A DNA stretch of 32,000 bases, from positions 3,450,001 through 3,482,000 of the forward strand of contig NC_014833.1 of NCBI RefSeq assembly GCF_000179635.2. Direction: 5' to 3'. Shown here one piece after another: positions 1-32,000 of the stretch. Source of the DNA: Ruminococcus albus 7 = DSM 20455. GTDB lineage: Bacteria > Bacillota > Clostridia > Oscillospirales > Ruminococcaceae. A program made the position numbers and the translations under genes. Within the stretch, counting starts at the first letter, position 1. Each line of letters starts with the position of its first letter. The notes under the pieces are model-generated. The model made no database searches and was not told the DNA's origin. It saw only the letters and a list, made by a program, of their open reading frames with translations.

Positions 1-550
1 GCTTGCCGTCAACATACTCAACAGTTACCTGAGTTTTTCCGTCGGGACGGAGATAAGGCAGAGCACCGTTCTTGCGTACCTCTGTAAGTCTGAGTGCCAG
101 CTTGTGAGCGAGAGATATGGGCAGAGGCATGAGCTCGGGAGTTTCATCGCAGGCATAGCCGAACATGATACCCTGGTCACCTGCACCTGTATCGAAGGCA
201 TTCTCATCTCTGCCCTCAAGAGCGTTATCAACGCCCATAGCGATATCGGGGGACTGCTTGTCGATAGTAGTCATAACAGCACAGGTATGGCCGTCAAAGC
301 CGTACTTTGCTCTGTCATAACCGATACCTACTACGGTATCTCTTACTATCTGTGGGATGTCCACCTGTGCCTTTGTGGTGATCTCACCCATGCACATGAT
401 CATACCTGTGGTGGTGACAGTTTCGCAAGCTACTCTGGAATAAGGATCCTGTTCCAGCATAGCATCGAGTATAGCGTCTGAGATCTGATCGCAGATCTTA
501 TCGGGGTGACCCTCAGTCACCGATTCGGATGTAAATAAAAATCTTGACAT
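1..550 (-). CDS. metK: S-adenosylmethionine synthetase, N-terminal ~183 codons; the 3' part runs off the left window edge
   Basis: Absent from the supplied ORF track because there is no stop codon inside the window. The reverse complement from ATG (complement 548..550) reads [66 protein letters not shown]...[41 protein letters not shown]. These are canonical MetK motifs. GGAGG RBS at complement 558..562, 7 nt from the ATG. An S-box riboswitch lies upstream. Confidence 0.95.
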
Positions 551-630
551 ATTCTTTCCTCCTTGTCAATAAAGAAACGCTGTCGGTACGTCCGACATAC
601 AACTGCTGCTTACCGTTAAATCAACAGCCA

Positions 631-812
631 ATAAAAAGCCTCCCATTCCGAAGAATGAGAGGTGAAATTTTACATGAAATTCCTCATCTTCCGGAAATAA
701 CCGCAGGATTTGGCACCTTGACAAGATACGAACGGTAACTACCGCACGCACTATAACAGGTTGCCGGGCTTCACAGGACCTGATTCCTCCACCACTCTTG
801 ATAAGGCTATTT
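631..812 (-). promoter_or_regulatory. SAM-I (S-box) riboswitch with intrinsic terminator expression platform, in the metK leader
   Basis: The minus-strand reading is CUUAUCAAGAGUGGUGGAGGAAUCAGGUCCUGUGAAGCCCGGCAACC...AAGGUGCCAAAUCCUGCGG...GAAGAUGAGGA. This matches the conserved S-box core and the P1 pairing CUUAUC/GAUGAG. It is followed by the terminator CCUCUCAUUCUUCGGAAUGGGAGG plus UUUUUAUU (complement 631..664). The terminator 5' arm can alternatively pair with the P1 3' strand (antiterminator logic). Confidence 0.9.
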
Positions 813-827
813 AATTTAACGTTCACT

Positions 828-856
828 ATTATACAACATTATTCTTCGCTTGTCAA
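828..856 (-). promoter_or_regulatory. sigma-A type promoter for the metK leader
   Basis: On the minus strand: TTGACA (complement 851..856), 17 nt spacer, TATAAT (complement 828..833). It sits about 15 nt upstream of the riboswitch P1. Confidence 0.7.
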
Positions 857-989
857 CAGATTTAACATTTTTTTTACAAGGTGAAGCTCACTAACTTTAT
901 CAGAAGTAATCCTATTTGGTGTGAAAGACGATTATAGACGCTTATTTTTAATTATTTTTAAGCAAATGATAGAATGTTTGAAAAACCGC

Positions 990-1018
990 TTGACAAATCA
1001 TCTGCAAAGTGATATAAT
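990..1018 (+). promoter_or_regulatory. sigma-A type promoter for the tRNA operon
   Basis: TTGACA 990..995, 17 nt spacer, TGaTATAAT with hexamer 1013..1018 (extended -10). An AT-rich UP-like tract lies upstream. It is divergent from the metK promoter. Confidence 0.7.
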
Positions 1019-1054
1019 AATTTTCGTTGACTAAGCAAGGTCAATGACCCAGAT

Positions 1055-1125
1055 GCGGGTGTAGTTCAATGGTAGAACTCCAGCCTTCCAAGCTGGCCAC
1101 GTGGGTTCGATTCCCATCACCCGCT
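1055..1125 (+). tRNA. tRNA-Gly, anticodon UCC
   Basis: Acceptor GCGGGTG/CACCCGC. Anticodon arm CCAGC-CTTCCAA-GCTGG gives anticodon TCC. T-loop GGTTCGATTCC. No encoded 3' CCA. Confidence 0.93.
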
Positions 1126-1147
1126 TTTACTGTTGAATACAGTATAT

Positions 1148-1221
<74 letters not shown>

Positions 1222-1225
1222 TTAC

Positions 1226-1300
1226 GGTGGGTATAGCGTAGTTGGTTAACGCGTCAGATTGTGGTCCTGAAGATCGAGAGTTCGAATCTCTCTACCCACC
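1226..1300 (+). tRNA. tRNA-His, anticodon GUG, with the extra 5' G(-1)
   Basis: G(-1) plus GTGGGTA/TACCCAC acceptor, with discriminator C pairing to G-1 (a His hallmark). Anticodon loop TTGTGGT gives anticodon GTG. T-loop AGTTCGAATCT. No encoded CCA. Confidence 0.92.
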
Positions 1301-1303
1301 CTT

Positions 1304-1340
1304 ACAGCTTCTCGGAAATATTCGGGGAGCTGTATTTTTT
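1304..1340 (+). terminator. intrinsic terminator of the tRNA operon
   Basis: 11-bp stem ACAGCTTCTCG/CGGGGAGCTGT (with G-U pairs), loop GAAATATT, then ATTTTTT. Confidence 0.8.
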
Positions 1341-1432
1341 ATGTGTATGATTTTTTGGTATATATGACGATACGAAAATTAATTATTGTCATCATGTATA
1401 TGAGACGGATCATATTATATTATAGTATATGA

Positions 1433-1464
1433 CTGCGGCAGCCTATGAGGGGTGCCGCAGTTTT
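1433..1464 (+). terminator. second terminator-like hairpin with no annotated gene upstream
   Basis: CTGCGGCA(gcc)tatgag(ggg)TGCCGCAG followed by TTTT. The T-run exists only on the + strand. Confidence 0.5.
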
Positions 1465-1694
1465 CAATTTAGCATACAGGGTCATAGCGCCGGAAGAAAC
1501 GATATCCCTCAGAGCAAACCAAAGATATGTACATACCGGATACCTGCGATGTATGCACGTGGTACGTACATCAAGTACAAGTTTATCAGGGTTGTATGTA
1601 ACTTGTGACCCCGACTTATAAATTTCGTAACATTATCCATACGAAAAATGTATAAACTGCGCAATAAATGGTGAGGTAATGCCAAATTATAGAA

Positions 1695-1723
1695 TTGACA
1701 CAAAGTTGTATATGTGATATAAT
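1695..1723 (+). promoter_or_regulatory. sigma-A type promoter for the isomerase gene
   Basis: TTGACA 1695..1700, 17 nt spacer, TGaTATAAT with hexamer 1718..1723. This leaves a ~100-nt leader before the ATG at 1823. Confidence 0.65.
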
Positions 1724-1822
1724 GTGTGCAACGATGAAGATCGCAGTTTATATGCGCCCGGCTGTCGGCGGAAACGTCGGGGCACACACAGCAGCGGCGC
1801 ACCAAAACGGAGGTAATTATCA

Positions 1823-3325
1823 ATGAGCAACAAGCTTGCAAACACACCTGAAGTAAAGATAGGTCTGGTAGCAGTATCAAGAGACTGCTTCCCCATGAGC
1901 CTGTCCGAAAACAGAAGAAACGCCGTTGCTAAGGCTTATACCGACAAGTACGGCGCAGAGGGACTTTTTGTATGTCCTACCGTTATCGAGAATGAAGTAC
2001 ACATGAGAAAAGCACTGAGCGAAGTTAACGCTGCAGGCTGCAACGCTATCGTTGTATATCTCGGAAACTTCGGCCCCGAGACCCCTGAGACACTGCTTGC
2101 TAAGTACTTTGACGGCCCTGCAATGTTCGTTGCAGCTGCCGAGGACGATTGCGGCGATGCTCTTATTGACAACAGAGGCGACGCTTACTGCGGTATGCTC
2201 AACGCCAGCTACAACCTGAAGCTCAGAGGTGTAACTGCTTACATCCCCGAGTATCCTGTTGGCACAGCTCCCGAAGTAGCAGACATGATCAACGAGTTCG
2301 TACCGATAGCTAAGACTATCGTTGGTCTGAAGAACCTGAAGATCATATCCTTCGGTCCCCGTCCTCAGGACTTCCTTGCCTGCAACGCACCTATCGCAAG
2401 ACTTTACGATCTGGGCGTTGAGATCGAGGAGAACTCCGAGCTGGATCTGTTCGCAGCTTACAACGAGCACAAGGACGATCCCCGTATCCCCGGCGTTATC
2501 GCTGACATGGAGAAGGAGCTCGGCGACGGCAACAAGATGGCAGGCATCCTGCCCAGACTTGCTCAGTATGAGCTGACTCTGCTGGATTGGGCTGAAGAGC
2601 ACAAGGGCGAAAGACAGTTCGTGGCATTTGCCAACAAGTGCTGGCCTTCATTCCAGACCCAGTTCGGTTTCGTTCCCTGCTATGTAAACGGCAGACTGGG
2701 CGCACGCGGCATACCTGTATCCTGCGAAGTTGACATCTACGGCGTTCTTTCCGAATACATCGGTCAGTGCGTATCCGACGATGTTGTTACTCTGCTGGAT
2801 ATCAACAATACCGTTCCCGGCAACATTTACAGAGAGGACATCGAAGGCAAGTTCGATTACACTCAGAGAGATACATTCATGGGCTTCCACTGCGGCAACG
2901 GCAGCTGCTGCATACTGAACAACCCTGTTATGAAGTATCAGCTCATCATGCACAGAGGTCTTGAGCCTGATGTTGAGCCTGATATCACAAGAGGTACTCT
3001 TGAAGGCGACATCAAGCCCGGCGAGATCACATTCTTCAGACTCCAGTCTACTGCTGACGCTACTCTGCGTTCTTATGCAGCTGAGGGTGAGATCCTGCCT
3101 GTAGCTACTCGTTCCTTCGGTACTATCGGTATCTTCGGCATCAAGGAGATGGCTAGATTCTACAGATACGTACTGATAGAGAAGGGCTATCCTCACCACG
3201 GTGCAGTTGTATTCGGCCACCACGGCAAGACACTGTTCAACGTTCTGAAGTTCCTGGGCGTTGAGGACAGAGAGTACAACAGACCTGCGTGCACAAGATA
3301 CTTCGGCGAGAACCCTTATAAATAA
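1823..3325 (+). CDS. sugar isomerase of the L-fucose/L-arabinose isomerase family (COG2407-like)
   Basis: 500-aa ORF with RBS GGAGG 8 nt upstream. The N-terminal KIGLVAVSRDCFP...NAIVVYLGNFGPE module and the C-terminal FMGFHCGN...GYPHHGAVVFGHH resemble FucI-like isomerases as I remember them. Substrate specificity cannot be called from sequence alone. Confidence 0.6.
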   Translation: MSNKLANTPEVKIGLVAVSRDCFPMSLSENRRNAVAKAYTDKYGAEGLFVCPTVIENEVHMRKALSEVNAAGCNAIVVYLGNFGPETPETLLAKYFDGPAMFVAAAEDDCGDALIDNRGDAYCGMLNASYNLKLRGVTAYIPEYPVGTAPEVADMINEFVPIAKTIVGLKNLKIISFGPRPQDFLACNAPIARLYDLGVEIEENSELDLFAAYNEHKDDPRIPGVIADMEKELGDGNKMAGILPRLAQYELTLLDWAEEHKGERQFVAFANKCWPSFQTQFGFVPCYVNGRLGARGIPVSCEVDIYGVLSEYIGQCVSDDVVTLLDINNTVPGNIYREDIEGKFDYTQRDTFMGFHCGNGSCCILNNPVMKYQLIMHRGLEPDVEPDITRGTLEGDIKPGEITFFRLQSTADATLRSYAAEGEILPVATRSFGTIGIFGIKEMARFYRYVLIEKGYPHHGAVVFGHHGKTLFNVLKFLGVEDREYNRPACTRYFGENPYK

Positions 3326-3344
3326 ATTACAGTATATTTTATAA

Positions 3345-3377
3345 CCAAAAGGCTGCGCACTGCTGCAGCCTTTTTGG
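3345..3377 (+). terminator. intrinsic terminator after the isomerase gene
   Basis: CCAAAAGGCTGC-gcactgct-GCAGCCTTTTTGG: a GC-rich stem followed by a T-run. Confidence 0.8.
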
Positions 3378-3475
3378 CGTGGTATATATTATAAAAGGTA
3401 CAGGCATTGTATATTCACGTACGCCATGAAACAGCTCCGCACGCGGTGCGTCCATAAAAAATTTACAAACGCCCC

Positions 3476-3504
3476 TTGACAAGCAGAGCGGAGAGTGGTA
3501 TAAT
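3476..3504 (+). promoter_or_regulatory. sigma-A type promoter of the infC-rpmI-rplT operon
   Basis: TTGACA 3476..3481, 17 nt spacer, TGgTATAAT with hexamer 3499..3504. Confidence 0.7.
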
Positions 3505-3655
3505 AGAACGGTAAACAAAGCAGAACATTCCGTTCTCACCTTTAACGCCATGAGCAGTGAAGAGGTCGCAGTGAATAAATATACGGTGTTGAACCTTTAT
3601 ATTGATGTCATTACGGGTACGGAACAGTTCTGTGCCCGTTTAATTTTTATTTTGG
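3505..3655 (+). promoter_or_regulatory. L20-type ribosomal-protein leader (transcription attenuator) of the infC operon
   Basis: A ~155-nt untranslated leader lies between the promoter and infC. It ends in the hairpin ACGGGTAC...GTGCCCGT (3612..3639) followed by TTAATTTTTATTTT, directly before the infC RBS. Position and architecture match the Firmicute L20 leader. I did not verify the L20-binding mimic by alignment. Confidence 0.6.
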
Positions 3656-3661
3656 AGGTGC

Positions 3662-4186
3662 TTGACTATTAGCAGCAAAGAACATCAGCTCAACGAAGAG
3701 ATCAGAGACAAGGAGCTCAGAGTCATCGACGTTGACGGAGCACAGCTCGGTATACTCAGTGCAGAGGAAGCATTGAAGATCGCATTTGAAAAAGACCTGG
3801 ATCTGGTTAAGATCGCGCCGCAGGCTACACCGCCTGTCTGCAAGATAATGGATTACGGCAAGTTCCTGTTTGAGCAGCAGAAGCGTGAGAAGGAGCAGAG
3901 AAAGAATCAGAAGGTCATCGAGATAAAGGAAATAAGAATGTCCTCGACTATCGACACCCACGATTTTGATACCAAGGTAAATCAGGCGATAAAGTTCCTC
4001 AAGGGCGGAGATAAGCTGAAGGTATCCGTAAGATTCCGTAAGCGTACCGTTGCACACCCTCAGTTCGGTGAAGAACTGCTGGTGAAGTTCAAGGAAGCTG
4101 TATCCGAGGTGGGAGTTGTTGATAAGCCTTCCAAGATGGAGGGGCGCAGCCTGGTAATGTTCGTTGCGCCTAAAGCAGGCAAGTAA
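3662..4186 (+). CDS. infC: translation initiation factor IF-3
   Basis: EEIRDKELRVIDVDGAQLGILS...PPVCKIMDYGKFLFEQQKREKEQRKNQK...HDFDTKV...RFRKR is typical IF-3. There is no ATG start. TTG at 3662 is only 3 nt from GGAGG (3654..3658). ATT at 3668 (9 nt spacing) is an equally plausible atypical infC start. Confidence 0.93.
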   Translation: MTISSKEHQLNEEIRDKELRVIDVDGAQLGILSAEEALKIAFEKDLDLVKIAPQATPPVCKIMDYGKFLFEQQKREKEQRKNQKVIEIKEIRMSSTIDTHDFDTKVNQAIKFLKGGDKLKVSVRFRKRTVAHPQFGEELLVKFKEAVSEVGVVDKPSKMEGRSLVMFVAPKAGK

Positions 4187-4210
4187 TAAGTTTTAAGGAG
4201 GATAAATCAA

Positions 4211-4411
4211 ATGCCTAAGATCAAGACACATTCGGGCGCTAAGAAGCGTTTCAGAGTAACAGGTACCGGCAAGGTAAAGTTCCAGCACGTTAATAAGAGA
4301 CACAGACTCAATCAGAAGGATCACAAGAGAAAGAGAATTCTGAGAAACGCAGCATACGCTGATGATACCAACATAGCAAACGTAAAGGCTCTTATCCCTT
4401 ACAAGAAGTAA
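4211..4411 (+). CDS. rpmI: 50S ribosomal protein L35
   Basis: [23 protein letters not shown]...; 66 aa and basic; RBS AAGGAGG upstream. Confidence 0.95.
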
Positions 4412-4461
4412 GACGAGTTGTAGGGAAGTAAAATTTGTAATAATTCTAGGAGGTAATAACT

Positions 4462-4815
4462 ATGGCTCGTGTTAAGGGAGCAATGATGACTCGTAAGAGA
4501 AGAAATAAGACACTGAAGCTTGCAAAGGGCTATTTCGGCGCTAAGAGCAAGCATTTCAAGATGGCTAAGCAGGCTGTGATGAAGAGCGGTCAGTATGCTT
4601 ACATCGGCAGAAAGCAGAAGAAGAGAGATTTCAGAAGACTCTGGATCACAAGAATCTCTGCTGCTTGCAAGATGAACGGCATCAACTACTCCACATTCAT
4701 GAACGGCGTGAACAAGGCAGGCATCAACCTGAACAGAAAGATGCTTTCCGAGATCGCTATCAGCGACCCCGCAGGTTTCACAGCAATCGTAGAGCAGGCT
4801 AAGGCAGCTCTTTAA
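4462..4815 (+). CDS. rplT: 50S ribosomal protein L20
   Basis: [30 protein letters not shown]...[11 protein letters not shown]...; RBS AGGAGG upstream. Confidence 0.96.
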
Positions 4816-4822
4816 TAACGGT

Positions 4823-4865
4823 AAAACACGCAGGTCGGTAAATCGGCTATGCGTGTTTTGTTCTA
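4823..4865 (+). terminator. intrinsic terminator after rplT
   Basis: AAAACACGCA...TGCGTGTTTT stem followed by GTTC/T-rich sequence. Confidence 0.8.
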
Positions 4866-4969
4866 TAATGAGGACAGACAAGCGCTGTAACTGATTTGTA
4901 ATATTTGTATAATTTATTACATCTATGTTTATTTTGTTTGTTTATTATCACCAAGGAGGGCATATCGGC

Positions 4970-5785
4970 ATGGTCATCACATCGAAGGACAACCCGAAGA
5001 TAAAGCAGCTGTCGAAGCTGTATTCAAACCGCAGATACCGCCGTGAAACAGGGCTTTTCGTAATTGAGGGCATAAGGGGCTGTGTAGATGCGCTGGTCGA
5101 TGATACTCTTAACGGCGGAATGATGGAGATAGAGGGCATATACTATCTCGAGGAGATATTTGAGGATATCTGTGATGAGTACAAGCCCATGCTCATGTCA
5201 CTGGATGAGCGCAAAAGGTTCATCATCACGAAGGACATAGCAGACAAGATAAGCGATACGGACAGCTGTCAGGGTATATTCGTGGTAGCGAAGATGCTCG
5301 ATAAGCCTTTTACGGAGGATAAACTCAAAAAGGGCGGCAAATACCTGGTACTGGACGAGCTTCAGGACCCCGGCAATCTGGGTACGATGATACGTACCTC
5401 GGATGCGGTGGGACTTGACGGCATAGTGCTGACGGGCAACTGCGTTGACCTCTACAACCCGAAAACGGTACGCTCTGCGGTGGGAAGTATGCCGAGGGTC
5501 GATATCTTCGTTGAAAAGGACTTTGAGAGGGTCATAGAGGCTTTCAGACTGAAAGACATACCCACAGCGGCGGCTGTCATAAACGGCGGCACTGAGATAA
5601 GGCAGTATGACTTCTCAAAGGGCTGCGCTGTTGTCATAGGCAACGAAGGCAGAGGACTGATGCATGACCATGCAGAGATGTGCAGCCATAAGGTAACTAT
5701 AGCTATGCACGGACATATCGACTCGCTGAATGCGGCTACGGCAGCTACTATCTTCCTGTGGGAGATGACTAGACAGGAGGGCTGA
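4970..5785 (+). CDS. TrmH/SpoU-family RNA 2'-O-methyltransferase (YsgA/RlmB-like)
   Basis: I chose the ATG at 4970 (AGGAGG at 4954..4959) rather than the track start at 4925. SpoU motifs are present: LDELQDPGNLGTMIRTSDA, VIGNEGRGL, SLNAATAATIFLWE. The position after rplT matches B. subtilis ysgA. Confidence 0.85.
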   Translation: MVITSKDNPKIKQLSKLYSNRRYRRETGLFVIEGIRGCVDALVDDTLNGGMMEIEGIYYLEEIFEDICDEYKPMLMSLDERKRFIITKDIADKISDTDSCQGIFVVAKMLDKPFTEDKLKKGGKYLVLDELQDPGNLGTMIRTSDAVGLDGIVLTGNCVDLYNPKTVRSAVGSMPRVDIFVEKDFERVIEAFRLKDIPTAAAVINGGTEIRQYDFSKGCAVVIGNEGRGLMHDHAEMCSHKVTIAMHGHIDSLNAATAATIFLWEMTRQEG

Positions 5786-5786
5786 T

Positions 5787-6929
5787 ATGGACAGATACAT
5801 CAGCCTGATGTGGCTGGAAATGGTCTTGGGCACAGGCGGCAGACGTCTTTGGCAGATAATGGAAAAGACCGATGATCCTGCTAAGCTGTGCGAACGGATA
5901 CTTTCTGGGGACACAGAACTGCTGACCGCGGGCGAAAAGGAAAAGGCGGAGCGGATAAGCACTGATGAAGCCGAAAGGATCATATCCCTTGCAAGAGAAC
6001 AGGGACAGAGGGTGGCAGCCATAGGTGACGAGGACTATCCGAAAAGGTGGTACGGACTTGATGATGCGCCTGCGCTGGTATTCTGCCGCGGTGATATAAA
6101 AGCGCTGAACGAGAGTACGGTGATACATACTGCAGGTACGAGAGAGCCTTCAAAATACACCCTGTCGCTGATAGATGTGCTTTGTGCCGATCTTGCACTG
6201 AGGGGATTCGCGATATCCTGCGGACTGGCTGAGGGTTCGGACACACGGACGGCTGAGGCTGTACTCGGCAGAGGCGGCAAAGTAATAGCGGTATACCCCA
6301 CATCACTTGAAAACGAGTACCCGAAGAATGCAGGTGACATCAAGGAAAGAGTGGCACAGAGCGGTCTGCTGATAAGCGAATATCCTCCCGGATACAAGGG
6401 GCGCATGAACTTTCAGCGGCGCAACAGGCTGGCTGTGGCACTGGCTTCTGCTGTAGTGATAACGGAAGCCGCCGAGGACAGCAAAGGGCTTGATAATGCT
6501 GAACGCGCCTTGGATACAGGTCTGCCTGTGCTTGTAGTACCTCCCCATCTGCTGTACAGCGGCAGATACTCGGGTCAAAGGGATCTGCTGAGAAAAGGCT
6601 GCATACCAATATTCGACGGCAGTGATGCTGTAAGGGTGCTGGCGGAAAGACATGAGATATCCCCTGAGGGGTATGGGCTGAAAGTTGGTACGGAGAATGC
6701 ACAGGCTGTCAGTAAGCAGGAGAAAGCTCCCAAAAAGCCCGCACGCGAGCTTAACAGCACTGAAAGTACCATATACGATCTTCTCAAAGAAAACGGGGCT
6801 ATGTCCCTTGATGAGATAACAGCAAGGAGCGGACTGTCCGTGATGGAGGTGCTGACCTGTATGACAGGTCTTGAACTGGCGGGGATAGCGGTATCGCTCC
6901 CCGGAAAAAGATACGAACTGGATTCATGA
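5787..6929 (+). CDS. dprA: DNA-processing protein DprA (Smf)
   Basis: Rossmann-like DprA core GLAEGSDTRTAEAVL...AVYPTSLENEYPKNAGDIKERV...LLISEYPPG...NFQRRNRLAVALASAVVITEA. C-terminal winged-helix-like tail. AGGAGGG RBS. Lies upstream of topA as in other Firmicutes. Confidence 0.9.
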   Translation: MDRYISLMWLEMVLGTGGRRLWQIMEKTDDPAKLCERILSGDTELLTAGEKEKAERISTDEAERIISLAREQGQRVAAIGDEDYPKRWYGLDDAPALVFCRGDIKALNESTVIHTAGTREPSKYTLSLIDVLCADLALRGFAISCGLAEGSDTRTAEAVLGRGGKVIAVYPTSLENEYPKNAGDIKERVAQSGLLISEYPPGYKGRMNFQRRNRLAVALASAVVITEAAEDSKGLDNAERALDTGLPVLVVPPHLLYSGRYSGQRDLLRKGCIPIFDGSDAVRVLAERHEISPEGYGLKVGTENAQAVSKQEKAPKKPARELNSTESTIYDLLKENGAMSLDEITARSGLSVMEVLTCMTGLELAGIAVSLPGKRYELDS

Positions 6930-7052
6930 TTCACAGCGCATGACAGGAACTATGAACGTCTGTGTGACGTTCCTCAAAAACTACTATTCGGTCGCGTACT
7001 GTGAAGCATAAATTATTCCCGATGTGTACGGGAAAGAAACGGAGTAGGAAAA

Positions 7053-9158
7053 TTGTCAGATCTTGTAATTGTAGAGTCGCCACACAAGGCGAAGACGGTA
7101 AAAAGATACCTCAGCGGTGATTATGAGGTCGTTGCATCTATGGGACACCTCAGGGATCTGCCTAAATCCAAGCTGGGTGTCGATATAGAGAACGATTTTG
7201 AACCGCAGTATATAAACATCAAGGATAAGGAGAGCCTTATCAAGGAAATAAAGAAAAAAGCCAAGGCAAGCGATCATGTATACCTCGCAGGAGACCCTGA
7301 CCGCGAAGGAGAGGCTATAAGCTGGCATCTGGCACAGCTGCTGGGGCTGGATATGAACGACAAGAACCGCGTGACTTTCAATGAGATAACCAAGAGCGGT
7401 ATTGATGCGGGAATGAGCAATCCCCGTACCATAGACCTGAATCTCGTTAATGCGCAGCAGGCAAGACGTATACTTGACAGGATAGTGGGCTACAAGCTGT
7501 CCCCTTTCCTGTGGAGGAAGATACGCCGCGGACTAAGCGCAGGACGTGTACAGTCCGTTGCGGTGAAGATGATATGCGACAGGGAAAATGAGATACGTGC
7601 TTTCGTATCACAGGAGTACTGGTCGATAGATGCGATGTTCCTTGCTGAGGGCAGCAAAAAAGCATTTGCATCGAAGGTGGATACAGTTGACGGCGCCAAG
7701 CCTGACCTGAAAAGCAAGGCTGATGCTGATGCTGTGCTGAAAAGGCTTGAGGGCGCAGAGTTCATCGTTGACAAAGTGAAGAAGAGCGTGCGCAAGAAGA
7801 ACCCTGCCGCACCTTTCACTACTTCAACATTACAGCAGGAAGCTTCAAGAAGACTGGGATTTCAGGGCAGACGTACCATGAAGGCGGCACAGGAGCTGTA
7901 TGAAGGTCTTGATATCAAGGATATGGGCCCTACGGGTCTTATAACCTACATGAGAACAGACAGCCTGCGTATCTCCGACGAAGCAAGGGCAGCAGCCTAT
8001 GATTTCATCAAGGAGAAGTACGGCGATGCATATATCCCCGAAAAGCCAAGGGTATACAAGACCAAGGGCAGTGCGCAGGATGCTCACGAGGCTATACGTC
8101 CCACAAACCCTGCCATTACCCCCGAGCTTGTAAAGGCGAGCGGTGTCACCAATGACCAGTACAAGCTTTACAAGCTTATCTGGGAGAGATTCATAGCTTC
8201 GCAGATGGCTAACTGCACTATGGATACCATGTCGGTGGATATAGCGGCTAACGGCGTTATGTTCAAGGCTACGGGCTATTCGGTGAAGTTTGACGGCTTT
8301 ACCGTACTTTATGAGGAGAGCAAGGACGAAGAGGAAGAGAAGAAGAACGTACTTCCTCCGCTGGCAAAAGGCGATAAGCTGACTCCCAAGGAGATACTGG
8401 GCAACCAGCACTTCACACAGCCGCCCCCGAGGTATACCGAAGCTACCCTTGTAAAGGCATTCGAGGAAACAGGCATAGGCAGACCTTCAACCTACGTTAC
8501 CACGGTGACTACCATCATCAACCGCAACTACGTTGAGCGTGACGGCAAACAGCTGAAGCCCACAAGTCTTGGAGAAGTTACCAATGAGCTGATGAGCGAG
8601 CATTTCGACAAGATAGTTGATGTGAAGTTCACGGCGAACATGGAAAAGAGCCTTGACGATATCGAAAGCGGAAAGATAGGCTGGGTAAAGACCTTGCAGA
8701 AGTTCTACAAGGAGTTCGACAGCGAGCTCGGTACGGCTGAAAAGGAGATGGAGGGCAAGCGCGTGAAAGTCCCCGATGAAGCCACAGATGAGATATGCGA
8801 GGTCTGCGGAAAGCCTATGGTCATAAAGATAGGCAGATTCGGCAAGTTCATGGCGTGCTCGGGATTCCCCGATTGCAAGAACACCAAGAGGATAGTTCAG
8901 GAAACAGGCGGCGACTGTCCCTTCTGCGGAAAGAGGGTACTGCTGAAGAAATCCAAGAAGGGCAAGAAGTACTACGGCTGTGAGAACAATCCCGAATGTT
9001 CATTCATGACATGGGATATACCCACCGAGGAGAAATGTCCCAGATGCGGAAGTACACTGTTCCAGAAGGGCGGAAAGAACGGCATACTCATCTGCCACAA
9101 GCAGGATTGCGGCTACCAGAGAAGCCTTTCGGGCGAGAGTGCAGGCAGTGAGGAATAA
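7053..9158 (+). CDS. topA: DNA topoisomerase I
   Basis: TTG start. LVIVESPHKAKTVKRYL (Toprim), GDPDREGEAISWH, active-site region ITYMRTDS, and C-terminal CxxC zinc-ribbon repeats. Confidence 0.96.
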   Translation: MSDLVIVESPHKAKTVKRYLSGDYEVVASMGHLRDLPKSKLGVDIENDFEPQYINIKDKESLIKEIKKKAKASDHVYLAGDPDREGEAISWHLAQLLGLDMNDKNRVTFNEITKSGIDAGMSNPRTIDLNLVNAQQARRILDRIVGYKLSPFLWRKIRRGLSAGRVQSVAVKMICDRENEIRAFVSQEYWSIDAMFLAEGSKKAFASKVDTVDGAKPDLKSKADADAVLKRLEGAEFIVDKVKKSVRKKNPAAPFTTSTLQQEASRRLGFQGRRTMKAAQELYEGLDIKDMGPTGLITYMRTDSLRISDEARAAAYDFIKEKYGDAYIPEKPRVYKTKGSAQDAHEAIRPTNPAITPELVKASGVTNDQYKLYKLIWERFIASQMANCTMDTMSVDIAANGVMFKATGYSVKFDGFTVLYEESKDEEEEKKNVLPPLAKGDKLTPKEILGNQHFTQPPPRYTEATLVKAFEETGIGRPSTYVTTVTTIINRNYVERDGKQLKPTSLGEVTNELMSEHFDKIVDVKFTANMEKSLDDIESGKIGWVKTLQKFYKEFDSELGTAEKEMEGKRVKVPDEATDEICEVCGKPMVIKIGRFGKFMACSGFPDCKNTKRIVQETGGDCPFCGKRVLLKKSKKGKKYYGCENNPECSFMTWDIPTEEKCPRCGSTLFQKGGKNGILICHKQDCGYQRSLSGESAGSEE

Positions 9159-9161
9159 ACA

Positions 9162-9626
9162 GTGGATATACGCAGGGCAAAAAGGGCAGATGAGGTGTAC
9201 CTGAACGAATTGTATGCTCAGCTGGAAAAGGACGCGGTGTTCTATCAGCCGCAGCATTTCGTTATGAGTGAAAAGGGTGCACGGATATGTGATGAACTGT
9301 TTGACAGTGAAAGGCAGGCTGTATTCGCGGCGGAGGACAACGGCGAAGTTGTCGGATTTATCCATGTGAAGCTGCTTGCATCTAAGGATATACCCTGCCT
9401 CAGACCCGAGATCAATGTGTATATACAGGACATGGTAGTTTCTGAAAAATACAGGAACAAAGGCATAGGCACACAGCTTATGGAAACTGCAAAAGAATAC
9501 GGAAGAAAAAACGGTGCGTCATTCGTGCGCACGCAGGTATTCCCGATGAATGAAGACGGTCTGCGGTTTTACCGCAGGAACGGATTCGCAGAAACTATGA
9601 TAACGATAGAATGTCCGTTGGACTGA
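9162..9626 (+). CDS. GNAT-family N-acetyltransferase
   Basis: GTG start. Acetyl-CoA motif A: VVSEKYRNKGIGTQLMETAKEYGRKNG...FYRRNGF. Confidence 0.8.
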   Translation: MDIRRAKRADEVYLNELYAQLEKDAVFYQPQHFVMSEKGARICDELFDSERQAVFAAEDNGEVVGFIHVKLLASKDIPCLRPEINVYIQDMVVSEKYRNKGIGTQLMETAKEYGRKNGASFVRTQVFPMNEDGLRFYRRNGFAETMITIECPLD

Positions 9627-9644
9627 AAAAAAGGAAACTTATAC

Positions 9645-10967
9645 ATGAGTGATAAAGTAAAAGTAATAGGTGCAGGGCTTGCAGGATGCGAAGCTGCATG
9701 GCAGCTGGCGAGAGCGGGCATAGATGTTGAGCTTTTTGAGATGAAGCCCAAAAAGTTCACACCTGCGCATAAATACAAGGGCTTCGCGGAACTGGTATGC
9801 TCCAATTCGCTGAAAGCCGACAGAGTTGAATCGGCGGCAGGTATGCTTAAAGAGGAGATGCGCAGACTCGGTTCAGTGACGATGGAATGTGCCGAGGAAG
9901 CAAGAGTTTCCGCAGGCGGTGCACTGGCGGTGGACAGAGAGAAGTTCTCAGACGCTGTTACCGAGCGCATACGGAACAATGAGCATATCACTGTCATCGA
10001 GGAGGAAGTGACGGAGATACCCGACGGGAATGTGATAATCGCTACGGGTCCCCTGACCTCTGACGGTCTGGCTGAGAGCATTGGAAAACTCTGCGGAGAG
10101 TATCTGTACTTTCACGATGCGGCTGCACCTATCGTGACATTTGACAGCATAGATATGGAAAAGGCATTCTTTGCTTCACGCTACGGCAGGGGCGATGCGG
10201 ATTACATAAACTGTCCCATGGACAGGGAGGAGTACGAGCGTTTCTACAACGAACTCATCAACGCCGAGAGCGCACCGCTGAAAGAGCATGACAAAGAGCA
10301 TTTCGCAAAGGACGGCTTCAAGGTATACGAGGGCTGTATGCCTGTTGAAGTGCTGGCAAAGCGCGGCGAGGATACACTTCGCTTCGGACCGCTGAAACCT
10401 GTGGGACTGAGAGACCCGAGGACAGATAAGCGACCCTGGGCGGTGGTACAGCTGAGGGCTGAGAACACTGCTGGGAGTATGTACAATCTGGTAGGCTTCC
10501 AGACAAATCTTAAATTCGGTGAGCAGAAGAGAGTATTCTCGCTTATACCCGGTCTTGAAAATGCAGAGTTCATGCGCTACGGTGTCATGCACAGGAACAC
10601 TTTCATAAATTCCCCTAAACTGCTGAACGAGCAGTTCAATATGAGGGAGAGACCCTCCCTTTACTTCGCAGGGCAGATGACAGGTGTAGAGGGCTATATC
10701 GAGAGTGCGGCAAGCGGAATATTCGCAGGGCTTAATATGGCAAGGCAGATACAGGGACTTTCCCCCGTGAGCCTGCCCGAGACAACCATGCTTGGGGCAC
10801 TCAGCAAGTATATAAGCTCCCCCGATACCGAAAACTTCCAGCCTATGGGCTGTAATATGGGCATACTACCCGAATGGGGAGAGAGAATAAAGGACAAGAA
10901 GCTTAAATACAAACTGCTGGCGGAGAGAGGTCTTGCAGACCTTGACAGATGCATAGCGGAGTTGTGA
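9645..10967 (+). CDS. trmFO: methylenetetrahydrofolate--tRNA-(uracil54-C5)-methyltransferase TrmFO (Gid)
   Basis: FAD motif VIGAGLAGCEAAWQLA, plus ...LVCSNSLK..., GQMTGVEGYIESAASG. The dprA-topA-trmFO order is as in B. subtilis. Confidence 0.93.
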   Translation: MSDKVKVIGAGLAGCEAAWQLARAGIDVELFEMKPKKFTPAHKYKGFAELVCSNSLKADRVESAAGMLKEEMRRLGSVTMECAEEARVSAGGALAVDREKFSDAVTERIRNNEHITVIEEEVTEIPDGNVIIATGPLTSDGLAESIGKLCGEYLYFHDAAAPIVTFDSIDMEKAFFASRYGRGDADYINCPMDREEYERFYNELINAESAPLKEHDKEHFAKDGFKVYEGCMPVEVLAKRGEDTLRFGPLKPVGLRDPRTDKRPWAVVQLRAENTAGSMYNLVGFQTNLKFGEQKRVFSLIPGLENAEFMRYGVMHRNTFINSPKLLNEQFNMRERPSLYFAGQMTGVEGYIESAASGIFAGLNMARQIQGLSPVSLPETTMLGALSKYISSPDTENFQPMGCNMGILPEWGERIKDKKLKYKLLAERGLADLDRCIAEL

Positions 10968-10971
10968 TGAT

Positions 10972-11565
10972 ATGGGTGGAGCTATTCTTTTTTTGGCTGC
11001 GGCTGCAGCCTTCCTGCTGATAAATCTGTCGAGTATATATATTATAGGGAAACTTATAAAAGGTCCCAAAAAGCTTATCAATGATGTTGCACAGGGCGAA
11101 GATAGCAAAACAGCAAAAACTGCCGGTTTGCTTTTTGGACTTCCGTTTTTAACAGCAGGAATGTATATGATGATACTGGCGCTGTTCAAAGTGGGTCACG
11201 GCGAAAAGCTTTACACCGAAATTCCCGAAGGCGGCGGAACGATAACATTACTGTTCATGGGGTGTGTATTTATATTTGCCCCGATATTAAAATTCACCTA
11301 TAACAAAGAGCATGAACCGAAGTATTTCGTGAAACAGGGGCTGTTCTGCTGGCTGACAGGTGTTATAATAACCTCTGCGATGGTGCTGTTCAATTACGGC
11401 ATGATGAAGGAACATGATAAATTCACAGGCTTTGATGAATACTCATGGCATGAGATGCTTACAAAGTGCATACCATGTTCGCTGATAGGTTCGCTTATTT
11501 TACTGACAGTGCTGATGGCACTGCACATCTTTATACAATATAAGAGATTTTACAGCAAGTACTGA
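10972..11565 (+). CDS. hypothetical polytopic membrane protein (about 5 predicted TM segments)
   Basis: 197 aa. Hydrophobic stretches at roughly residues 3-27, 51-73, 88-108, 122-143 and 165-188. I recognise no family motif. Confidence 0.6.
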   Translation: MGGAILFLAAAAAFLLINLSSIYIIGKLIKGPKKLINDVAQGEDSKTAKTAGLLFGLPFLTAGMYMMILALFKVGHGEKLYTEIPEGGGTITLLFMGCVFIFAPILKFTYNKEHEPKYFVKQGLFCWLTGVIITSAMVLFNYGMMKEHDKFTGFDEYSWHEMLTKCIPCSLIGSLILLTVLMALHIFIQYKRFYSKY

Positions 11566-11623
11566 CGGTATATGCTGTGATATGATCATTGAGAAAAAAC
11601 AGATCCCGATATGGAGAGAGAGC

Positions 11624-12295
11624 ATGAAAATAAAAATACCGGCAGCTGTGCTGGCACTTATGATGCTTGCAGGCTGTGGAAATACGGCAGGAGAAACTGA
11701 TGCCGCAAATATGGAAAAACCCGGTCTGACAATTGTGACCCCGGAAGAACAGGCAGAGCGCTGCGACAGCTATGATGACAGCATGACAGCTGCATTCCTG
11801 TCAAAGATAGACGCTCATGATTTTGCCATAAAACTCAGTTCCTCACAGAATGGCGGAGAAGAGGTCATAGAAGAGGTAGAGGTAAGCGGAAACATACTGC
11901 ATGATATCTACAAGACCCACGAGGGTATGGTCACGGCAGAGCTTTACATTGTGGACGGCGGAATATGGTGCGTTACCAATGAGGGCAGTGATAATGTGAC
12001 CTATCAGGGCTTTGACAACAGCTATGATGACCATGTGAGGGAGTGTGTATTCCACTGTCCCGGCATAGGCAGCAAGGATAAGTATGCAGGTATGACCGAT
12101 GATCACACCGACAAGATACTGGGGCAGACCAATGATACGGAGTACCTTTTCACCTACGGTGATGACGGCATACTCAAAAACTGCGATGGCAGCGGTACGC
12201 ATATAGAGGTACTTGAATTCACAGACGGCATCGGCAGTTTACAGATACCCGAGAATGTTCGCGCGGCGATAGAGAACAAGGACTTGAACGGATAG
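11624..12295 (+). CDS. putative lipoprotein, paralog 1 of 3
   Basis: Start moved to the ATG at 11624 (GGAGAGAG upstream). Signal peptide plus lipobox: MKIKIPAAVLALMMLAGC. Shares motifs with the next two genes (SYDDSMTAAFLSKI, YIVDG, LQIPEN). Confidence 0.75.
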   Translation: MKIKIPAAVLALMMLAGCGNTAGETDAANMEKPGLTIVTPEEQAERCDSYDDSMTAAFLSKIDAHDFAIKLSSSQNGGEEVIEEVEVSGNILHDIYKTHEGMVTAELYIVDGGIWCVTNEGSDNVTYQGFDNSYDDHVRECVFHCPGIGSKDKYAGMTDDHTDKILGQTNDTEYLFTYGDDGILKNCDGSGTHIEVLEFTDGIGSLQIPENVRAAIENKDLNG

Positions 12296-12304
12296 GAGAT
12301 ATTT

Positions 12305-13036
12305 ATGGATAAGAAGATACTCGTTATAATAGCGGCTGTATGCATGATGCTGGCTGGCTGCGGTGATAAAAAGGATACAGCATCGACAGGTAACAGCGGA
12401 AAAGTTGCAGGCGGTGCAGTAACAAAGGTAACTACTCAGGACGAGGATACGGCTGTAACAGAGGCTGAGGAAGACAGCAAAGCTGAAGCTGACGATGCGG
12501 TCGAGCAGGGACCGCAGGGTGCTGACAGCTACGAGAACAGCTTTACGGCAGCACTGATAAAGCAGCTAGGTGAAAGAAATTTCTCTATGACATTCGCTGT
12601 TAACGACATAGACAACGGCGAGGGCATGGAGCTTAAATACGAGGAGACCTTTGAGGTAAAGGATTCAAACGGACACCAGACCATAAAGAATGCTGACGGT
12701 ACGGTATCCGAGATATACACCGTTGACGGTGCCAGCTATCAGGCTGATGCGGAGAGCGGTAAGATGGAAACTGTCGGTATTGGAAACACCATGAGCGTGG
12801 AGCAGATATGCTCAATGGTACTTGGCTTCTCACCGATGGAGTCGGAGTATCTGGGTGCTGAGAGCTTCAGCGACGGAACAGTGCAGGAAAAGTTCATGGA
12901 TGAAACGAACAATACTTTCGTATGCGTATATGCCGACAACAGTCTGACAGCCTGCGAGGGCGGCGGTCTTCTCAGGGATTACAAGGGATATACCGCAGGA
13001 AATGTGGCTGAGATAAAGCTGCCTGAGGGCAATTGA
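12305..13036 (+). CDS. putative lipoprotein, paralog 2 of 3 (with an acidic low-complexity linker)
   Basis: MDKKILVIIAAVCMMLAGC lipobox. Shared motifs: SYENSFTAALIKQL, YTVDG, IKLPEG. Confidence 0.75.
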   Translation: MDKKILVIIAAVCMMLAGCGDKKDTASTGNSGKVAGGAVTKVTTQDEDTAVTEAEEDSKAEADDAVEQGPQGADSYENSFTAALIKQLGERNFSMTFAVNDIDNGEGMELKYEETFEVKDSNGHQTIKNADGTVSEIYTVDGASYQADAESGKMETVGIGNTMSVEQICSMVLGFSPMESEYLGAESFSDGTVQEKFMDETNNTFVCVYADNSLTACEGGGLLRDYKGYTAGNVAEIKLPEGN

Positions 13037-13044
13037 CGGACACA

Positions 13045-13674
13045 ATGAGAAAAGTTCTTATATATTTGACCGCGGCGATGATGAGCTTTGCATTATCGGG
13101 CTGCGGAGCGGTAAAGGTCGCAGATAAATATGAGGACAGCCTGACGAAAGCTTATATCGAAAAACTGGATGGCGAAAAGCTCACAGTCAATTTAACTGTT
13201 ACCATTGATTATGACAAAGAGAAAATAGGCGACGACAGTTATTCGCAGTTACTTGAAGTTAACGGTGAAAACAGGCATCTTTTTGAAAGCTTGGAAAGCG
13301 GCGATATTGAATTCTATCAGACTGACGGTAAGACATGGAGAGTCGATGCCAAAAAGAAGGAGATACATCCTCTTGACGGAAACGGCTATTTCGGAGCGGA
13401 CAATGCAGACACTGTTCTGGGAGATCTGCCCGAAAGCGATGATTTTGTTTCGGCAGAAAAAGATACAGATGGGAACATTCGGGAAACATTTGATATTGAC
13501 GGGACCGTGAAAGTTTTTACTTATGATGGAAAAACGGGCGAACTTATAGATATGGAATATAAAACAGATTCTATACCCGGTGACAATTCAGCCGTGATAA
13601 AGTTAACAGTGAACAGCTTTAAAGAGGACTGCGGCGAGATAAAACTACCCGAGGGGTATACGATGATAGATTGA
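13045..13674 (+). CDS. putative lipoprotein, paralog 3 of 3
   Basis: Start moved to the ATG at 13045. MRKVLIYLTAAMMSFALSGC lipobox. Shared motifs: KYEDSLTKAYIEKL, YQTDG, IKLPEG. Confidence 0.75.
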   Translation: MRKVLIYLTAAMMSFALSGCGAVKVADKYEDSLTKAYIEKLDGEKLTVNLTVTIDYDKEKIGDDSYSQLLEVNGENRHLFESLESGDIEFYQTDGKTWRVDAKKKEIHPLDGNGYFGADNADTVLGDLPESDDFVSAEKDTDGNIRETFDIDGTVKVFTYDGKTGELIDMEYKTDSIPGDNSAVIKLTVNSFKEDCGEIKLPEGYTMID

Positions 13675-13711
13675 TATGGCTCGGCTGTATCACAGACAGG
13701 GAGGTATAACA

Positions 13712-14716
13712 ATGAACATAGTAATGGACGCATTCGGCGGTGACAACGCACCGCTGGAAGTCATCAAGGGCGCTGTTGACGCTCAGAGAGACTTCGGCGT
13801 GGATATAACACTGGTGGGCGATGAGAAGAAGATAAAGGACTGCGCTGCCAAAAACAGTATAGATATTTCGGCACTGAAGATACGCCATGCCGATACCGTT
13901 ATAGAGATATGCGAAGAGCCTACCGAGGTCATCAAGGGCAAAAAGGATTGCTCAATGGCTGTGGGTATGCAGATGCTGGCTGACGGCGAAGGCGATGCTT
14001 TCGTATCAGCAGGCTCGACAGGTGCGCTGGTGGTCGGTGCTACATTCATCGTCAAGAGGCTAAAGGGCATCAAGCGCCCCGCACTGGCAACTATACTGCC
14101 TACCGCAGGCAAGCCTACAATGCTCCTGGACAGCGGCGCAAATGCAGACTGCCGCCCCGAGATGCTGGTACAGTTCGGCATAATGGGCACAGCTTATATG
14201 AACAAGATACTGGGCGTTGATAAGCCGAGGGTAGCACTGGCAAATATAGGCGCTGAGGAATCAAAGGGCAGAGAGCTGGAGCTGGAGACTTATAAGCAGC
14301 TGAAAACAGCTCCCGTGAACTTCGTGGGCAATATCGAAGCTAGACAGCTCCCTCTGGGCGACTGCGATGTATGTGTGGCTGACGGTTTCTGCGGAAACCT
14401 CATGCTGAAACTCTACGAGGGCATGGGCAAGTTCTTCTCAGGCGAGCTGAAAAATATATTCAAGAGCAGTGCAAAGAGCAAGCTGGCTGCTGTTATGGTA
14501 ATGAAAGATATCAACAATTTCAAGAAGAAAATCGATTACTCCGAGTACGGCGGAGCTCCCCTGCTGGGTACAGCAAAGCCCGTTATAAAAGCTCACGGCA
14601 GTTCGGACGCAAAGGCATTCTACAACGCTGTAAGGCAGGCGAAACAGTTCACCGAGACAGGCGTTATCGATATGATAACCGATGCTCTCGCACAGATGAA
14701 GAAGGTGCAGGGATAA
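13712..14716 (+). CDS. plsX: phosphate acyltransferase PlsX
   Basis: Start at the ATG at 13712 (GGAGG at 13699..13703). MDAFGGDNAP..., FVSAGSTGA..., KAHGSSDAKA are PlsX signatures. Confidence 0.93.
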   Translation: MNIVMDAFGGDNAPLEVIKGAVDAQRDFGVDITLVGDEKKIKDCAAKNSIDISALKIRHADTVIEICEEPTEVIKGKKDCSMAVGMQMLADGEGDAFVSAGSTGALVVGATFIVKRLKGIKRPALATILPTAGKPTMLLDSGANADCRPEMLVQFGIMGTAYMNKILGVDKPRVALANIGAEESKGRELELETYKQLKTAPVNFVGNIEARQLPLGDCDVCVADGFCGNLMLKLYEGMGKFFSGELKNIFKSSAKSKLAAVMVMKDINNFKKKIDYSEYGGAPLLGTAKPVIKAHGSSDAKAFYNAVRQAKQFTETGVIDMITDALAQMKKVQG

Positions 14717-15414
14717 TGGACGAGCAGAAGTGTCTGGAAGCCTTTCAGAAGAAGATAGGCTACCATTTCAAAAACGAAAAACTGCTGTATGAAGCGCTGT
14801 CACATTCAAGCTTTGCCAACGAGAACAAAAAACAGCGCCACAGCAACGAGCGTCTTGAATTTCTGGGAGATTCGGTGCTTTCGATAGTAGTATCAGACCA
14901 CATCTTCGAGCATTTCAAGCATCTGCCCGAGGGTGAGCTGACAAAACTGAGAGCATCACTGGTATGTGAGAAAGCACTGTTTGAGTTTTCACACAAGATA
15001 GAGCTTGGCAAGTACATATTCCTCGGCAAGGGCGAGGAACTCACAGGCGGCAGAGAGCGTGCATCCATAGTATCCGATGCTATGGAAGCTGTTATCGCGG
15101 CGATATACCTCGACGGCGGACTTGAAGCGGCAAGAAAGCATATAATGAACTTTCTGCCAAAGGATCTGAATCCTGCGCACACAGATACGTTCCACGACTA
15201 CAAGACAGTATTGCAGGAGATAATCCAGCGCAATCCCGAGGAAAAAGTAGAGTACTTTTTAAAGGGCGAGGACGGTCCCGACCATGACAAGAGATTCACG
15301 GTACAGGTGAAGCTGAACAACAACGTAATAGGCGAGGGCATAGGCAGGTCGAAGAAGAATGCCGAGCAGAATGCGGCTAAAGAAGCGTTGGCACTCATGG
15401 GAGTCAAGGTCTAA
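14716..15414 (+). CDS. rnc: ribonuclease III
   Basis: The start overlaps the plsX stop (TAATG). RNase III signature NERLEFLGDSVL. C-terminal dsRBD ...GRSKKNAEQNAAKEAL. Confidence 0.95.
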   Translation: MDEQKCLEAFQKKIGYHFKNEKLLYEALSHSSFANENKKQRHSNERLEFLGDSVLSIVVSDHIFEHFKHLPEGELTKLRASLVCEKALFEFSHKIELGKYIFLGKGEELTGGRERASIVSDAMEAVIAAIYLDGGLEAARKHIMNFLPKDLNPAHTDTFHDYKTVLQEIIQRNPEEKVEYFLKGEDGPDHDKRFTVQVKLNNNVIGEGIGRSKKNAEQNAAKEALALMGVKV

Positions 15415-15804
15415 TCCAATTCATAATTCACAATTCATAATTCATAATTATTGGCAGGGCAACAACGTAGCTGTACTTTGGATAGAATGCCAAGGAGGAG
15501 AGCTTTGGGTCAAGCCTTTCGCGAAAGGCTTGCGGAGTTTGAGGCAGAGCCTCAAGCACCAAGGCAAGGAACCAAAATGCAAAGCGAACTATAATAGAAC
15601 AGCAAACTCCCGACCAAATGGCGCGGGCAATACCAAACGATACGAGCGTGTACGAAAGTATACGACCGCACAAACTATCCGCGTGAATTATTGCCCGCGC
15701 CCGTCATCGGACAGCGAAGCGAATACGATGACTCGACCCGTAAGGGGCGACCCGATAATGCAGTACGTAAGAATCAGGAATACCAACAGAAAAGAGGCGC
15801 ACAA
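15415..15804 (+). ncRNA. unassigned structured intergenic region (candidate cis-element or ncRNA); strand inferred from GNRA loops
   Basis: 390 nt with no credible CDS.
- Heptamer repeat at 15418..15452.
- Perfect 22-nt palindrome CAAGCCTTTCGCGAAAGGCTTG at 15511..15532.
- Hairpin TTGAGGC-AGA-GCCTCAA at 15538..15556.
- 13-bp perfect inverted repeat GGCGCGGGCAATA (15620..15632) / TATTGCCCGCGCC (15689..15701), enclosing a GAAA-capped 7-bp hairpin (15647..15664).
- GTCATCG/CGATGAC stem (15703..15732).
- GTAA-capped hairpin (15733..15750). Confidence 0.35.
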
Positions 15805-16830
15805 ATGCATAGCAACATATCAATATTCGTCCCCCATGTGGGCTGTCCGCATAAGTGCGCATTCTGTGACCAGCGGACTATCACGGGCAAGCAGAAACTC
15901 CCCCATAAAGAGGACGTTGAACGTGCCTGTCTGCAGGCACTTGGTCAGGTAGACGATATCAGTGATACCGAGATAGCATTCTTCGGGGGAAGCTTTACCG
16001 CTATACCCAGAGAGTATATGCTGGAACTGCTGAGCGCGGCATATAAGTTCGTGGGCGAAGGAAAGTTCAAAGGCATAAGGCTTTCGACGCGCCCCGACTA
16101 TATCAACAGAGAAGTGCTGGATATCCTGAAAAAATACGGCGTTACTTCTATCGAACTGGGCGCACAGTCAATGTCCGATGAAGTGCTTGAAGCCAACGAA
16201 AGAGGTCATACCGCCGAGGACGTAAGACAGGCAAGCAGGCTTATCCGTGAGTACGGATTTGAACTTGGTCTGCAAATGATGGTGGGGCTTTACAAAAGCG
16301 GTCACCGGCAGGAGGACGAGACCTTTAACGAGATAATGGCTATCCACCCCGATACCGTCAGGATATATCCCGTGGTTATACTTAAACACACCCGCCTAGC
16401 TGAACTTCTGGCGAGCGGTGAGTATAAGCCTATGTCTTTCGATGAAGTTCTGTCACTCTCAACAAGGGCACTTGGGGCTTTCACGGAAGCAGGTATAAAA
16501 GTCATAAAGTGCGGTCTTCACGCAAGCGAGTTCGTTGAAAATGATATGGTGGGAGGTTTCTACCATCCTGCATTCAGGGAACTTTGCGAAAACAGGATAT
16601 ATCTCATGAAAATGGAGAGCGCTCTGCATGATGCAAACAGTCAAGGCACTACTCCAAATGATATGCGTGTGACTTTCGCCGTGGGCAAGGGCTGCATAAG
16701 TAAGGCGGTCGGTCAGAAAAAGGCGAATATACAGGGCTTTGAAAAGCTCGGTATAAAGGTGAAGATAACCGAGGATAAGGATATCCCGCTTTATGAAGTC
16801 AAGCTTATTGGCGGACTCGAAAATGTTTAA
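15805..16830 (+). CDS. ELP3-like radical SAM enzyme (no recognisable acetyltransferase domain)
   Basis: Start moved to the ATG at 15805 (AAAGAGG RBS). SIFVPHVGCPHKCAFCDQ is the CxxxCxxC radical SAM cluster motif in the ELP3-like context. The remainder looks like a TIM-barrel. Lies between rnc and smc. Confidence 0.8.
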   Translation: MHSNISIFVPHVGCPHKCAFCDQRTITGKQKLPHKEDVERACLQALGQVDDISDTEIAFFGGSFTAIPREYMLELLSAAYKFVGEGKFKGIRLSTRPDYINREVLDILKKYGVTSIELGAQSMSDEVLEANERGHTAEDVRQASRLIREYGFELGLQMMVGLYKSGHRQEDETFNEIMAIHPDTVRIYPVVILKHTRLAELLASGEYKPMSFDEVLSLSTRALGAFTEAGIKVIKCGLHASEFVENDMVGGFYHPAFRELCENRIYLMKMESALHDANSQGTTPNDMRVTFAVGKGCISKAVGQKKANIQGFEKLGIKVKITEDKDIPLYEVKLIGGLENV

Positions 16831-17245
16831 CGAACTTGTAAAGTCGATACTGTTTGAAACTATCCTTGTGATGTTGTTTGTGCGGAACATCGTCATGCTG
16901 AAAAAAGCGTTGGCGCTTCGGCGTGACATAAAGGCAGATAATACTGAAAAGGTCAAAGCAAGGATAACATTTACAAGACCCACAGGCAACAGAAGCTATA
17001 TGGCGCGGGCAGTGTATACCGTCGGCGGCAGTGAGGTAAAAGGAAGTTCGGTCTGCGCTGTAGGGTACAGACTCAGGCGCGGTGATGAAAATAATGTCAT
17101 CGTCGGAAAAACCGACAGCAGTGTGTTTGCACTGGATGAACAGCATACAAAAGATGCTGTGCTGACATGGACAGTTCTTGGTATCCTTAATGTGCTTGGC
17201 ATGATGTTCTTTGCTGTGGATATAGTATTTGAGATAATAAAGTAA
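16823..17245 (+). CDS. small membrane protein, DUF3592-like architecture (TM, beta-rich domain, TM)
   Basis: The ATG at 16823 overlaps the radical SAM stop; the ATG at 16793 is an alternative start. N- and C-terminal hydrophobic helices flank ARITFTRPTGNRSYMARAVYTVGGSEVKGSS...GDENNVIVGK. This pattern resembles DUF3592 from memory only. Confidence 0.55.
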   Translation: MFNELVKSILFETILVMLFVRNIVMLKKALALRRDIKADNTEKVKARITFTRPTGNRSYMARAVYTVGGSEVKGSSVCAVGYRLRRGDENNVIVGKTDSSVFALDEQHTKDAVLTWTVLGILNVLGMMFFAVDIVFEIIK

Positions 17246-17259
17246 CAGATGGTGATACC

Positions 17260-17703
17260 ATGATCATGAATGACAGAGAATATGCAGAATTCAGGAAAGC
17301 TCTGAAAAAGACAGAAGAACAGCTTTCAAAGCTCGAAGGTGTCGAGGTGCTTGGCTTTGATGAACTCAACAGATTCGATGCTCGTGTGCTGGAAACGGCA
17401 GGGTTCTATGACGAAGATAAAGAGCCCGATATGACGATAACTTACGATAGCGAAGAAACGCTGGCATCGAAGATCATTGATATCTTAAAGCTCGATGCGG
17501 GGCAGGTATGGTATCTGTGGCTTGAAAACCACATCGCAGGCATAAAGATACATGATGTAAAATATGCCGTTAGGAGTATGATGAAAACAGATATCAACCA
17601 AAGTGTGACCCTCTTGACGGAAGACAAAAAGACACTCTACGGTCTGAGTATAGATCCCTGGAATGATGATAAATATCTTGTATTTGTATACGATATAAGA
17701 TAG
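17260..17703 (+). CDS. hypothetical cytoplasmic protein, 147 aa, no family recognised
   Basis: Acidic soluble ORF 15 nt after the preceding gene. Weak GGTGA RBS. Codon usage is like that of its neighbours. Confidence 0.55.
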   Translation: MIMNDREYAEFRKALKKTEEQLSKLEGVEVLGFDELNRFDARVLETAGFYDEDKEPDMTITYDSEETLASKIIDILKLDAGQVWYLWLENHIAGIKIHDVKYAVRSMMKTDINQSVTLLTEDKKTLYGLSIDPWNDDKYLVFVYDIR

Positions 17704-17744
17704 ATCAACCAGGTAAAGAAAATTAGGAAAGGCGGTGAAAAATA

Positions 17745-20700
17745 ATGTATCTGCGTTGTCTGGAATTGCAGGGCTTCAAATCCTTCCCCGATAAGACAGT
17801 GCTGACCTTCGGCAAGGGCATAACTGCCGTGGTAGGTCCCAACGGTTCGGGAAAGAGCAATATCTCCGATGCCATGCGCTGGGTAATGGGCGAGCAGTCC
17901 TCAAAGGCGCTCCGCGGCGAGAAAATGGCAGGCGTTATTTTCCACGGCTGTGCCACAAGGAAAGAGTCGCCATTTGCACAGGTGACACTTACCATAGATA
18001 ATGAGGACGGAGCCCTCGGCGTTGACAGCGAGATGGTGTCGGTGACGAGAAAGCTCTATAAAAACGGCGACAGCGAATATCTTATAAACGGCAGTCCTGT
18101 TCGTCTTAAAGACGTAAACGAGCTGTTCATGGATACGGGTCTCGGAAAGGACGGCTATTCCATAGTCGGTCAGGGACGTATCGCGGATATCGTAAACGGC
18201 AAGGGCAGTGACAGGAGAGAGATCTTCGAGGAAGCTGCAGGCGTTGCGAAATTCCGATATAAAAAGCAGGAGGCTGAACGCAAGCTTATCGACGCGGAGG
18301 ACAATATCGCCCGTCTGAACGATATCATAGCCGAACTTGAAGCGCGTATCGGACCTCTTGAAAAGCAGTGCGAAAAGGCTAAGAAGTTCAAGGTGCTGGA
18401 CGATGAAAAGACGGCACTTGAAGTATCTGTATGGGTGACAAAGCTGGAACAGTACCGCGCAAAGCTGGCTGAGAACGAGGAGCGCATAAAACTGCTGACA
18501 GAGCAGTACGAAGCACTCAGCAGCGAGCTTTCGGAAGCTGAGGCACAGATCGAGAAAGACCTGCGCAGCAGCGCGGAATGTGCGGCAGAGGCAGATGATA
18601 TATCCGAGAAGATACACGAGGCTGAGCTTTCCGCAAGAGGCGGCGAAGCTGAGATAGCGGTCTGCGAAAACGACATAGCTCATATTGAGGAAAATATTTC
18701 AAAGCTGAAGGAGCAGATAGAGAACTCCCGGGCGGATAAATACTTTCTTGAATCGGAGCTGAAACAGCGCAGGGAAGAACTGGAAGCCCTTGGCAAAAAG
18801 CAGGCTGAGGCTGCAGAAGCAGTAGCTGAAAAGGAACAGGAATTCGACAGGCTGATAAACGAAGCCGATGAATCCGACAAGGCGGTAAGCGAGGTAAACT
18901 CAGCTATAAGCGCGGCATATCTTGAAAAATCAAGGCTGAGCTTTGCGGCGGAGAGCCTAAAAAATACCATACAGGAAACTGCTGAAAGGCTGGCAGAGCT
19001 GACAGAAGACAGCGGTGAGATAAAACGCAACAAGGAGCTGGCTGACAAGGAGCTTGACAAGCTGAAAAAACAGCACAGCGACAAGCAGGACGCAAAGTCT
19101 GAAAAGGAAAACGTTCTGGGCGGCATGGCTAAACTGCTTGAAAAGCGCCGTGAAAAACTGGAAAGCGCAGTAAGTACTTTCTCACAGGCAGACAGCAGGC
19201 TGACAGAAATAAACTCAAGACTCAATATACTCAAAGACCTGGAGCGCTCCATGGAGGGCTTCGGGTATGCGGTAAAACATATAATGAATGCCGTAAGGCA
19301 GGGGCGCATAAGCGGTGTATGCGGAACAGTGGCACAGCTTGTGGGCGTTAAGAGCGAATACTCGGTGGCAGTTGAAACTGCACTGGGTGGTGCTTTGCAG
19401 AATATCGTGGTTGAGAACGAGGATTCGGCAAAGCGCGGCATACGTCTTTTGAAAGAGAGCAAGGCGGGCAGAGCGACTTTCCTGCCTATAACCTCGGTAA
19501 AGGGTACACGCCTTGAGAATGACAGGCTGGAAAACGAGGACGGCTTTGTAGCACTGGGCTGTGATATCGTCACATACGATAAAAAGTACGAGGGCATAGT
19601 GCGCAGTCTGCTGGGCAGGATATGCATAGCAGAGGATATAGATTCGGCTTCACGTATAGCCAGAACATACGGCTACAAGTTCAGGATAGTAACGCTGGAC
19701 GGTCAGGTGGTAAACGCCGGAGGTTCGTATACGGGCGGAAGCGTATCAAAAAGTACGGGCATACTCACCCGTAAAAACGAGATAAACGATCTTGAAGCAA
19801 AGCGCGGCAGACTTGAAGATGAACGCTCGCAAGCTGCCGATGAAAAGGAAAAGCTCACAAACGAAGTGAACAAAATGGCGGCGGATATCGAGGGCGTAAA
19901 GGAAAAACTGACAGCACTGAACGGTGACTGCATACGCCTTGAAGCTGAGATCAAGCGTGTGAGCGGTCTTGCCGAGGGATATGAAAAGCAGATAGCCGAC
20001 AGCGTCGAGGAAGAAAAGAAACTCCGCGAAAAAGGCGAACAGGCTGACAGGGACCTTGACAAGACCCTGAAAGACACCGCCGAGGTGGATAGGAAGATAA
20101 TCGATAAGGAAGCTGAACTTGCAGGTTCGCAGGAGGAGCAGGAAAAGCTGAAGGCACGCAGGAACGAGATAAGCGGCGAGCTTTCCGAGCTGCGTATAAA
20201 GGGTGCGGAGCTTGCAAAGGATACAGAAGCCTGCAAGGAGTCGATATCAAACCTCGAAAAGACCATAACCGACCGCGACAGTGACGGCGGCAGGCTGACC
20301 CTTGACATAGAAAACGAAAAGGAAAAGATAAAGGGCAAAAGGAACGATATCGAGTTTATAAGGCAGAGGATAAAGGACAGCGAAGCTCTTGCAGTAAAGC
20401 TGAAGGACGATATGGAAGAAGCCCGCAAAAAACAGCGTGAGCATTCCGACAGTGCGGAAAAGCTGAGAGCATCGCAGAAAAACAAGCTTGACGAAAAGGA
20501 AACTCTTGCGGCACAGCTAAGCCGCGGCGAGGAACGGAGAAATGCCATCACGGCAGATTTCGACAAGCTGGTGAACAAGCTGTGGGATGAGTATGAGCTC
20601 ACCCGTAGCACAGCCGCAGAAAAGGCTCAGCCCGTGGAGGATATGACGGAAGCTGAGAAACATCTGACAGAGCTTAAAAACAAGATACGCGCATTGGGCA

Positions 20701-21320
20701 GCGTCAACCTCGGGGCTATCGAGGAATATGCAGAGGTAAGGGAAAGATATGATTTCCTCTCGGCACAGCTGAACGATGTGAACGTTTCAAAGGAAGAACT
20801 CTGCAAAATGATAGAAGAACTTACCGAGAAGATGAAATCGGTATTCATGCAGAGCTTTGATACCATAAACAAGAACTTCGGCAGCATATTCAAGGAACTT
20901 TTCGGCGGAGGAAACGGCGAGCTGATACTCACCGACCCCGAAAACGTACTTGAATGCGGTATAGAGATAAGCGTACAGCCTCCGGGCAAGGTAATAACCA
21001 GTCTTATGTCACTTTCGGGCGGAGAACAGTCGCTGGCGGCTGTTGCGATATACTTCGCGATACTGAAATACTCGCCCGCACCTTTCTGCCTGCTGGACGA
21101 GATAGAGGCAGCACTTGATGATGTCAACGTTACGAGGTACGCCCAGTATCTCCACAGGCTGACGGACAAGACACAGTTCATAACCATTACCCACAGACGC
21201 GGCACTATGGAAGAGGCAGATGTGCTCTACGGTGTTACCATGCAGGAAAAAGGCATATCCAAGCTGCTGAAAATGAATGCAGGACAGACGACCATGCCGG
21301 GCAGCGGAGATGTAGAGTAG
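17745..21320 (+). CDS. smc: chromosome segregation protein SMC
   Basis: Walker A GPNGSGKSNISDAM, long coiled coils, hinge (GVCGTVAQLV...ALGGALQNIVV), signature LSGGEQSL, Walker B FCLLDEIEAALD. Confidence 0.97.
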   Translation: MYLRCLELQGFKSFPDKTVLTFGKGITAVVGPNGSGKSNISDAMRWVMGEQSSKALRGEKMAGVIFHGCATRKESPFAQVTLTIDNEDGALGVDSEMVSVTRKLYKNGDSEYLINGSPVRLKDVNELFMDTGLGKDGYSIVGQGRIADIVNGKGSDRREIFEEAAGVAKFRYKKQEAERKLIDAEDNIARLNDIIAELEARIGPLEKQCEKAKKFKVLDDEKTALEVSVWVTKLEQYRAKLAENEERIKLLTEQYEALSSELSEAEAQIEKDLRSSAECAAEADDISEKIHEAELSARGGEAEIAVCENDIAHIEENISKLKEQIENSRADKYFLESELKQRREELEALGKKQAEAAEAVAEKEQEFDRLINEADESDKAVSEVNSAISAAYLEKSRLSFAAESLKNTIQETAERLAELTEDSGEIKRNKELADKELDKLKKQHSDKQDAKSEKENVLGGMAKLLEKRREKLESAVSTFSQADSRLTEINSRLNILKDLERSMEGFGYAVKHIMNAVRQGRISGVCGTVAQLVGVKSEYSVAVETALGGALQNIVVENEDSAKRGIRLLKESKAGRATFLPITSVKGTRLENDRLENEDGFVALGCDIVTYDKKYEGIVRSLLGRICIAEDIDSASRIARTYGYKFRIVTLDGQVVNAGGSYTGGSVSKSTGILTRKNEINDLEAKRGRLEDERSQAADEKEKLTNEVNKMAADIEGVKEKLTALNGDCIRLEAEIKRVSGLAEGYEKQIADSVEEEKKLREKGEQADRDLDKTLKDTAEVDRKIIDKEAELAGSQEEQEKLKARRNEISGELSELRIKGAELAKDTEACKESISNLEKTITDRDSDGGRLTLDIENEKEKIKGKRNDIEFIRQRIKDSEALAVKLKDDMEEARKKQREHSDSAEKLRASQKNKLDEKETLAAQLSRGEERRNAITADFDKLVNKLWDEYELTRSTAAEKAQPVEDMTEAEKHLTELKNKIRALGSVNLGAIEEYAEVRERYDFLSAQLNDVNVSKEELCKMIEELTEKMKSVFMQSFDTINKNFGSIFKELFGGGNGELILTDPENVLECGIEISVQPPGKVITSLMSLSGGEQSLAAVAIYFAILKYSPAPFCLLDEIEAALDDVNVTRYAQYLHRLTDKTQFITITHRRGTMEEADVLYGVTMQEKGISKLLKMNAGQTTMPGSGDVE

Positions 21321-21329
21321 GCGGTAAGT

Positions 21330-21779
21330 ATGGGAAGAACAGAGAACGCGGAGTTCACTGTGCTGTGCCTTATCGAGGACGGCAGCAGGATACTTCTGCA
21401 GGACAGAGTTAAGCCCGACTGGAAAGGCTACACCCTCCCGGGAGGACACGTTGAAAATGGCGAGTCCTTTGTGGATGCGGTTATACGCGAGATGAAAGAG
21501 GAAACAGGACTCGATATATACGAGCCGAAACTTGTGGGCGTAAAGCAGTTCCCGATAGAGGGCGGAAGATATATCGTCATGCTGTACAAGGCAACAAAGT
21601 TCTCGGGCGAGGTGGTATCCTCCGATGAGGGCAGAATGGAATGGGTCGAGTACAGCAGACTTTCCGAGATAAACACCGTCGATGATTTTGAAGAACTTCT
21701 AAAAGTGATGAATTCGGATAAGCTTTCGGAGTTCAGATATATCATTGAGGACGGCGAATGGAAGGCGCTCATAGGATAG
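21330..21779 (+). CDS. NUDIX hydrolase (MutT-like)
   Basis: Nudix box GGHVENGESFVDAVIREMKEETGL. Confidence 0.85.
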   Translation: MGRTENAEFTVLCLIEDGSRILLQDRVKPDWKGYTLPGGHVENGESFVDAVIREMKEETGLDIYEPKLVGVKQFPIEGGRYIVMLYKATKFSGEVVSSDEGRMEWVEYSRLSEINTVDDFEELLKVMNSDKLSEFRYIIEDGEWKALIG

Positions 21780-21818
21780 ATCAGGAAAGTAAACTATTAC
21801 CGAAAGGGGTTTATATTA

Positions 21819-22724
21819 ATGGGATTTTTTGAAAAACTGAAAAACGGTCTGAGAAAGACAAAGGAATCAATGATGGGCAGGATAGAAAGACTGCTCCATG
21901 CATTTACAAAGATAGACGAGGATCTGTTTGAAGAACTGGAAGAAACGCTTATCCTTTCCGATATAGGTGTAAATACCTCGGTGAAGATATGCGACAAGGT
22001 GCGTGACTACGTTAAGCAGAAGGGTATCACCGACCCCACACAGATAAAGGATATACTGAAAGACGTTATCGCAGAGATGCTGGGCGAGGAACAGCCTCTT
22101 GATATGTCAACCGTACCATCTGTTATACTTGTTATCGGCGTTAACGGCGTAGGCAAGACCACAACCATAGGCAAGCTGGCAAATCAGCTGAAAAATCAGG
22201 GTAAGCACGTTATCGTGGCGGCTGCAGATACTTTCCGTGCCGCAGCTATAGATCAGCTGGAGGTATGGACAGACCGTGCAGGTGTTGAGCTTATCAAGCA
22301 CAAGGAGGGTTCTGACCCTGCGGCAGTAGTATTCGATGCACTGACAGCTGCCAAGGCAAGAAATGCCGATGTAGTTATCTGCGATACCGCAGGAAGACTC
22401 CACAACAAGAAGAACCTTATGAAGGAGCTGGAAAAGATATCCAGAATAGTACATCAGCAGGCTGAGGGCTGTGCGCTGGAAGTTCTTCTGGCACTGGATG
22501 CTACCACAGGTCAGAACGCGGTAAATCAGGCACAGCAGTTCAATGAGGCTGCCGATATCACAGGTATAATCCTTACAAAGCTTGACGGCACTGCAAAGGG
22601 CGGTATCGTAATTACCATATGCGATGACCTGAAGATACCTGTAAAACTTGTTACCGTAGGCGAGAAGATAGACGATATCCAGCCGTTTATAGCAAAGGAT
22701 TTTGTCGATGCACTGTTTGAATAA
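21819..22724 (+). CDS. ftsY: signal recognition particle receptor FtsY
   Basis: SRP GTPase motifs GVNGVGKTTTIGKLA, DTAGRL, TKLDGTAKGG. The rnc...smc...ftsY order is as in B. subtilis. Confidence 0.95.
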   Translation: MGFFEKLKNGLRKTKESMMGRIERLLHAFTKIDEDLFEELEETLILSDIGVNTSVKICDKVRDYVKQKGITDPTQIKDILKDVIAEMLGEEQPLDMSTVPSVILVIGVNGVGKTTTIGKLANQLKNQGKHVIVAAADTFRAAAIDQLEVWTDRAGVELIKHKEGSDPAAVVFDALTAAKARNADVVICDTAGRLHNKKNLMKELEKISRIVHQQAEGCALEVLLALDATTGQNAVNQAQQFNEAADITGIILTKLDGTAKGGIVITICDDLKIPVKLVTVGEKIDDIQPFIAKDFVDALFE

Positions 22725-22734
22725 GGGTGATATT

Positions 22735-23313
22735 ATGAAACTTGTAATAGCAAGCAACAATAAGGGCAAAATAAGAGAATACAAGCAGATACTGGAAAAG
22801 CACGGCTATGAAGTCATGAGTCAGTCCGAGGCGGGACTTGACCTTGAAGTTGAGGAAACAGGCACTACTTTTGCGGAGAACTCCGCACTGAAGGCGAGAG
22901 CGGCATACAAGGCACTGGGCTGTGCTGTACTGGCTGACGACAGCGGTCTTTCCGTTGATGCCCTGAACGGCGAGCCGGGAGTATACTCGGCAAGATACGG
23001 CGGCATTGATAACGACATGAAGAGAAGCCTTTATCTTCTTAAAAAAATGGAAGATGTACCCGATGACAAGAGAGGTGCGCACTTTGTATGCACCATACAT
23101 TTTATAGATACCGACGGCAGTGAGATATGCGTCGAGGGCAGGGTATACGGCACCATAAACCGTGCGCCCGTTGGTGAGAACGGATTCGGCTATGACCCCA
23201 TATTCATGTATGAAGGCAGAAGCTTCGCACAGATACCTGCCGAGGAAAAGAACGCCGTATCTCACAGGGCAAACGCACTTAAACAGCTTGAAGAAAAGCT
23301 GGCGGCAAGATAA
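22735..23313 (+). CDS. rdgB: non-canonical purine NTP pyrophosphatase RdgB/HAM1 family
   Basis: Start moved to the ATG at 22735. MKLVIASNNKGKIREY..., ETGTTFAENSALKA, GENGFGYDPIF, SHRANAL. Confidence 0.9.
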   Translation: MKLVIASNNKGKIREYKQILEKHGYEVMSQSEAGLDLEVEETGTTFAENSALKARAAYKALGCAVLADDSGLSVDALNGEPGVYSARYGGIDNDMKRSLYLLKKMEDVPDDKRGAHFVCTIHFIDTDGSEICVEGRVYGTINRAPVGENGFGYDPIFMYEGRSFAQIPAEEKNAVSHRANALKQLEEKLAAR

Positions 23314-23349
23314 TACCGTCAGAACTTTATAAGACCGAAAGGACAGAAT

Positions 23350-23646
23350 ATGATAACAACTAAGCAGAGAGCAGAACTTAAAAGTATAGCTATGAAGATG
23401 AAGCCGTCTTTCCAGATAGGCAAGGGCGGGATGAATGATGCGCAGACCGCGCAGATAGACGATTATCTCAGGGTACACGAGATAATCAAGGTAAAGGTGC
23501 TGGATAACTCGCTGTACACCGCTAGGGAAGCAGCTGAGGAACTGGCTGAAAAGATAGGCGCTGAGGTAGTGCAGGTCATAGGTTCAAACCTGGTGCTGTA
23601 CAAGCGCAACGAGGAAGAGCCTGTTATCAAGCTCAAAAGCAAGTAA
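23350..23646 (+). CDS. yhbY: YhbY/YqeI-type CRM-domain RNA-binding protein (ribosome assembly)
   Basis: LKSIAMKMKPSFQIGKGGMND...IKVKVL...; 98 aa. The position upstream of nadD is as in the B. subtilis yqeI-nadD-yqeK-rsfS cluster. Confidence 0.85.
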   Translation: MITTKQRAELKSIAMKMKPSFQIGKGGMNDAQTAQIDDYLRVHEIIKVKVLDNSLYTAREAAEELAEKIGAEVVQVIGSNLVLYKRNEEEPVIKLKSK

Positions 23647-24254
23647 TGGATATAGGCATATACGGCGGTTCCTTTGACCCCATACACAAGGGTCACACAA
23701 GGCTGCTGCTGACTGCACAAAAGCTATGCGGACTTGACAAGGTGATAGTAATGCCAGACAGGATACCGCCCCATAAAGTCAGGGATGATATGGCTTCTCC
23801 CGATGACAGGCTGGCTATGTGCAGGCTGGCGTTCAATAAACATACAGATATCGAAGTCAGCGACTGGGAGATAAAACGCGAGGGCAAAAGCTACTCCGTA
23901 CTGACCCTGCGTCATCTGAAAAAACTGTATCCCGAGGACAGGCTGTGGTTCATAATGGGCAGTGATATGCTGACAAGCTTTACGCAGTGGTACTGCTACG
24001 AGGAGATACTCAGACTATCCGGGCTTATATGCATGACCAGATATAAAGGCGACGATGCAGAGCTTGCGGCGGCAGCGGAAGAACTCCGTGCAAAGGGCGG
24101 AGAGATAAAGATACTTCCCGCTGATGCTTTTGAGGTATCTAGTTCACAGCTGAGAAAGCTTATCGCTCAGGGCGAAGACTGCGAGGAGTATCTTGACAGC
24201 AGGGTGAGAGAGTATATAAACAGCAAAGGTCTTTATAGAAAGCATGAGGGGTAA
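23646..24254 (+). CDS. nadD: nicotinate-nucleotide adenylyltransferase
   Basis: GIYGGSFDPIHKGH (HxGH nucleotidyltransferase motif) and ...ISSSQLR-like VSSSQLRK motif. Confidence 0.92.
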   Translation: MDIGIYGGSFDPIHKGHTRLLLTAQKLCGLDKVIVMPDRIPPHKVRDDMASPDDRLAMCRLAFNKHTDIEVSDWEIKREGKSYSVLTLRHLKKLYPEDRLWFIMGSDMLTSFTQWYCYEEILRLSGLICMTRYKGDDAELAAAAEELRAKGGEIKILPADAFEVSSSQLRKLIAQGEDCEEYLDSRVREYINSKGLYRKHEG

Positions 24255-24256
24255 AA

Positions 24257-24838
24257 TTGAAAGAATCCAAACAGATAGGCATATACAAAAATTATCTTCG
24301 TGAACATCTATCGAAGAAGAGGTATACCCATTCGCTGAACGTGGCTGCGTCTGCGGTGGAGCTTGCAAAAAAGTACGGCGGAGATACCGATAAAGCGTAT
24401 ACAGCAGGACTTCTCCATGATATAGCCAAGGAACTTCCCGCTGATGAACAGCTTGAACTGGTGATGTCTTCCACACTCGATGTAAGCGAGATAGAAACGA
24501 AAGCGCCCCCGCTTTTTCACGCAATAGCAGGAGCAGAGCTGATACAGACACTTTTCGATATACACGATACGGAGATAATCACAGCGATACGCAGGCATAC
24601 CGTCGCATCGGGCGGCATGAGCAAGCTGGATGTGATAATATATCTTGCAGACCTCATCTCAGCTGACAGGGATTACAAGGATGTTAGCCGTATGCGAAAA
24701 CTGGCTGACAAGAGCCTTGAACGTGCGATGTGTGAAGCGCTGAGATTTTCCATATCGGATTCCGTCAGCAAGGGAAACACTATCCCCACAGCAACGCTGG
24801 ACGCTTACAACGAGTACATAAAGTATATGAAAAAGTAG
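24257..24838 (+). CDS. yqeK: HD-domain protein YqeK (bis(5'-nucleosyl)-tetraphosphatase, symmetrical)
   Basis: TTG start. RYTHSLNVA...GLLHDIAKE (HD motif). Follows nadD as in B. subtilis. Confidence 0.85.
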   Translation: MKESKQIGIYKNYLREHLSKKRYTHSLNVAASAVELAKKYGGDTDKAYTAGLLHDIAKELPADEQLELVMSSTLDVSEIETKAPPLFHAIAGAELIQTLFDIHDTEIITAIRRHTVASGGMSKLDVIIYLADLISADRDYKDVSRMRKLADKSLERAMCEALRFSISDSVSKGNTIPTATLDAYNEYIKYMKK

Positions 24839-24871
24839 TCTTATAAGAGTACAAAAAAATAACCGCAAATG

Positions 24872-24900
24872 TTGACAACGCCCTACATATATGTTATAAT
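24872..24900 (+). promoter_or_regulatory. sigma-A type promoter inside the yqeK-rsfS spacer
   Basis: TTGACA 24872..24877, 17 nt spacer, TGtTATAAT with hexamer 24895..24900 (extended -10). Confidence 0.7.
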
Positions 24901-24962
24901 ACCGAATGGGTATTGCACGTAAGCGGCAAAAGGCGGTATCTCCCGCAAGGGAGGTGATAGCA

Positions 24963-25058
24963 ATGGCAATAACTACATCTGAACTTTTTCAGTTTGTTAT
25001 TATGTTGACCGGAGTTGTCACTCTATGCTATCTGATCTTTCACGATAAGAAAAAGTAG
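24963..25058 (+). CDS. 31-aa hydrophobic peptide, type I toxin-like (resembles Hol-Tox small peptides)
   Basis: Below the ORF-track size cutoff. ATG at 24963, TAG at 25056..25058: MAITTSELFQFVIMLTGVVTLCYLIFHDKKK. It has one TM helix and a lysine tail. A strong SD GGGAGGTGA (24949..24957) lies 5 nt upstream. The SD is paired in the hairpin CTCCC-GCAA-GGGAG (24940..24953). Confidence 0.55.
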   Translation: MAITTSELFQFVIMLTGVVTLCYLIFHDKKK

Positions 25059-25067
25059 AGTTTCTTA

Positions 25068-25178
25068 CATAAAAAATAAGAAACACCGCCCAATCGACCA
25101 AAATTGACGGTGTTTCAATGCACTAAACAATAAGGGAGAACCGCTGAAGCCGACGGCTTTGTGCAGTACCCTTTCTTT
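25068..25178 (-). ncRNA. candidate ~110-nt antisense sRNA convergent with the peptide ORF
   Basis: Bounded by the consensus minus-strand promoter (25185..25213) and a minus-strand intrinsic terminator. The terminator stem is GAAACACCG/CGGTGTTTC (25080..25116), followed on the minus strand by UUAUUUUUU. There is no SD or start codon in it. Confidence 0.45.
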
Positions 25179-25184
25179 ATAGAC

Positions 25185-25213
25185 ATTATAACATGAAATA
25201 AACAGATTGTCAA
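25185..25213 (-). promoter_or_regulatory. sigma-A type promoter firing leftward (antisense) just upstream of rsfS
   Basis: On the minus strand: TTGACA (complement 25208..25213), 17 nt spacer, TGtTATAAT with hexamer at complement 25185..25190. Confidence 0.65.
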
Positions 25214-25233
25214 TAGATGACAGGAGGAATAAC

Positions 25234-25602
25234 ATGGCAGAGTTAACTACCGAGCAGAAGCTCGAAATAATAGTAAAAGCACTGGATTCAAAGCGCGGCG
25301 AGGACATACAGGCTATAGGTATAGGCGATCTTACTATACTTGCTGACTACTTCATAATAGCAAACGGCGGTTCTACCGTGCAGACAAAAGCTATGGCTGA
25401 AGAAGTTGAATTCAAGCTGTCTCAGGAGGGCATCGAGCCTCATCATACCGAGGGCTACGGTCCCAACAACTGGATAGTGCTTGACTACCGCGATATCGTG
25501 GTACACGTATTCAACAAGGAAACAAGAGATCAGTACAAGCTGGAAAGGCTCTGGACTGACGGCAAGGAAGTTGATATCTCAGGATTTATAACCAAGAACT
25601 GA
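25234..25602 (+). CDS. rsfS: ribosome silencing factor RsfS (YqeL/iojap family)
   Basis: Start moved to the ATG at 25234 (AGGAGG 25222..25227). ALDSKRGEDIQAIGIGDLTILADYFIIANGGSTVQTKAMAEEV...VVHVFNKETRDQYKLERLW. Confidence 0.9.
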   Translation: MAELTTEQKLEIIVKALDSKRGEDIQAIGIGDLTILADYFIIANGGSTVQTKAMAEEVEFKLSQEGIEPHHTEGYGPNNWIVLDYRDIVVHVFNKETRDQYKLERLWTDGKEVDISGFITKN

Positions 25603-25611
25603 GCGCGGCTA

Positions 25612-25640
25612 TTGCAAAGTTAGAAAAGATATGTTATAAT
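25612..25640 (+). promoter_or_regulatory. sigma-A type promoter for leuS
   Basis: TTGCAA 25612..25617, 17 nt spacer, TGtTATAAT with hexamer 25635..25640. Confidence 0.6.
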
Positions 25641-25701
25641 AAGCTCTGAGATCTTTTGTTTCATGGGAAACACATAATATTACAAGGATGATGAATTAAA
25701 A

Positions 25702-28137
25702 ATGAAGAATTACGATTTCAGTGCCATTGAGAAAAAATGGCAGAAGTACTGGGAAGAGCATGAAACTTTCAAGACTGATGTATGGGATTTCAGCAAGCCA
25801 AAGTTCTATGCGCTGGATATGTTCCCTTATCCTTCCGGTGTGGGTCTGCACGCAGGTCACCCCGAGGGCTATACCGCTACTGATATAGTATCCCGTATGA
25901 AGCGTATGCAGGGCTTCAACGTACTGCACCCCATGGGATATGACTCTTTCGGTCTGCCCGCTGAGCAGTATGCAGTAAATACAGGCAACCACCCCAACGG
26001 CTTCACTCAGGAGAATATCAAGACTTTCTCCAAGCAGCTGAAAGAACTTGGCTTTGACTATGACTGGTCAAAGATGCTGGCTACATCTGACCCCTCTTTC
26101 TACAAGTGGACACAGTGGATATTCAAGCAGCTGTATCTGGACGGCTATGCTAAGTATATAGATATGCCTGTAAACTGGTGCGAGGAGCTGGGTACAGTTC
26201 TTTCCAACGATGAAGTCATCGACGGCAAGTCCGAGCGCGGCGGCTTCCCTGTTGTAAGAAAGAACATGAAGCAGTGGGTCATCGACCAGCCTGCTTTCGC
26301 TGAAAAGCTGCTGGAGGGTCTGGACGAGATCGACTGGCCCGAATCCACAAAGAGTATGCAGCGCAACTGGATAGGCAAGTCCACAGGTGTTGAGGTAGAG
26401 TTCGATATCGTGGGCGGAGGTAAGTTCTCCATATTCACCACTTGTATCGAGACCATCTACGGTATCACATTCATGGTACTGGCTCCCGACGGCGAGATAA
26501 CCGAAAGACTTCTTGACAGAGTTCAGAACCGCGAAGAAGTTCAGGCATATATCGACGAGACCAAGAAGAAAAACGATATGGACCGTACCGAGCTCAACAA
26601 GACAAAGTCAGGCTGCGAGCTGAAGGGCGTTACTTGTATAAACCCTGTAAACGGCAAGGAAGTTCGTATGTTCATCGGCGATTTCGTACTTGCAAGCTAC
26701 GGCACAGGTGCAGTTATGGCAGTACCGAGCCACGATCAGCGTGACTTTGAATATGCAATAGCTCACAATATAGATATGATACAGGTCATCGACGGTGACG
26801 AGAAGCTGGGTCATGTTGATGTATCCAAGCAGGCATTTGAGAAACAGGGCTATCTCGGCAAGGGTTACAAGCTGATAAATTCCGAGGAATTCACAGGTCT
26901 GACCGTTGAAGAAGCCAAGGAAGCTATAACTGTTAAGCTGGAGAAAATGGGCAGAGCAAAGCGCACTGTAAACTACCACTTCCGTGAGTGGATATTTGCC
27001 CGTCAGAGATACTGGGGCGAGCCCGTACCTGTGGTACACACAGAGAACGGCATACACGTACTGGATGACGAAGAACTGCCTCTGGTACTGCCCGAGCTGG
27101 ACGACTACAAGGGCAAGAACGGCAAAGCTCCTCTTGAAAATGCAACCGAGTGGAAGCAGTACGACCACAACGGCGTAAAGGGCGTAAGAGAAACTTCTAC
27201 CATGCCCGGAAGCGCAGGTTCCAGCTGGTACTTCCTGAGATATATCGACCCCAACAACGACAAGCAGTTCGCAGACCCCGAGCTTCTGAAGCACTGGATG
27301 CCTGTTGACCTGTACATAGGCGGTCCCGAGCATACAGTCGGACATCTGATATACTCACGTATCTGGAACAGATACCTCTATGACAAGGGTCTTGCACCTA
27401 CCAAGGAGCCTTTCAAGAAGCTGGTACATCAGGGCATGATACTGGGCGAGAACGGCATAAAGATGGGCAAGAGATTCCCCAAGTACGTTGTAAATCCTTC
27501 GGATATAATCAGGGACTACGGCGCAGATACACTGAGACTCTACGAGATGTTCATGGGACCTCTGGAGGTATCCAAACCCTGGAGCCCCAGCGGTGTTGAG
27601 GGCGCAAAGAAGTTCCTTAACCGTGTATGGGTATTCTTTACCGATGAGAATAATCTGACAGCTGACAACGACGGCGCACTGACAAAGGTATATCACCAGA
27701 CCGTAAAGAAAGTCACCGATGACTTTGAGACACTGGCATTCAACACAGCTATCGCACAGATGATGATATTCGTCAATGCTGTATACAAGAACGGCAGCTG
27801 CCCCAAGGAGTATGCTGAAGGTCTTATCAAGATGCTCTCCTGCATAGCACCTCATATCGGTGAGGAGATATGGAGCATACTGGGTCATGATGATACCATA
27901 GCTTATGAGAAGTGGCCTGTATATGACGAGGCTCAGCTGGTAGAGGATACCGTTGAGATAGTTGTACAGGTAAACGGCAAGATCAAGACAAAGCTGAACA
28001 TCGCTAAGGACGAGGACAAGGAAAGCGTTCTCGCGAAGGCTAAGGCAGACGAAAACGTAGCTAAGGTCATAGATGGCAAGAACGTTGTCAAGGAGATAGT
28101 CGTACCCAATAAGCTGGTAAATATCGTAGTTAAATAA
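25702..28137 (+). CDS. leuS: leucine--tRNA ligase
   Basis: Class I motifs: MFPYPSGVGLHAGHPEGY (HIGH-type) and KMGKRFPKY (KMSK-type), plus a CP1 editing domain. 811 aa. Confidence 0.97.
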   Translation: MKNYDFSAIEKKWQKYWEEHETFKTDVWDFSKPKFYALDMFPYPSGVGLHAGHPEGYTATDIVSRMKRMQGFNVLHPMGYDSFGLPAEQYAVNTGNHPNGFTQENIKTFSKQLKELGFDYDWSKMLATSDPSFYKWTQWIFKQLYLDGYAKYIDMPVNWCEELGTVLSNDEVIDGKSERGGFPVVRKNMKQWVIDQPAFAEKLLEGLDEIDWPESTKSMQRNWIGKSTGVEVEFDIVGGGKFSIFTTCIETIYGITFMVLAPDGEITERLLDRVQNREEVQAYIDETKKKNDMDRTELNKTKSGCELKGVTCINPVNGKEVRMFIGDFVLASYGTGAVMAVPSHDQRDFEYAIAHNIDMIQVIDGDEKLGHVDVSKQAFEKQGYLGKGYKLINSEEFTGLTVEEAKEAITVKLEKMGRAKRTVNYHFREWIFARQRYWGEPVPVVHTENGIHVLDDEELPLVLPELDDYKGKNGKAPLENATEWKQYDHNGVKGVRETSTMPGSAGSSWYFLRYIDPNNDKQFADPELLKHWMPVDLYIGGPEHTVGHLIYSRIWNRYLYDKGLAPTKEPFKKLVHQGMILGENGIKMGKRFPKYVVNPSDIIRDYGADTLRLYEMFMGPLEVSKPWSPSGVEGAKKFLNRVWVFFTDENNLTADNDGALTKVYHQTVKKVTDDFETLAFNTAIAQMMIFVNAVYKNGSCPKEYAEGLIKMLSCIAPHIGEEIWSILGHDDTIAYEKWPVYDEAQLVEDTVEIVVQVNGKIKTKLNIAKDEDKESVLAKAKADENVAKVIDGKNVVKEIVVPNKLVNIVVK

Positions 28138-28145
28138 GTACGTTT

Positions 28146-28183
28146 CAGGCAGATGCTTAATTTTTAGGCATCTGCCTGTTTTT
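28146..28183 (+). terminator. intrinsic terminator after leuS
   Basis: CAGGCAGATGC-ttaatttttag-GCATCTGCCTG followed by TTTTT. Confidence 0.85.
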
Positions 28184-28307
28184 GCTGATGATCTGTCATG
28201 ACAGGCTGAAAGGACATCGTGAAAACGTTTACATAGCATTAACCGTTTGTTCATACGGCAAGAGTATAATGATTATTATATATAATTTATTAACAGGAGG
28301 TAGTAAA

Positions 28308-29670
28308 ATGAAATCAAATATAGCAAAATTAGCAGCGCTTCTGCTGGCAGCATCCATGTGTGCATCACTTGCAGGCTGCGGTGACAGCAAGACCAAGGAT
28401 AATTCCAATAAAGATCAGGTCGATGCAGCATTGAGCGAGCACGATAATGAGGAAAAGGAAGAGCTTAACGAGATCAAGGATGAGATAAATGCAGAGATCA
28501 GCGATGCTGAGAACACTTCATCCGAAGCTGAAGCACCTGCTGAGGATCTCGGCCTGAAAGATCCCAAGTACTATACCTACTATGAAGATCTTGCAAAGGC
28601 ATACGCCGAGTCGGATATAAATAACTATGCAGGGGGATTACTTCTATACAGCAAGTGTTTCATCGCCTGTTTATGCAAACGATAAGGTATATATCGACTC
28701 CACAAAAAATGGCACTAAGCTTTTCTGCTATGATATCGCAAGCGGATCTCTTGAAACATTATTGGATTTTGAGAAAGCTGAGGGCAAATACGATTATGAC
28801 AGCTGGTTCGTAAAGGGCGATGATCTGTATCTGATGTACAGCGAGACCGTGTACGGCGATGAACACATCGAAAAGGTCGGCAAGGACGGCAAGGTCACTG
28901 ACTATGATATAACCGAAGGTTTAGATGTAGGTAAGATCGAATATGTATTTGATAACGGCAAAATACTTGTAGATATAAACAGCGAGAGAAACTTTGAGGT
29001 ATACGATCCTGCTGACGGCACTATCACTCAGCTTGATCCTATCGCTATTCCCTCCGATCATGCAGGAGTTACAGAGGACGCAGAAAAGCCCATATTCATG
29101 TTTGCAAAGGGAAACAGCTTCTACTTCGGCAACACAAGATCGTCAATGCTCGGCGGACCTTATCTGGACAAAGAGACCATATATGAATACAACACCGATA
29201 CCAATGAAGTCACCGTATTCTATAACGATGAGATACTCAGCAAAGAGGATCCCAAGATCAAGATGTTCGGTGACTATCTGATGATCGACTACAAGGAAAG
29301 TCTTGACAGAAAACTCACCGTTGTAAAGATCAGCGACGGCACAAAGATAGTTGATGATGTGTATAGCTTCTCGCCATATCTCGGCGGGGACGGCAGCTAT
29401 TTCCGGGATCTAAGGGATAAAAAATGGTACAGGCTGAGATACCCCGACAGCACCTGTACACAGACCTATGAAAAGTCGGATACGCTTAAAGAAGCAGGCG
29501 AAGAACTATCAGATGAGCCCGCAGAGGTAGGCTCATCGATCATCGTTCAGCTCAACGATAAGTACTATGTGATGTATGACGATGCAGGATATTTCCTGCG
29601 TACATACGAAAAGGGCAGCGCCGAAGAGCAGCTCATAATGACCAAAAAGCAGGCTGACGGCAAAGAATAA
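28308..29670 (+). pseudogene. secreted lipoprotein gene interrupted by a +1 frameshift at a G5 run (or a sequencing error)
   Basis: ATG at 28308 (AGGAGG 28295..28300). Signal peptide plus lipobox: MKSNIAKLAALLLAASMCASLAGC. The frame-0 ORF stops at 28685. The frame+1 ORF (28627..29670) has no RBS of its own. Removing one G from GGGGG (28632..28636) gives a continuous reading ...DINNYAGDYFYTASVSS... (about 453 aa). The C-terminal part has repetitive Y/D/G-rich beta-strand-like segments. Confidence 0.6.
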
Positions 29671-29694
29671 AAACAATGTCACAATGATGTATAC

Positions 29695-29737
29695 CAATAC
29701 CCGCAGGAAAATATGTTCTGCGGGTATTGTATTTTAT
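29695..29737 (+). terminator. intrinsic terminator after the lipoprotein gene
   Basis: CAATACCCGCAG-gaaaatatgtt-CTGCGGGTATTG followed by TATTTTATT. Confidence 0.85.
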
Positions 29738-29803
29738 TGTCAAAATAACCAAATTATGAACGAAAATATTTTCAGATAATTTTTAAATTTTTCTTCAATG
29801 CTA

Positions 29804-29832
29804 TTGACTTTTCAGGCAAAATATAGTATAAT
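29804..29832 (+). promoter_or_regulatory. sigma-A type promoter for rpsU
   Basis: TTGACT 29804..29809, 17 nt spacer, TATAAT 29827..29832. Confidence 0.65.
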
Positions 29833-29994
29833 GTGTCTTGTAATTATTTCGGCTGCAAGGTTCTCGCATATCTTAGACAGAGAAAGCGTAAAGCGTTTAA
29901 GTTTGCACTAGCAGACCTTCACTATCACCCTTGCGGTGTGCGGGAGCGGTCGGAGGATTACCTCTGTCATAGGTGGCAAAGGGAGGGAAACATT

Positions 29995-30168
29995 TTGGCA
30001 GAAATTCGTGTTGGCAAGAACGAAACTCTGGATACCGCTCTTAAGCGCTTTAAGAGATCATGCGCAAGAGATGGCGTTATCGCTGAGGTCCGTAAGAGAG
30101 AACACTACGAAAAGCCTTCGGTAAAGCGTAAGAAGAAGTCCGAAGCTGCTCGTAAGCGCAAGTATTGA
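29995..30168 (+). CDS. rpsU: 30S ribosomal protein S21
   Basis: TTG start at 29995, 7 nt after GGGAGGG (29981..29987). (M)[56 protein letters not shown] is typical S21 (57 aa). The 111-aa track ORF is an artefactual upstream extension. Confidence 0.92.
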
Positions 30169-30179
30169 TATGACATCGG

Positions 30180-30208
30180 GAAGCGGATACATTTGTGTCC
30201 GCTTTTTT
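30180..30208 (+). terminator. intrinsic terminator after rpsU
   Basis: GAAGCGGATAC-attt-GTGTCCGCTT followed by TTTT. Confidence 0.85.
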
Positions 30209-30230
30209 GCTGTTCAAAAATAAACGGGAC

Positions 30231-30259
30231 TTGAAATACAGGGATGTATATGATATAAT
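30231..30259 (+). promoter_or_regulatory. sigma-A type promoter for the amidohydrolase/rsmI pair
   Basis: TTGAAA 30231..30236, 17 nt spacer, TGaTATAAT with hexamer 30254..30259. Confidence 0.6.
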
Positions 30260-30290
30260 AGTTTATACCATTGATTGCGGAGGAAATGAA

Positions 30291-31451
30291 ATGCGCATAA
30301 AAAATGTCAGGATATATACGATGAATGACAATGACCACGTGATAGAGAACGGTTTTGTTACTGTTGAAAACGGCATCATCACAGCGGTCGGGGAAGGCTG
30401 CCCCACACAGGGTGACGAAAATGATATCGACGGCATGGGCATGACCCTTTACCCCGGGTTCATAGATGCACATACCCACATGGGTCTGACCTCGGCAGGC
30501 GTGGGCATCGAGGGTGAAGACCTCAATGAGGAATTCGACCCCTGCACACCTCAGCTGCGCATCATCGACGGCATAAACCCTATAGACTACAGCTTTGAGA
30601 TGGCAAGGCAGACAGGCATAACAACTGTGATAGTATCCCCGGGTTCTACAAATCCCATAGCAGGCAGCATAGCCGCTGTAAAAACAGCAGGCAAGCGCAT
30701 AGACAAAATGGTAATAAGAACTGTGGGCATGAAATTTGCACTGGGCGAAAATCCAAAGCTTACTTATATGGATCACGAGCAGTCACCTGCTACCAGAATG
30801 GCTGTGGCAAGCATAATAAGAGATAATCTGCACAAAGCTCAGAGATATATGAGGGACATAGAACAGGCTGAAACAGAAAGCGACCTGCCCGACTATGACA
30901 GTTCAATGGAAGCACTGCTCCCCCTTCTCAGGCGTGAGATAAAGGCACATTTCCATTGTCACCGCGCTGATGATATATTCACCGCAGTGAGGATAGCAAA
31001 TGAGTTCGACCTGGACTATACACTTATACACTGCACCTCGGGTCATCTCATCGCTGACGAGCTGGCAGACGAACACGCAAGCTGTGTTGTAGGGCCTGTT
31101 ATATGCGACAGATGCAAGCCCGAAATGGCAGAACTTTCTCCCGCCAATGCCGCTGTGCTCAAAGCTAACGGTCTGGATGTTGCCGTATGCACCGACCATT
31201 CAGAGGTACCGATAGAGTATCTGCCAATATCCGTGGGGATATGCATAAAACACGGACTGAGCTTCTATGACGGAGTAAAAGCTGTCACCTGCACCCCTGC
31301 AAAGATAGCAAATATCTTTGACAGAACAGGTTCCATAGAAGAAGGCAAGGATGCCGACCTTGTGCTTTTCGGTGATGACCCCTTTGAGGTCATGAGCTCA
31401 CCTGCACTTGTAATGATAGGCGGAAAGATAGTCAGGAGGGATAAGGTCTGA
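30291..31451 (+). CDS. metal-dependent amidohydrolase family protein (imidazolonepropionase-like superfamily)
   Basis: Start moved to the ATG at 30291 (GGAGGA 30279..30284). N-terminal beta-sandwich, then PGFIDAHTHMG (HxH metal motif), and later ...HCTSGH..., ...CTDH... The substrate is not callable. Confidence 0.75.
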   Translation: MRIKNVRIYTMNDNDHVIENGFVTVENGIITAVGEGCPTQGDENDIDGMGMTLYPGFIDAHTHMGLTSAGVGIEGEDLNEEFDPCTPQLRIIDGINPIDYSFEMARQTGITTVIVSPGSTNPIAGSIAAVKTAGKRIDKMVIRTVGMKFALGENPKLTYMDHEQSPATRMAVASIIRDNLHKAQRYMRDIEQAETESDLPDYDSSMEALLPLLRREIKAHFHCHRADDIFTAVRIANEFDLDYTLIHCTSGHLIADELADEHASCVVGPVICDRCKPEMAELSPANAAVLKANGLDVAVCTDHSEVPIEYLPISVGICIKHGLSFYDGVKAVTCTPAKIANIFDRTGSIEEGKDADLVLFGDDPFEVMSSPALVMIGGKIVRRDKV

Positions 31452-32000
31452 TGGGCAAGCTATACGTTGTGGGCACCCCCATAGGCAACCTTGGGGATAT
31501 GACATACCGCGCCATCGAAACACTTAAGAATGTTGATTTTATATGCGCTGAGGATACCCGTGTAACACTTAAACTGTTAAATCACTTTGAGATAAAAAAA
31601 CAGCTGATATGCTATCAGGAGCATAATGCCGCAAAGGCAGGCGAGCAGATACTCGCAAGGCTGACAGGCAGCGAGGATGCGGCTATCGTCACCGATGCGG
31701 GTATGCCGTGTATATCTGACCCGGGCGAGAAACTGGTCAAGCTTTGCGCTGAAAACGGCATAAAAGTCGAGGTAGTACCGGGACCGTCGGCAGTAATATC
31801 AGCACTGGCAATAAGCGGACTGAATACATCAAGGTTCAGGTTCGAGGGATTTCTCTCGGTTAACAAGCGGCAGAGGTATGACCACCTGGCACAGGTGCGT
31901 GATGCCGAAGAAACGCTGATATTCTATGAAGCACCCCATAAGCTGCACAAGACCCTGAGAGATATGCTGGACTATTTCGGTGACAGACGTATATCCCTGT
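31451..32000 (+). CDS. rsmI: 16S rRNA (cytidine1402-2'-O)-methyltransferase RsmI, N-terminal 183 codons (runs off the right edge)
   Basis: Not in the ORF track (no stop in the window). The ATG at 31451 overlaps the upstream TGA (TGATG). MGKLYVVGTPIGNLGDMTYRAIETLKNVDFICAEDTRVT...VTDAGMPCISDPG...VPGPSAVISAL is the tetrapyrrole-methylase-fold RsmI signature. Confidence 0.9.
   Translation, partial: MGKLYVVGTPIGNLGDMTYRAIETLKNVDFICAEDTRVTLKLLNHFEIKKQLICYQEHNAAKAGEQILARLTGSEDAAIVTDAGMPCISDPGEKLVKLCAENGIKVEVVPGPSAVISALAISGLNTSRFRFEGFLSVNKRQRYDHLAQVRDAEETLIFYEAPHKLHKTLRDMLDYFGDRRISL

Follow-up and report, generated by a model that had tools for sequence, protein, structure and literature searches.

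In the pneumococcus, 36 genes owe the stop codon at their extreme 3' end to a BOX repeat; these repeats are co-transcribed and have been proposed to change the stability of the mRNA that carries them (PMC3049150). REP/BIME sequences influence attenuation and the stability of mRNA, RNase III cleaves Correia elements, and ERIC sequences act in an orientation-dependent manner (PMC3049150). The sequence analyzed here lies between the genes for RNase III (rnc) and an ELP3-like radical-SAM protein in a 32,000-nucleotide stretch of the Ruminococcus albus genome, which we call the window and to which all coordinates refer. With a probability that we put at roughly 0.8, it belongs to a dispersed family of modular, hairpin-rich repeats about 350 nt in length that resemble BOX and BIME sequences and would be co-transcribed with their host genes, the position after rnc being coincidental.

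The rnc gene occupies 14716..15414 of the + strand and codes for a protein of 232 aa in which Pfam recognizes Ribonucleas_3_3 and dsrm domains; the gene ends in a TAA stop codon (15412-15414) at the junction with the repeat, which supplies or abuts this codon. The radical-SAM gene (+ strand, 15805..16830; 341 aa in this strain) was assigned from its Pfam Radical_SAM and Radical_SAM_C domains and its homologues, and starts at the ATG at 15805, not at 15806. The initial annotation, made from the sequence alone, had described the 390 nt in between (15415-15804) as a highly structured spacer, and every feature it listed was recovered at its coordinates. It had also found no credible coding sequence there, and we agree: aligned strain alleles, and likewise aligned paralogous copies, differ by numerous indels whose length is not divisible by three. 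The T-poor composition was likewise borne out, with an AT skew of 0.35-0.43 across 15500-15800, and both this bias and the GNRA loops are features of the + (sense) strand only. Compared with dinucleotide shuffles, the spacer folded into more stable structures on both strands (z = -3.45 on the + strand and -3.22 on the - strand). The comparison with Rfam that had been proposed returned no known family for the spacer: with Rfam 15, nothing in the 32-kb window reached a gathering score, nothing within 15300-15900 matched even at E <= 10, and nine other loci bearing the element were also without a match. Scanning the spacer for promoters and terminators revealed one weak promoter-like site within the heptads described below, and no terminator was found. 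No second copy of the element was found in the 32-kb window. A second variable island is present in the window at 16754-17239; a DGR-like relation of template and variable repeat between this island and the spacer was rejected, as the two show no similarity.

Elsewhere the element recurs many times. The exact 22-mer palindrome of the spacer was found at 33 loci in a metagenome scan, only one of which (L120) encodes rnc and the radical-SAM protein. At the other 32 of these 33 loci homology extended over the whole element (about 15415-15775 of the window), on either genomic strand and in the order heptads, hairpins A to C, domain of the 13-bp helix, hairpins 4 and 5 and terminal block. Searching the collected loci by nhmmer with the window copy gave 64 matches. 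A profile built from 23 copies had a single match in the window (15426-15768, 315 bits), 91 matches in the 312 kb of loci L095-L127 and none in loci L013-L090 (441 kb from 78 other species). Merging left 44 distinct copies with a length of 200 nt or more, among which only four pairs of loci were redundant (one site in different samples). R. albus DNA thus contains the element at 40 or more distinct sites, and any copy number per genome estimated here is a lower bound; most of the additional copies lie on contigs of one rumen metagenome that may be chimeric across repeats; isolate assemblies confirm two of the element sites as well as the mosaicism reported below. The isolate contig JHYT01000004.1 (GCA_000621285.1), to which the window is identical, bears a second full copy after a HisA-like gene, about 5.7 kb beyond the window end. 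The score of this second copy was 334 bits, with 77% identity to the one after rnc. The HisA-like isomerase gene was traced to R. albus isolates, where the source names confirm its assignment, and the copy following it is also present in a 3.8-Mb isolate assembly. Multiple homologous copies are therefore found at unrelated sites of the same genome, as in interspersed repeats. A miniature repeat had been one of three options offered by the initial annotation, which held that many copies genome-wide would make the spacer a repeat rather than a dedicated RNA. The count of copies made here, including the pair on JHYT01000004.1, points to a repeat element, and since the copies stand at many unrelated sites we treat it as such and not as a dedicated RNA.

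As far as sampled, the family seems to be confined to the R. albus clade. Searches of plasmid and phage collections gave matches to the AT-rich heptad region alone, in unrelated records, and it is unconfirmed that PLSDB includes R. albus plasmids; in IMG/VR the 22-mer had no match and the hairpin-5 motif had six chance matches, none of them fitting the family profile. The family has no description in Rfam or in the literature searched, including that on R. albus repeats, and appears undescribed.

The window copy as a whole spans 15415..15775 on the + strand, as do all the parts listed here; it is modular, about 350 nt long and delimited by nhmmer, by the 23-copy profile and by the end of homology to other loci, which comes after GCAGTACGT. 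At its 5' end a heptad leader, (TAATTCA/AATTCAT)n, was defined by repeat analysis and copy comparison at 15415..15450, with about 4.5 units here. Full copies begin with such heptads, of which different strains and copies have between 1 and about 4.5; TAA stop codons occur in all three frames of the leader, and within the loci examined the motif is nearly confined to the 5' ends of elements. It is followed by hairpin A (15451..15493), whose outer stem UUGGCA/UGCCAA encloses GGGCAAC..GUAGCUGUACU..GGAUAGAA and has 92% of its cells paired among 22 copies. The next helix, GCUUUGG/CCAAGGC (15502..15565), appears in both the MFE and the centroid folds, is 90% paired, has a U.G wobble conserved in 18 of 22 copies and encloses hairpins B and C. 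Hairpin B (15511..15532; 98.5% paired) is CAAGCCUUU-CGCG-AAAGGCUUG, the 22-nt palindrome that had been reported as perfect and is so. Hairpin C (15537..15557) was delimited by copy alignments around the conserved loop region GGCAGAGCC; its stem differs in sequence among copies while the pairing is kept. The hairpin noted earlier at 15538-15556 is real, with seven Watson-Crick pairs and one U.G in TTTGAGGC-AGA-GCCTCAAG.

Between the 5' and 3' halves runs an A/C-rich, U-poor linker (15566..15619), recognized from fold prediction, composition and copy comparison, which is predicted to be unpaired and varies between copies. The following domain (15620..15701) is closed by the helix GGCGCGGGCAAUA/UAUUGCCCGCGCC, paired in 91.8% of cells in 23 copies; its arms (15620-15632 and 15689-15701) are indeed the perfect 13-bp inverted repeat of the first description, and its 13 bp make it the longest uninterrupted helix of the element. 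Comparison of copies showed that the two arms of this helix can each lose one matching base (GCGCGG-CAAU / AUUG-CCGCGC), and in locus L091 its 3' arm is missing. The GAAA-capped hairpin at 15647-15664, located inside this domain, was found to be CGUGUAC-GAAA-GUAUACG, including one G.U pair. Hairpin 4 (15703..15732), GUCAUCG ... CGAUGAC with a loop of the GCGAAGC type, has 100% of its cells paired, and its stem is the 7-bp stem already seen at 15703-15709 and 15726-15732. Hairpin 5 (15733..15750; 88% paired) corresponds to the GUAA-capped hairpin, UCGaCCC-GUAA-GGGgCGA, and in some copies has longer inserts instead of this loop. The recurring CGACC(C)G words are present at about 15610, 15662, 15734 and 15748. 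The element ends with a 3' terminal block, (C/A)(C/T)GCAGUACGU (15758..15775), directly after which the flanks of different copies diverge. The remaining stretch before the radical-SAM gene (15776..15804, + strand) contains the RBS of this gene, AAGAGG (15792-15797), and by comparison of strains and copies is locus-specific: it is identical among strains at the rnc locus and not common to copies at other loci. The modularity of the family extends to optional 5' extension modules, small palindromic inserts at loop tips and doublets of the element.

Across paralogous copies, 93.2% of the cells in the 3'-half stems were paired compared with 37-42% when the partners were slid, and for the 5'-half stems the values were 90.7% and 30-54%. 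The stems are under constraint, since pairing is kept among paralogous copies. Double-sided changes were seen at four of the seven pairs of hairpin 4 (AU/UA/CG and others), and the palindrome of hairpin B showed compensatory changes of C-G to U-A and of G-C to A-U, a covariation between paralogues that in part represents subfamily inheritance. Concerning the strand on which the structure matters, G.U exceeded A.C in the stems by 60:24, mainly at a few conserved wobble positions of the 5' half, whereas in the 3'-half stems the two were symmetric (10:12). Folding of separate segments favoured the sense strand for hairpins A, C and 5 and the antisense strand for the long domain. The strand-specific structural signals of the element are thus moderate, and the constraint on its stems may act at the level of RNA or of single-stranded DNA.

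According to their surroundings, 43 unique copies measuring 200 nt or more were sorted into groups. Twenty-five of them lie behind a long co-oriented ORF and begin between -58 and +51 nt from its stop codon, most within about 30 nt, and this stop codon is often the heptad's own TAA. The copies of L012 and L105 also follow a co-oriented ORF once their 5' extension modules are counted. Another 11 of the 43 occur only as the inverted partner in a tail-to-tail doublet, and about five show other arrangements; the doublets have a conserved asymmetric centre in common. Among singleton copies that follow an ORF, 18 are sense and none is antisense to the gene they follow. The host genes, identified by reading their translations, have no relation to one another (RuvB, ClpB, PfkA, GH43, LtaS, an AraC regulator, Mn catalase, GNAT and others); they are scattered housekeeping genes, often convergent, and form no arrays. 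On the 3' side of the copies lies either the RBS of the next cistron or the terminator of the gene itself, which places the element between cistrons or in 3'-UTRs. Such strict sense orientation and abutment on stop codons are not expected of a selfish element inserting at random and hint at targeting or at a function at the RNA level.

One alternative is a selected 3'-UTR or intercistronic RNA module, installed specifically at stop codons, in which the three-frame-stop heptads and the sense-strand structure would cooperate, for instance to block 3'-5' exonucleases, to keep Rho from loading or to set the release of ribosomes. Besides the 18 sense singletons starting at stop codons, it would account for the strong covariation of the stems, the U-poor sense strand without terminators, the preponderance of G.U over A.C in stems of the 5' half and the restriction of GNRA loops to the sense strand. 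However, orthologous sites can do without the element: the junction after the HisA-like gene measures only 47 nt in the KH2T6-like lineage, and the rnc junction is reduced to 55-71 nt in two lineages. The host genes have no common function, eleven copies are antisense as partners in doublets, and the rapid mosaic turnover of the element fits a weak constraint on its sequence. The orientation bias itself may be explained by selection against the antisense orientation, which is U-rich and terminator-like. We therefore consider this alternative unlikely. Similarly low is the likelihood we assign to a bolder version, in which a mobile 3'-UTR module homes to stop codons or termination sites, brings its own three-frame stop and is selected for a role of its sense-strand RNA. 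If this were true, the role could be protection of mRNA 3' ends, insulation from Rho or provision of a processing site, and the dsRNA of about 300 bp from the tail-to-tail doublets would be a natural substrate of RNase III.

The turnover was evident among strains. We compared ten rumen metagenome and MAG loci having an exact match to the RNase III protein, together with JHYT01000004.1, and found that the spacers of these rnc-locus alleles are 57-72% identical while their flanks are about 99% identical. Whole hairpins are exchanged for different sequences that are still self-complementary. Metagenome misassembly as the source of this variability was rejected, as isolates show a like pattern: between the assemblies of AD2013 (equal to the window) and SY3, the 3' half of the spacer is 61-75% identical and the flanks are 93-100% identical. 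Several segments of the alleles reappear at other sites. A 30-nt insert, CAGTCAAC-TTT-GTTGACTG, present in L003 and L120 at the rnc locus, also occurs in L125; the insert in the hairpin-5 loop of L002 is found in L098, L109 and L096 as well; and the long-helix allele of SY3 and L006 matches the KH2T6 allele. Moreover, tracts of 50-99 nt with 94-99% identity link individual rnc-locus alleles to copies at other loci. Judged by these alignments, the rnc-locus alleles are mosaics of segments that occur in paralogous copies, which explains how a spacer with 57-72% identity can sit between nearly invariant flanks. Ectopic gene conversion among members of the family would be the simplest explanation of the mosaic alleles.

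A scan of species-representative genomes gave 80 Ruminococcus/Oscillospiraceae loci encoding the radical-SAM protein. The rnc and radical-SAM genes overlap or abut (-11 to +8 nt) in 78 of the 80, all from other species, and a spacer was seen only in the R. albus clade, with sizes from 55 to 534 nt. Among the 80 loci, homologous spacers occur only in R. albus KH2T6 (488 nt) and in one MAG (534 nt). Other contigs of the R. albus clade have spacers of 245, 71 and 55 nt, in which either only fragments of the 5' part are left or one arm of the 13-bp helix is gone, and one further contig carries 287 nt of unrelated sequence at this junction. The C-terminus of RNase III differs: outgroups end in ...LMGYEAQ*, the rnc end spanning ATGAAGCACAGTAA and overlapping the next gene, while R. 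albus ends in ...LMGVKV*. Judging from these comparisons, the spacer is a lineage-specific insertion at a gene junction that was ancestrally overlapping or abutting. A spacer so restricted in lineage and so variable in size does not behave as a conserved element dedicated to rnc.

These data bear directly on the proposal that the spacer is a cis element of the rnc operon, either an RNase III site for feedback or processing, as the initial annotation had suggested, or a leader or riboswitch of the radical-SAM and smc genes. Its location within the rnc transcript and upstream of the radical-SAM RBS, its stable stems and the GNRA loops on its sense strand speak for such a role. Yet, many unrelated genes are followed by the same element, 78 other species lack it at the junction of rnc and the radical-SAM gene, close relatives retain 55-245 nt or unrelated sequence in its place, with one helix arm lost in L091, and Rfam gave no match to a riboswitch or leader. 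RNase III sites typically comprise about two helical turns of double-stranded RNA, and the 13-bp helix is shorter than that. The helices of single copies are too short for canonical RNase III cleavage, and neither an association with rnc across species nor a helix of about 20 bp or more, as in an RNase III site, was found. The feedback substrate is thus not supported by the copies after unrelated genes and by the junctions of the 78 species, and a dedicated cis element of any of these kinds is highly improbable.

The element was also compared with described classes of elements. A non-coding sequence of about 350 nt is within the range of MITEs in size and coding content, and the modularity and secondary structure are those of a BOX-like repeat. 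Membership of the REP/BIME/REPIN group was rejected because the unit is about 350 nt long with at least six hairpins, although doublets do exist. Integron attC sites or gene cassettes have a similar position 3' of ORFs, but the hosts here are scattered and no arrays are formed. As to signs of mobility, the 3' and 5' flanks of about 35 copies have no common motif that would represent a target-site duplication, and comparison with the short allele of the HisA-like junction, which may itself be a remnant, revealed no duplication. A target-site duplication of TAA was also considered and rejected as inconsistent across copies. The heptads could conceivably be a target motif. No terminal inverted repeats were recognized across copies; the window copy has an imperfect 8-bp complementarity between ACGTAGCTG (15466-15474) and CAGTACGT (15761-15768), which is inconsistent in the others. 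Within about 5 kb of the copies no transposase-like gene, including TnpA and TnpB, was recurrent. Only one paralogous gene family, which may be of the ABC type, was a recurrent neighbour, in six loci.

It is hardly credible that the family represents a multicopy gene for a trans-acting sRNA with its own promoter, or a non-autonomous IS200/IS605 PATE with a TnpB guide-RNA (omega-RNA) scaffold: four copies without an upstream ORF share ATTATA[AG]CA...AATGTAAAGAG, which could be promoter-proximal, the heptads create a promoter-like TTCATA-17-CATAAT and a TnpB/Cas12f-like gene lies nearby in one strain (L008), but there is no terminator inside the element or at its end, most copies are fused to ORF ends, the TnpB insertion of L008 has no sequence in common with the element, TnpA and TnpB do not recur near the copies and Rfam gave no match. 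The independent ncRNA of the initial annotation is not supported either, as the element has no terminator and no promoter conserved between copies and is joined to the 3' ends of ORFs.

On our preferred reading, in which the spacer belongs to a dispersed repeat family, it would be transcribed within the plsX-rnc-radical-SAM-smc message, given that it has no terminator and that its sense strand is U-poor. On this mRNA it would form a chain of stable hairpins of 7-13 bp parted by A/C-rich linkers, and it would uncouple the translation of the two genes that it separates. By analogy with BOX, REP/BIME and Correia sequences, the element may be largely a selfish passenger that incidentally alters mRNA processing or stability. 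It probably spread at the DNA level by means of a trans-acting activity or of recombination, and its copies would be continually reshuffled through ectopic gene conversion. The inverted doublets present at other loci would give dsRNA of about 300 bp.

This assignment removes a tempting false lead, since the spacer is neither a new riboswitch nor an RNA for rnc feedback, and other structured, covarying and unassigned spacers of R. albus should be checked first against this family of repeats. The near-exclusive sense placement at stop codons, the leader with stops in three frames and the fast mosaic turnover are unusual traits. The turnover makes the rnc locus a hypervariable island in otherwise near-identical strains, where the element could serve as a marker for strain typing. 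In this major cellulolytic bacterium of the rumen, the family is also a tractable case for studying the choice of sites by interspersed repeats and their effects on the expression of operons.

Several described systems can be set beside the element. The autoregulatory stem-loop of E. coli rnc is, like the R. albus spacer, a structured RNA in an rnc operon. In E. coli the structure is found within the 5' leader, forms a long double helix that RNase III cuts and is confined to that operon, whereas the R. albus element comes on the 3' side of rnc, is present in many copies and is built of short helices. The Correia elements of Neisseria and the ERIC/IRU sequences of enterobacteria are non-coding and co-transcribed, with hairpins that alter the processing of transcripts, as we propose for R. 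albus. However, each of them is one long hairpin made by its terminal inverted repeats, whereas the R. albus element is a string of 7-13-bp hairpins, and Correia elements make TA target duplications while neither terminal inverted repeats nor target-site duplications were recognized here. The REP/BIME sequences of E. coli and the REPINs are extragenic and palindromic like the R. albus element and also lie in 3' UTRs and between cistrons, and REP/BIME share with it the mosaic combination of modules and the inverted doublets. Yet, REP units measure 20-40 nt compared with the composite of about 350 nt in R. albus, they occur in alternating orientations unlike the R. albus singletons, and their proposed mobiliser is the RAYT transposase, none of which was identified near the R. 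albus copies. The closest analogue is the BOX repeat of S. pneumoniae, composed of boxA, boxB and boxC: both are modular and structured, extend over hundreds of nucleotides, have many intergenic copies and vary in the number of their modules, a likeness in described features, with no sequence relationship seen. The R. albus element differs from BOX in its heptad leader with three-frame stops, in the sense orientation of its singletons and in forming long tail-to-tail doublets as well, and BOX has terminal inverted repeats that resemble ISSpn2, a kind of partner that was not found for the R. albus element. By sequence, the element belongs to no Rfam family and is not a recognized member of BOX, REP or Correia; judged from this comparison, it is a repeat of a kind that is already known.

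The heptad leader at the 5' end of the element, a (TAATTCA/AATTCAT)n tract with TAA stops in all three frames, was found to vary in length, with 1 to about 4.5 AATTCAT units per strain at window positions 15415-15450 and the equivalent positions of the compared loci L001-L012 and L141. Across these strains the unit number changes in a microsatellite-like manner. At least four units create a promoter-like site, TTCATA-17-CATAAT, which could cause the downstream genes to be expressed differently from strain to strain. Four starts of elements or heptads that lack a long upstream ORF (L104:~739, L114:~636, L125:~10740 and L127:~6893) have a common upstream module, in the order ATTATA[AG]CA, 11-13 nt, A[AT]TGTAAAG[AC]G, 10-14 nt and heptads. 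This module may represent a promoter or an SD-like leader, or else a mini-ORF closed by the heptad TAA, and it could serve as a marker of stand-alone transcription units.

A short allele, TGTAGGTCATATCCCGACCGTACATATGCG, located at the hisA-like/thioesterase junction (L132:2275-2321), resembles the arm of hairpin 5 (a hairpin at window 15733..15750) plus the 3' terminal block (15758..15775) of the element. The allele may be what a deletion left behind, and not a site that the element never occupied. In one strain, a Cas12f1/TnpB-like gene sits between the 147-aa ORF and smc (L008:5970-6699, equivalent to window ~17704-17744), and this insertion has no sequence in common with the repeat family. 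Gene calling in one metagenome strain (L010:3700-5156) gave no radical-SAM gene in the interval from the element to the 147-aa ORF, and this absence may reflect a frameshift or else pseudogene formation. The 3' end of the radical-SAM gene forms a second hypervariable island (window 16754-17239), where identity between AD2013, the strain of the window, and the isolate SY3 falls to 16-44%, against more than 90% on both sides. The window strain encodes a 341-aa radical-SAM protein and an overlapping 140-aa ORF (ATG at 16823) that had no match in a Pfam search, whereas SY3 and several further strains encode a single fused 415-aa protein with unrelated sequence at the island. No similarity was observed between this island and the rnc spacer. 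Elsewhere in the window, and unrelated to the repeat, Rfam matches corresponded to a SAM-I riboswitch (681-807, minus strand, 71.8 bits) and to three tRNA genes in tandem (1055-1300, plus strand).

Small near-perfect palindromes are inserted in different element copies, either at loop tips or within the heptad leader: CAGTCAACTTTGTTGACTG in the L003, L120 and L125 copies, CCATCAGCAAAGCTGATGG in those of L110, L119 and L131, ACAGCCGACGCAGTCGCTGT in those of L002, L098, L116, L125 and L127, and ACACTAAAAGCGAAGCGTTAGTGT in many 5' leaders. Several of them contain a GCGAAGC mini-hairpin motif. These inserts suggest either that mutation by template switching is still generating palindromes or that a mini-repeat is nested here.

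Whole elements are also arranged as tail-to-tail inverted doublets (L095:2861-3588, L096:6853-7561, L096:10859-11665, L104:64-699, L108:1849-2602, L112:4298-4985, L117:1856-2652, L118:4744-5433, L099:7827-8520 and L121:7023-7669), whose partners are separated by 60-140 nt. A conserved asymmetric centre (ACTCGCAAAGCTACGTCCCAAAACCAAACCATCGACCAGCCC...) is common to five of these doublets, and the same block was found after two more element copies, in L097 and L114. Read-through transcription of an inverted doublet, if it takes place, would produce a dsRNA of about 300 bp.

Follow-up and report, generated by a model that had tools for sequence, protein, structure and literature searches.

A putative type I toxin-antitoxin cassette in the yqeK-rsfS spacer of a Ruminococcus-like Clostridium and its relatives in other genomes

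Between yqeK and rsfS in the 32-kb stretch of DNA analysed here (the window) lies a cassette that is probably, with a likelihood of about 75%, a self-contained type I toxin-antitoxin-type module in the style of TxpA/BsrG. The first-pass annotation had proposed a type I toxin-antitoxin-like element, or a small membrane peptide with an antisense RNA, and at the level of sequence comparison this reading is supported because the same architecture recurs in 50 other loci in unrelated contexts, the ORF shows coding constraint, the RNA structures covary and a strain with an empty site exists. Transcription of both RNAs, toxicity of the peptide and the direction of regulation are what we infer from these comparisons. 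On this reading, the window branch is a divergent sub-family of a known kind of module. The cassette comprises the following features:

24839..25206, no strand: cassette segment absent from the metagenome contig L052 (blastn breakpoints 24838/24839 and 25206/25207, and alignment)
24872..24900, plus strand: predicted promoter of the peptide mRNA, TTGACA-17-TGtTATAAT, 12/12 (promoter scan; counterpart upstream of the ORF in 31/49 related loci)
24907..24962, plus strand: predicted 5' UTR (MFE folds, RNAalifold, pair counts, cognate versus non-cognate duplex energies)
24940..24956, plus strand: hairpin CTCCC-GCAA-GGGAG sequestering the Shine-Dalgarno sequence (SD), arms 24940-44 and 24949-53 (fold and conservation in relatives)
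24963..25058, plus strand: 31-codon ORF for a predicted single-helix membrane peptide with a KKK tail (translation, family alignment, codon-position variability)
25069..25178, minus strand: predicted antisense sRNA of ~110 nt (from promoter and terminator; fold z -3.4; no Rfam family)
25069..25116, minus strand: predicted intrinsic terminator of the sRNA, stem GAAACACCG/CGGTGTTTC at 25080-25116, T-run at 25069-25079
25132..25181, plus strand: 3' arm of the long-range helix and local hairpin, then UUUCUUUAU (MFE folds)
25185..25213, minus strand: predicted promoter of the antisense sRNA, 12/12 with TG (promoter scan; convergent promoter there in 42/49 related loci)

Promoters, terminators and the insertion site

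The first-pass annotation had already listed the promoters, the SD hairpin, the ORF and the minus-strand terminator, all of which are present at the coordinates given above. Both the plus-strand promoter and the convergent promoter (25213..25185) match the sigma-70 consensus at 12/12 positions and carry the extended TG, as originally read. Six such 12/12 sites with an extended TG occur in the 32-kb window, compared to 0.02 expected per shuffled window, and those outside the cassette precede real genes, for example the tRNA cluster and the SAM-riboswitch gene. The SAM riboswitch (window 681-807, minus strand) and three tRNA genes (1055-1300, plus strand) have their 12/12 promoters at 856 on the minus and 990 on the plus strand, respectively; further 12/12 promoters are located at 1695 and 3476, both on the plus strand.

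The terminator had been described as serving the minus strand only, and indeed the hairpin at 25080-25116 (dG -17.9, z -3.7) is followed by a T-run on that strand only; having a loop of more than 8 nt, it was missed by the terminator scan tool. A plus-strand hairpin overlooked earlier lies at 25132-25173 (dG -15.3), is followed by UUUCUUUAU and is likely the end of the peptide mRNA, so that the overlap between mRNA and sRNA would be ~110 nt. The predicted mRNA thus measures ~275 nt (~24907-25180) and the predicted antisense RNA ~110 nt (~25178-25069). The latter lies wholly in the complement of the mRNA 3' UTR, without overlap of the ORF, and the predicted overlap (~110 nt, 25069-25178) is of the TxpA/BsrG type. 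At the sequence level, promoter, terminator and covariation point to an antisense RNA able to pair with the toxin mRNA.

The genes surrounding the cassette are ftsY, rdgB, yhbY, nadD, yqeK (24257-24838), rsfS (25234-25602) and leuS. Assignment of yqeK by TIGR00488 (end 24838) and of rsfS by TIGR00090 (start 25234) leaves a spacer of 395 nt, in agreement with the earlier estimate of about 395 bp between yqeK stop and rsfS start. The accompanying claim that these two genes normally abut held only roughly: spacers in relatives range from ~9 to 160 nt, the closest relatives have a promoter of their own in the yqeK-rsfS spacer, and one distant relative (L063, RsfS identity 59%) has a 400-aa ORF in the gap (1273-2475), therefore the junction is not universally tight. 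Judged from sequence alone, the L063 ORF resembles a LytR/LCP-family protein.

A metagenome scan with RsfS yielded 12 rsfS loci, and the cassette was absent from rsfS in 12/12. Among them, contig L052 encodes YqeK, RsfS and LeuS proteins identical to those of the window, with 98.8-98.9% DNA identity in both flanks. In blastn, homology ends exactly at 24838/24839 and 25206/25207, and instead of the 368-nt cassette L052 has 58 nt with its own 12/12 rsfS promoter, TTGACAaagataaacaggcaTGaTATAAT; the spacer of L053 is the same. Because L052 is near-identical and cassette-free, the cassette was gained or lost within the species, and this empty site bears out the proposed insertion into the operon, probably a recent one, and the presence-absence polymorphism at yqeK-rsfS. 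Such a pair of strains, differing by the cassette in an operon related to the ribosome, could be used to probe effects of the module on neighbouring genes.

The same comparison bears on the idea that the spacer is the native rsfS-leuS leader and the small ORF a regulatory upstream ORF or leader peptide. The cassette does lie directly upstream of rsfS on the same strand, and the window strain has no other promoter of at least 10/12, and hence none of rsfS's own, between the two. Yet 0/50 homologous cassettes adjoin rsfS, yqeK or nadD, and all 12 metagenome rsfS loci lack the cassette, including L052 with its own 12/12 promoter. A leader-peptide role for rsfS is contradicted by synteny, and we give next to no credence to a native leader. 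Because the cassette replaces the native rsfS promoter, rsfS may be transcribed only via read-through. In the strongest form of this idea, transcription of rsfS (and possibly leuS, by read-through) would depend entirely on elongation of the toxin mRNA or of the upstream operon transcript past the convergent strong promoter and the sRNA target, which would place ribosome hibernation under a type I antitoxin RNA; we consider this doubtful.

Two observations concern the flanks of the cassette. The -35 hexamer of the sRNA promoter (TTGACA, minus strand) lies in the flank shared by the window (25207-25219) and L052 (2475-2487), where L052 reads TTGATA; a near-consensus -35 hexamer that was already there may have been recruited or improved by the cassette junction. 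Further downstream, the spacer upstream of leuS is only 99 nt long (window 25603-25701), with a promoter at 25612-25640 (10/12 with TG), and the window as a whole yielded no T-box leader. A Firmicute leuS without a T-box leader is unusual.

A family of related cassettes and their peptide

As the first-pass annotation had stated, the ORF at 24963..25058 encodes MAITTSELFQFVIMLTGVVTLCYLIFHDKKK, a small hydrophobic peptide of 31 aa with a hydrophobic stretch from L8 to F26 and an HDKKK tail, and this plan is kept in the family alignment. A search with an extended frame of 50 aa gave one match, P0001, and thereby locus L001 on a 1.2-kb Logan contig. L001 shows the same promoters and SD hairpin, a peptide identical in 27/31 residues and an identical terminator hairpin, and it adjoins a different gene than the window cassette. 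This otherwise near-identical cassette carries a ~100-nt hairpin-forming insert (275-375) between the peptide stop codon and the sRNA terminator, which may be a small mobile hairpin element.

Using the window and L001 peptides as queries, a scan of species-representative genomes revealed 50 further loci in at least 40 genomes, several of which have two to three copies. These loci belong to Ruminococcus, other Oscillospiraceae, Lachnospiraceae, Blautia and one MAG labelled Gastranaerophilales. None of the 50 contains yqeK, rsfS or nadD, the sole window gene among them being a leuS in L047, which is divergent and lies on the opposite strand, and the flanking genes range from housekeeping genes through to apparent large serine recombinases. 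A second copy of the cassette was looked for within the window and not found. The window locus thereby anchors a family in dozens of species, mostly missed by gene callers. A 2019 review of Clostridia recorded TxpA-like sequences only in C. bolteae (PMC6563280), and the text of the T1TAdb paper makes no mention of Ruminococcus or Lachnospiraceae (PMC8594479).

To survey promoters across the family, matches of at least 10/12 were counted in 49 loci, with 200-nt blocks elsewhere in the same loci serving as controls. A minus-strand promoter was found 40-240 nt past the stop codon in 42/49 loci, a plus-strand promoter in the same region in 7/49, and a plus-strand promoter upstream of the ORF in 31/49, compared to 5.6% of control blocks with a promoter. 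Moreover, the stem of the sRNA terminator showed compensatory changes in six of its 13 pairs (19 loci).

The family alignment has the consensus M-(V/I)-T-(Y/F)-S-E-L-F-Q-F-V-I-M-L-x-x-V-I-T-L...KK. Examination of the ORF in homologous cassettes, as suggested earlier, confirmed its conservation: it is intact, at 28-39 aa, in 49/51 loci, a sample biased toward intact ORFs by having been gathered by peptide similarity, and the third codon position is the most variable. Pairwise differences of 0.33, 0.22 and 0.54 at codon positions 1, 2 and 3, respectively, are a coding signature, by which the ORF is under coding constraint.

The resemblance to the Hol-Tox family that had been suggested did not hold for the window peptide itself and stands only indirectly, through its relatives. 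In hmmscan against Pfam including Hol_Tox (PF16935), the window peptide had no match at E<=10, while 9/34 relatives matched PF16935. Only the L019 peptide passes the gathering score of 23.3 (24.2 bits, E 3e-5), the other matching relatives remaining below this cut-off at 13-17 bits. At its C-terminus, the L019 peptide has VTLCYLIFHKKK in common with the window branch. The apparent link of the peptide to TxpA/BsrG exists only via Pfam Hol_Tox: the family HMM gave no significant score on B. subtilis TxpA and BsrG, which is a weak test.

Further searches gave a similar picture. The NCBIfam scan of the window peptide returned noise only and no match, and seven relatives weakly matched NCBIfam PepG1. 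PHROGs gave weak matches only, among them a 'holin' family that 8 members hit with a best E of 0.0032, and a PADLOC scan found nothing. Rfam cmscan of 24700-25400 at E<=10 produced chance-level hits only (best E 0.76, far short of the gathering scores) and no known antitoxin family, and tblastn against phage and plasmid collections gave no match with a query that the low-complexity filter may have masked. A single-peptide search of 1.84 billion representatives returned 14 matches only; by exact look-up in a collection of 15 billion predicted proteins, 8/10 member peptides were absent and none of those found bears a name. The family peptide motifs were not found in the literature searched.

Individual loci depart from the common plan. 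In L002 (3096-3280) the 3' arm segment (GGGAGAACCGCT...) is tandemly duplicated downstream of the peptide gene, and in L018 (439-642) the stop codon is lost, the frame reading through to 67 aa. L007 (2881-3210) retains a 12/12 sRNA promoter but no longer has the toxin promoter, the SD or the initial codons, and may thus be an orphan antitoxin. Two Lachnospiraceae cassettes, in L038 (3229-4635) and L045 (3380-4825), lie directly upstream of ORFs that by their N-terminal motifs resemble large serine recombinases, which suggests that some copies travel on integrative elements. In the Lachnospiraceae-type loci L036-L051, the first ~35 nt past the stop codon form a hairpin with T-runs on both strands, an apparent bidirectional terminator by which the RNA overlap may differ from that in the window branch; the complementarity between leader and downstream region is nonetheless kept in L036-L051.

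Folding of the mRNA and a proposed mechanism

The SD, GGGAGGTG at 24949-24956, is masked in the CTCCC-GCAA-GGGAG hairpin just as the first-pass annotation had it, placing it in a stem of four to five GC pairs (CUCCC/GGGAG). This hairpin is kept in relatives with varying loops (GAAA, GCAA, GTAA, TCAA and others), and its stems differ among sub-branches (CCCCC/GGGGG, CTCCTT/AAGGAG, CAGCT.CC/GG.AGCTG). In addition, the spacer between SD and AUG (GATAGC in the window, GATAAC in most relatives) pairs with an in-ORF GTTATC (GTTGTC in the window).

A P1-like helix with compensatory changes joins the two ends of the mRNA. Its 5' arm consists of GGGTATTGCAC (24908-24918), then GCGG...GGCGGTATCTCCC, and its partner lies at 25134-25172; across the family, the mRNA 5' start GGGTAYTGC...GCGGT.TCTCCC is the complement of the stretch that immediately precedes the U-run, GGGAGAACCGC...GCAGTACCC. 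MFE folds of 19/19 full-length transcripts showed this 5'-3' closure. In a 17-sequence mRNA alignment analysed by RNAalifold and pair counts, 96.9% of cells were paired, and 14 pairs were compensatory, compared to 5.9±1.5 in shuffled alignments (0/500) and 0-4 in slid controls; five of the seven pairs of the distal 5'-3' helix were compensatory. Duplexes of leader and 3' region had a mean energy of -42.1 kcal/mol for cognate, -28.7 for non-cognate and -19.7 for shuffled combinations. For a bsrG-like mRNA fold, the family is a natural source of covariation data.

This pairing also bears on whether the cassette is a miniature inverted-repeat mobile element, with promoter-plus-leader arms kept as DNA, as terminal inverted repeats, and an incidental ORF. 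Its ends are indeed inverted copies of the promoter followed by GGGTAYTGC...GCGGT.TCTCCC, and it occurs at many unrelated sites. Yet the arms tolerate G.U and not A.C, and the plus-strand RNA pairs better than its complement in 30/31 loci, which points to RNA pairing, rather than a DNA repeat, as what is under selection; the asymmetry indicates that selection acts on the mRNA and implies that the mRNA extends through the sRNA gene. As the ORF also shows coding constraint and no target-site duplication is evident by eye at the window junctions, such an element is a very improbable explanation.

Masking of the sRNA site in partition-function calculations reduced the probability of the SD being unpaired from 0.23 in the full-length mRNA to 0.02 in the window. 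The family mean fell from 0.24 to 0.09, with a drop in 20/30 loci and a rise in one. The shift in SD accessibility is a modest one and a thermodynamic prediction only.

Under the type I toxin-antitoxin reading, the strong plus-strand promoter would drive an mRNA of ~275 nt (~24907-25180) for the 31-aa membrane peptide. Translation would be held low by the GC hairpin over the SD, with pairing of the SD-to-AUG spacer to codons inside the ORF as a second brake and the long helix between the mRNA ends as a third. The convergent, equally strong promoter would yield the ~110-nt sRNA, which would match the mRNA 3' UTR as a perfect complement, the 3' arm of this helix included. Pairing of the two RNAs would generate a long duplex cleavable by RNase III; it may also free the anti-SD segment, allowing the SD hairpin to close fully, as experimentally shown for SR4 on bsrG mRNA.

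A different view of the same elements is that the peptide is a small, non-toxic membrane protein serving some physiological function, for instance modulation of a membrane complex, and that the cis-antisense RNA merely tunes its level without any toxin-antitoxin pair. Architecture alone cannot tell such a protein from a toxin, as illustrated by YhzE-2, which has an antisense RNA and caused no toxicity when tested (PMC2887945), and the window peptide lacks a significant match to curated toxin families. The cassette is, however, multi-copy and strain-variable, sits in a different context in each genome, has three predicted layers of translational occlusion, retains the sRNA promoter in L007 despite loss of the 5' part of the toxin gene, and has relatives that reach Pfam Hol_Tox. 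Such properties are typically seen in addictive or selfish type I modules rather than in a small protein with a housekeeping function, and we thus regard a non-toxic protein as unlikely and favour a toxin-antitoxin-type module.

Comparison with known systems

Among the established systems, hok/Sok of plasmid R1 has, like the window cassette, a full-length toxin mRNA whose 5' and 3' ends fold back on each other. Sok targets the 5' leader and works via the coupled leader ORF mok; for activation, the mRNA must be trimmed at its 3' end. Unlike the window cassette, hok/Sok is a system of Gram-negative bacteria, with an unrelated peptide family.

The fst/RNAII system (par, Enterococcus pAD1) resembles the window cassette in its small hydrophobic toxin, convergent transcription and a terminator hairpin common to both RNAs. 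The two par RNAs contact each other through direct repeats in their 5' parts, which lie outside the overlap. In contrast, the ends of the window cassette are inverted rather than direct repeats, so that the 5' part of the sRNA resembles the mRNA leader rather than complementing it, its pairing falls in the 3' UTR, and the hairpin after the stop codon has its T-run on the minus strand only, which does not fit an assignment to Fst/RNAII.

Comparable in layout is the txpA/RatA family, to which Fozo et al. linked 'holin-like toxin' annotations and for whose E. faecalis member EF3263 they showed a ~110-nt antisense RNA over the 3' UTR (PMC2887945). EF3263 and the window cassette have the same gene layout, with an antisense RNA of ~110 nt, a predicted one in the window, in this position, and the peptides of the two families share an N-terminal (T/V)-(Y/F)-(S/E)-(E/S)-L, one TM helix and a basic tail. 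Unlike the 'holin-like toxin' proteins of the txpA/RatA family, the window peptide scores nothing against Hol_Tox and most of its relatives stay below the cut-off. RatA was reported to act only via RNase III-dependent decay, without refolding of the RBS (PMC6562991).

From bsrG/SR4 of the B. subtilis SPbeta prophage, the window cassette differs in several respects. Its host is a Ruminococcus-like Clostridium rather than a Bacillus, its predicted sRNA of ~110 nt does not overlap the ORF and is without an Rfam antitoxin match, while SR4 measures 183 nt, most family members lack a separate terminator stem after the long helix, and the family profile detects no similarity to the BsrG peptide in a weak test. 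Structure probing of bsrG mRNA identified a helix P1 joining nt 1-35 to 232-262 (PMC3834814); the bsrG SD lies in a 4-bp stem, which binding of SR4 at the 3' end extends to 8 bp, and the two RNAs are complementary over 100-140 nt at their 3' ends (PMC3834814, PMC6562991). In both systems the peptide is hydrophobic, measures ~30-38 aa and ends in a KKK tail; both also have convergent promoters, an antisense RNA (in the window a predicted one) complementary to the mRNA 3' end, an SD in a short GC stem and a long helix that joins the 5' and 3' ends of the mRNA and encloses the ORF (PMC3834814). In both, occupation of the sRNA site would tighten sequestration of the SD, an effect predicted for the window and experimentally established for SR4.
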